Origin: Centroscyllium fabricii
Taxonomy: Eukaryota
Reading direction: 5' to 3'
NCBI GenBank assembly: GCA_051313645.2
Contig: JBNRSN020000008.1
Coordinates: 163,928,001 to 163,992,000, forward strand
Length of the DNA stretch: 64,000 nucleotides
Shown: positions 1 through 64,000 of the stretch, piece after piece
How positions within the stretch are numbered: the stretch's first letter is position 1
Layout of the letters: each line of letters opens with the position of its first letter
Program-made: the position numbers and the translations under genes
The notes under the pieces: model-generated
Told to the model about the DNA's origin: nothing
Database searches by the model: none
Seen by the model: only the letters and a program-made list of their open reading frames with translations

Positions 1-722
1 TGAGCATTCTGCACTTTGTAGTTGCACCGATGCTTTGCTCCGTATCTAACCCGTACTATACCTGACCGGGGAGTGCTGACACGAGGTGGGTGGGGGAGGC
101 AGTCATTTCCAACTTACCGCTGAAGCATAGAATCCAGGGTTGTAACTCAGGTGCACATTGTAGAAATGGCCCAAGTTTCTTTTCCATTGAAATCAGTGGG
201 CTGGAAAATCGGGCAGCTTCTATAACAGTCGCCGGCAACATCGGTTTAACTGGGTATCCAAAAAGGGAAGGTGTTTCATTTCGCAGAAGTAACACTCCTC
301 ACTTTAATGTGAATTCACCAACAATAAAAATGTCTATACTGCTGCCTTGGCGCAGTGCCTTCCCTTTCCCATCGTTATCTCAAAGAACAGGAATGGGCTC
401 ATGTGAAACTCAGTTGCCCACTATGTGAACGATTCCGGAGTACACCTTCCCTGCCATCACTGCTTCTGCTAGTCACTCTGAAGATGCTATGGATGCTGCT
501 TTCAACTGGCTCATTTTTTTGTTTTAGAAATAAAAGACCTTCATTATCTGGAACTGCCCGCAAGCTTACTAAGAATTCAAAAATGATAAGTGAACTGCGT
601 ATTTTCCAAAATGATTTGTGACAAAAATTGATGATTGTCTTTTTTCTCATACCAATTTCGAGCTGCCATAAGGAAACAAATAAAATGTCCTATCAGATGG
701 GCTGGTTGTCTCTCACTGAATT

Positions 723-870
723 TCATAGAATTATATAGAATTTACAGCACTGAAACAGATCATTATGCTCCACACGGGCCTCCTCCCACTTTATTTAATT
801 CATCTCACCCTATCAACATATCCTTCTATTCCTTTCTCACTCATGTACTTATTTCGCTTGCAGCCCACAT
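723..870 (-). mobile_element. CR1-type LINE 3' end fragment
   Basis: catagaattatatagaatttacagcactgaaacag is the reverse complement of the CR1-type tail also seen at ~4570-4800 and ~57155. Confidence 0.55.
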
Positions 871-2033
871 TTGAACCCAATGGGCCCAGTTTGGTGAAAC
901 CCAGCCCAAAAGGTACTAGTTGTCCTAGAATGAGAACAGGCAAAACTGCCAAAGCTCTCAGCAGTTGAGGACCCAGACAAATTTCCACATAATATACAAA
1001 CCAGCACATTGAGCGCACGGCTTTGAACTGCTTGTTTTGACTCATACACTTTGACCTTTGCAGCCAGCAATAACTCGCAATAATAATAATAATTTTTTTT
1101 TTAATTTCAAAGTATATTTGCAAGTGTTCAGTGTATTCCCATCAGTAAAACCAGCTGTTTGGCAAACCACAGTAAAACTGAAACATGCCTTGGTCAAAAT
1201 ATTACTGCAACTCATGCATGGAATAAGTATACGTTGTTAGAAAGATGGACGTGACTTCACCATTTCTAGATCATCACTAGCCATAATTACTTTACAGATT
1301 CCCCACTAACATGTGTACAGCAGTCCCAGATATATGGAGCCAGGGTCCTAGTGTGGTATTTATTTATTTTCTTACCATACTGACTGCAGTTCCAGATCCG
1401 CATAATCTAATCAGCAGCTCCAATTTCTGTAAAAGCCCAAACAAAGGTTGGGCAGGGGGAGTAAGTAAATAAATAAGTCAGTAACGTTGCTAGTCTGAGT
1501 GCACACTTGACAAGTCACTTGGCCTGGCTCTGTTCCCAACTCCTATTTCTATCCTTTCACTAAAAACATTGCAAAGAGAACGTAAAGCTCTTTTGTACGT
1601 TCCTCCTCTAAAAAGGTGAAAGGTATTGGATTGAAGGTCGACACATTGGAACATGCAACCAGACAACTTTCCTCTGTCAGGCCAGGAACCAGCTCCCTGT
1701 GTACCAGTTGAACATTTAAATAAACTCCAGATTTTCTTTTTAGAATGGAGCTATGTTGCAACCGCATCTCTTAGCCCTACACTTCTGATCTTTAGTCACC
1801 CGATGCGGAGGGGAGCGGGCAAGTTGGAGGGGCTTCTTGTAGCTCCTATGCCTAGCAAAGATTCAGGATGAGCATTGCCTACAGGGAGGGTGGCTCTGTC
1901 TGCCTGCTTCTCCTCCATGGTCTCGTCTGCGCCTGGGTCACCAGGTAGAGGTGTCCACCGTTACCCTTGGACCCTTCCACGACTGGTGGGCACGCAATGA
2001 AAAGAATGTGTGGTGGTCACAAATAATAATATT

Positions 2034-2794
2034 AGCCCAAAAATTAGGGGCCCAACGCGTGAGTATAGATGGTGTACTCACGCATGGGCCCCTCGGAATT
2101 GCCGGTTTCTGGCATGCACCGCGCATGCGTGCGAAACCGGCAATTCCGATCCCCTGACTGAAGAGGTCAGGAGCTGGAGCGCGTTCACCTGCGCAGCAGG
2201 ACGTGCGCAGTGCACTTCCGATTTTTTCACAGGTTTGTATCAGGGTAAGTATTGAAAAACGTTACGGCTGATATTTTCATCCGTAAAGAGTCGATTTCAT
2301 CAGGTAAGTCTTTATTTTATTCAATGTAAGCATTTTTTTCAACAAGTTTTTCATTTTTTTAAACGTTAGGGAAAGGTAAGTTGATTTGTAGGCCCGTTAA
2401 ATACTTTAAATCTTTTTTTCAATTTTTTTTATTTTTGTTTAATAGCTAATTTATGTCATTGATAGTAATTTTATAAAATGTGATGCTTTTTTTAAATTTA
2501 TTTTAAGATTTAGTGTGGTTTTGGGACTTTTGTATTCATAGGTTTGACAGCTCTTCCTGTCAGACTTATGAATGGAGCATTCTTTGCTCCGATTGGCTCC
2601 CCGCGGAACACGTGATCCCACGGGAAGCTTCCCACTAACTCCAACATTCAGATGCACCAGCGTGCCAACATTTCACAAGGACCTCAGAGGGCCTCGCATC
2701 GGAAGTCCTGGGTGAGAAATCACCGAAATGCAGGTGCGGAAGGTACTTTGGAGGTTTGCACACGCGGCAAGCCTCCATCCCTAATTTCTGGCCC
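2034..2794. mobile_element. Non-autonomous TIR element (PIF/Harbinger-type MITE)
   Basis: Imperfect TIRs agcccaaaaattaggg / ccctaatttctggccc; 3-bp flanks ATT/AAT; GC-rich ends, AT-rich centre, no ORF. Confidence 0.6.
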
Positions 2795-2994
2795 AATATG
2801 ATTCTGGTTTATAAGTTTTCCCTTTTGGTTAAACTGAACTTAAATATTTGAATTATTATATTAGTTGTGCCTCTTCAAAAGAGGGCATGTAGATTTGTTT
2901 TCCTGTTGATGACATTGGGGCAAACCATTGACACTCTTACTGCTGAACTAAAATAGGCAACCCTTTGGAGTCCACTTCATTGCTGGAAGTTATT

Positions 2995-3895
2995 GGGCCA
3001 GAAATTCGGGTGGCCCGCAGCAGTTGCACCCACACGGAGGGGGGCCAATATGCCCCGTGCGATGAACGCACGGGGCATGCCCACAGATCGGAGCTTTCCG
3101 ATGCTGAGGGAGAAGGGCCCTCAGCATCAAACGCAGGAGTGAGTTGCACCCAAAATTTCGGATGGAAAAGGGTGATAATTGCTGCGTGATTCTGTGGGCA
3201 ACGGGCCCACAAGCTGCACGGGAGAAAAGCAGTAGTAACTCATGCGTGAGGGAGAGCAGTGCGTTCCTAAACAAGGTAAGTTACTTTTTTACCTTTAATT
3301 TTAAGTTTTAACAGTTTTTGGGAGTAATGTGGCCAGATCGGTATCATTAAATTTGGATGTTAAAGTTTTTTTTTTAAATTTACAAATCCAATTTTCAATT
3401 GCTATACCTATTCCAAATCGCTAATTTTTAAATTTAACGTTCTGAAATTTTAAACTATTTAGTTAAGTTAAAAAATGAAGAAAAAAAATTGCTGACTTAC
3501 CTTCGGTGAAAAGCTGCTCTGGCCGCGCTGCTCACTGCCGAGTCTGTGGGTGCAGCGCCTCACGTCCCTGCTCTCTAAAAGGTCCGACTCTGAAACAGGG
3601 GGCGTTTTTTAATTTAAATTAGGAATCTGTGGGCGTTTTTAAATTTAAATTAGGGATCTGTGGGCGTTTTTTAAATTTAAATTAGGGATCTGTGGGCGGG
3701 GCATCACTGCTGCCCACGCACGACGGCAGCGCATCAACTGTGCTCCTAGCGTGGCTGGACTGCCACGCAGCGCAGGAACGGGGCGGAGCCAACCCGAAGG
3801 TCTGGGAGCAAAAACCGTGCGATGTTGGTGCGGTGTGATAGGTGTCTGCAGGGTCCTTGCTCCCGCACCAACCGGCACAGCCTAATTTCTGGCCC
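2995..3895. mobile_element. Non-autonomous TIR element (PIF/Harbinger-type MITE), same TIR family as 2034-2794
   Basis: TIRs gggccagaaattcgg / cctaatttctggccc; perfect 3-bp TSD ATT (2992-2994, 3896-3898). Confidence 0.7.
3600..3698. repeat. Minisatellite, 3 x ~31-33 bp, inside the MITE
   Basis: gggcgttttt(t)aa(a)tttaaattagg(g/a)atctgt repeated head-to-tail with no spacers. Confidence 0.85.
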
Positions 3896-4569
3896 ATTCT
3901 TTTTACCTAATTGGAGTCTCCAATGCTGGCAACCTGGGCTGGAGATATAGCTCCCCAGGCTCTGTCAATATTTTGCTGTAACCAGCTGATTAGAAGTTGG
4001 AGGCTCTCAATCTGATTCCCTCTCATTTTCTAGCAGGTGTGAATGCATTGTATTAATTCCTCCTTCTCTACAGCAGTGTGGCTGAAATCAAAAAACTGAC
4101 CCATGTGGGGAATCACTAACTCAAACCTGAGTTCTACCACTGCATACAGGCTCTGTTCAGTCCCTCGCCACAGTAGTGTGACTAAAATTGGAAAATTAAC
4201 CAGTGCAAACAAAACTCAGGTTCTAATGCTACACGGAGCAATCCACTGAAGCGCCACAGTGTTGCTCAGTCTCCAGAGGCTGCCTGTTTCTTTTTGAGTT
4301 ATTTTTGGTTGCAATTGTTTGAGGGCAACTGTAAAGACAGACATAATAGTGACTGTGACCATGTTGAAGTCATCAGTGAACTGAGTGCTTCTATAGAAGA
4401 GTCAGACCACAAGTGGACAGCAATACGTAACTACAGTTTGCACAGTCAAAGAAGAAGGCCCCGATAGAGCAGCAATAATAGTACTACTATGTTTAATTTT
4501 TCTTTAATGTATATATTGTTAACTGGCAAATCTTCAGTAGAATCATACACTTCAATGTAGAGCGTAAGG

Positions 4570-4800
4570 AGGAATTAGAACAGTTAGAATGTGGAACTTG
4601 CTACCAATTGGAATAGTTGAGACAAATAGCATAGATGCATTTAGGAGGAAGCTAGATAAATATATAAGGGAGACAGAAATAGAAGGATATGCTAATAGGG
4701 TTAGATAAAGTAGGATGGGAGGAGGCTCGTATGGAGCATTATCACTGGCCTAGGCCAGTTGGACCGAATGGCCTATTTCTGTGCTGTAAATTCTGTGTAG
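4570..4800 (+). mobile_element. CR1-type LINE 3' fragment
   Basis: aatgtggaacttgctacc...ggccagttggaccgaatggcctatttctgtgctgtaaattctg, a typical CR1 3' end. Confidence 0.65.
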
Positions 4801-5829
4801 TTCCATGTAATTCTCCTCTTTGGGACAGAGATCCGGTGGGATGGGACTTCAGCCCACCACTCCATATCCGCCCCCGCCCCGACCAAATTTCCTGCATTGG
4901 GGCTCATTCCATACGCATTGCAGGCTCCTGGTGGGATTCCCGCTATCAAGAGGGCGCTTACCAATGCATGCAAGGAAACTGCAGTGATGCGAGTGCAGGG
5001 ATATGATTGCAGCACCAGAAGAGGTGGCGAGGGATCTTAAAGGAGCAGACGCACCTCAAGGATGCACTGAAGGCTCGCACTGAAGACCTCCACCAAGACC
5101 GAGACATTGGGTAAGCAAGTGTTTGGGGCCAACTGGAGGGAGAGGAGGTCACAACAACACATTCTCACTCCACCGGGGGACATGTGGCTTTTACCACCAT
5201 TCCCCAGGGCCTAACACTGTCTTTCATATGGCAGCCCAGGAAGTGACAGATGGAAGGTGTCTTCTTTTGCACACTTTGTACAAAAATAATAAACTGCAGG
5301 ACAATGGAGTATTAAAGTTTAACTCATTTATTTAGCAATAGGTCTGTGAATCTTACTCAGCCAGCACCACTGGGGAAAGTGTGGCTTTAGTACCCCTGTT
5401 CCAGATCTTTCCAAACAATAGCTGTCCTTGCAGATGCCTGCAGGCCAATGACAATTCAGTATGCAAATGTTACAGAAGGGAAATTCCACCCTAAATGCGA
5501 ATGTAACTTTTAAAAGTAAGCAAAATTCATCATCACTCCAACATCATTCCTTGTTTTATTTCCAAACCCTGACGATTCCATAAGTGCAACAACAAGAATG
5601 CTCAAATATAGCCAATTAATCCATTTACACCAGAGGACATCTTCCTGATTTCAACACAGTGGCTGCAACCAGGCTGTAAAAAAAATAAAGCTCCAAATAA
5701 GACAACAGCCAGACATGGCCCCAAAGCTCCTTCATACAAAATTTAGTTTTTAAAAGCTTCATTTTAGCAGCTTATTTGTTAAATATAACTACTTACGGTG
5801 CAAACACTAGATAACCACAACTCTCAAAA

Positions 5830-6845
5830 AACAACGTGCCTTTATATATTGCCTTTTATGTAGAAAAATGTATCAAAGTGCATCACAGGAGGTATAATTT
5901 AAAAAAGGATGTCAAGCCAAAAAAGGATATTAGGAGGGGGACAAAAAAGTAGATCAAAGAGGTGAGTTTCAAGGAGAGTCTTAAAAGAGGAGAGAGTGGC
6001 TGAGAGGTTTAGAGAGGAAATTGCAGAGCATGAGGCCTAGGCAGCTGAAGGCACAGCCGCCAATGGTGGAATGAAGGAAGGGGGATACACAAGAGGCCAG
6101 ACGCAGAAAAAATGCAGAGTTCTGGAGGAGTGCTGTAGTGCTGGCGGAGGTTAGAGAGACAAAGAGCACAAAGAGATTTAAACAGGAGAATGAGAATTTT
6201 AAATCTGAGGTGTTGGGGACCAGGAGCCAATATAGGTCAGCAAGGACATGCGTGGTGAGTGAGCGGGACTTGGTGTTGGATAGGATACAGGCAGCAGAAT
6301 TTTGGATGAGCTGCCAACTTTAGAATAATCAAGTTTGGAGGTGACAAAGGCATGGATGAGGGTTTCAATGACAGATAAGCTGAGGTGGATGTAGGCAGAC
6401 TTTGTGACAGAGAGGATGAGGTGGGGAGCTTAGCTCAGGGTTGAGTAGGATGCTGAGATTGTAGACAGTCTGATTCAGCCTGAGACAGTGGCTGGGTGAC
6501 GTATCGTCAATTAAGACAAAAGACGAGTAGTTACCTTAACTACAGGCTTTTATTAACTTTATAATGGAGCTAGTCTCCAGTCGAGCACAAGGTGAGAATG
6601 AACGGGGGCAGGGCGGCCCTTACCTATAAGCTCCCACCTGAGGGGAGGAGTTAGAGGTGTGGCTGACCTGGCCTTACATACAGTATACAGATCAAGTCCC
6701 GCCAATGCACTCGCAACTATACACAACTATACACAGATGGTAACAACGGTTACCACACTGGGAAGAGAGGTGACGTGAATGGCAAGGGTACGGAGTTTGT
6801 GGCAGATGCAGAAGGCAATGGCTTTGGTCTTCCCAATGGCTAATC
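5830..6845 (-). mobile_element. L2-type LINE 3' fragment, interrupted by a solo LTR
   Basis: Purine-rich plus strand; the reverse complement ends in an aaaggc..tataaa...gttgtt L2-type tail. The sequence resumes after 6762. Confidence 0.55.
6497..6757 (-). mobile_element. Solo LTR (261 bp)
   Basis: TG...CA termini; perfect 5-bp TSD CTGGG (6492-6496, 6758-6762); AATAAA on the minus strand near 6550. Confidence 0.8.
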
Positions 6846-7929
6846 TGCATCAATCATGTGGAATCTCTATCAGTGGTTACAGAGCAGCAGCAGTAAGACT
6901 GTGGCATTGGGCTCTGCCTGTCCTCTCACTCAGACAGAGCACCTCACACTGTGAAGGATACGCGAGGGGCTAATCTCTGGCCTTGGAGGCTCACCCACTG
7001 GCAGTGCATGCTGAAAATTGGGGCACGCGCGATACACGATTTTCCAATCATTAATTTAACGTTTGGAAGAACGTGCAGTACATACCCAGATATCTAACCT
7101 GCTGCTGGCAGGAAAGGGTCACCCCTGCCCCGCAGCTCATAGTTGAAAAATTACCTCATGATATAAAATCAAGGAGATAACTTAGTAAAACTGGTTCAGC
7201 ACTACACCACTCTCCCGAGGCTAAACAGTATCTAATATGTCATCTGGCAGGTATCAGAGAGTCGGTTTTAGGCTGTAATCTAACCAGATTTCAGAAGCTT
7301 ATCCTCATTCCCATATATTCATTACTCCAACTCTCAGTTATAAATATACTGTATTTTTTAACCATCTTTGCAGGGGTGGTATTTGGGCCCTGAAACCCAT
7401 GTAATTGGGCAGGGCCCCGAGCCAGTCAGAGACCCCGAGTGGATCCCTGTCCCGCGGCCACCCCCCAGTGGAAGCATTAGTCAGTTCAGGCAGGCCAAGC
7501 TCTCGGCCTAACATACTGCGGTCTACCTGACTGATCCATGTGGAACTTCCCCCATCATTGGCGAAGTCAGGGGCCAGGTTAGGACCGTGCAACCCGACCA
7601 AGTCAGAGGCCCCTAGCAGATCCAGTCCCCAGAACAAAACTGTGCCCAGGGCCCCCTGCGAGGCAAACAAGCCCCACACTACTTCCGCCCCCACGCATGC
7701 CTGTTTGCTCCCTATGATGGTCCATAAACAGACCTACTTTCAATATGTGGAATGGAATGGACTGTGATTCGAAATGGACTAATTCTTCTTGGAACCCAAC
7801 CTTAATAGCTGATCGCATTCACATAACATAGCGACCACCGTTTAAATTTAGATTTTTTCCCCCATTTCTCTTTGCTGTTGCTTGATTCGCCCTTGTTTCT
7901 TGACTCATCCAAGAGGTAAGGCTACCTAT

Positions 7930-8070
7930 TTGATCAAGCTTTTGATCAATTGTCCTAATGTCTCCTTCTTAGGATCAGTGTTAAAAAAAAATTCGGATTA
8001 CACTCCCGTGAAAAATCTTGGAACATTTGACTATGTTAAAGGCGCTATTTAAATGCGAGTTGTAGTTGAT
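7930..8070 (+). mobile_element. L2-type LINE 3' tail fragment
   Basis: ttgatcaagcttttg...atgttaaaggcgctatttaaatgcgagttgtagttg tail. Confidence 0.55.
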
Positions 8071-8187
8071 AGTCAGGGTGTGGATTTCTACATGGCCAGT
8101 GGCAGCGCCAACTGAAGATGTGCTTCTGCAGCCTGGGGTTTCCTCCCATCAAGTTAGAGGGCCTGACACCAGAGGCGAACACTGTCA

Positions 8188-8601
8188 GCTATGGCTTAGT
8201 GGGTAGCACTCTCGGCTCTGAGTCAGAAGGTTATGGGCTCACGCCCCACTCCAGAGACTTAAGCACAAAAAATGTAGCCTGACACTCCAGTGTAGTACTG
8301 AGGGAGTTTTGCATTGACAGAGGTACGATCTTTCAGACTGAGGCCCTGTACTGCTCTGTCAGGTGGATGTGAAAGGTCCTCAGGCACTATTTTGAAAAAA
8401 GTGGTAGCCTGGCCAATATTTATCCCTCAACAATCATCACTAAAACAGATTATCTGGTCATTGCTGTTTGTGGGAGCTTGCTGTGCGCAAATTGGCTGCT
8501 ACATTTCCTACATTACAGAAGTGATGACACTTCAAAAGTACTTCATTGGCTGTAAAGTGCTTTGGGACGTCCTGAGGTCATGAAAGGCGCTATAAAAAGT
8601 C
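8188..8601 (+). mobile_element. tRNA-derived SINE, Deu-domain type (SacSINE1/AmnSINE1-like)
   Basis: A-box-like tggcttagtgg head; body ...tgctgtgcgcaaattggctgc...; L2-type tail gtaaagtgctttgggacgtcctgaggtcatgaaaggcgctata. Family assignment from recall. Confidence 0.7.
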
Positions 8602-10070
8602 TTTATTTTCTTTTTCTGTTTTTGGAAACCAGGATGAAAGCCCAGGAAACTCATTCATTGTGATGAACAGTATTAGAGTGGCAGCCAAGACTGGAATTCA
8701 AACCCAGGTCCTTAGAATGGCAGTTCAGTGCTTTATTGCGCGTAAGGCAGTATGAACAGGTAAACGACCAATCTAGCTCACCCCAAATACTGCTGGAGTT
8801 ATTAAACCACCTAGAATCTTATTTATGGTTATAATGATCATATGCTGCATTAGGGACAAGGTAAATTGAAGTCCTTTGATGGTCTTCAGCTCCCCAATTA
8901 CAGAATTTTTACTATTGGCTTGAGCATTTTTTTAAACTAATCTATTAATGCAAATTGCCATGAACAGCATAGTTATGTCTGTATCAGTATCAAAACACAC
9001 AAATCGTACATGGACTGACCCCACACACAGTCCAGCCCAGTTCAAACAAACTAAAGTGAAGGAACATAGCATGTCCTTCTGTATGTAGACTGACACACAT
9101 GAAACCATCTTAATATATTGAAATGAATTCTAAGTGTTAAACTTCCACATAAATGGTAATTACGACCTGATAACAATGAATTAGAAAATGTGATTTTCAG
9201 TCAGATGATAAAAAAACAAAATGCATGGGACAATACAAAAAGTATCTTAGGATGTGTTTATGTGATTGACACAAAGCCTTTTTTGCTTCACGCTGCTCTT
9301 AAATTTGTGCTTTATATATTGGTTTTTAAGGCCCAAACTGACTCCAAAGCAAAGCTTTGCTCCTGTGTTAGGGTCAAGCTCTGACTCTAGATTTGGGCTT
9401 CATTTACATTATAACTGCAGACCTTCACACTGACACTGCATTTCTAGTGTACATGCCTCCTAGGTCGGTAGAAAAAAATAATTGTTTAAAACAGTTTGAC
9501 CTGCCCAGCAGTACCATAACACTCTCCAAGTATTTCAAAAACATGATCCATTATATGGTTATAGACATATCACAGCACCTTGCTTTCCATTGCATGGGTC
9601 ACCATTAAAACAAATTGCTTAATGTCACAACTTTTGGGAAATTACAACTCCTCAGACAAATGTCATTATATCTTGTTGTTCATGATACTGCACATTTATT
9701 TCCCAACCAAAAAGTATAAAATTAGGAACTCTTCCACATAAAATTACTAACAGATGATTTCTGATGCCATAAGACATAATAATATTGTAATGATTACAAT
9801 ACTGTGTCATCCCCAAACCACTTGAGGTCCTATTGATATGAATTCTGTGGGACTTTACCATTGTGAGGTTACACTTCACAGAAATAGTGACCAACCTCTT
9901 ATTGCTAAGACATTTTTACATCGCAATGAAAACCGACTGTATAACCCTTAGATGCAATGTGTTTTTTGCCTTCACTCTATAGCAAGTCTCTGATGCTAGA
10001 TTGAATTAGGAAATTGTTCTCCAAATCAGAACACAAATACAGTGGCCAAGTAAAGAAAAATGGATCCTAC

Positions 10071-10247
10071 CTTGAGCCTGTGCTGCAGAACTGTGGGAAT
10101 ATCCAAGGGATAAAAGGGCTGTCTCGATGAGCTGATTGAACAGCACATCTTTACGGATCAGCACAAATTCAGCATGCTCTTCTTTCCCTTCGCATTCTAC
10201 AGGATTGTCTGATTGCTCCACCACACAAAACACTGGCAGGGTTGATC
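10071..10247 (-). CDS. SATB2: SATB2 second coding exon, ubiquitin-like oligomerisation domain (ULD), 177 nt
   Basis: (G)[58 protein letters not shown](G) is the SATB ULD signature. Acceptor ttcAG at 10249-10248, donor G|GTAGG at 10071/10070; phase joins the upstream exon in frame. Later exons were not found and probably lie left of the window. Confidence 0.95.
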
Positions 10248-13200
10248 CTGAATGGGGGGAAAACAAAATCCAAATAATACACGGGCTTTTGTTTCGGAAA
10301 CAGTCAGACCTGATCACAGCCCAATCACCAGTAACGCTGTTTGACAGCACGTAGATTTTGGTCATTGATTTGTTTATTAATACTAGCAGTACACCATTGG
10401 TTTTGGTAAACAGACCAGATTTCAGAACTCAGAGACTGTCTTTATTGTATACCTCAGCTCTCTGCACTACTGCCACTGTCCTTTCCTTTGCCCGTGACAA
10501 GCTCGAAAAGTCACTAGGGAGACTGCTTTAGCGACATTTTCGTTTTTGTACGACCAAAAAATACTTATACTTAATTTCCTATGAAACTTTGATGATATAC
10601 ACAACAAACGCATTAGATGCATGAGATCTCAGAACAAATTTGTATTTGCAAAGTCCTCTGAGCAAATAGAAAACATTCGCTGCGAAATTCAGCTGCAAAA
10701 GAATCCTGTTACACTTCCCAATGGTTTAAACAGAAGGAATTAACATTCTTCTAGAAGGAAGCGATCAGTGTTTTTAAGAAGTTGCATCCCCATTAGGACC
10801 TCATTTAAAAAAAATGCAAACCATTGCAAAATATTCTCATTCAGTTTAACTTTATTCCTGTCTCTTGATTTTTAAAACAACATTCAAAAAAAACAAAGGG
10901 ACAAAAACAACAGGAAATATGAATTCTAAAGTTGATTATAGTTCTTTGTAAATGATTTTTAAGGGGCCCCTGCTGGTGATAGTTGTCTCTAAATACCAAC
11001 TCAATTAAGATGCCAGATACAAAAAACAAATAGAGGCAATCAAACCAGAAGGCAATAGGTGATCCTAGTCAGGCCAGTCTGTACTTCCTTCAATGAATAT
11101 ATTACTAAGCAAATGTGATCAGCAGAAAGCAAGAATATTCAATACTGAAAACTCACTGGTAAGTTTAAAGAATGTACTCAGCACAATAACTGTGCATGGT
11201 TATACTTTTCCATCTAATAATTTATCCTTAGCAAATAAATTTACAAAGAGAATTTAACAGTCCCATTCTATAAATTGCAGTCTTCATTGAGATACAAAAT
11301 ACAATCAGATGCCATGATTGGAGAGTGAATGTGCTAGAATGGGATAAACTTCAATGGACCAAATGACCTTTTCTCATTCTTTGTTTTTATATATTCTTAT
11401 GAGGCACTGGAGGAGGAGGGGACATCCATTGCCAGTTGGAAGATGATAAATGCAGTCTGTAGGTAAGCTTTATAAAAATATGCTTATAAATATAAATTTA
11501 CATTTAAACCCTACTTTCCTGTAACCTTACAGTTTGCAAACCCAAATGTGATTACAGAACCTTAGTGATTTGCTAATTGAAAGATTGTTAATCCATCAGC
11601 CTTGAAAGTTCAACATATTTGACACTTTGTGCCATATTATAATGTAATTTGACCTATGTATATCACACAATGCTCTTGTGACAAATGGAATTTGATTACT
11701 GAGTCTCTGTTTTACATGCACTTTGTTCCTCATGAATATTTATGACTTATTTTGCAAATTCTCTTAATTTTTTTTATATCCACAACACTTTACAATGCAA
11801 CAAACCACTTGCATATCCTTTCAACAAGTGCAACAACAATTAGTATCGCATATCCACAACTCCAGCACAATACAGTAGTGTCAATATGTTCACTCCAAGT
11901 TTCTCAGTCCAAAAATCTTAATAGTGCAGTCGTCATACATAAGCTTCTTCATCCAGTGGTCCTTATTAACCTATAAACCTTGCCTTCACCAAGTGTGGTT
12001 TGATTACCAAGTGGTCATTTGGAGATTAACCTTCTTTCCTAAAATTTATTTGATTCTTTAAAAATGTATATGGAGGTTATTTCCTAATCTTTTCTTTATT
12101 TAACTGGAGTAATGTTAATTAGGGTAACAAGATTGTAATCTTTTAGTTGCTCTAAAAACCTATGACCTGAACCTATCACTGTCGTGGGGTCAAATCAACA
12201 CCTCATTTGTTCAGACTTTTAACAGAGATTAAAGTTAAACTAAGAATGCCACACTGAGAGGGCTAACATCTCAATGTCTCAAAACCGAATACTGTCCTGG
12301 AGCATTATGGGCATATTGACTGCTAACAAATAAACACCCTAATAACAACCCGTGCACATGAGAGATTAGTTATTCCCTTGGTCAGATTCACAAAAGAACA
12401 CGAGTACACGTATATTGGACATATTTTAAGAGCACACGGGTCTCCTGGAGAGATTATAAAACTGCATATTGCCTTTGTCCTACTTGAGAACAACTGCATC
12501 ATTTTGAGTTTTGCCTAATTATTAATGATTCAGTGGACAGGACTGACATTTAAAACTAATATTAACCTTTAATTTAGCAGGTGACACGTTTTGTGTTCTC
12601 GGTCTGGTTTGGCAAAGTAAATGTAACTATTAATGGTTAAAACTGCTGGTTTTAAGAATCCTGCTTTGCAACTCTTCCTGAATAGAGAAAGTGCAATCCC
12701 TGCTGGCATCCCCGTCTCTTATAAAAACTCTTAGCTCCAATGAATAGACAAGTAATTTTCACATCCACGTTCAGCGATACTATTTATATTTATGCTATAG
12801 TATAAATAAATGGGGCATTTTACACGGTATGCCGGAGTGGGGCAGCGTGGCTGGGGAGTGGGTCTGTGCTGTTTCCAGAGCTCAGTACAAACTCATTTTC
12901 TGCAGATCAAGGACGGTGTGATGTTTTAAACAACTGCTTGTCCGCGGCATCGTGTTTGAAAGGACACTGACCAAAGAAGAAGTAGCAAGCAAGCTGTGAT
13001 AACAAGATATTAATATCACAGTTGCTAAATATTGCAATTAATACCGGCATTGGGTAAATCTCCTCAATTTACTAGCGGGCTTCAGTCAGGGAGTGGAGCT
13101 GCGTTTAGTTTGTGTTTTTGGACTGGTCATTGAGGTCAGCTCCATGCTTTGGAAGTTTGTGTAATCTTGGTGTGCATGTCACTTTTTACGTGCAAATATC

Positions 13201-13620
13201 TACAGACCGCCCCCCCACCCAACCCTGAAAATACTAAAGTTCCCTTTCAGGTTGTGTGCTTGGACCCTCTCTCAACGTGAGGACCGGTTTTAAACGGACT
13301 GAAAATCACTTCTAGTAAGTTAAAAACAAAAGACGGAACTAGACAGCTCGGACATGAACCTGGCGGCGGCGTGGAAACCACTCAAGTGGCGAGGAGCCCA
13401 TTAAGTCCCCCCTCCGGGGAAAGCCTGGCGTTTTCTACTGAATGGTGACAAGGGGGCTGATAGGTGCTGCTGGTGTTGGGCAGGGCATCAATGAGCTGGA
13501 AATCGGCCGAGCTTCTTCCTGTAATCCTACACCAAGCACACAGAAAGTTTAATCAACATGAACCCTGACACCCAGTCTGAATGTGGCCCTGCTGTCAGTT
13601 GGCAGGCTGCTGCATCGTAC

Positions 13621-13798
13621 CTCCCAGCGCCTTGACAGGGGAGCTAGTGAATCTCCGTCTGCCTCCGTCTGTCGGGCTATCATTCGGCTCCAGCCTGGAC
13701 TTCTTACCGGGAGGTGGACCCTGCGCCTCGGGGCTACTGCTCTTCCTTTCTGGGCTGTCTCGGGGGTAGGGGCAGGGGCTCGCACTTTTCCTTTCCAT
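13621..13798 (-). CDS. SATB2: SATB2 first coding exon (N-terminus with NLS-like motif); whole exon incl. 59-nt 5'UTR is 13621-13857
   Basis: Translates MERKSASPCPYPRDSPERKSSSPEAQGPPPGKKSRLEPNDSP...VKALG(G), resembling the SATB2 N-terminus ([40 protein letters not shown]). Acceptor tctttctttctAG ends at 13858; donor G|GTACG at 13621/13620, phase 1. Confidence 0.92.
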
Positions 13799-14699
13799 TC
13801 TCCGCCACCAGTGTGTGAGAGCTCCCGACTGCAGATCACCGTGGAGAGTGCATAGACCTAGAAAGAAAGACAATCGGAAGAATCGAACATGTGTCAAGTC
13901 TGTGATGATCACAGTGCACGAACTCGCCCGACCTCAGGAAGCAAATATCTACCGACGACAGATCACACACGCACAGGCAGACAGACCTGATGTCCCTTGT
14001 TTAGTGTAGCTTTCAAATTAAGTCGCGTTGATTCTTACAAACAGTTGTGGTAAAGGTGGAGCCTGAATTAAAGATTCTCTCACACAGAGGCACATGCAAA
14101 CATACCAACACAAATATATATTGACTCATCCGACCCCAAAACTGTTCCTAAAAACTAACATCTTAGAAAGTCCGCAGCCAATAATTTCAGGCTGCTGTAA
14201 ATGTGACACTGAAAGTTAAGACTTTGTCAACTTAAACAAACGCTAAATCCTTTTAATGGGCTGCGGGAAACGAAAGTTATGCCATCAAAATGCATTATAT
14301 AGAAGCTTTCGCTTAATCGAACTTGTCACTTTATAACGCTTTAAACAGCTGTTTGACGTTTTTAACTCTGACAAGAGCAGTTTATTCTGCAACACTTGGG
14401 GGAATTCCGCCGTTTAAATGCATCAAAACGTAGTAATATCGCGCTCGGGAAGATTAAAGTGATTTAATATGACATCGTAACCAAATCGAGTGTTTCTGTC
14501 ACTATCTCCCTTGGTTTAAATCCAACTTTTAACAATTGCTCCTCTCTTTTTTAGGTAGCTCGTTCGCTGGAGACGAGGCCGTCTCTCCCCCCCCCCCCCC
14601 CCCCCACCTCACCCCCTGCAGTTTGAAAATAATTTATCCCACTGTGTCCCTCTGACTTACTATCTAGGATGTGCCTGTAAGCTGGATGTGCTGAAGTAT

Positions 14700-16400
14700 G
14701 ACTCTGTCCATGTGTGAGAAGCAGGGGATCCAGGTCTGGAAGTTTAGCAGGCTGGATCTTAGTCACCGACTCAGATCCTCGGTGTATCTCCCGCTGTGGT
14801 GAGGACGGCTCCTGTCCGATCTGGCAGAGAGGGGGGGTTGGATGGAGAGGGGGGTGGGCGAAAGAAAGTGGAACTCACACACACTCCACTCCAGAGGATT
14901 TCCTTCAAGCGGTCACTCCTTGTCACAAATCAATAATAGCAAAAAAAAAACTATTTTTTTTTTAAAGATTGAAAGCAATCACTTCGAAGATTCTGTATAT
15001 TAAAAAAAACTTTCAGGGAAGCTGCCGATCCAATGCAGGAGGAGGGGGAGGATAGCCCGGTGTCACTTTGATCATATCTCCACGGTGGGAACGTTGGGAC
15101 TGACAGCGACAGAATGAGAGAGAAATGATTAGTTGCATTGACTCATCAGCACTGCTCTGGGTTGTCCTCTCTCCAGATCACTGCTCGCTTCCGTTCCTGG
15201 TCCGGGAGAGACTTTTTTTTCTGCATTCAAAGCCCCCAAGGTGAAGGAGGGAGGGGAGAGAGCGAGGGAGGGGGGCAGAGTCTTGCTGCCGGTCGCTCGG
15301 ACGGCGCCGCTCAGTTTGATTGAAGAGCCAACACGGGAGAAAATCCCCCCCTCCTCCCCTCTTCCCGTCCTTGGCGCGCAAGAATTTTTAATCAGCTTGA
15401 TTACTGTAAGACGGTTCGCATTTATTACAGATAATAACACCACATGATCAGATCATTAGATGGCTGGCTGGGCCCTCTGAATAGATGCACGCAATACAGC
15501 AAACATTGCACACACACGCACAGCGACAAACACGCTCAGATACAGATCCACACAGATTGAGATACACATGTGCAGTCACAGGGATACAAATTCACACATG
15601 AAGCCACACAGACACACAGAGATGCGCGTGTGTGTATACAGACAGGAGCGCACGCTCCTTACAAAGCCCAAGGTATTAAACTCCTGTATACACACAAACA
15701 GAAGTTCCTGTAAAGGGGAGATGCGTTTATCACACACAGTTTCTCCCCCGGGCGTTAATGGACAATCAAACGCATAGTTCTGCCCCGCTTTTTATTTTTC
15801 AAAGAGGCGTTGTATAAATAAAACAAGTGCACTGTCATGTGAAATTAGTTAATAATACACTGCATTCTTGATAGACAGATGCGTTCGGCTTTTAATAATT
15901 TATGAGAGCGAACGTAAATTTGTCTAGAGCCTGTGTTGAATATTTAATAAAGTCAAGTTCCTTTTTTTTCTCTCAGCCCCTCTCTCTTTCCGTTTCGTTT
16001 GTCTGTGAAACCCGAATGCCTGGAAATGTCAAGAAGTGCTGTGTGTACTGAAGGGTTTTAGACTGGCTGAGGAGCGCCCCGCGAGTTTCTGGGCTTTGCA
16101 TCGCGTCGGAGGAGCTCCGTGTCTGGGAAAGTGGGAGTGAAAAGACTCTCAGTTCTCTTTCGCACTCGCTTTCTCGTTCTGTTCTCAAATTTGACACCAG
16201 CCAGCTAGTCCGCTGCTCTTAAACCCAATGCAGAGAGCCTCCAGGAAAAAACAATTCTTCGTCTCTTTGCTCTCCTGAACCTTTATTTGCCAGGGTCCCT
16301 GCATCACGAATTATGCAATTTGGGACTGAGCACATCGAGCGACACGACGCCAGCACACTCGCTGTGACCAAATGACAGAAACTTGCCGGCATTATTTTGT
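14700..16400 (-). promoter_or_regulatory. Putative proximal SATB2 promoter / non-coding first exon region
   Basis: CpG-rich, with purine/pyrimidine tracts, 1-2.5 kb upstream of the ATG exon, whose acceptor requires an upstream exon. Candidate donor G|GTGACT at 14767/14766. TSS not determinable from sequence. Confidence 0.5.
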
Positions 16401-19400
16401 TACTCGCTTGTGCTGGTGACTCGGTCTGTTTAAGGTGGCTCGTAACCGTATAAAACCAATTTGCTCCATTTTAGGAAGCACAGTGCACAATGAAATCGAT
16501 TAAAAGCCGAGTTAAAAAGTACATGGCTGAGATTTCTCATTTCCACCTTATTTAACTCCTTATTTGAATACTAAAAAAAAAGTGCTGGTCAGGACTTAAA
16601 GGGTTAAATGAAACACCTATCTTTAAAATTAACCCCGGGTTTTAAGTTTGATTTTAACCCCAGACTAATTACCAACATTTTAGATGCAAAAGAAAAATCA
16701 ATAGTTATTTTAACTCAGTCTCTGAACCCACAAGCCAAATGTCCTGCCTCCCTGAACAGTAAGATGCACCCAGCTACAGCGTTGGGCTTCTCAAGCATCC
16801 AGCCACATTCTTTTGTACCACCATGAGTCTGAATACGGAAAGAACCCCGACAAAATGTGTTATCTATTAACTTTGGTTGATCTCCAAACACTAATTCGAA
16901 TACTGTAGCTGCATTTCTGTAAAGATGTCTATTAAGAGATTGCAGTAGAATATTTCTTCCCCGGGAGCAAAATTAAAGATTTTTGCAAGTGATTGTTATA
17001 TTTTCTTTTTGAGACTGTCCCGTTGCATTTTTCAAACAATAAACGGTTAATGATAAGGCTTCCCCTCTCCCCAGTCCCTTCGACACAAATCCTCCTTAAA
17101 TTCAGGTGGGAGATCAGCCCGTACGGTGGCGCCACTGTGCCATACACCATCAGCAAAGCGTAACCGGATCGCACAACTCGAAATTCCTGCTTGCTCTGGC
17201 CTGCCCCGGCCACCCATTCACATGTCAATCGCCCTCATCACCTCGAAAATTAAAATAAAGTAGGGCCAATCGGGATTTGGATGGGGTGTTGTGTGTGGGG
17301 GGGTGGGGGGGAGGAATACAAAGCAGAAAGAGCAAACATTACCTTTCGGGAGCGTCGAATAGACTGGAACAATCGCAGGACGAGGAAGACAAATAAAACT
17401 TGGAAGCAACCGGGGATCTTCCGAAATAAAGGTGAAATCGTCCCGGAGAGTTGTGTGAAGTGACCCGGCCTCAGACGCCGAAGAGGCAGTGAGTAAAGCC
17501 CTCAGAAAGCACACATCAATAGCCTGATACTATCTATCGCCAGAATGATAAGCGTGTTTGCGTTCAATACGGTCTCGGTCGATATTCATTGCATTATAAT
17601 TGGTTTTATTTATAGACCCAGTTTAATGCCCATCGGATGGCATCTGCCGACACACTGGGTGGATATTGAGTAGTTTCCAATTGAAGCTCGCAGTGATTTG
17701 CATTTTCCGCCACACAATCTTTCTTTATATAAAGCGGCGGTGGAAGTCTGCGTGTTTATCTCCAGTGTGGTATCATTTATTAACTATTTGATGCATAAAA
17801 TATGACGGGCTGACTCCATGGTGCGACAATTAATTACAGAAGTTTTTTTTTAAGTGGCGGAAGTTTGACGATCCAGAAGAAAAAGTCCCTGAAATGGACA
17901 AGCCCGCAGATGTAACTGATTGTAACAGAAAGTTGGGTCATTTTTCACCCAACAACTTCCCCGCTCCCCAGCACGGCCGAGCGACTCTTCCCAGAGTTCG
18001 GCTGTGTTAAAAGTCAGATGGAGTGAACAGTTCTCTGTTTTATTTCCCACTGTCTGAAGCAAATATGCTGCAAAAACAGTAATCTGTCTGGATTGTGTTT
18101 TACTTCACCCCCCTCCCCCCAAACGATCAAGTTTTTTCAGAAATTAATCTGTTCAAACCCACGGCCAAATCGGAAGGGTCGATTGTGTAAATAAAATATA
18201 TTTATTCCACGTGTACGACTGTCAGGAACGAAGATGCAGTTCCCTGAATTAGGTGAAGACGGTTTGAGAGTCTGCGCGGATTATTCCGACATTTAACTAT
18301 CTCCCACTGGCGGTTTTCAACCCAGGCGAGTGTGCCGCTTCGGGCTGGGTTTGTTTTAGACAACATGACCGCAGCATTCTGTGACAGTCCCTGTCACACT
18401 CCAGTTTTGAAAACAGATATTTCACAGGAGAAAGACAGCGAGGAAAAATTTAAGAAAAGGATCAGAACGTCACGCCTTTTAACAGTAGGAAAAGTCGCTC
18501 GATGTGAGAGTTTGGCCACTCAGACCTTGCACAGGCCGGACTCTGTCACCGACCAAAGGACACCCGTCGTCTCGTGTTTTTTGTAAATACTCGTGATTTT
18601 TCTCTTAAAAATAAATGTTTTTTTAAAAATTGTAATCCTTCAAATTATACTTGGAATTCACGAGGCTGACTATAAAATGACATAAGCTCTATAGTTGGTT
18701 AGAAAATGCTGTAGTTTTCCATATGTGCTTAATAATTCTTAAAAGTATCGCTATAGATCTGCAAACAATTCTGTCAACAGCCAAAAACGCCAGTAAAAGG
18801 ACGCATTCCCATTTTATTGATTCTCGATGGAATAACAAATCTGCTCTGTGCACGGCTTTCCACGCTGCTGGCGGCAAGATCTCACTGAGGTTAAGTGATG
18901 TTACAGCCTTATGGGGCAGTCTACTAGAGAAAACTTTAAAAAAAGGCAATGTAGGATTATGTTCTGTAACATAACTAATGCGCAAAGAAGCAGCAATATT
19001 CTCTTCAAGGACAACTTGCCAGTTTACGGTCGATTTCATAAATTCAGAATTAAATGATGTGTCTGTGTGCCCAGGATTACTGCGGAGAGGAGATGCGGTG
19101 AACCGATTGTCACAACTAAATGTAGGATACCTTTTCCGGGGAGACGGTACATAGCAAGTGCTTCCAATTCCCAACTCATTGGAAAGTGCATTTTAGTGGA
19201 GCTGACTCTCAATAGGCCCATGAAAACGGCCTTCAGTTTTTTTTAAAGTTGTCAATATTTAGAATCTCCTTACTGTTTCGTGTCATCGCACGTATGACAC
19301 AAGATGTAACTGATGTTAAATATATGTTGATATTCAGTTATTGTTGACATTTTAACAATAAAAGTTTGAAGAATTAATCTGGATGTGATTTTGTGTTTCT

Positions 19401-21196
19401 GAAGTTCAAACGTTAAGTTTCAAACTGGTAAAAGGAAAAAAAAAGCCGGGACAGCAAACAGAGATCTAGAAGACTTCTGTTGTGTTTGTTTGTGGGATAC
19501 CCCAGGAGGAAATGCGGTGCCCCAATGCAGCCATCAATGGCCACTAGAAAAAGGTTGTGCGATTTACTATAAATTCGCTCTCACCTAATGGGTTTCTGTT
19601 CTCAATGTTTTCCCACAAGGAAGGTCCGAAACACAGAACGAGGTCCTGTTCTTTTACTTGTTAAGTGTACGACTGTCTGGAATGGTGTCCACACAGTCAT
19701 ATATAAGGGAGCGAAGTTGAAGCGCTTTGCTTCTAATGAAAAGGAAACGGGCGGACAGACCGTTCTGAATATATTTGCTTTGTTTGGAGGTCTAAGGTAT
19801 TAGACGCGCATGGCATACAGTATATATATGTATCTGTGTATATGCCTGCTTAAATACATGTAAGTATGCCTGCATATATATCACGATGTGCACCGATCTG
19901 TGGATGCATGTGGTATGCATACATTTACCTGTGTGTGCATTCATATGTGTAGAATAAGACTCTAAAAATATTATCCCCTGCTTTATAGCAGAAGTCTACA
20001 TACACTCCGACATTAATTTTGAAATTGAAGGTCGCTTCTGCAACGTCTGATTTCAGTTGCTAACACCCGGGGTTTAGTTGGGTTATTTGATCAAGTTTTT
20101 TTTTAAAAGCAAGGAAAAGGAATTACATTTTTCACCAACCACAATATTTTGGGATCCATTAAAATAAGATACCTTAAAGAACTTCTAGGCTTTGCATTGA
20201 AAGTCACACCGACGATCTATTAATCCACCTTGAAAGCTCTCGGCTCAACAGGTTCCGTTGAATTTTGTTAATACTGTATCGAATAATACGCTTAATTAAA
20301 TAGGCGGTCATGCACAGAACTTAACACTCCAGAAATGGCCTATAAAGATTATTTATTAACTTTTGCATTAAAATGTGCTAAGCTCACAACTGCAGCCAGT
20401 TTATTTAATATCTATTTCAGATTGGATGAGGGCACACTCTGCCGAGAACCGTACCTCGCTTCTCGGCCACGAAGCTAATAAATCGGGGCTTTTTTTTGAG
20501 TAAATGGCTCCAGAAATAAGTTTTCACTTTTTTTCCGAGGGCTGAAAAATTTGCCTCCAACGCCCTTCGGTGAGACGACATTAAGTACACGGTGATTGAA
20601 CCCAATTCATAGCAACTTGGCAACACGCCACTAAGTTTAATTTGAAGAATTGTGTGACACGGTTCACTCCTGTCCATGCAAAAAGTTAACTTTTTCTCAT
20701 CTCAGTCGGTGGCCTTGGTTGTGCCTGCTGGACCTGTCATAACAAACTCCGACACAAGCCACAAAACATGAGACGCGGTCAAACTATCTGGGCGACCGGG
20801 ACGCCGCACCCTCCAACTCTCAATATATCTTGGTTTGCCCTCACTTTTGCACATTTTTTAGTACAATGCGAATCATCATTAAGAACTTCTTCCTCATACA
20901 TTTACACTTTAATTCGGCTGCTTCCGAACATATTAAAGAACTGCTAATTTATTTTAACGCAGACTTGATCATGCTGTTTAGATAATGTATCAGAGGCGAA
21001 TTTACTAGCAGAACTCCGACTAGAGAACACTCACTGAAACTTAAAGATCATTTTAGTCCATGGTGTTTTGCCCAGCACACTACAATGCTGGTCTTTTAAA
21101 GCGTGTAAATGAATAACTCCGTATCCTAGGTGTTCCCTCACAGGATCTCGGTTATAATTAACGACTGTATCACTTTCAACATACACTGTAAACGTT

Positions 21197-21447
21197 TAGA
21201 AACATAGAAGATAGGAGCAGGAGTAGGCCATTCGGCCCTTCGAGCCTGCTCCGCCATTCAATGAGATCATGGCTGATCATCCAATCCCAGTAACCTGTCC
21301 CTGCCCTCTCCCCATATCCCTCGATCCCTATCGAGCCTGTACCGACACATATCCCACCCTATCCCCGTAACCCCACATATTTAATCCCCCTAACACTAAG
21401 GGTCAATTTATCATGGTCAATCAACCTAACCCGCACATCTTTGGACT
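21197..21447 (-). mobile_element. 5'-truncated V-SINE (HE1-like) with long CR1 tail
   Basis: Near-identical to the 3' halves of the copies at 42543-42967 and 56292-56691. Confidence 0.85.
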
Positions 21448-22593
21448 AGTTTGATTAAACTAGTAAATTTAGTAGAAATCTATGTATTCGGTATTTAAGT
21501 TTGTGCACTCCCCCGCCCGGTTAAATCCTATTCCTTCTGAGCAGCGCTTGAAATGGCTGGAGTAATGTCACGATTCCTCACTTCTTCCAATTCTACTGTT
21601 CAGTTTGACTTTACTGGAGAGCCGGTGCTCAGAGCACCATCCAGTGGATCATGCGGTGACTACAGCGCTTTCACAGCAATGTCAGAAACACTTTTTAAAA
21701 TAAATCACGAATCATAAAAGGGAAACAGTTGTGTTACCATCGGGAAACGTGTTATTTTAAGTCATTCAATTCAACTTAACAAATACACTTCAGTCTAAAT
21801 AGGGTTGTATAAAATATCACGCGTGGCTTTCCCAAGTTTGGGTGATCCGCCAGCCAAGCTGGCTGAGGTTGTAACACGTTGCCAATGTTTTTTTTAAGGT
21901 GTTAAGGTAGTTTGAAATCATATCTTGCGCCAAATATTACACTTTCAGGCATGTTTTATAAAAGCACGACTTAGCATTAACATGTTACATGAAGTTATGA
22001 AAAATAAATAAAAGGGAACTCGACTTACCTCCGTCAATGTTGAAACACGACCTTCGTGGACAAAACGCCTCATTCGGTGCAAAACTGTTCATTGGTCACA
22101 TAAATGGTGACAAACTTGTAGTCTATTGAAACAGTGCATTTGTATTTTACCTATAGAATAATTAGAATGCTTTGTATTAATATGCTCCTTTAAAATCAGT
22201 TCAAATTATTTTCAGACATTTTTGCAACAATTTTTTTCCGTTGTTACAATATATTATTAACAATGCGAATCTGTCCTTGTAATTTTCATTGATTAGTTTC
22301 CAAATGCGCGGTCTTAGAATATGAAATCCTGGGCGGTGGGTATTGGAGCGGGCGATAAAGGTTTCTGTGGAGTTTGGAACTTGGAGTTCTGCGGTGTGCA
22401 CAGAATTGGCACTGTCCCTGTAATCACTATCATACCGAAACAAAACCTGTCATTCTATAATTGAGTCCTAAACCCACATTCTTAGAGGAAGCAGCACATC
22501 TGTCGAATGTCAAAACAAAGCAGAAGTACTTAAACATGAATCGAAAAAGAAGCTACTCCGTGTCACCCTGCTCTCGTGTATTGACGGGCACAA

Positions 22594-22976
22594 NNNNNNN
22601 NNNNNNNNNNNNNNNNNNNNNNNNNNNNNNNNNNNNNNNNNNNNNNNNNNNNNNNNNNNNNNNNNNNNNNNNNNNNNNNNNNNNNNNNNNNNNNNNNNNN
22701 NNNNNNNNNNNNNNNNNNNNNNNNNNNNNNNNNNNNNNNNNNNNNNNNNNNNNNNNNNNNNNNNNNNNNNNNNNNNNNNNNNNNNNNNNNNNNNNNNNNN
22801 NNNNNNNNNNNNNNNNNNNNNNNNNNNNNNNNNNNNNNNNNNNNNNNNNNNNNNNNNNNNNNNNNNNNNNNNNNNNNNNNNNNNNNNNNNNNNNNNNNNN
22901 NNNNNNNNNNNNNNNNNNNNNNNNNNNNNNNNNNNNNNNNNNNNNNNNNNNNNNNNNNNNNNNNNNNNNNNNNNNN
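22594..22976. other. Assembly gap (N run), followed by CT/CA/TA microsatellite-like sequence
   Basis: Run of n. Confidence 0.99.
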
Positions 22977-25900
22977 TGTCTCTCTATCTGTCTGTCTTTC
23001 TACACAAACATATCACACACATTTATATATATACTGTATATACACACACACATAACTGCACCAAACTCAACTCAATCTCCCAGTTATCGGTGCAGTGGCG
23101 CCGCGACTCTGCGCGGTTTATCGGTGGAAGCTTTGTCATTTACTATTGCTATTAACCGAGTCTGTGCACCAAGTTTGTTTCTCCTTATTTCTGTTTGGAA
23201 GTTTGTTTCTGTTTTCCAAACCATGCGAATATCGAGGTGCCCAGGGGTTTATCCGTAGTCCAGGTATCTGTGACATGTTTGGTTCATAACCATCAGTGAG
23301 AATGGGTGTGTGACAAACAGTTCAGCCCGACGAGAAATCAATGACTGAATAAAAGACAGAGAGCGACAGTAATTCTAAAACATCCGTCTTCTAGTTATTT
23401 TCAGTACAACGTTTAGTATTTTCAGTAAAGAATTCTGGCAAACAACGCGTAAGCGAAATAGATCTTTAAAATATGAATATAATCCTGAAAACGGTGCCAC
23501 ACACAGAAATGGCAAATACGTCACTTTTACTCAACAGGGCTTGGTCAAGGAGCGATTATCTTTTTAGTAACTTTCATAAATCACACGGCTATTTAAGAAT
23601 GACTGAGGATATTTATATAAACGGCCAATTACACTGAATTTAAACTTAATTATATGCCATAAAATATTACCCGACCTGGTACTTATTTTTATAAATGCTT
23701 ACTGGAAAACTTCAATGGTCTTATTTATGACCAGAGGGGAGAATTAGTATTCAGCAATAATCGCTAACATTTCGTTCCTCCAACCTCCTTCCCCCCCCCC
23801 TCCCCCCCACCGCCACCATCCCCAGAGAGAAACAGATGTGTCGTTTAACAACATTTAGTGTATACTGAGACATGTGTGTAACGATCAATGTGAAAGCCAC
23901 ACGCTTCCAAGTCGTAGTTCTTAATTATTTGGAAACGAAAGCTTCTCTCGGGTAAAGTCTGTCAAAGACACGCAGCTCCTTCACTCGCACACCTGTAGCA
24001 CAGTGAGAAAGGGAAGTCGATGGTTCCCTGCCCGGGACTCAGTGCAAATCTCCCTTACACCACAAACAGGCATCCCCGTGAAATGTACCATCCGCCACTG
24101 TGATTTTCTTCGGCATTTTGAAATATATAAACGCTTATGGCACGTATAAAATGTTTGATTGAAGAGCAGTAAATTCGCTGGTTGTCGACCAAATAATGCA
24201 AATATAATGGCAACCTGCGCTAACTGCGCAGAATAATGGTTCATACTAAACACACAGTGCCAAACCCCCAACTGTACGAGGATCGATCCAGTGTATACTG
24301 AAAACAGCGGCTGTCTTTGAGCTGTCGCGCTGGACTGAAGTTAACAGCAGTGGTAAATGAAACAGCTTGTTATGGGAATGCAATGTAATCCACATCTACT
24401 AGTTCAAGTGCTGTACCTTCGCCTTTTCTAGTAGAATCTTTTACATGTGCAAAAACCTTTAAAATCGAAAGTGCAATCTGGTTACACTTCTGGCGGTGCC
24501 TATCTGGCACAGGGGGCTGGCAAAATCAGATCACTGAGTTCCTGGCACAATTAGAATTTTCTACCATCGGGTATAAAGTTTCATTAGAATGGTTTCATAT
24601 TTTAGTGTATTTGTTCAATAAAAGTATTTTAGACCCGTCAAGACTTCAGAACAATTCGCTCTGAAAGTGCAATCCCAATGCAAAGCGGGGGTCATCCAAC
24701 AGCCTTGACAGGAGACTCGACTGAAAAAGCGGCCTGGGCAGTTCACAAGTGTAGCCCTTTCAATCATCCAGCAATCGGATTTATACAACAGAAACGTCCC
24801 TTTTTTACTGTGATGTATGTTCCCCGTGTCCCCAAACTGCAGGAACCCGATTGCAAACGATCTGTACCGGTGGACAGGACCTTCCAGTGCTGTCACTTGA
24901 GCCGGTGGAGAGTGACCAACTCTATTATAAAACACCCACAATTACTTTTGTAGATTGATTCAAAGCACATAAACAGTAAGGGCATTGTACTTTTCAAAGC
25001 GAATTGTTATGATGTCTTAACGAGTCTAAAACACTTGTATTAAACAAATAAACACCGATCTATAGAAAGGATTAATGTTTGCTTGGAGTGTCGTTTTGAG
25101 ATTTATTTACCAAGCCTTTATTCCGTTTGCTCGCGGTTCTTTATTTTCCAGAACTCCAAGTTCTAGCTTGTTTTATTTTTACTAAAGTTCACCCCCTCCC
25201 CCCCTAACAACAGATATAATCACAATTTGAAAATGGATCTTAACAAAATTCACTAGTTAACCTATTTACAGCAAGACCAATCTGGGTTTAAAGCCGCGCT
25301 TGGGACACGTTGAGGTTTCAAGGCTTCCCCGAGCCGTCTGAAAGCAGAAGCTTTGTTTGAAATCGATATTCCGAAAGGATCAAGTCAGACAGAACATCCG
25401 CCCCAAAGCCGAAGAAATCATTACAGCTCCCGAATGCCACATGGGAACGTTTGCGGTACATTTGGTAAAGCGAAACATTTCAAACTTCTTGTCTTATCTT
25501 CGTGAACAAGTGCTGCTTGTTCTTTGCATGGTGGGTGTGTGAATACAGCGGTGCCTCAGTATATGTGCAGAATATGAAGAGGATCCCTTGTCAGGGGGTA
25601 AATGGCAAGCGCAGGGTCCCAAGCGAGTTTTACACTCTCATAGCAAATTGATCTTCGGTACTTGATTTGAAATAATGTTGTGTGGCATTAAAGTAAAGCT
25701 TGCAAAGTAAAAGAAAATCCTCAACGAATCTTTTTATTAGTAATTTTCTATAAAACGCGACATCTAATTATTCAATTGTTGGATGTGAATCGTTTATTTT
25801 TTTTAAAGTGATAAACGCTAACCGCTAACTAATTAAAGCTGTATTTTTTCCGTCTTTATGAATTGGACCGTGTTAGGTAGGGATTAAAACGCATTTTGCA

Positions 25901-27728
25901 CCTATTCGCAAACCACCTGTGGCCGGCCGGGCGCTCCTTGTCCAGGGAGGGGTTCGCTCCGCTGTGGGGTGAGATTGCGGACTGCTGTTAACTCCGGTTA
26001 AACCGCGCATTAAAAAAAAGAATCTCAACTACACTGTGAAATCTAGGCGATCATGGCCAAATAGCTGCCCCGTACCGTACATCAGAGTGCGGGCCTACCA
26101 GTAATCGGTGCTGTGCACAGCACTGAGAGGCTTCATCGGTGTGAGAATGCCCACTTAGTTAGGATTTACAGCAGACTTTACACAACATCCAAGGGGCGGG
26201 GGTGAGCGTTTAATTCCGTTCGTTCCCAATTATCGCCAGCTATTCGCCCCGTACTTGGGCGAACCCCCAGAACTGACACGGAAGCCCCGAAGTACCGCAA
26301 TGCCAACACTTGGAACCGTTTCTGTTATGGGATCGCTTCTGGCTTCAACCAAGAACTGCGGGAATTGATCCCTGTGTTTGTTTAATGGAATCAGGTACAA
26401 TGATGGGAGACATCGGAGAATGACACAGCATGGTGCCTGTGCCGGCTCTTTGAAAGAGCTATCCAATGAGTCCCAGTCCCTGCCCTTTCCCAGAGCCCCC
26501 AGTATTGAACCAATTCCATGTGGCATCTCCTTGGCCAAAGCGTAGCTCAGGTAATGGGGGTAGGGGGGGGGGGGGCTACAGGGCGCAGGACGCGAATTAC
26601 ACCAGGTTCAAAGATGGGCAGAAAGCATTTACCCATACACCTGCGGATTTTAAAGAAGTCTTCGCCTCAAGAAGTGTGACACCACCATACCCCACCCCTC
26701 AAAACCAGCCAAGTCAACTTTACCATTCTGTCCTCCGATCGAATCCCTAATACTGACGGGCCGTGTCTGCATCCTTTATTCTGATCTAAACTAGTGGTAA
26801 ACGGCACTTGCACAACTCATTCATTCCGGTTCTTGTTAATTAAGCACCAATTAAATACTATACACAACACTGAGTAAGAACGTTGTTCCGCCCAACATGA
26901 ACTGCGCGATTCTGCTTCTCTCATCGACACGTTTCTGTATCGAACACGCTTTAATAATGGATTGGCTTTAAATAATCCTTTATTTTGGTCCCGTTAAAAG
27001 CAAAACGGGGACTTTCGCTCTCTTTATTATACAATGGCACAATGAGGGAAGTGTGAGTGTTCGCCGGACTGGGGACCAGTTTCATCCTTAGCTCAGTGAC
27101 TCGGGTAATGCTTCAGTGGAACGAAATACCTTTACAGCGAGCCAGTTAGAATCCCAGGTCGCTTTTTCTTAAAAATAGAACTACACAATGTATTGGTACT
27201 TGTTAATGCGTTGTGTTTCCATCTATGGAAGAGGTTTTGGTAACGTAAATCGAGAGAACTATTTTCTCTGGGGGCGAGGCAGTAATTCAAAGACAAGACA
27301 ATTTAAGATCATTAATAAAAGAACCAAAGAGGTTCGGAGAATTGTTGCGCGGTTCACTCGGTCAGGGAGGACCCTATCCACAATAGGTTTAAAGAGAAGA
27401 GGATACATATTTGGGAAAGGAGACAGGGTCTGGGGAAATGGTCTGGGGAAAGGACTAAATGGACAACTCGTTTAGAAAATCAAACGGCCTCCTGCGGGGC
27501 TGTAAAGTCTCCAGTAAGGAAAATCCCCTTTAAAAAAAAATCATTCAGTGTGTTTTTACACAGAGACAAGACTACAACATTTGACCCTTTGCGACTGTAC
27601 CTCATTGATCTCATGATCTGATGAATATGTTAAAATCTGTTAAAACACCTTTGTCTGCTCTGTGTCTGCTGAAGTGTGATGTTGGAGAGATTAGATTGCC
27701 ATATATGCTGTTTTAAATTAACTTCTCT

Positions 27729-27850
27729 CACACCTGAGGAAGGAGCAGCGCTCCGAAAGCTTGTGATTTCAAATAAAACTGTTGGACTATAACCTGGTGT
27801 TGTGTGACTTCTTACAATTGTCCACCCCAGTCCAACACCGGCACCTCCGC
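27729..27850 (+). mobile_element. Penelope-like element 3' end (pLTR) with minimal hammerhead motif
   Basis: cacCTGAGGAaggagcagcgctccGAAAgcttgtg...aataaaactgttggactataacctggtgttgtg; four copies in the window. Confidence 0.75.
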
Positions 27851-29134
27851 ATTAAATGATGTCTCTGATCTTTCTATGGATAGACTGCTATCACCATTCT
27901 CCACGGACTTAGAAGCTATTCAGTTTGTACGGCTCTTAAAACGAACTCATTCCACACCGAGCACAAAAATGCACAAAAAACTCCGTCGCTTTCCTTCAAA
28001 CACCTGAAGGATGTTCGCACTATATGTCTGCAGCCAGGCACTATCGGTGCGGCGAAGCTGCAGTTAGCGGGCACGGCCAGTTCCTGCAACAATCCAGTGT
28101 TCAGTGCCTATTTAAAGCAGCTGGCAAAAGTTCCTAACACTTGTCATCTGACCCTTAACACTGGTCTGTTTTATTTCACACATTTAGCTGAATACTCGCG
28201 TTTTGCTTGGCTGCACTTGTTGATACATTGTGGCAAAGAGCATTCTTTATGAAATCTAACCATAGTGTACCAAATATTTGATTACTTAATTATTTCATAG
28301 ACAACTTAAAACGTATATATGGCATTCTCGGTGACACCTTTTCTCCCAGTGAAACCCTTTTTCTTGACAGATAGTCGCCGAACGGTCGCTATAACGCTTG
28401 CTGTTTACTTACAACGGTTCCAGCAGTTTCACGCTGTGTTTTCATGAAGTGTATGCAAAGTAATTGCATTGCCTTTATGAATAAATCCTAGACATTACAA
28501 CACTCTGGACATTTTACATGAATCTGTGCAGGGAGCTGCTGATGTGAAGTCTCTGCGATTTGTCATCGAGCCCCAGCAGTGACAGCCAGGGCCACCTGTA
28601 AACGCTCCAATAATTTGTCATTCTCTTACATTTTTTGCCAAAAGGAATTGCGCTGCTGCGTGCGCTTGACTTACTTACATTGAGTCAATAAACAAAGCGT
28701 GAAAAAGAACTTTGAAAGTAAATATCGTCCCACTTACTCGCTTCACTCTCCAAACACACAATTAAACCTACATTTCCAGCAGAAATGAATGGAACGCGCG
28801 CCACTTTGATCGCTGCTTTTGTTCCAATTCGCTCGGAATGGGAAGTTCATGTTATTTGTACTGGCTTTTGAACTTCGTGTGAACGAAAGTTAAAAAAAAA
28901 TAAAGAATAAAACAGCTACCAGTAACTGGAAAACGATGAGAATTAAAGCGAGATAAATGAAAGATGCGTGTAATGTTTAAGTATTGCGGCGCGTCTTTCT
29001 TGCAGGAAGTACAAAATGCACAAACATCTGTTCATGCTCACCTCAGTTAGATACATTGCATGTCGCTCGAGAAGCAATCTTCGTATTGACGCCGCCATCA
29101 TTGCATTTTGAATAGTCTTCCAGTATAAAATCAT

Positions 29135-29258
29135 AATGTGGAGGTGCCGGTGTTGGACTGGGGTGGACAATTGCAAGAAGTCACACAACACCAGATTATA
29201 GTCCAACGGTTTTATTTTAAATCACAAGCTTTCGGAGCTTCTGCTCCTTCCTCAGGTG
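29135..29258 (-). mobile_element. Penelope-like element 3' end with hammerhead motif
   Basis: Reverse complement of 27729-27850. Confidence 0.75.
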
Positions 29259-29798
29259 AAAAAGACTGACTTAAAGAACGCACATGTGCGATGAGGAGAG
29301 AAATCTGATATCTGAAATCAAGCAAGCAAGTAAACATAAACACTTTACAACTGACCTATTGGCCCCAAAACACCTGGGCAATACTTAAACGGCATATAAG
29401 ACGCCATATGTGTCAATTTGTGAGTCTTTGCTTTGGATGCTAGGGACCAGTGACCTTGGTGATGCAAAACTGGCCACAGCCTTCAAATAAATACTCTTAA
29501 TGGTTGGATCGTGTTTCAATGTCAGGGATACAATGGAAAGGAAGAGCAGGTCACTCGTGCCAATATATCTACAATTCCCTGTGACCCCAGGTATCTCGGT
29601 GAGGTTTATGGGGGTGTTGTGGTGATGCAGTATCTGGCTGTCACCAGGGGTGGTGGCGCGCGCTGGGGAGCGGGCTGCTCCGCCGCACACGCTCCGGGCT
29701 GGGCGCTGACTGGGTGGCCGGCACCAGGCGCCGCACTGCGCAGTCTCGGCGTTTCTATAACAGAGAACTCATTGCAGGGCCCTCAACATCATTTGATA

Positions 29799-29973
29799 GA
29801 CAAATGTAGGAAGTCACACAACACCAGGTTATAGTCCAACAGTTTTATTTTAAATCACAAGCTTTCGGAGCAGCGCTCCAAAAGCTTGTGATTTCAAATA
29901 AAACTGTTGGACTATAACCTGGTGTTGTGTGACTTCTTGCATTTGTCCACCCCAGTCCAACACCGGCACCTCC
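29799..29973 (+). mobile_element. Penelope-like end with 5' inverted duplication (palindrome)
   Basis: ~73-bp inverted arms; flanking 17-bp direct repeat acatcatttgatagaca (29786-29802, 29974-29990). Confidence 0.8.
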
Positions 29974-30044
29974 ACATCATTTGATAGACATTTTGAATGT
30001 GTTACCTCAGATGGCATGACTTGTAGACACAACTTGATTGGCCT

Positions 30045-30470
30045 GCTTGATTGGCACCCCATCCACCACCTTAAACATTCACTCCCTCCACCACCTGCGC
30101 ACTGTGGCTGCAGTGTGTACCATCTACAAGATGCACTGCAGCAACTCGCCAAGGGTTCTTTGGCAGCACCTCCCAAACCCGCGACGTCGTCCACCTAGAC
30201 GGACAAGGGCAGCAGGCACATGGGAACACCACCACCTCCAAGTTCCCCTCCAAGTCACACGCCATGCTGACCTCGAAGTATATCGCCGATCCTTCATCGT
30301 CGCTGGGTCAGAATCGTGGAACTCCCTCCCTAACAGCACCATGGGAGTAACTTCACCACACGGACTGCAGCGGTTCAAGAAGGCAGCTCACCACCATCTT
30401 CTCAAGGGCAATTAGAGATTGGCAATAAATGCTGGCATTGCCAGCGACGCCCTGATCCCATAAATGAATT
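30045..30470 (+). mobile_element. LINE 3' fragment (CR1/L2/Jockey-group ORF2 C-terminus and tail)
   Basis: Encodes IHSLHHLRTVAAVCTIYKMHC...WNSLPNS...LQRFKKAAHHHL; tail caataaatgctggcattgccagcgacgcc; tail shared with the SINE at 43691-44090. Confidence 0.7.
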
Positions 30471-32564
30471 TTTTAAAAAACTTGTCACCCACCTTGGTAA
30501 ATTCATAGAAGTACATTCTTGTGGAGGGGAAAATTATTCTTTCCAGTTAATGCCAAGCCCTGATTAGTGCCACACACATGCTTTCATTTGAACATTTTTT
30601 AGACTTAGAATTTGAGAATTTAAAAAACAATAAGTGAATTGAAAAAACAATATTTGATATAATAAAGTATCAAATAACCCTGCCTTGTTGTCTACAGAAA
30701 CTTAGTTTCATTAAGAATTTAAGAAGTCAAAGAATGAAAAAGGTCATTTAGCTCACCCCTCCAGTACATTGATTGCCCAACATGATAACCAATTGTAAAT
30801 AATGCAATTTATCATTTTTTGAGTGGGGACGTTTTTCCTAGTGTCTGTTCAAAATGTACTTCTCATTCATTTCTATTAATGTCATCTGGTCAGACGCTGT
30901 TGGTTTACTTTGAAGCAATGATCAAGATTAATGTCGCAGTATGAAGGCTCTCTAGGTGGCTCATGGAAAAACACAGTGCACAGATTTAATCGGCTGAATG
31001 GACGGTTTCTTTGCTGTAACACTAAGATTCAACAATAAGGGCCATAATTCCCTGTAACAATTCTTATTTTTTTAGAACTGCCTATTTGTGCTTAATTACA
31101 TATTATGATGAGGTCTGTTGGAAGTGAGGTTTTATGGGAATGAAAGAACAAGACACGTTTACCAAATCAATTTAACTGCCAGACAATACAAAACTCCTAC
31201 AATTACTGACATCCTGGATTATAGATCAACTTTTCTGTATCCCACAGAAGTCTGAAGACTTTCTGCAATATGGGTAGGAACTTGTGCTTTCTCTAAAACT
31301 GTCCGATGCATGACACACTCTGAGTGACAGTGATTAATATCACACCGACCAGTCAAAAAGGCACTCATGTTCATTGGTCACTGAAACACATGACACTGAA
31401 ACTATAGCTGATGTGTTCCCAAATGAAGTAACAAGTCCCAAACTCCCAGAAAGTCTTTTGCAAAGTTAATCTGTCTGAAATTCTGTTCACTTTCACTGAG
31501 ACACGGACTGCAGTTTTACGACATTAATAGTCTGGGATTGATAGTTGCACTGGGAGCATCGGAGTTCTACTGTGGACTATGCATGGCTATGAATCAACAT
31601 TGGTGCTGCCAGGAGCACCTAGTGCAGACACGGTTACACGTATCTGCATGGCTCTGCTGCCAGAAATTAAAGTTGAAACGTTTTGAAAGTGGGCAGGTGC
31701 TCCCAAACTCTCAAAGCATTAAAAATAAACCTTCTCCTTCAGTTTATAATATGCACAGGTAAACGGAATCCCTCAGCGTTTTTAAACTCGTCTGGACACC
31801 ACACTGCAGTTTCAATCCATGCACTCCAGAATCAGAGGGGACCCGTCTTTGGAATTACGTCACCACTTTTGCAAAAACTCTTTCATTTCGAGCAAGGCAA
31901 CAGTAAAGCATTAAGGCACCGCGTTGAGAAACAGCTTACATGTTTTGACTAAAATTAGAATGTCTGCAGTGGGGATTGACCAGCCTGCAACGCCTTTCCT
32001 GTTGCGCATTGGGTTTATATAGAATATTGTCATCTATCCCAATTGCCATTATGTGGAGGTATAGGATATTGTCATACGTCCTTCACCTCTAATACAAGTT
32101 CAATGATTAGGAAACACTGAACATCTGGTTGATACTCTTTATTAAATCCAGTCAGTGAGATATTAATACACAACCCCTTAGATGCAGTGTATACGAAATA
32201 TAGGTGAAATTATACTCACATATCAAGAACTCCTTCAAGAGATTGCAAGCATGCCATCCTGGCTGTGGTTACTAACCTCAGCAAGACTAGATAGAAGTTT
32301 CCCCCGTTGTGCTAAAAGTCTGTCTGCTACATCTATGTGTCTTTCTGAAATGTGTTTTAACCTAAGTATACTAGCTCAATATAATTCTATATAATGCCAA
32401 CTAGCTCATTCTATTTACTAATCTATATGCGCCTATCCTTACATACGTAATCTACATATTATTAAAAATGTTGTGTCAGTCCACAAAACGTACTTCTTGT
32501 TTTCATGTTTTGGTCACGCTTTTCTGTCAACTTTTGCCATTGTAAATTGCTATGTCAACATTTC

Positions 32565-32858
32565 CTGTTCCTGGGACTAGGGACAGGGTCGCTGGCAAGG
32601 CTTGGAAGCTAAGCAGAGCCAGGCCTGGTTAGTACTTGGATGGGCAACCACCACGGAATACCAGGTGCAGAATGTCACGAAAGGAGCCCCGGGGAGGGGC
32701 GGTTGGCTGAAGATTGTCGGAATGATGGGAAGATGGAATGGCGGCGCGCACAGACGCAGCGGCTTTGCTGGACTCTTGGGAGCTTGCAAGATCACATTTC
32801 GTTGTTCATGTACTTGTACATTGTATAATGACAATAAAGTTGAATTATTATTATTATT
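32565..32858 (+). mobile_element. 5S rRNA-derived retroposon (SINE3-like) or 5S pseudogene chimera
   Basis: 32604-32668 ggaagctaagcagagccaggcctggttagtacttggatgggcaaccaccacggaataccaggtgc matches the 5S rRNA internal control region. It is followed by a unique body and a tgacaataaagttgaa(tta)n tail. Confidence 0.65.
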
Positions 32859-33988
32859 TCACATTTGATTTTGCTCCATCAACTGTCACGGTGTAGTCCG
32901 TGTCCACTAGGTGACTCTGTGAACCGAGTTTCTGAAGATTTGGTCCCAACTCCATCACCATTTTATATATATGTGTGGGCAACACCAGTGGAAATGCATT
33001 AGTATTCCAGAAAGGCTCTGGGGGCTCAAATATTATACAGCGATGTCAGCACTGAGAAACATGCTTAGGCACAACATATGCAATGATGCCGTGAGCATTC
33101 AAATGATGCAATTACTTTCTTAATCACTTCCGGTATAATATATGTTTTACCATTAACTTATGACAAAATATTGAAATCCATACTGAAAAGCTTTAGCAAT
33201 GGTACAATGAAAATGTAATTACTACGGGAAAACACAATTTTGTAGCATCAGGAACTGAACTATCAGAAAGAAACGCCCTCACAAGGGGACACTTTTTATA
33301 CAAACTGTAAGGGTTCGGGTAGGGCCCAAATGCAGAACACCGGAAGTCCGTCCAGTAGAAATAAAATACTTTTATTTCTAAGTACCAAAATATATATATA
33401 TACAGAGACCTTAACCACAGTGTTAAACAGTGAATGAACAAGTCAATAATCCCGAGTGCAGATAAATAGTAGTTCACAAGTCCAAACCCGAGTTCAGGTG
33501 GAAAATAGAGACAAGGCCAAAAACCAAGTGTCAAGGTACTCCCAGTAAATCCACATTCATGAAGAGATGAATCCTTAGTTCAGAGTTCAGCAAATAATCC
33601 AAAACGAAACAGGAACAGACACAAATCCAAATCGACAGAACAGGTATAATCCAAAACGACTGGAACAGGTATCAAATACAATATCAACTGGAACAGGTAA
33701 AGCTAAACAGAACACTGAAACAAGTGACATGAATTAACGATCTGGCAAAGACCAAGAGCCAGCAGAAAGCTTATATCCAGCTCTAGCTCAATTGTATGAT
33801 TGGCGCTGGCCAATCCGGTGTGAGACATGACAACAGGTAAAATAAGCCAATAAACAGAAAAGAAGCATCTAGAAATTTAAAGAGACAGTCCACCCATGAC
33901 AGAACCCCCCCCTTAAGGGACGACTCCTGACGTCCCCAAAAAACCCCAACAGCCGGAATCGGGTGGGCGGAGGGGTGCGGAGGAGGGA

Positions 33989-36900
33989 CTAACAGTCCTC
34001 GGGGCCCTCGTCAACTACCATCTCCTCATCGGACTGAAAAGGATCCTCCTGCTCAGCCGATTCAAGCACCTCGTAATCAGATGCCACTCCCGTGGCCAGG
34101 GCTTCCTGAATCGGTACGGGGTTGAAACCCTGTCTAGACTTCCTAGGGATCGCCGTTTTCTTATTCGACTGGCCGGGGTGTTTCCTGTGAAACTCAGAAA
34201 TGAGCCGAGGGTCCATAATATGACGAGCAGGGACCCAGGATCTCTCTTCCGGACCATACCCCTCCCAGTCCACCAGGTACTGAAGTCCCTTCCCTCGATG
34301 ATGGGAGTCAAGTAGACGACGAACCGTGTAGACTAACCCACCGTCGAGCATACGAGGAGGTGGAGGAGGTGCGGCAACGGGTACCAAGGCACTCTCCCGA
34401 GTAGGCTTGATGTGCGAAACGTGAAAAGTAGGGTGGACCCGCATGGATTTGGGGAGCTTGAGTCTCACCGCGGCAGGGTTTACGATTTTCAGCACCTCGA
34501 AGGGTCCGATAAACCGGGGAGCAAGTTTCTTAGATTCGACTTGTAGAGGCAGATCCCTGGTGGAGAGCCAAACCTTCTGCCCAACCCGATACTCCGGAGC
34601 CTCAGAACGACGACGGTTGGCAGCAGCCGAGTATCGATCCGCCGAGCGAAGCAATGAAATCCGGGCCTGATCCCATGTTCTGTGACAACGTTGAATGAAG
34701 TCCTGGACGGACGGACAGGATACCTCCTTCTCCAGGTCCGGAAACAATGGAGGCTGGAATCCATATGCGCACTGAAAAGGCGAAAGTCTGGTAGCGGAGC
34801 TGGTCAACGTATTGTGAGCATATTCTACCCACAATAGTAACTGGGACCAGGAAGAGTGATTCTTGGAGACCATGCACCGAAGAGCCTTCTCCATCTCTTG
34901 GTTCATCCTCTCCGACTGGCCATTGGACTGAGGATGAAATCCCGACGACAGACTGACAGTGGCCCCGATGAAGGCCCTGTCACACCTAGACGTTTTAGCC
35001 AGCGTATGCAAATTTGGCTAAAACGCTGGGTTACGTCGGATACGTTATGGGTACGTTATGCATACGTTACGAGAACGCTGGCATACGCTGGGCATACGCT
35101 GGGCATACGTTGCATACGTCGTTGTACTTCGAGTAAGTCGAGAATTTTTGAGCATGCACAAAAAATCTCGACGTATCTAGCGTATGATTCACACGTTCCG
35201 CATACGCTGGCCATACGTTGTAGGCACGTTAGGCAATCGTTGAACACACCTTACCTGTGCCCCTGTCATGCCCTGTCACACCTTGACGATTTCGTATGCC
35301 AACGTATCAACATTTATCTAAAACGTCGGCGATACGCTGCCGCGCGCTATGCATACGTTAGACTATCGTTGGGCATAAGTTGAGAACGCCGACAACACGC
35401 TAAGCATTCGTTGGTATAAGTTATCTGTAAGTTATCGATACGTTCTGTGTACGTTACTAATACGTTATGCATACGTTATGAATACGCTATTATACGCCCA
35501 AAACTGAAAAAAAGTCAAAAGTTCAGCGTTTTAGCCAAATTTGCATACGCTGGCTAAAACGTCTAGGTGTGACAGGGCCTTAAGACTACAAAACTCCCTC
35601 CAGAATATTGATGTGAATTGAGGGCCTCGATCGGAGACCACGTCCAACGGAAGCCCATGAAGACGAAACACGTGCTGCAACATGAGTTCCGCTGTTTCCT
35701 TAGCAGAGGCCAGCTTTGGTAGGGGTATAAAATGAGCCATTTTACTAAATCTGTCTACCACAGTCAGGACCGTGGTCAATCCCTTGGATGAGGGTAGTCC
35801 GGTGACGAAGTCCAGGGCTATGTGGGACCAAGGACGATGTGGTATCGGTAGGGGTTGCAGAAGACCAGCAGGAGCCCGACGAGACGACTTGTGTTGGCTA
35901 CAAACCGGGCAGGCATTAACGAACTCCCGGGTGTCCTCCTCCAGTGTGTCCCACCAGAACCTCCGCAAAACAACCTCCTTGGTCCTTTGTGCCCCAGGAT
36001 GGCAGGAAAACTTGGAAGCATGAGCCCACAGAAGAACATCAGGTCGAATGCTTGTGGGTACAAACAGACGGTCGGGAGGACAACTGCTGGGCCCACCCTG
36101 ATCCCCCACAGCTGCTCTCACTCTCTCCACGATCTCCCATGTGACCGCAGCAATAAGGCAGGGAGCTGGCAAAATAAGGTCCGATCCTGGAGCAGAACCC
36201 TCCTCTTTCAGAAATAGGCGGGATAGAGCGAGCATCGAGCTTGACGTTGCGAGACCCAGGCCTGTAGGAGAGAGTAAAATTGAATCTTGTGAAGAAGAGA
36301 GACCATCTAGCCTGGCGTGAATTTAATCTCTTTGCCTTGCGTATGTACTCCAAGTTCTTGTGGTCAGTCCAAACAAGAAACGGCAGCTTGGTCCCCTCCA
36401 GCCAATGGCGCCACTCATCTATGGCCATCTTGACCGCCAGTAATTCCCGGTTCCCGATATCATAATTCATCTCCGCCGGAGACAGGCGCTTGGAGAAATA
36501 AGCACATGGATGCAGTTTCTGATCAGAAATCGACCTTTGAGATAAGATGGCTCCTACTCCCACATCAGATGCATCCACCTCCACGACGAACTGTCGATCC
36601 GGATCAGGTACCTGGAGAATGGGAGCAGATGTGAATCGGGACCTGAGTTCCTGAAACGCCTCCTCTGCGGCGAGAGACCACCTGAATGGCACCCTTGATG
36701 AGATAAGCGCCGATAACGGTGCTGCTACCGTACTGTAGCCACGAATAAATTTACGATAAAAATTTGCGAAGCCCAGAAACCGTTGCAATTGTTTTCGTGT
36801 CTCTGGACTGGGCCAAGACGTAACAGCTGTCACCTTTTCAGGGTCCATCCGCATGCTCCCCTGCGCAATGATATATCCCAGGAAGGAGACGGTAGATACA

Positions 36901-38100
36901 TGGAATTCACATTTTTCAGCCTTAACGAATAAAGAGTTTTCCAAGAGTCATTGTAAGACCGTCTGAACGTGGTGCACATGCTCCTCCTGGGATTTAGAAA
37001 AAATCAGGATGTCATCCATATAGACGAATACGAAGCGATTGAGCATGTCCCGAAGGACGTCATTGACCAGGGCCTGAAATACCGCCGGGGCGTTGGTCAA
37101 CCCAAACGGCATAACGAGATACTCGTAATGTCCAGAGGGAGTGTTGAAGGCGGTCTTCCACTCATCGCCCTCCTGTATCCGGACCAGATGGTAAGCGTTG
37201 CGAAGATCCAATTTTGAAAATATGGTTGCCCCCTGTAGCAACTCAAACGCCGAAGAGATAAGAGGAAGAGGATACCGATTCTTGACCGTAATATCGTTCA
37301 GACCCCTGTAATCGATACATGGTCGGAGCGAACCGTCCTTCTTTCCTACAAAAAAGAATCCAGCCCCCACTGGTGACGAAGAAGAACGGATGATCCCCGC
37401 CGCCATCGAGTCTCCGATATAGGTCTCCATAGCCTCCCTCTCAGGTGCTGATAACGAATATAGGCGCCCCCTAGGTGGGGAAGAACCTGGCAACAATTCA
37501 ATGGCACAATCATAGGGGCGATGTGGAGGTAGCGACGTGGCTCTAGCCTTACTGAACACCTCCCCAAAATCCTGATAATCGGTGGGAACCGCAGACAGAT
37601 CAGAAGTGGGAAGAGGTGTGACAGACTGGCGGATTATGGTAGCTTGCTTCAAACAGACCTGGTGACAGGAGGAACTCCAGCCCAAAATGGCTCCCGTGTT
37701 CCAGTCGATGTGGGGGTTGTGTCGACGAAGCCACGTGTGTCCCAGAATAAGAGGAAGCCGGGGTGAATCTAAGATATGAAAGCGAATCCTCTCATGATGG
37801 TTTCCTGACAGAAGTAAATGAATCGGCGACGTTTGATGAGTCACCGTTCCCAGGATGTGGCCATCAAGAGCGTTGGCAGAAACCGGTTGTGGCAGTGGAA
37901 CCCGGTCGATCCCTAATTGTGTAACCAGCTCCTCATCTATGATATTGACATCCGCTCCTGAGTCAATGAAGATGGCGAACGTCTGAGATCCAGAAGGAAG
38001 AAGAAGTCTGGCCTGGCACAAGGGTCGTAAATCAGAAGAGAGTCTAGTCGGAGTTCGGCTCACCAGTACGACTCCATCTACTGGTGAGTCCGGTCTTTTA
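33989..38100 (-). pseudogene. Pol (PR-RT-RNaseH-IN-chromodomain) in -1 frame to gag, disrupted
   Basis: IDSGA protease, YMDD RT, VDASD RNase [19 protein letters not shown] integrase, GPF motif, chromodomain [15 protein letters not shown]. Lesions: TGA at 36948-36950, frameshift near 36235, MITE at 34972-35580. Confidence 0.93.
34972..35580. mobile_element. Harbinger MITE (609 bp) inserted in the integrase
   Basis: Long TIRs aggccctgtcacacctagacgttttagccagcgtatgcaaatttggctaaaacgctg at both ends; flanks TGA/TAA; removing it restores the integrase reading FCSLIGATV. Confidence 0.93.
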
Positions 38101-39046
38101 CTGGACACTGAAAAACAAAATGGCCGGTCCGACCACAGTAATAGCAAAGATTTTCCCTGCGGCGTCGCCTCCGCTCCAATGGTGAGATACCGGTGCGACC
38201 CAACTGCATCGGTTCGGGGCCCCCTGGCTCAGACCCTGAAGTAGCCGAATCTCTGAACGCCCCAAATCCATCCTGAACCTGCCTTGATGGATGGCGACCC
38301 GTTGTTCCCAGCCTTCTCTCACGTTGACGTGCCTGGATACGTAGATCGATCCTAGTGGCTAGGCTAATGAGATCATCCAAGGTGGAAGGAAGATCATGTG
38401 ACACCAATTCATCCTTGATGTAACCTGCCAGTCCGTGAAGAAAAACCTCACACAAAGCAGCCATATTCCAATTGCTCAAACGAGCCTTGATACGAAAATC
38501 AATAGCGTAATCCACAACAGCCTGATTGCCCTGGCTCATGCTCATGAGACCCTCAGCTGCTTCAGCCCCAAAGGTTACCTTACCGAAAACCCTTCTTAAT
38601 TCATGGGAAAATGTCCTGAACGAAATGCAAGCCTGAGTCTCCCTCTCCCACTCGGCTGTTCCCCAAAGTCGAGCTCTTCCTGTGAGATGATTTATAACAA
38701 AAGCTACCTTTGCCTTTTCGCTGGCAAAGGTGCGAGGTTGTAAAGAAAATAAAATAGAACAATTGGTAATAAATGGATCGCACTGTTCCGGTTCACCGGC
38801 ATAACGTTCCGGTACCCCGACTCGGGGCTCGGGTGTGAGACTTTGTAGGAGAGACATGGATGCCGACTCCGATGTCGAGGCTGGTTCTGGTGTGGAAGAA
38901 GCCCCTGCCGGATCCGACGCTGCTTGCGACCTCCAGGCGGAGGTTAGCTGCTCCATTTTGGAAAACATTTCCCCAAAGGCCCGGCCTTGGTGTGCTAGGG
39001 CATCCTCGATGAGTGCCAGACGTCTCGGTGTGTCCGCTGGGTCCAT
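38078..39046 (-). CDS. Gag of sushi-type element (322 aa, intact)
   Basis: [11 protein letters not shown] capsid motif, EPMQLG, zinc knuckle [14 protein letters not shown]. Confidence 0.92.
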
Positions 39047-40940
39047 GATTGGCCAGATCGTTCTGTAAGGGTTCGGGTAGGGCCCAAATGCAGAACACCG
39101 GAAGTCCGTCCAGTAGAAATAAAATACTTTTATTTCTAAGTACCAAAATATATATATATACAGAGACCTTAGTCAATAATCCCGAGTGCAGATAAATAGT
39201 AGTTCACAAGTCCAAACCCGAGTTCAGGTGGAAAATAGAGACAAGGCCAAAAACCAAGTGTCGAGGTACTCCCAGTAAATCCACATTCATGAAGAGATGA
39301 ATCCTTAGTTCAGAGTTCAGCAAATAATCCAAAACGAAACAGGAACAGACACAAATCCAAATCGACAGAACAGGTATAATCCAAAACGACTGGAACAGGT
39401 ATCAAATACAATATCAACTGGAACAGGTAAAGCTAAACAGAACACTGAAACAATTGACATGAATTAACGATCTGGCAAAGACCAAGAGCCAGCAGAAAGT
39501 TTATATCCAGCTCTAGCTCAATTGTATGATTGGCGCTGGCCAATCCGGTGTGAGACATGACAACAGGTAAAATAAGCCAATAAACAGAAAAGAAGCATCT
39601 AGAAATTTAAAGAGACAGTCCACCCATGACACAAACTGACATATATACAGTGGATCTTTGTTATATGCTGTAGGTTACAGGACAAAAATGTCAGCTATAA
39701 TCAGATTTCCTATTAAGAGGCAAAGTGTATATTATGACAGAGGAATAAGTACCTGGAGATAATCTGCATATATCAGAGATCTGCACACAATAGATGCACA
39801 GGTTTAACTGAAAGGGGAAACTGGGCAGTAACATTACATTGACGCAGCTATTTGACCTTTACTCACCATAATTAAAGTAAATCAAATTACTAAACATTGC
39901 CAAACAGAAATGCAATCACGTTGAGCTTATAAATATTCATTGATATGAACAGTCAGACAATCACTTCCATCATTCCTAACACAAATTAAACTCCTGTTTA
40001 CAAAATGATCAGCTCTGGAAAATGTTTACTTCTACAATATGCACCAGTGCCCAGCACCTTATGGTTTCTGCTTTGCATCACAGAAGAATAGACATGAATT
40101 CTCAAGATGCCCAAATATTTGATATGCACACCAGTCATATGTAGAGATTCATACATACCTGCAGTAACCGTGCACCCAAGTGTGGTGCAAAACTGACACA
40201 CAAAATTAAGATACTTCAAAAAAATTACTTAAAGTAGTGCTGAGGTATTGTATAATCGAAAGCATCACAAGGCAACCAATACCACTTGTGCTGGTTTATT
40301 TTTCATAAATATTTATCTAGCAAATTATTGCTGAGAGAAGCTTTTGGAAATACCAACAAATCATTAAACCTACCAAGTTAGCTGCACAACACTGAAACCT
40401 GGATCAAAAGACATTCTAGCCTAAACTTAAGACACTTGTTTCCTGAACCTAGCAAATCAGTCATTTGTAACTTACCACAATCAATCTTATTCCATATTTC
40501 ATGTCATCAGTTTATGTTTTCCTAGTCCTCACTGCACTCCAGTTCAACTTAAAGCACATAGATCCCCCAAAGAATTATTTCTGACACTTCTGGTAGTTAC
40601 TTCATTTCTTTAAGACCATATTGATCTGGGACATGCAACTACTAAAAGGTCTCCATCCTTCTAACAAGTAGTAGGTTCTGAATTAAGTACGAGCCTATCT
40701 TCAGTCATTCTAGTTTGTTCAAATTGTACTCAGTACCTTCAGGGGAAATGAGTAGCATTGGTAATGTGGAAATATGTCATGTTGGTATGATTAATTAAAC
40801 ATTTCTGGCTTAGGCACAAGGGAAACAAAAAAGGGTAAATCGGGTGTGTATTGTACCAGAAAAGTAAATAACCTGCTGGGGATGTTGGTTGTAGGAGATT
40901 GGAAACATGGAACTCAGTATACTTGCACTTCTTGAAGGGA

Positions 40941-41011
40941 TAAATGCAAGAAGTCACACAACACCAGATTATAGTCCAACGGTTTTATTTTAAATCACAA
41001 GCTTTCAGAGC
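40941..41011 (-). mobile_element. Penelope-like end fragment
   Basis: Same family as 27729-27850; truncated within hammerhead stem II. Confidence 0.7.
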
Positions 41012-42542
41012 GTTCTGCCAACTCTTGCAATGTATTGTAATACAAGCACTATCATCAGCATATTCTTTTTTTAACAATCCTGCAAAATTGAATTAGTTTA
41101 AAATAACTCACCAAATTAAACCTAAGGCTTGGAAACAGAGTCGTGGAAGGTGGCCTCAGCCAAAATGTGTATTGTGGCGAGAACTTTTATATTCCATCAT
41201 TGTCACTTAAAATGTCTTTACATTTACTTAAAAATCAACATAAAATCACATTGGGTAGAGAAGAAACTGAACTGCAGACTTAAAGTAGTCAAAGTATTTA
41301 AAAACAGACCATTTAAGTGCTGTATGATACTATTAGGCATAACCCCTTCACAAGCAGAGACCCATGCGTTAGTTTGAATAGGATGTGCTGTAGGATGTAA
41401 ATGCAAGGTTGAATGCTGTTTACCTAAATACACGCTAACCTGGGATTTCCTCGAGGCTGATGCAGTGGCTTCCGCCCAACATGTGTGCCACTAATCCCAC
41501 TGTGTTTTCCGGGGTCAGTTCATTTGCATGAGCATGGTTGGACCCCTGTTGGGAGATCCACCCAAGATTGGGCACGGGCACTATGAAAGTAGATGTCATA
41601 GTAATGCAGCAAGACTTAAAGTCCCGCTGGGACTGCGATCATCTGTGGAGCTTTCTGAGAGTTTGTGGCTGCATTTGGAGGAAGAGTAACAAGACAGAAT
41701 GAAAAGAAGAAGGCAATGTTCAGACTGTGCTGCATAAGAGTTCGATGAGGAACCTGGAGAGGAGGAAAAAAGCAGGAGGGAAATGCAAGGTTTTAAGGAA
41801 TGGCTTCAAGGGTACAAATGGGAAGCCACTCAAACAACTTCACTGTTGGGCAGCTACAGGTGATCCTTCAGGAAGTCAGAAAGAGGAGGGAAACCCTTTT
41901 TGTGGACAGGTAAAGAAGTTCCTTGAGAGTGGTAGTGGCAGCATGTTGGAGAAGGTGTCACAGACTTTAAATGTCTCATCCAAGACCCCGTAGTCAACTG
42001 TTTCAGTGCAACAAACCTGAAGAGAACGGGTTATGTAAGAGTGGGCGCTTGAAACTCAACATAAACATTTGTGCTGCCAGGCATGTAGGCTCCCCACTAC
42101 TTAGCCACTGGACACTTCAGAACTTTTTGAAATGCCTTCAGTACTTTCCCAATTTCTCCAGCACCTTACCCACAGCCCAGCACATGCCATTTCTCCCTCA
42201 GACCTGTCTGTCTGCTCCCACTTGAAAGTGGCCATGTTACTTATTACATAAATCCTTACTCACTCACTTGAATGATCAACATATCCAGCACTAAGTAGGA
42301 TGAAGCACCATTATGTTTGTCACATATCCTACATTACGCTTGCAGGAAAAAAGATGTTCCACTACCTGAGGGAAAATAAGGCAACTGGAAGTGGGCAAGT
42401 GAACCTACAGTGTCTTTAGAGGAGGCCATAGAAATCCTGGGAGGCCTCATGGCTGAAGGCGCAGGTGATGCTGAAGTGGGAGGCCAGGTGCCAGTTCAAA
42501 GTTTGTCAAATTACTCCCAGACTCTCCACCTGGAGCTGCTTA

Positions 42543-42967
42543 TAGAAACATAGAAACATAGAAACATAGAAACATAGAAACTAGGAGCAGGAGTAGGCCA
42601 TTCGGCCCTTCGAGCCTGCTCCGCCATTCAATGAGATCATGGCTGATCATCCAAACCCAGCACCCCGCCCCTGCCCTCTCCCCATATCCCTCGATCCCTA
42701 TCGAGCCTGCACCGACACATATCCCACCCTATCCCCGTAACCCCACATAGTCAATCCCCCTAACACTAAGGGTCAATTTATCATGGGCAATCAACCTAAC
42801 CCGCACATCTTTGGACTGTGGGAGGAAACCGGAGCACCCGGAGGAAACCCACGCAGACACGGGGAGAATGTGCAAACTCCACACAGATAATACCCGAGGC
42901 TGGATTTGAACCCGGGTCTCTAGTGCTGTAAGGCAACAGTGCTAACCACTGTGCCACCGTGCCACCC
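42543..42967 (-). mobile_element. Full-length V-SINE (HE1-like) with CR1 tail
   Basis: tRNA head with A and B boxes, V-domain, (tttctatg)n tail. Confidence 0.9.
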
Positions 42968-43690
42968 TTATATAGAATTCAAAAGCAAATTTCGCAGCAC
43001 AATCAAGCTGAGGCCTATTGTGCAAGTCAATAGATAAGCCTGCATGCAACATTGTCATTTTACCTTCCTCTTCTAGCCCTGTGCCAGTTGGTGTTGCAAA
43101 ACGCAGTGGAGAGAAAGAAGAAGAGGATGTGGAGGAAGTTTACCAGCTTCCAATGCCATCATGCATTTTCTCCTGGCCAAGAACAGTACGGGACATGCAC
43201 TCAGGGGCCACTAGATAGTTTCCAGCAAGGAATAGCATTGGGTGATACGCTGAGTTTTCAGGAGGAGGGAGACAAGGAAGAAAATGATATTGCAGTTCCT
43301 GGCCAGAGGGTAAAGCGACGGAAGCCCTCAGGAACAGTTGGACCTAGATCTTGCAGGTGTGACCTTCAAGAGCCAGATACTCACAGAGCATCAAACCCAT
43401 ATGGAGTCATCAAGGCTGGTTTCCCACCATGTTCCGCACTTGTCAGCTCAGTTGGAGGAGTTCTCGGCTGACATGGGTCCAACCATGATGGATTGAGTCA
43501 GAGTACTGGATGCATTCCTTGATCAACTGGCTACTGCCAGTATGCCTTCAGAGGACATCACAATTCAAGAGGCTCAAGGGTCAGGGGCAGCATGCTGTGT
43601 GGCAAGCCTTAATTCTGTCATGTAGACCTTGGGTGACGAGTCTTCTCCACAGGCCTATTGGAAGTTGGTAACAGGATGAAGAGAGCCATT

Positions 43691-44090
43691 AGGGGAGGTG
43701 GTGGCATAGTGGTTATGTCACTAGACTGGTAAGCCAGAGGCTCAGTCAAATGCTCTGAGGATATCGGTTCAAATCCCACGATGGCAGCTGGTGGAATTTA
43801 AATTCAATTCAATTTAATTCTGGAATTAAATGTTAGTCTTAGTAATGGCGACCATGATACCATTGTCGATTGTTGCAAAAACCGATCTGGTTCACTAATG
43901 TCCTTTGGGGAATGAAATCTGCTGTCCTTACCTGGTCTGGCCTACATGTGACTCCAGACCCACAGCAATGTGGTTGACTCTTAATGCCCTCTGAAATGGC
44001 CCAGCAAGCCACTCAGTTGTAAACAACCGCTACGAAAAACAATTCAAGAAGGTGGCTCACCACCATCTTCTCAAGGGCAATTAGGGATGT
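43691..44090 (+). mobile_element. tRNA-derived SINE with LINE-derived tail
   Basis: A box tggcatagtgg, B box ggttcaaatcc; tail ttcaagaaggtggctcaccaccatcttctcaagggcaattag matches the LINE at 30370-30415. Confidence 0.8.
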
Positions 44091-45241
44091 TTAAAAAAAA
44101 TTAGCCATGGCTTCACTGAACTTTCATGGACCATTGTGACTAGAGTCTCTCAGTCCATTGGCCTTATAGAAGCAATGCCATGAGCCAGGGGGTTGATTGG
44201 TTGATCATAATGTCACTCAGGACAGTATAGCAAGCAACACATCTGATGAGTCATTCATAGGGGACATACTCGTGGCCATGTCAAGCTGCCCAGATCGAAG
44301 GTGTGCAGTTAAAGATACCATACTGGTAGATTGTAGAACATAGGCAACATGAGAGGAAGGCCACTTCAGGACCAAGAGGTACATGATATTGCTGGGCAAC
44401 TAACCACATCACCATCTTCAAGCACTCGGAGAACTTAATGGGGAACCAACAAGGTTAGGAGCATTTAGAGGAATGGACAGAGGCATGAACGGGATGCATC
44501 ATGTTGGTGAACAGTGATTGGTAATGTAGCAAGTGGTAGTTTGCTACATTGTATGAAAATTTCCCACCCAGAGTCATGTGTCTGGTTTTGTGGCCAGCTG
44601 CTGCAGAATGTGTGTTCTTATTTCCAGTATCCCCATTGCCAGCCTGGAATAAACCTGAGGCAATAAAAAATGATGGCTAATGTTTCCTTTACTGCCACAG
44701 GGAAGGTAGTTGGAGTCAGGAAGTGAGGCTGAGGTTCATGCGCAACATATCACAATGTTCCTGGATTGCTTCCTTGTATAACGCAAAGCTTCTTGACACA
44801 TAGAAACACAGAAACATAGAAGATAGGAGCAGGAGTAGGCTATTCAGCCCCTCGAGCCTGCTCTGCCATTTAATGAGATCATGGCTGATCATCCAAATTC
44901 AGTACCCTGTTCCTCCTTTCTCCCCATATCCCTTGATCCCTTTAGCCTTAAGAAATATATCTAACTCCTTCTTAAATATATTTAATGAATTGGCCTTAAC
45001 TGCATTTTGTGGTTGAGAATTCCACAGGTTCACCACTCTCTGGCTGAAGAAATTCCTCCTCATCTCTGTCCTAAATGGCTTACCACTTATCTTTAGACTG
45101 TGACCCCTGGTTCTGGACTCCCCCACCATCGGGAACATCCTTCCTGCAACTAGTCTGTCCAGTCCTGTTAGAATTTTATAAGTTTCAATGTGATCCTCTC
45201 TCATTCTTTTAAACTCCAGCGAATATGAGCCCAATCGACCC

Positions 45242-48200
45242 TGTGATGAAACCTGTTTGTATTGATCCTGTGCTGTTTAGTTTCACTTTCTATTCCCGAC
45301 TAACCTGGGAGGTTCCGGGAATTGGTTTTGTGCTACGCCCACTCTGTCCTGTATATAAGGACTAACCCGAGTACCTGACTCCATTCTTTGTGAGACGTTC
45401 TACCGGTTGTAATACTACTGTAATTCCAAGTTATTAAAAACCTTTCCTTTTAAACCTATGAATCGAGTCGTATAGTAATTGAAGGCACTTCAATTTTAAT
45501 AACTTGATGTATTAGGATGGACCATCGGCTACTCAAACCCGACAGCCTGGATTTGGCCCCGATGGCCGCTGACGCTTCTAAGCAATTCGGCCACTGGCTC
45601 AGGTGCATCGAGCTGTACGCGAAGGCCTCTGCTGCCACCGCAGCACAGAAGCTGAACCTGCTGACCACTCAGGTGAGCCACCAGGTCTACTCGCTCATCC
45701 AGGACGCCACCGACTACGCTGCAGCCATCGCCATACTGAAGGCCCAATATCAGAGGCCGGTGAACGAGGTCTATGCCAGGTACCGACTGGCTACTCGCAG
45801 ACAACGGCCCGAGGAATCCGCCGACGACTACTTCCAGGTACTGAGAAACCTGTCCAGAGACTGCAATTTCGAAAGTGTAGAGGCGACTGTGTATGCGGAC
45901 GAGATGATCAGAGACTCTTTTATTGCCGGGCTAAGATCAAATTACATTCAGCAAAGGCTGCTGGAGCAGGAGGTATTGGACTTAAACAAAACGGTGGCCA
46001 CGACGCGATCGCTGGACGTGGCCCAGAAGAACTCAGACTCGTACTCCTGCGGCCATGCAGCCCTCGGGGCCTCGTGCGTGATGAACGAGCCGTCATGTTG
46101 GAATTGGCCATCTTCGTCGCCCCCCTGCTCCACGCCACCAGAGTCCCATTACAGGAATCAATCTCGGAGCCCCACCGCCGCTGCGATGTCTCGGGGTGCT
46201 AAATGCTACTTCTGCGGACAGCTCAAGCATCCCCGGCAGCGATGCCCCACGAAGAGCGCCATTTGTTTCAAGTGCCAGAAGAAAGGGCGCTATGGGAAGG
46301 TCTGCAGAGGGAACCCTTCCCCGGACTCGGTCGCAGCCTCGTGCGGCCCCTGCGAGTGGCCATCTTGGTGCCAGCCATCTTGCCCGGACCAGGGCCCTAC
46401 TGTGGCCTCGACCGCCCAAATCACCGTGGACCAATCGAGACCTCACCCACTGACGAAATCAATGATGGACATCAGGGTAAATGGCAAGGTAACAAAATGT
46501 CTAATCGACTGCGGGAGTACAGAGAGCTTTGTACACCCAAGCCTGGTACGGCGACACCCGCTGATGGTAACCCCCACCCAGAGCAAAATCGCGATGGCGG
46601 CCAAGTCCCACACTTCGGTCATTACAGGCTACTGCGTGGTCACGCTCACAGTTAAGCGGACGGACTATGAGAGCTTTAAACTCCTGGTAATGCCAGCGCT
46701 CTGTGTGGACGTAATCCTAGGCCTGGATTTCCAATGCCATCACTAGAGCGTTACGCTAACGTATGGCGGGTCCCAGCCACCGCTCACGGTCTGCAGCCTC
46801 TCAACCTTAAAAATCAGCCCGCCCTCCCTATTCGCGAACCTTACCCCAAACTGCAGGCCGATTGTGACCAAAAGCAGGCGGTACAGCCAAGAGCATAGAC
46901 AGTTTATTAAGGCCAAGGTCCCGTTTGGGGTGACTAATGGGGTCTCCGTCTTCCAGCGGGAGATGGACCGCATGGTGGATGAGCACCAACTGCAAGCCAC
47001 CTACCCCTACCTTGACAATGTCACCATCTGCGGGCACGACCAACAAGATCATGACAGAAACCTGGCGCGTTTTTTAAAAACGGCGCAGGCGCTTAATTTA
47101 ACTTATAACAAAGACAAGTGTGTCTTTAACACAAATCGCCTCAACATCCTCGGCTGCATGGTAGAGCATGGTTTGATCGAGCCCGACCCGGACTGCCTGC
47201 ACCCGCTTTGGGAACTACCCCTACCGCACACCCCCAAAGCCCTGAAAAGGTGCCTGGGGTTCTTTTCATATTACGCGCAATGGGTACCAAAGTATGCCGA
47301 CAAGGCCCGACCCCTCATACGATCTACGTCCTTCCCACTGTCGGCGGAGGCCCGGGAAGCTTTCACGAACATCAAAAATGATATCGAGTGGGCGGCCATG
47401 TGCACGGTAGAAGAGAACCTCCTTTTTCAGGTCGAGAGCGACGCATCAGATTTCGCTCTAGCGGCGACACTGAATCAGGCGGGACAGCCTGTTGCTTTCT
47501 TCTCACGGATCCTCTAAGGGCCCAAAATCAGGCACTCCTCTGTTGAGAAGGAGGCACAGGCCATTGTGGAGGCGGTAAGGCACTGGAGGCACTACCTGGC
47601 CGGCAAACGGTTCACCCTCCTCACCGACCAATGGTCAGTGGCCTTCATGTTTAATAACAAACAATGGGGGAAAATAAAAAATGATAAAATACTCAGGTGG
47701 AGGCTCGAGCTGTCCACCTATAACTACGATATTATGTACCGCCCGGGGTCCCTCAACGAGCCCCCAGACGCGCTATCACGGGGGACGTGCGCCAGTGCCC
47801 ACGTTAGCAGGCTCCGCGGGCTCCACGATGACCTCTGCCACACCGGGGTCACCCGAATGTACCGCTTTATCAAATCACGCAACCTGCCCCACTCCATCGA
47901 GGAGGTGAGGGAAGTAACCAAAAGCTGCCACATCTGTGCATAGTGCAAGCCCCATTTTTACAGGCCCACCTCATTAAAGCCACTCGGCCTTTCGAGCGTC
48001 TGAGCCTGGACTTCAAGGGTCCCCTCCCCTCCACTGACCGAAACGTGTACTTCCTCAACATAATTGATGAGTACTCGCGTTTCCCTTTCGTCATACCCTG
48101 CCCGGACATGACCAGTGCCACCATCATCAGCAGCCTCAACCACCTCTTCTGTATGTTTGGCATGCCGAACTACATCCACAGCGATAGAGGGGCGTCGTTC

Positions 48201-49150
48201 ATGAGCGACAAGCTGCGCCAGTTCCTACTCGCTAGGTGGATTGCCACTAGTAGAACCATTAGCTACAACCTTAGGGGTAACTGGCAGGTACAATGGGAAA
48301 ATGCCACGGTATGGAAGGCCGCCACTCTAGCCCTAAGGTCGAAAGGCCTGCTGACCTCCCACTGGCAGGAAGTCCTCCCTGACGTGCTGCAGTCGATTAG
48401 GTCGTTACTGTGCATGGCCACTAATGCCACCCCGCATGACCGGATGTTCACTTTTCCCAGAAAATCTACCTCGGGGGTATCTCTCCCCACCTGGCTGATG
48501 TCCCCAGGGGCAGTCCTGCTGCGGAGACACATAAGGGGCCACAAGACGGACCCCCCTGTGGAAAGGGTACAGCTCCTTTACACGAACCCGCAGTACGCCT
48601 ATATTGAGTACCCTGATGGATGAGAAGACACCGTCTCTATAAAGGACCTCGCGCCCTCGGGGGGCGACGAGGAAGGCGAGCCTCCTGAAGAAACCAGCCT
48701 CCCTGGGCCCTCAAGCACTCGTGACGACCAGGAAGACAACCCCACGCCAGACGTTACCATTGAGGCCCAAGCAGAACTCGAGGAGCCTCCTCAACCAGCC
48801 CCTCGCCGATCGCTAAGGACCATCACACCCCCAGATAGACTCTCATACACCAACTTTTGAATCACCCCCTCCATGGACTAAATCTGGAGAAGGGGTGCAT
48901 GTGATGAAACCTGTTTGTATTGATCCTGTGATGTTTAGTTTCACTTTCTATTCCCAACTAACCTGGGAGGTTCCGGGAATTGGTTCTGGGCTACGCCCAC
49001 TCTATCCTGTATATAAGGACTAACCCAAGTACCTGACTCCATTCTTTGTGAGACGTTCTCCCGGTTGTAATACTACTGTAATTCCAAGTTATTAAAAGCC
49101 TTTCCTTTTAAACCTACGAATCAAGTCGTATAGTAATTGAAGGCACTTCA
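45242..49150 (+). mobile_element. Ty3/Gypsy LTR retrotransposon with short LTRs, decayed, internal RT deletion
   Basis: LTRs 45242-45492 and 48900-49150 (251 bp, ~10 differences by eye); TSD GACCC (45237-45241, 49151-49155); purine tract before the 3' LTR. Confidence 0.96.
45517..48860 (+). pseudogene. gag-pol of the Gypsy element (gag and pol in one frame, now broken)
   Basis: Two zinc knuckles (CYFCGQLKHPRQRC, CFKCQKKGRYGKVC), IDCGS protease, YLDN RT, ESDASD RNase H, LDFKGP/SDRG integrase. Stops at 46744, 47515, 47941, 48621; N-terminal half of RT missing at ~46915. Confidence 0.9.
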
Positions 49151-52100
49151 GACCCAATCTCTCCTCATATGTCATTCCTGCCATCCCAGGTATCAGTCTG
49201 GTGAATCTTCGCTGCATTCCCTTCATGGCAAGAACATCCTTCCTCAGATAAGGCGACCAAAACTGCACACAATACTCAAGATGTGGTCTCACCAAGGCCC
49301 TGTACAACTGCAGCAAGACATCCTTGCTCCTGTACTCAAATCCTCTCGCCATGAAGGTCAACATAGTATTTGCCTTCTTAACCACCTGCTGCAGCTGCAT
49401 GCTTACCTTCAGCGACTGGTGTACAAGGACACCCAGGTCTCTTTGCAATTCCTCTTCTCCCAAGCTATTGCCATTCAAATAATAATCTGCATTCCTGTTT
49501 TTGCCACCAAAGTGGATAACCTCGCATTTATCCACATTATACTGCATCTGCCATGCATCTGCACAATCACCCAACCTGTCCAAATCATACTCGAGTTTCT
49601 CGGCATCCTCCTCACAGCACACGTGCCCACCCAGCTTTGTATCATCTGCAAACTTGGAGATATTACATCTAGTTCCCTCGTCTAGATCATTTATATATAT
49701 TGTGAATAGCTGGGGTCCCAGCACTCGATCCCTGCAGTACCCCACTAGTCACTGCCTGCCACTCGGAAAAAATACCCGTTTATTCCAACTCTTTGCTTCC
49801 TGTCTGCCAACCAGTTCTCTATCCAAGTCAATACCTTACCCCCAATCCATGTGCTTTGACTTTACATGCTAATCTCTTATGCGGGGCTTTATTGAAAGCC
49901 TTCTGAAAGTCCAAATACACCATATCCATTGGTTCTCCCTTATCTATTCTACCAGTTACATCCTCAAAAAATTACAGTAAATTAGTCAAGCACAATTTAC
50001 CTTTTGTAAATCCATGTTGACTTTGTCTGATCCTGTCACTGTTTTCCAAGTGCTTTGCCATTACAATTTTTATAATGGACTCTAGCATTTTCCTGACTAC
50101 CGATGTCAGGCTTACCAGTCTATAATTCCCTGTTTTCTCTCTACCACCTTTTTTAAATAGTGGGGTTACATTAGCTAACCTCCAACACATGGGAACTGTG
50201 TAGGAGTCTATAGAATTTTGGAAGATGACCAGCAATACATCTACTATTTCTTGTACCACTTCCTTAAGTACCCTAGGATATAGATTATCAGGCCCTGGGG
50301 ATTTATCGGCTTTCAATTCCATCAATTTCCCTAACACCATTTCCCAACAAATACTGATTTTATTCAGTTCTTGCATCTCATTAGACCCTATGTTTCCCGA
50401 TTTTTCTGGGAGGTTATTTGTGTCCTCCTTTGTGATGACATAACAAAAGTATGTATTTAATGGGTCTGCCATTTCTTTATTCCCCATTATAAATTTCCCT
50501 GATTCTGACTGCAAGGGACCTCTGCTTGACTTCACCAATCTTTTTCTCTTCACATATCTATAGAAGCTTTTACAGTCAGTTTTTATGTTCCCTGAAAGCT
50601 TACTCTCATACTCTATTTTCCCCCTCTTAATTAATCATTTTGTCCTAAACTGCTCCCAATCTGCAGGTTTGCTGCTTTTTCTGGCCAATTTATATGTCCT
50701 CTCCTTGGATCTTATGCTGAACCTAATTTCTCTTGTTAGCCATGGTTGTGCCACGGTTTTTGTTTTATTTTTATGCCAGACAGGGATGAACAAATTCTAT
50801 AGTTCATCCATGTGATCTTTAAATGATTGTCATTGCCTATCCACCATCAATTCTTTAAGTAATGTTCCCCAGTCCATCCTAGCCAACTCGCACCTCATAC
50901 CATCATAGTTTCCTTTATTTAAATTCAGGACCCTAGTCTCTGAGTCAACTACTTTACTCTCCATCTTAACGAAGAATTCCATCATATTATGATCACTCCT
51001 CCCCAAGGGGCCTCGCACAACAAGATTGCTAATCAATCCTTTCTCATTACATAATACCCAGTCTAACAAGGCCTGATCTGTTGTGGTTGCTCAACATATT
51101 GGTCCAGGAAACCATCCCGTATACACTCCAGGAATTCCTCCTCCACAGTATTGTTACTAATTTGGTTAGCCCAATTTATATGTAGATTAAAGTCACCCAT
51201 AATAACTGCAGTGCCCTTATTGTACGTGTATCTAATTTCCTGTTTAATGTCATCCCCAACCTCAGCATTACTGTTTGGGGGTCTACATACAACTCCCACT
51301 AACATTTTCTGCCCCTTGGTATTTCTCATCTCTACCCATACAGATTCTGCATCATCAGAGCTATATCCTTCCTTACTATTGTGTTAATCTCCTCTTTAAC
51401 CAGCAATGTTACCCCACCTACTCTTCCTTTTTGCCTGTCCTTCCTAAATATTGAATACCCCTGGATGTTGGATTCCCAGCCTTGGTCACCCTGGAGCCAT
51501 GTCTCCATAATCCCAATTATATCATATCTGTTTACATCTATTTGTGCAGCTAATTTATCCACCTTATTACGAATGCTCCTCTCATTAAAACACAAAGCCA
51601 TCAGGCTTGCTTTTTTAACACACTTCATCCTTTTAGAATTATTAATTATTGTGGCCCTGTTTGATTTACACACTTGATTTCTCTGCCTTCCCCTTTTGCT
51701 TTTCTCCTTCCTGTCTTTTGCTTCTATCCTTGCTTCCCTTTCCTCTGTCTCCCTGCACAGGTTCCCAACCCCCTGCCATTTTAGTTTAAACCCTCCCCAA
51801 CAGCACTAGCAAACACTCCTCCTTGGACATTGGTCCCAGTCCTGCCCAGGTGCAAACCCTCCAGTTTGTACTGGTCCCACCTCCCCCAGAACCAGTTCCA
51901 ATATCCAAGGAATTTGAATCCCTCCTCCTTGCTCCATTCCTTTAGCCACATATTAATCTGAAATATCCTTTGTTTCCTACTCTGACACACACGTGGCACT
52001 GGTAGCAATCCTGAGATTACTACCTTTGAGGTCCTATTTTTTAATTTACCTCCTAACTCCCTATATCCAGCTTTTAGTACCTCATCCTATTTTTTAGTTA

Positions 52101-53863
52101 TATCGTCCAGAATGCCCTGCAGCTGCTCTGAGCTAACCTTGACCCTTGCACCAGGGAGGCAACATGCCATCCTGGAGTCTCATTTGTGGCTCCAGAAACG
52201 CCTATCTATTCCCCTTACAATAGAATCACCTATCACTATAGCTCTCCTGATCTTTTTCCTCCCATCCTGTGCAGCAGAACCACCCATAGTGCCAGGAAGG
52301 TGGCTACTGCTGCCTTCCCCTGATAAGCCATCTCCCCCAACAATATCCAAAATAGTATATCTGTTTGAGAGGGGGATGGCCACAGGGGACCACTGCAATA
52401 CCTGCCTGCACCTATTAATGCCTGGCGGTCACCCATTCCCTTCCTGCCTGTGCAGCCTTTACCTGCAGTGTGACCAACTCCCAAAATGTGCTATCAACGA
52501 TGTCCTCAGCATCCTGAATGGTCCAGTATGTAACCATTCACAGCTCCAGCGCCGCAATGCGGTCTTGCAGTAGCTGCAGCTGGATCCACTTCACGCACAC
52601 ATGGTTGTCAGGGAGACAGGAAGTGTCCCTGATTTCCCACATAGTGCAGGAGGAGCAAGCCACGGGGCCGAGCTGTGCTGTCATGACTTACCCTTTTATT
52701 AATTCAAATTAAATTAAATTAAATCAAATCAATACCACTAATTACACTACAATTAAATGATATACTCAGGGGCCCTTGTTTGCTAGCATTCCCTGCTACA
52801 CAACAGAGACCCTAGAAACAATAACCACAAAAATTAAGTTTGGAAAAAAGCGAGAGAGACACACTGCTCCTGGGTAAGGTTTTTGAAACTCTGATGGTAT
52901 TGTTACTTTTTTATCGCTGAGTACAGCAAGGAGGGGAACATACACTTTGGTGAAGCTGCATTCTTCTCCTTTCTTTCTGTTGTTCACTCTCTCCATCTTC
53001 CATTGCAGCCAGAAATAGGAGAATCCCTTTGGGGAAAGTGATTGCCTTGCAGGTACTGCAGTGGTTTGTGAGGAGAGGGAGGTGCTACTTGGGATAAACT
53101 CACTGCAGAGCCTTCTCCTTGGCTGATCGATTGACCTCCCAGAAAAAGAGTGTTAAGGAAAAGCATTTAAGAAAGAGTTGTAACGTTCCGAATGACAGCA
53201 CTCTGTGGTTGTGGCTTTAGTTAACAACGACACCACTTTTCCCTTTACTCAGTGCATCTTGATAAGGGGGACAGCTTGTTTCATTCAGGCCGTCGGAGTG
53301 GCAACTGGGAAAAAGTTGTGATATGTGACATCAAACTGCCGCATCAGCCTTATTTGCGGGCTGTTGCTGGACAGTGCGCAGGTGCTTCGGGCTCCCGGCG
53401 TAACTGCCGCTGTAAAGGCCCTGTCACACCTAGACGTTTTAGCCAGCCTATGCAAATGAGTCTAAAACGCGAAACTTTTGACACTTTGTTCAATTTTTGC
53501 GGTTTAGTAGCGTATTCATAACGTATGCCCAACGATAGTCTAACGTATGCATAGCGCGCGGCAGCGTATCGCCAAAGATCACGTGGTGTAGACTTTTCAA
53601 AGGCTGCCATTGGACGATTCAAATCATACCACTACAGATTTAATAAAAGTTGAGCAAACTGTTGATGTTTGCTGATTTTATTGCTTTAATATTTAAATCA
53701 TTACAACAATAATTAACAATAATAAATTCAATCACTTTGAAAAAGGTATAATAATATAATGTACATGTATATTGAAAAGTGGATAATTGAAAAAAAGGCT
53801 TTAAGATGTTCATTTCAGGAGGAAAGTCTCTTTATTGCCTGAACAATGCTGTAATACAAAAAA

Positions 53864-54080
53864 CTAAATCATCCTATCTTGCCACGGAACTGCGCCAGCT
53901 GTGGAGTTAACCCAGTGCTTGAGGAGATTCCTCTGTTTCCTTCCTTCCTTGGAGGCAGTGTTGGGGCCAGTAGCTGTCTGTGTATCCTCCAACTGATGTC
54001 CATTTCGCCATGCTCCTGGAACAAGGTCGCGGTTCTCATTTTCTGCCTGGTCAAGCTGCTGGTTCTGTAGTCCTGGGTAC
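53864..54080 (-). CDS. Harbinger transposase exon 2 (C-terminus)
   Basis: Acceptor ttccAG ends at 54081; in-frame (R)YPGLQNQQLD...VPGAWR...QRNLLKHWVNSTAGAVPWQDRMI-TAG, a Harbinger-type GxVPWQ C-terminus. Confidence 0.85.
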
Positions 54081-54277
54081 CTGGAATTTGAATTTGATTT
54101 TATTTACTTATAAAGCGCACCTATAATGAAAACATATATTCTAATGCACTGTACATTAAAAAGTAATATAATGATACATGTAAAATTTAAATTAAATCAT
54201 ATAATGTTTATAAGCATAGGCTAAAAGTTAAATTTCATTGTATACTGTATAATATATGCTATGTAAACATTAATTAC

Positions 54278-55368
54278 CTGGTCCTCATGAGGTTGTGCAG
54301 GATCAAGCATGCTTTGACAATGAGCTTGACAGTGGAGGGGTGATGCTGCATGGTACTTAGCAGAACCTGGAATCTGTTAGCCAGGATGCCGAATGCATTT
54401 TCTACTACCCTTCTTGCTCGGCTAAGCCTGTAGTTGAAGATGCGTTCTTCATTCGTCATTCCACGGAGGCTGAATGGCTTCATCATGGTTGGTCGTAAGG
54501 CGAAGGCATCGTCACCGATGAAGAAGTAAGGCACGTCCTGGTTGTCGTAGGGAAGAGGCTCAGGGTCAGTGAAACCAAGGGTACCGTCTTCAGCGCATTG
54601 CTTTAGCTCAGAGCCATTGTATATCTGCGCATCTGATGCAGATCCAGTACCGCCGACATCTGCCCAAATAAATTTGTAGTCTGCATCTACAAGCGCCATC
54701 AGAACAATGGAGTAGAATCCTTTGTAATTGTAGTACTGTGACCCAGTCTTTGGAGGACAGCGGCAGGCCACGTGCTTCCCGTCAAGTGCCCCACATGTAT
54801 GGGGAAAGTTCCATCTTTGGAAGAACTTGTCAGCTATGGCGCGCCAACCATCAGGAGTAGTTGGGCAAACCATCACCTCATCCACGTATTCGTCAATAAT
54901 GGCTTGACAGACTTCTCTGACCACTATGGACTGGGTGTTGTGAGGGACCCTCCATGCGAACTTCATCGAGGCATACTTGTTTCCAGAGGCAAGGTGACGC
55001 AAAGTCATTGCCAGCTTCATGCCAGGCTCAAGCGGATCCCTGTAGAAGGTGTACTGCTTGGTTATCCTTGGACCCACTCTGGCTAGCAGCTCGTCGAACA
55101 TCGCTGGGGGCATACGCAGGAAGTTGGTGAAGGATGCATGGTCCTCGTTACGGAGTTCCACCATGAGCTGGTCATACATGCCAAACTGCCGTCGCCTCCC
55201 GATCCATGGTCTCACCCAGTTCCTTCTCCTCCGTTCAGCTAATCTTCTCTTGGCTCTTTTGGCACGCCTCTGGTACAGTGCAAAATCGAAGAGTGCTTGT
55301 TGATGTTGGAGGACAGCTAGTAGTAATTCTCGTCTTGCCGGATCCTCCATCTCTTGGATAATGGACAT
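54278..55368 (-). CDS. Harbinger DDE transposase exon 1
   Basis: NFLRM, LAMTLRHLASG, catalytic GALDGKH / IGDDAF / VVENAFG, LHN. TATATAAA at 55428-55421 upstream of ATG 55368. Donor AG|GTAATT at 54278/54277. Confidence 0.9.
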
Positions 55369-56291
55369 CTGCTCACCATGGAGTCTGGAACACTGACTGG
55401 TTCCTCCTGTGAAACCCCTTTTTATATACCAAATTCCCAACGCTGCCAGTACGCCATTATACATTAGCTGTAAGTTAGAAACACGTTCAGTAAGGTCTGT
55501 GGTCGTCCGCAAGACGTCAAATACGTCTACATATGTCAATATGCGTTGGAGATACGTTACGCATAAGTTCAAAGCACGTTACTCATAGGTTAGACATAAG
55601 TTCCTGGAAAAATAGACATTATCTCGACGTATTATGACGTATGACTAAAGTGTGTCAACGATCGCCTAACGTGCCTGCAACGTATGTTCAGCGTATGCTG
55701 AGCGTATAAAGAGTTACATTTATACGTCGTGATTTTTTGTGCATGCACAAAAAATCACGACTTAAATGACGTATACAGCTTATGTCCAGCGTATGGCAAC
55801 GTTCTCTTACCGTATGCATAACGTACCCATAACTTGTCCAACGTATACCAGCGTATCGGCCAAATTTGCATACGCAAGCTAAAACGTCAAGGTGTGACAG
55901 GGCCTTAAATCAGGAAGGATACATAAAAAGACCTGGAGTTAGCGGAGCGTGTCCCCATGTGGATTTATGCCCCCACTCCGCCCTTGGCAGAGAGCAGCAT
56001 AAAACCTTTGATTGGGTTCATTTGAATGATTTTAGAGCAAGAAAGGAATAATAAAGTACCCTTAATCCTTTTCTGCTTGAGCCATTTTAAAGTGAAGAGA
56101 GCAACACAAAGTAATATTTCACACTGGCAAATTAGGTTTATTTTAGTGATCTTAAAATGGCTAGGAAAAACAGAAATAGTAATAGCTACAATCCTTGATT
56201 CATCCATGTCACTCACATTTCCTGTCTGTCCAGGTATGTGTATGTATATGTGTGTGTGTGTATCTATATATATTTATTATATATACTCTCT

Positions 56292-56691
56292 GGGCGGCAA
56301 GGTGGCATAGTGGTTAGCACTGTTGCCTCACAGCGCTAGAGACCCGGGTTCAAATCCAGCCTCGGGTTCTATCTGTGTGGAGTTTGCACATTCTCCCCGT
56401 GTCTGCGTGGGTTTCCTCCGGGTGTTCCGGTTTCCTCCCACAGTCCAAAGATGTGCGGGTTAGGTTGATTGGCCAGGATAAATTGACCCTTAGTGTTAGG
56501 GGGATTGAATATGTGGGGTTACGAGGATAGGGTGGGATACGTGTCGGTGCAGGCTCGATAGGGATCGAGGGATATGGGGAGAAGGCAGGGACAGGGTACT
56601 GGGTTTGGATGATCAGCCATGATCTCATTGAATGGTGGAGCAGGCTCCAAGGGCCGAATGGCCTACTCCTGCTCCTATCTTCTATGTTTCT
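56292..56691 (+). mobile_element. Full-length V-SINE (HE1-like) with long CR1 tail
   Basis: A box tggcatagtgg, B box ggttcaaatcc, V-domain tgtgtggagtttgcacattctccccgtgtctgcgtgggtttcc. Confidence 0.9.
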
Positions 56692-57154
56692 TCATCTTTT
56701 TCACACACAATCCTTGCTGCTGCGTGATTCCACTATTCATATAAATGGATGTTATTAAAATGTGGCTTTTATATAATGCACATTTATCTTAACTACACGT
56801 TAGATCAATATTTTAGGTATTATAACATTTTAACTTGAAACATTATTTCACATAATTCTAGAAGGTATTGTCGCATTGCATCACTCATTTTATCACTTGA
56901 AATTGTTGATGCTTCTAGGTTACAGCCCATTCAGGCTCGAGGGGCTGAATGGCCTATGTTACACACACTTAAGCCCTAGCAGAAGGCTTTCAATGCCAAA
57001 GCCTTTGCTGCCATAGCTGTCAACATCAGTGAACCAGGAATAAGAACATGAGAATACATTAAGTAAGGAATATAAAAACTCATAAAAAATGCGTTAGAAG
57101 GAGTGTCACACATAAAACCGGTAAATCATTTATCAGACATTGTAAGGTTCTTTT

Positions 57155-57850
57155 TAGAATTACATATAAATTACAACACAGAAACAGGCTATTCGTCCCA
57201 CCCAGTCTGTGTTGGTGTTTGGCCTCCACATGAGCAGTAGTCCGAAACCCATGTGCCTGTCCTATTCCTATATTCCTTTATTTCCCTATTCTTCAAACAC
57301 CTATCTAAACTATTCTAAATGTTGACACGATCTCTGCTTAAATGACTATGGTAGTGCATTCCACAGCCTCACAACCATCTGTGTAAGGCAAGTTTCTCCT
57401 GTTCTCTGTCCTAACTTCTTATATTTAACCTTTTATCATCTCAATCACTGGAACAGTTTGTTTCTATCTACTGTGTCCCATCCTTTAATAATTTTAAACA
57501 CCCCTGTTAAATCACATCTTAATCTTTTCTATTCTAATGAAAACTGCCCTGATTTTTCAAGTTTTTCTTTGTATTTGTATTTCCTCATACCCAGGCATCA
57601 CCCTAGTGAATTTGCTCTGTACCCTCTCCATTGCCTCAACCTCCTTCCTATTGTATGGAGCCCAAAACGACACATTGTACTCCAAATGTAGTCTTACTAT
57701 GTTTTTATATAGATTCACCAGCACATCTTGATTTTTATGTCTTTTATCTCTTGCCATAAATCCCAGTATTCCATTAGTTTTATTTTTAAACACCTAATCT
57801 ACTTGAAATACTGTCTTGTGAACCTGAGCTCCCAAATTCCTCTCCTCTTA
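57155..57850 (-). mobile_element. Old CR1 LINE 3' fragment
   Basis: NGILGFMAR...LVNLYKNIVRLHLEYNVSFWAPY and a CR1 tail. Confidence 0.8.
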
Positions 57851-57949
57851 CACGACATCCAGCTGGCCCAATAAGTTCATGGATTCTCCTGCTATTTAAT
57901 ATATTGTTTCTCTTTCCAACATACCAACACAGCAAGGTAAGATATTTAG

Positions 57950-60740
57950 ATCACATTCCAGGAGTGACCTGTGTAACGCCCCTCCATTAATCCTTCCTTC
58001 CTGTTGTATTCAGGAAAGCTGCTCATCTGTTGTAAGGCAACCCTGCTCATTTGAAAAAAACTGAGGGCTCAAAATGATGCTGGCACCCTGGGAGGATTGC
58101 CTGACAAGGGACAAGGGTCCGGGAGATGTGGTGAGTACCTGGCTCTGCTGGGATTCTGCAGGGTGTTTTCCTTTCTGCCATTTTCTGTTGAGAGAGCCGA
58201 TGACAGCTCTTCCATCTGTCCCCTATATCAAGTGGGTGGAACCCATGGGTTTCTAGGCTATTCCAAGAATTCTGCTCTTTATAGCGTTAAAACACCTCAG
58301 CGGAACTTTCTCCAGCTGAGAGCTGCTCCTGTTGAGGAACCAGAAAAGGCCCCAGACCTTGCTAGCGTTAAGATATGTGATCCTGCAGGGGATTGACTAC
58401 CTTCATTTAAACAGTAATGACTCCTACAGGAGCTGAAGATTTTTTTTCAGAATCTATAATACATAATTGCTTTTAAAGGGGAATTGGATATACTTTGAAA
58501 AATAATAATGTAATAGGAACCAGGGGATTGGCTGGAGAATGAGACTAACTCCATAGCTCTTGATGTCTGAAGGAGCTGCAGATAATAGACAGACAGGAAA
58601 GTCTGTGAGAGATTGTAAGGTTGGAGGTGAGGTGGCAAGGGAATGTTAATAAAGTCTGGGTAAGGCTGGGACAGGTAGTAGCAGCATCATGTGTTTTCTG
58701 AAAGTATTGCAGTGCCCTTACACATAGCCACTATTTCTTCAAGGTAAATATCACAGTGGCACAGCTAAATAAGCTTTTCTGTATTTGACATCATAGGGAG
58801 TGCCTTGGAGGAAGAGACCAGCCACTGAAATTACTGCCCAGGGACTTCCAGATTCACAACTGCTGCCATGTCCAGATACATAACTTCTGCCATATCCTCA
58901 TCAACTCCGACATGGCTTCTCACCTACTCCAGCACCAGTCCAGAGGCACCCATTCAGGGGGAAATATTTAAAGAGTCAGAAAGGTTTTCACTAGGTGAAG
59001 CACTGAGAATTAATAAGGAACTGGAAATGGAAGCGAGGGAGAGTACCATTCCTCCATATATAGTGGAGAAACAACTGCCCTCAGCTAAGGAGCCAAGGAG
59101 TCCCAGATCTCAGAGCCCAGTCTTCAAAAGAACAGCGCTAAGGGAGTATTGATCTCATGGGCAGACAGTGGAAAGGGTTTCCATGTATCTGGTTGAGATG
59201 ATGAAGAAGCAGGACGATTCATTACAGGCATCTGCAACACTTTGCAGCAAATTTCTCACGCTATACAGAAAAACCCTAGTGACAGTTCATGAGGTTTCCG
59301 CAACAGCAAAGTGCCAGACAGAGGCATTAAAGACATTGGTGGCTTTGGGAGTGGCAGTTGCCATTGCTTCAATACATGCCTTGAGGGTTAGGCTGAACAG
59401 CACCAGTTCACAGGGCTTCCAAGACCTGACTGGGACGATTAGATTTGCCATCAGACTGACCAATAGCACATCAGAGCCTGTGCTCCACACCAGCAAGCTG
59501 CAAAGAGTAATCACAGATGTCGCTGTCTCTCCAATGATTGGCAATAAGCCTAAATCCTCAAAGCCTGCTCCAAAGCCTGCACATGAGGGAGGTTCAGACA
59601 GGGGCTTGGCAGTGCTCAACACTGCAAGAGAAAGGATTTGGATGTTGATCCCTTTGGGACAGCTGCTTCCCTGAAATGAAAGTCCCCTCAGGGATATGAA
59701 GCTCCAGGGGCACTTACCCAGCCAACCATCGCTGTACCTCATCTCACCCAAGGAGTATCTCATAGAAGTAGTAGATTAGGAGCAACAGCAATTAAGGTAG
59801 CTGGCACAAAGGGTAGACACAGCAGTTAGAACCAGTTATCTATAGAATGTTGCCATCTTTTGGTGAATGTTGTGCTGGAAAGTAAACATAACTTGACCAC
59901 ATAGACCTCAGAGTCGATTTCTGTGCATGCTTGCAACTTTTTGGAGTTAGATTAAGGTGTGTAAAATTTGGACTTCTATCTTATGAAGGAAATAGGCAGA
60001 AGTTTTTGAAAGTGAAGGACTTTGTGAGGGTGACAGGGGCCTGGAAGAATCCAATTCTAAAGAAATTCAAAGCAGCAATGACTTTGACAAGTACAGACAA
60101 TGCTGTTCTCTGAGGAGAAGTGGGCTATAGGTCTTCAGTAAGCAGCTGACATATCTCCCTAATTGCCTTGAGGGAAAGGAGGGGAAGCAAATCCTTCTAA
60201 GGTAGCGGTGTCCAGAGAAATCTAAGTAAGTCCTTCTAGGTCTGTAAGTCGTGTAGAGTGGGTATCCATATATTGGAGCCAAATATGTTCTGTGATGTCT
60301 CACTCTTAATACCTCCAACTTAGACTCTTCCATATTGTCATCATCTGCCTCTTCAAAACATAGAATTAGAGCAATCCCCATTTGGAAAACATACCTCCAG
60401 TCGCAACCTGTATTTTCTATGATGCTGACTAAATATGCCAGGAAAAATGTTAATAGAACCTCCAGAGCAGCAAAAAGCTAAATTCAATATGCAGGCAAAG
60501 TCACACAAACCATCAGTTCCAGCAAACAAGATAGGTTCCTTAATGTAGTATCCACCTCAGGGTTACCACTCATATAGTGGTGGTTTCAACTTGTGTCAGA
60601 TTTGGAGCAGAAGTTAGAGAAATGAAGTGGAAATATTAACCACATCCAACCAATCCCATTTAAATGTGTCAAAGTAGGCTCCAAGCAGGTGTTAAAGAGG
60701 AATTCCTTTTTTAAGGAGAATTATGGTGCAATTTTTAGGG
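57950..60740. mobile_element. Decayed Harbinger-like remnant (transposase N-terminal relic on -, partner-gene relic on +)
   Basis: ORF 60067-60381 has YRPRRTYLDFSGHRYLRRICF, resembling Harbinger transposase N-termini; convergent degenerate ORFs 58868-59674. Boundaries uncertain. Confidence 0.35.
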
Positions 60741-61032
60741 CAGATTTGAGGTAGTGTATCCTACCACTCCATTTTACTCTTTTTAGCATCCCAAAACTGC
60801 CCAAAAATGGGTTGTAATTAGAAGGACAATTAAGCTCCAGATGCTCTACTTTGCAATTAGAAGAAGCAATTATGAGCACATGAGATGGGTCAAGCATTTT
60901 AACTACTGGACATTCTGACAGAGGCACAGATCCAAGATCCATGTGAGGTCCAGGTGAGATAAGGACTACAACTGTAATGATGATAAGCAATCTTTACTAA
61001 TCTGTACAGAGCATGTGTAACATAAACAAGCA

Positions 61033-61348
61033 GGGCGGCACGGTGGCATAGTGGTTAGCACTGTTGCCTCACAGCGCTAGGGGCCCGGGTTCAAATCCAG
61101 CCTCTGGTACTATCTGTGTGGAGTTTGCACATTCTCCCCGTGTCTGCGTGGGTTTCCTCCGGGTGCTCTGGTTTCCTCCCACAGTCCAAAGATGTGCGGG
61201 TTAGGTTGATTGGCCATGATAAATTGACCCTTAGTGTTAGGGGGGTTAAATATGTGGGGTTACGGGGCTAGGGTGGGATATGTGTCAGTGCAGGCTCGAT
61301 GGGCCGAAATGGCCTCTATCTGCACTGTAGGGATTCTATGATTCTATG
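61033..61348 (+). mobile_element. V-SINE (HE1-like), short-tail form
   Basis: Same head and V-domain as 56292; tail gggccgaaatggcctctatctgcactgtagggattctatgattctatg. Confidence 0.9.
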
Positions 61349-61600
61349 AAAAACCCATTAGAAAATGGGGTAGAAGAGAGTTTGAGAAGAAGTAGGAATC
61401 AGAGTATATAACTACTGTTCAATGACTGTCAGTGGATCTTGATCAAAAAGTAACCTCACATATCCACATACACCATGAAGTATACACTACTCAAAGCCAT
61501 TTCAGACTGAAAATGGTATGTAAAAGTGTAGTTGGCTGCACAGACATCTCTCAAAACCTGCTGCCATTAGTTTGATGTCATTTCAGGTTATTGAAAAGAG

Positions 61601-61690
61601 CAATTCAATTCAATTCAATTCAATTCAAGTTTTATTGTCATTGCAGAGTACTAGTACAATACAACGAGACGAAGACTCGACTCTCCCGAG
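61601..61690 (-). mobile_element. LINE tail fragment (Rex1/Babar-like) with (GAATT)n
   Basis: Reverse complement reads atgacaataaaacttgaattgaattgaattg. Confidence 0.5.
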
Positions 61691-62366
61691 AGTAGTGCAA
61701 ATAAAATAAATAAATTCCTTCTTGCAATGTACTTCCTGTAAGTAGACCTCAGATCCTGTATGAACCAGAAGTGTCAGCTTACAGTTTACTGCTCCTGCAG
61801 AGACCTCACACCATTTAAGACTCACACAATCGTAAATTGCTAACACATACTGCACTTTATTCCTCTCTAAACCGTTCTGGAAGATAGCAGTGTCAACACA
61901 CCGCATTCGAGCTGGGCTCTGGTTCCACATTAATGATGTAGATTTATTTACTGAAATTAAACACCATACAAACAGCACAAGCTTATGTATAATGACTGCA
62001 GTAAATGGCCTGATCTTTAAAAAACTATGTTATATTCCTGACAACAGAGAATGTAGCCAGTCTCTTCAGCAGCAATCTGTAATACCTGCTTTCAGTTGAA
62101 CTTCACCCAGGACCACCTGATTCCTATGCTTTTGTGCTCCAGTTTTCCTCTCTCCCTCAGTCTTAGAGATCGCTGGCTGAAATGGTTCATTAAATTTTGA
62201 ACTGCCTGAAATGCAGTTAATGGGTTAATGTTTCCTCTGATGGTCCCATTTCCAGGTTGAATTGTGTCAGAACCACTGAATGACTCTGGCTAACTGTATA
62301 TAATCCTCTTTAACGATGTTCTAACACCAGCCTAAATCTGTACCATTGTGTTAGGCATTACGGTGT

Positions 62367-64000
62367 TGTGGCGACACGCCCACCAGAACCATCGAATCCG
62401 CCTCGGGAGTGCTGCGAGACGGCCCCGCCCGCCGGGCGGCGTGATGACATCACCGCGACTTCCGGCGTGATGACGTCGCTAGGTGGACACCCGGCAGTGA
62501 TGTCACCAACCGCGGGACCTTTAAATACCCTGGTTCTAGGTGGCTCAGTCTCTTTCTCCACCTGGCCCTAGCTGTGTTAGTAATAAATGATAACTTTCTG
62601 AATCTTCTGTGTCCAGTGTGGTTCTTCGGCCCTGCATGCCTCTACAGTGGTGACCTCGATACTTGGAACGAATTCCAAGGGAACAATGAAGCAGTCGCTG
62701 CAGGACTGAGGGCCAAGCTGCCTCAGTTGAATCGCAACCACCATGTCAGCAGGGATCGAAACAGCACGCCACCACAGACGGGGCCAGCACTACGGCCAAA
62801 TCCCAACCTTACCTGAGTTCTGGGAACTCCGTCCAGCGGCCTGGTTCCTCAACACGGAGAACACCTACCGCATCTATGGCGTGCAGGGGGATGATCGTTA
62901 CAGCCTGCTCTTCGCGGCCCTTTCGCAGCCCACGATCGACCGAATGTGGGCATCAATCCAGCAAGAACTAACTGCTGGCAGGTACGAAACGCTTAAGGCC
63001 GCGCTGCTAGAAAAATTTACCCCCACCCAATTTGAGCGCGACTGCCAGCTCATCAACCTCCCCGATCTAGGGGACGCAGACCCATCCGACCTTTGGGCCC
63101 AATTTGAAGCGCTTAACTGCGACCCGGCCACCATTAAGCGCGCCTTGTTCCTCCTTAAACTGCCCCCCTCCGTCAGACCGGCTCTGACGGTCCTTGAGCA
63201 CTACACCAAGGAGCAACTGGCTCAGGAGGCCAACAAGCTGATGAGGGCCGAGCGCACCCGAGCCGCCACGCGCCAAACCACTGCTGCTCCACCGGAGCAG
63301 TACTACGCGCACCCCAGGCCCGGGCCCAGGTCCCAACCCAGAGCGGTGCGGACCCACAAAAAGCCACGCACCACAGGCCCAGGCTGGTGCTACTACCACA
63401 CCAGGTTCGAAGCCAAAGCGCAGCGCTGCGTCCAGCCCTGCACCTTCAAACCCCAAACCAGCCCAAGCCCCACCATGTCCGTAGGCCGCTCCGGAGCACT
63501 GCTCTTCGTCACGGACAGTGGTTCAGGCCTCCGCTTCCTCTGCGACACAGGCGCGCAGCACAGCATCGTGCCAGCTCCCCCGCAGAAACCAAGCAAGGCA
63601 CCCAAGGCCCACCACTCGAAGCCGCAAACGGCTCCGAGATAGTTACGTTCGGCACCCGCCAGCTTACCATCAAGCTGGCAGGCCACACGTACAAGTGGGA
63701 CTTCATCACAGCACAAGTCAAAATACCCCTACTCGGTGCCGACTTTCTGTGCACCCTCGGCCTCCTGGTCGACGTTACCCGACGACGCCTGGTCGACATC
63801 CACAACATGTCGACCATCCCATGCTCCACAGGGCCGGCACACCAGACCCACGCAGCGTCCCACTGCCGAGCCCGGAACTCCAACACGTACGCCACACTGC
63901 TCGCGGAGTTCCCAGCCCTCACCAACCCCACCTTCACAGCCCGTACGGCCAAGCACGGGGTGGAGCACCACATCACCACCACAGGTGCCCCAGTCCATGC
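62367..64000 (+). mobile_element. Ty3/Gypsy element, CsRn1-type; 5' LTR, PBS, gag and protease, truncated by window end
   Basis: LTR ~62367-62646 (TG...CA, tttaaata TATA-like, AATAAA); PBS TGGTGACCtCGA at 62648 resembles tRNA-Trp complement; ORF follows. Confidence 0.85.
62743..63642 (+). CDS. Gag (CHCC type) running into protease; frame breaks after DTG
   Basis: LPEFWELRPAAWF; CYYHTRFEAKAQRCVQPC (C-X2-H-X9-C-X3-C); FLCDTGAQHS; protease continues in another frame (AANGSEIVTFG...PLLGADFL). Confidence 0.82.
   Translation: MSAGIETARHHRRGQHYGQIPTLPEFWELRPAAWFLNTENTYRIYGVQGDDRYSLLFAALSQPTIDRMWASIQQELTAGRYETLKAALLEKFTPTQFERDCQLINLPDLGDADPSDLWAQFEALNCDPATIKRALFLLKLPPSVRPALTVLEHYTKEQLAQEANKLMRAERTRAATRQTTAAPPEQYYAHPRPGPRSQPRAVRTHKKPRTTGPGWCYYHTRFEAKAQRCVQPCTFKPQTSPSPTMSVGRSGALLFVTDSGSGLRFLCDTGAQHSIVPAPPQKPSKAPKAHHSKPQTAPR

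Follow-up and report, generated by a model that had tools for sequence, protein, structure and literature searches.

A Gypsy retrotransposon in Centroscyllium fabricii appears to prime its reverse transcription with a piece of its own long terminal repeat (LTR). The sequence that follows its 5' LTR, where a primer should bind, is an exact 13-nt complement of an LTR segment, hereafter S, that contains the poly(A) signal ATTAAA. We are highly confident that this pairing is real, that it extends across the clade and that it very likely reflects self-priming. The best single model, to which we assign a probability of roughly 0.6, is that the copy of S inside the 5' LTR serves as an internal primer after a predicted cut at its 3' end, at the poly(A) signal. 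To our knowledge, self-priming has been worked out only for the Tf1-type chromoviruses, where the primer is the 5' end of the RNA. Here, a distant lineage without a chromodomain appears to reach independence from tRNA in a different way, with its primer tied to the poly(A) signal. If this is true, self-priming would have had a second origin in Gypsy, the lineage would be beyond the reach of tRNA-fragment silencing, and the failure of tRNA-based LTR finders to detect these primer sites would be explained.

The window, by which we mean the whole 64,000-nucleotide stretch that was analyzed, comes from a host genome of 7.2 Gb (G000). The element is a decayed copy that occupies 45242-49150 on the + strand, between LTRs of 251 nt each (45242-45492 and 48900-49150) that begin with TG, end with CA and are 96% identical, with 10 differences. 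Its features are as follows.

45237-45241, +: left target site duplication GACCC (right copy 49151-49155), within a CR1-like LINE remnant whose reverse transcriptase remnants flank the element
45242-45492, +: 5' LTR, 251 nt, TG...CA, from the LTR pair comparison
45352-45359, +: TATA box TATATAAG, 75 nt upstream of S; the box-to-initiator layout is common to the L200 family
45381-45387, +: initiator-like CCATTCT, common to the L200 family; its A at 45383 (TATA+31) is the predicted transcription start
45427-45439, +: segment S, the predicted self-primer, with ATTAAA at 45433-45438
45438-45440, +: putative site of the RNA cut and of the minus-strand strong stop, placed between 45438 and 45439 or one nucleotide further on, based on aberrant solo LTR junctions and fold-back registers
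45493, +: spacer of one base (A) that separates the LTR from the primer site, the same in relatives
45494-45506, +: primer-binding site TTTTAATAACTTG, complement of S, without TGG
45517-46746, +: gag with a CCHC-like knuckle, and protease, terminating in a stop codon
46747-48656, +: broken pol with reverse transcriptase (RT), RNase H and integrase, without a chromodomain
48886-48895, +: polypurine tract GGAGAAGGGG, from the sequence
48900-49150, +: 3' LTR, carrying the second copy of S at 49085-49097

The TG...CA LTRs, target site duplication, polypurine tract and order of protease, RT, RNase H and integrase place the element in Ty3/Gypsy, and among solved structures an intact relative matches Ty3 Gag-Pol best. 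The damage to pol consists of about 93 missing RT codons near 46915-46944, internal stops and a frameshift near 47970. The RT motif, in the interval 46990-47040, reads YLDN in place of YxDD, as it does in P0005; P0032 has YLDD.

The initial annotation had proposed a perfect 13-nt LTR complement one nucleotide past the 5' LTR, lacking TGG, and this was confirmed. The primer site pairs at 13/13 with S and with the copy of S in the 3' LTR, and none of 5000 dinucleotide shuffles of the LTR reached an anchored 13-nt complement (maximum 12, mean 3.7). The position of ATTAAA within S was also as described. When 45383-45530 is folded, the helix between S and the primer site appears in the minimum-energy structure as well as in the centroid, and the region as a whole is not more stable than its shuffles (z 0.17). 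The same 13-mer primer site is found in 28 of 29 other family copies, a sample biased towards likeness because it comprises the best-scoring 29 of 1606 candidates; 24 of these copies pair at 13/13 and five at 12/13. A TGG tRNA-type site is absent from all 30 family copies and from all 14 LTR-paired relatives. A decayed tRNA site, which the initial annotation had raised in the form of a family consensus with a normal tRNA primer site, is ruled out, as 28 of the 29 nearest copies share the 13-mer and none carries TGG. ARAGORN found no tRNA in the 64-kb window, a result that is uninformative.

Pairing extends well beyond this family. Among sister-family genome loci collected by two Gag searches, it was present at 47 of 57, in a layout of CA, one base and the complement of an LTR segment ending in TAAA; it was not recovered at the other 10, several of which are truncated or interrupted. 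A metagenome scan retained 80 loci, and the 29 that had a Gag start and enough upstream DNA were scored. Twenty-four of these pair at 11/13 or better (16 of them at 13/13) and five fall under 11/13. Where the LTR end was fixed by an LTR pair, all 14 metagenome loci show CA, one base and a T-rich site, with no TGG, a count that excludes five other listed loci whose repeats stem from contig ends or circular assembly. The lineage is widespread in animals, with named relatives in corals, anemones, crustaceans, a spider, a sea cucumber, a fluke and a nematode, and relatives carry single ORFs of 1150-1250 aa. Four contig sets from relatives contain the family, though contigs cannot reveal where RNAs start or end. 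A scan of IMG/VR returned no relative, and the protein atlas yielded Gag clusters only, all unnamed.

The initial annotation had suggested collecting relatives and asking whether the sequence after the LTR co-varies with the poly(A) region of the LTR, and it does. After removal of four weak loci (L103, L130, L145 and L148), the co-variation set comprised 33 loci with 23 distinct primer-site 13-mers. At positions 5-13, a primer site pairs with its own S at 8.74 of 9 positions as compared with 5.37 for the S of other families, a value equaled in 0 of 100000 permutations. Because S was selected as the best-pairing partner, such self-pairing scores are partly built in, and it is the pair types that carry the weight: across the 23 variants, 9 of the 13 pairing positions show two or three Watson-Crick pair types. 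In one group of families, swaps between AATAAA and ATTAAA in S are matched by swaps in the primer site. What stays constant across families is the CA at the LTR end, the three T opening the primer site, the C-G pair at position 10 and, in most cases, a GCC or ACC following S; the duplex spans 13-16 nt and S lies 24-68 nt from the primer site. Since minus-strand DNA must begin at the primer site, each family must use a primer that resembles S. With pairing clade-wide and compensatory changes among 23 different 13-mers, the primer is thus very likely to be element RNA. Priming of the half-tRNA type by an internal tRNA fragment is unlikely because each of the 23 variants follows its own LTR. Two minor observations concern individual loci. 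On the metagenome contig L145, a single copy of uncertain contig order, the site pairs at 10/13 with an LTR segment lacking any poly(A)-like hexamer. Apparent primer copies retained after the 3' LTR in L091 and L118 were rejected as alignment over-extensions.

A class of aberrant solo LTRs yields a base-precise prediction of the cut site. In the sister family L032, a junction search for primer sites continuing into further LTR complement gave 38 matches, of which 29 are aberrant LTRs (28 called by script and L233 by eye). These run from U3 through R and S into an insert, a T followed by the end of U5 in reverse complement, and then into the normal remainder, which resumes at AG/CC in 26 of the 28. 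Most inserts are 17-18 nt long, and in the nine 17-nt cases the A cannot derive from U5. Target site duplications of 5 bp are exact in 20 aberrant LTRs and have one mismatch in four, and a primer site follows 0/29 aberrant LTRs versus 7/30 ordinary ones (Fisher p 0.011). The insert classes are scattered on an LTR tree with weak support, requiring 8 changes for 9 rows and 10 for 13. The same aberrant class occurs in L207, which belongs to the family of the window element, and in L250, L251 and L284. The junction pattern was also sought for the L061/L063 type, with no match, and one search pattern for poly(A)-tailed retrocopies returned none.

The insert is what RT would make first when extending S on the primer site. 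When the fold-back registers of a strong-stop DNA with its end opposite the A of AGCC are ranked, lengths of 17, 18 and 22 nt come within the best three; L207 (29 nt), L245 (7 nt) and L251 (20 nt) fit these registers poorly, and the junctions of L213, L214, L234, L243, L250, L296 and L301 have microhomology, so plain template switches are possible there. The aberrant LTRs fit a strong-stop DNA that ends one base inside S, which is the likely cut site, and a cut one base inside the duplex would place the primer end two bases from the CA of the LTR. A strong-stop DNA ending at the cut may fold back and copy its own start and the primer; having lost the primer, it could not perform the second jump and would integrate as a solo LTR. 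This suggests that some solo LTRs integrate directly and not via recombination. These LTRs mark a DNA end and are silent on which copy of S primed, fitting a Tf1-type 5' primer equally well.

Another set of loci (L169/L192, L288, L289, L292, L299, L300, L305 and L312) consists of short units made up of an LTR, the primer site and an inverted U3-R, with two U3 ends. L169 (= L192), a plus-strand fold-back reaching the U3 start, has a 5-bp target site duplication; plus-strand DNA folded back in this way can therefore integrate by itself. Such plus-strand fold-backs to the U3 start indicate that DNA-level switching at the inverted repeat also occurs.

The position of S relative to the promoter bears on whether the primer is the 5' end of the RNA. 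In the window LTR, S lies 75 nt downstream of the TATA box and 44 nt downstream of the initiator; the L200 family has the same TATA-plus-initiator block, with S 38 nt below the initiator. Of 46 sister LTRs, 40 have the TATA box 85-98 nt upstream of S, and none has it at -24 to -36; no clear TATA box was seen by eye in the invertebrate relatives. A control is available in the same window, where a sushi-type chromovirus with a chromodomain lies at 33305-39634 (-), with LTRs of about 600 nt that are 95% alike. Its 11-nt self-primer (39476-39466) is at TATA+29 and pairs with a site one base past the 5' LTR, in agreement with the one-base spacer that the initial annotation had likened to that of a self-priming sushi element, and its AATAAA is more than 300 nt beyond the self-primer. 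Because the TATA box is 75-98 nt upstream of S as opposed to the +29 self-primer of the control, S is probably internal to the transcript, 40-65 nt from the RNA 5' end, unlike in Tf1. The TATA spacing and the control thus lend indirect, sequence-level support to the earlier suggestion that S is not the RNA 5' end. Complements that continue past the primer site were considered as a marker of the start site and rejected, as their ends are scattered and often fall at the U3 start. In two copies of the window family the extended complement stops near 45388 (39 nt), and in the L200 group the ends are at 13, 21, 34, 49, 66, 102 and 179 nt, with most at the full 200-202 nt. Scattered and full-length ends of this kind fit fold-back of plus-strand DNA and are therefore no evidence on the start site.

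In the internal-primer model, transcription would begin about 30 nt downstream of the TATA box, near 45383, and the 5' copy of S would fold onto the primer site 54 nt downstream. The RNase H of the element would then cleave roughly one base short of the 3' end of the duplex, just as the self-primer of Tf1/Tf2 is cut by RT. Extension of the freed S end through U5 to the cut would give a strong-stop DNA of only about 25-70 nt, whose jump would land in the short region that separates the poly(A) signal from the RNA 3' end. Plus-strand copying of the primer would rewrite the primer site in every cycle, and the co-variation would thereby be enforced. The model needs some stop of plus-strand copying at 13 nt, given the long 5' tail of the primer. 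In L114 and L150, S is just 24-28 nt from the primer site, and the predicted strong-stop DNA is accordingly extremely short.

Which copy of S primes, and from what kind of RNA end, can be weighed against three other readings. The 3' copy is equally complementary, and genomic RNA, or a short LTR transcript acting in trans, might be cut at the poly(A) signal, which would free a 3' end able to pair with the primer site. In a variant of this, the start site would lie just after S and the poly(A) signal in U3, as is the case in avian sarcoma-leukosis virus LTRs. The location of the end of S at the poly(A) hexamer in most families would suit such a primer, as would the aberrant solo LTRs, which run U3-R-S straight into minus-strand bases and would need no extra jump if the primer carried U3. 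However, the 5' copy is 24-68 nt from the primer site and should fold first, an uncut 5' R would give strong-stop DNA through S and not one ending at AG/CC, and by eye no TATA-like box stands 30 nt above AGCC, the canonical one being upstream. We therefore regard priming by the 3' copy as unlikely, if worth keeping in mind. We hold as similarly doubtful the wider proposal that a Gypsy lineage spread across animals uses the 3' end of its genomic RNA as primer, with one 13-nt element combining the functions of primer, poly(A) signal and 5' anti-termination switch in a third mode beside tRNA priming and Tf1-type 5' priming, and with fold-back solo LTRs preserving strong-stop intermediates.

Ordinary Tf1-type self-priming would require a packaged RNA whose first base is that of S, and with it a start site independent of the TATA box. 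The duplex of 13-16 nt, the one-base spacer and the cut on the 3' side of the primer do match the Tf1/sushi geometry, the pairing ends sharply at about 13 nt as expected of a 5' end, and the fission-yeast Tf2 uses alternative start sites according to the available part of PMC5341516. We consider this quite improbable nonetheless, since the TATA box is never at -24 to -36 from S, two families retain the TATA-plus-initiator block with S lying 44 and 38 nt below the initiator, and the flanking 'pretzel' helices of Tf1 are wanting: in a crude duplex test, each beats shuffles at p<=0.05 in just 2 of 23 families. It seems highly improbable that the pairing serves solely as a switch to conceal the poly(A) signal of the 5' LTR, with some other RNA as primer. 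Such a role would agree with the coverage of AATAAA or ATTAAA by 12 of 19 distinct metagenome sites and 8 of 8 genome types, and with the lower predicted accessibility of the first four bases of AUUAAA in the 5' than in the 3' context (unpaired probability 0.09-0.17 vs 0.34-0.60). But the complement begins exactly at the obligatory start of the minus strand, any primer would have to be S-like in 23 variants, seven of the 19 sites cover no canonical hexamer, and the aberrant LTRs display S extended on a U5 template.

Masking of the poly(A) signal is modest in these folding predictions and would be a side benefit of the internal primer in families that have AATAAA or ATTAAA in S. In the seven metagenome types without either, the primer site pairs with segments whose alternatives include GTTAAA, TTTAAA and GATAAA, and in L088, L094 and L131 a canonical hexamer lies further downstream. 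The initial annotation had offered a distinct self-priming mode, a poly(A) switch or both; self-priming by an LTR piece is strongly supported by the compensatory pairing and the aberrant solo LTRs, and the case for masking as the main purpose is weakened by these seven sites. RNA structure also covers the hexamer in the 5' repeat of HIV-1 and related viruses, as in the polyA hairpin, and these are tRNA-primed. The hexamer is covered in both systems; in the window lineage, the covering strand is the primer site itself. In the L032 and L200 families, U5 has a second, imperfect complement of the hexamer region, and an alternative hairpin could compete with the primer duplex.

Among known systems, Tf1 and Tf2 of S. 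pombe, Tj1, Tosmo1-3 and the other Tf1/sushi chromoviruses are closest in mechanism, and RT is said to cleave their self-primer from the RNA (available parts of PMC5341516, PMC4600332 and PMC10085805). The window lineage resembles them in having no tRNA site, a primer site complementary to its own LTR and a one-base spacer. Elements of the Tf1/sushi group use the 5' end of the RNA as primer, a long way from the poly(A) signal and folded into a three-duplex 'pretzel', and their integrase carries a chromodomain (PMC10085805), whereas S in the window lineage is 75-98 nt below the TATA box and ends at the poly(A) hexamer. No chromodomain was found in 32 full-length relatives by a scan that detects it in the neighboring chromovirus, and RT-RNase H identity to that chromovirus is 29-31%, as compared with 52-64% within the clade, which upholds the earlier statement that the element is not a chromovirus. 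Judged by sequence, the window lineage works like Tf1 but is not a member of that group.

Cigr-1, which Simmen and Bird are said to have described in 2000, reportedly has LTRs of 245 bp and one ORF of about 1210 codons. These sizes are similar to those of the window lineage, and Cigr-1 is a plausible candidate clade name for the lineage. It forms a small clade of the Mag lineage in Ty3/Gypsy (PMC6238403), in Ciona and also molluscs, and the available part of that paper gives no priming mode. The Saci2/lennie clade was rejected, as the window lineage has 5-bp target site duplications versus 4 bp in the accessible text of PMC12471100, which also reports tRNA-type primer sites. Beyond Tf1/sushi, self-priming has been predicted for plant TAR-lineage Copia elements (Houba, Osr-1) and for Tcn1 from a complement of at least 10 bp between the post-LTR sequence and the LTR (PMC6317226, in part). 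They share predicted self-priming with the window lineage but belong to plant Copia or chromovirus lineages, and the available part of PMC6317226 gives no indication of a primer located at the poly(A) signal. Skipper elements have neither a tRNA site nor an LTR complement, according to the part of PMC5006619 at hand. No account of the mode appears in the accessible portions of PMC3601003, PMC13524379, PMC3587641, PMC12471100, PMC6238403, PMC8556966, PMC6934838, PMC12440569, PMC2836005 or PMC10886601. More generally, no description of this priming mode was found in the full-text literature, a scope that leaves out most subscription journals, Repbase Reports and GyDB. Repbase may contain entries on self-primed Gypsy families of sea anemone, so the complement itself may already have been noted. 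New to this analysis are the use of aberrant solo LTRs as evidence on the cut site and the chromovirus control within the window.

The window also contains other mobile elements and repeats. A 434-codon ORF at 54274-55578 (-) encodes a DDE transposase of the Harbinger/ISL2EU type (PF13359), and a 303-codon frame at 62731-63642 with DUF7041 is probably the Gag of another LTR element. Four related repeats of 250-400 nt, 94-96% alike and present in both orientations, lie at 21197-21447, 42567-42968, 56292-56691 and 61032-61303.
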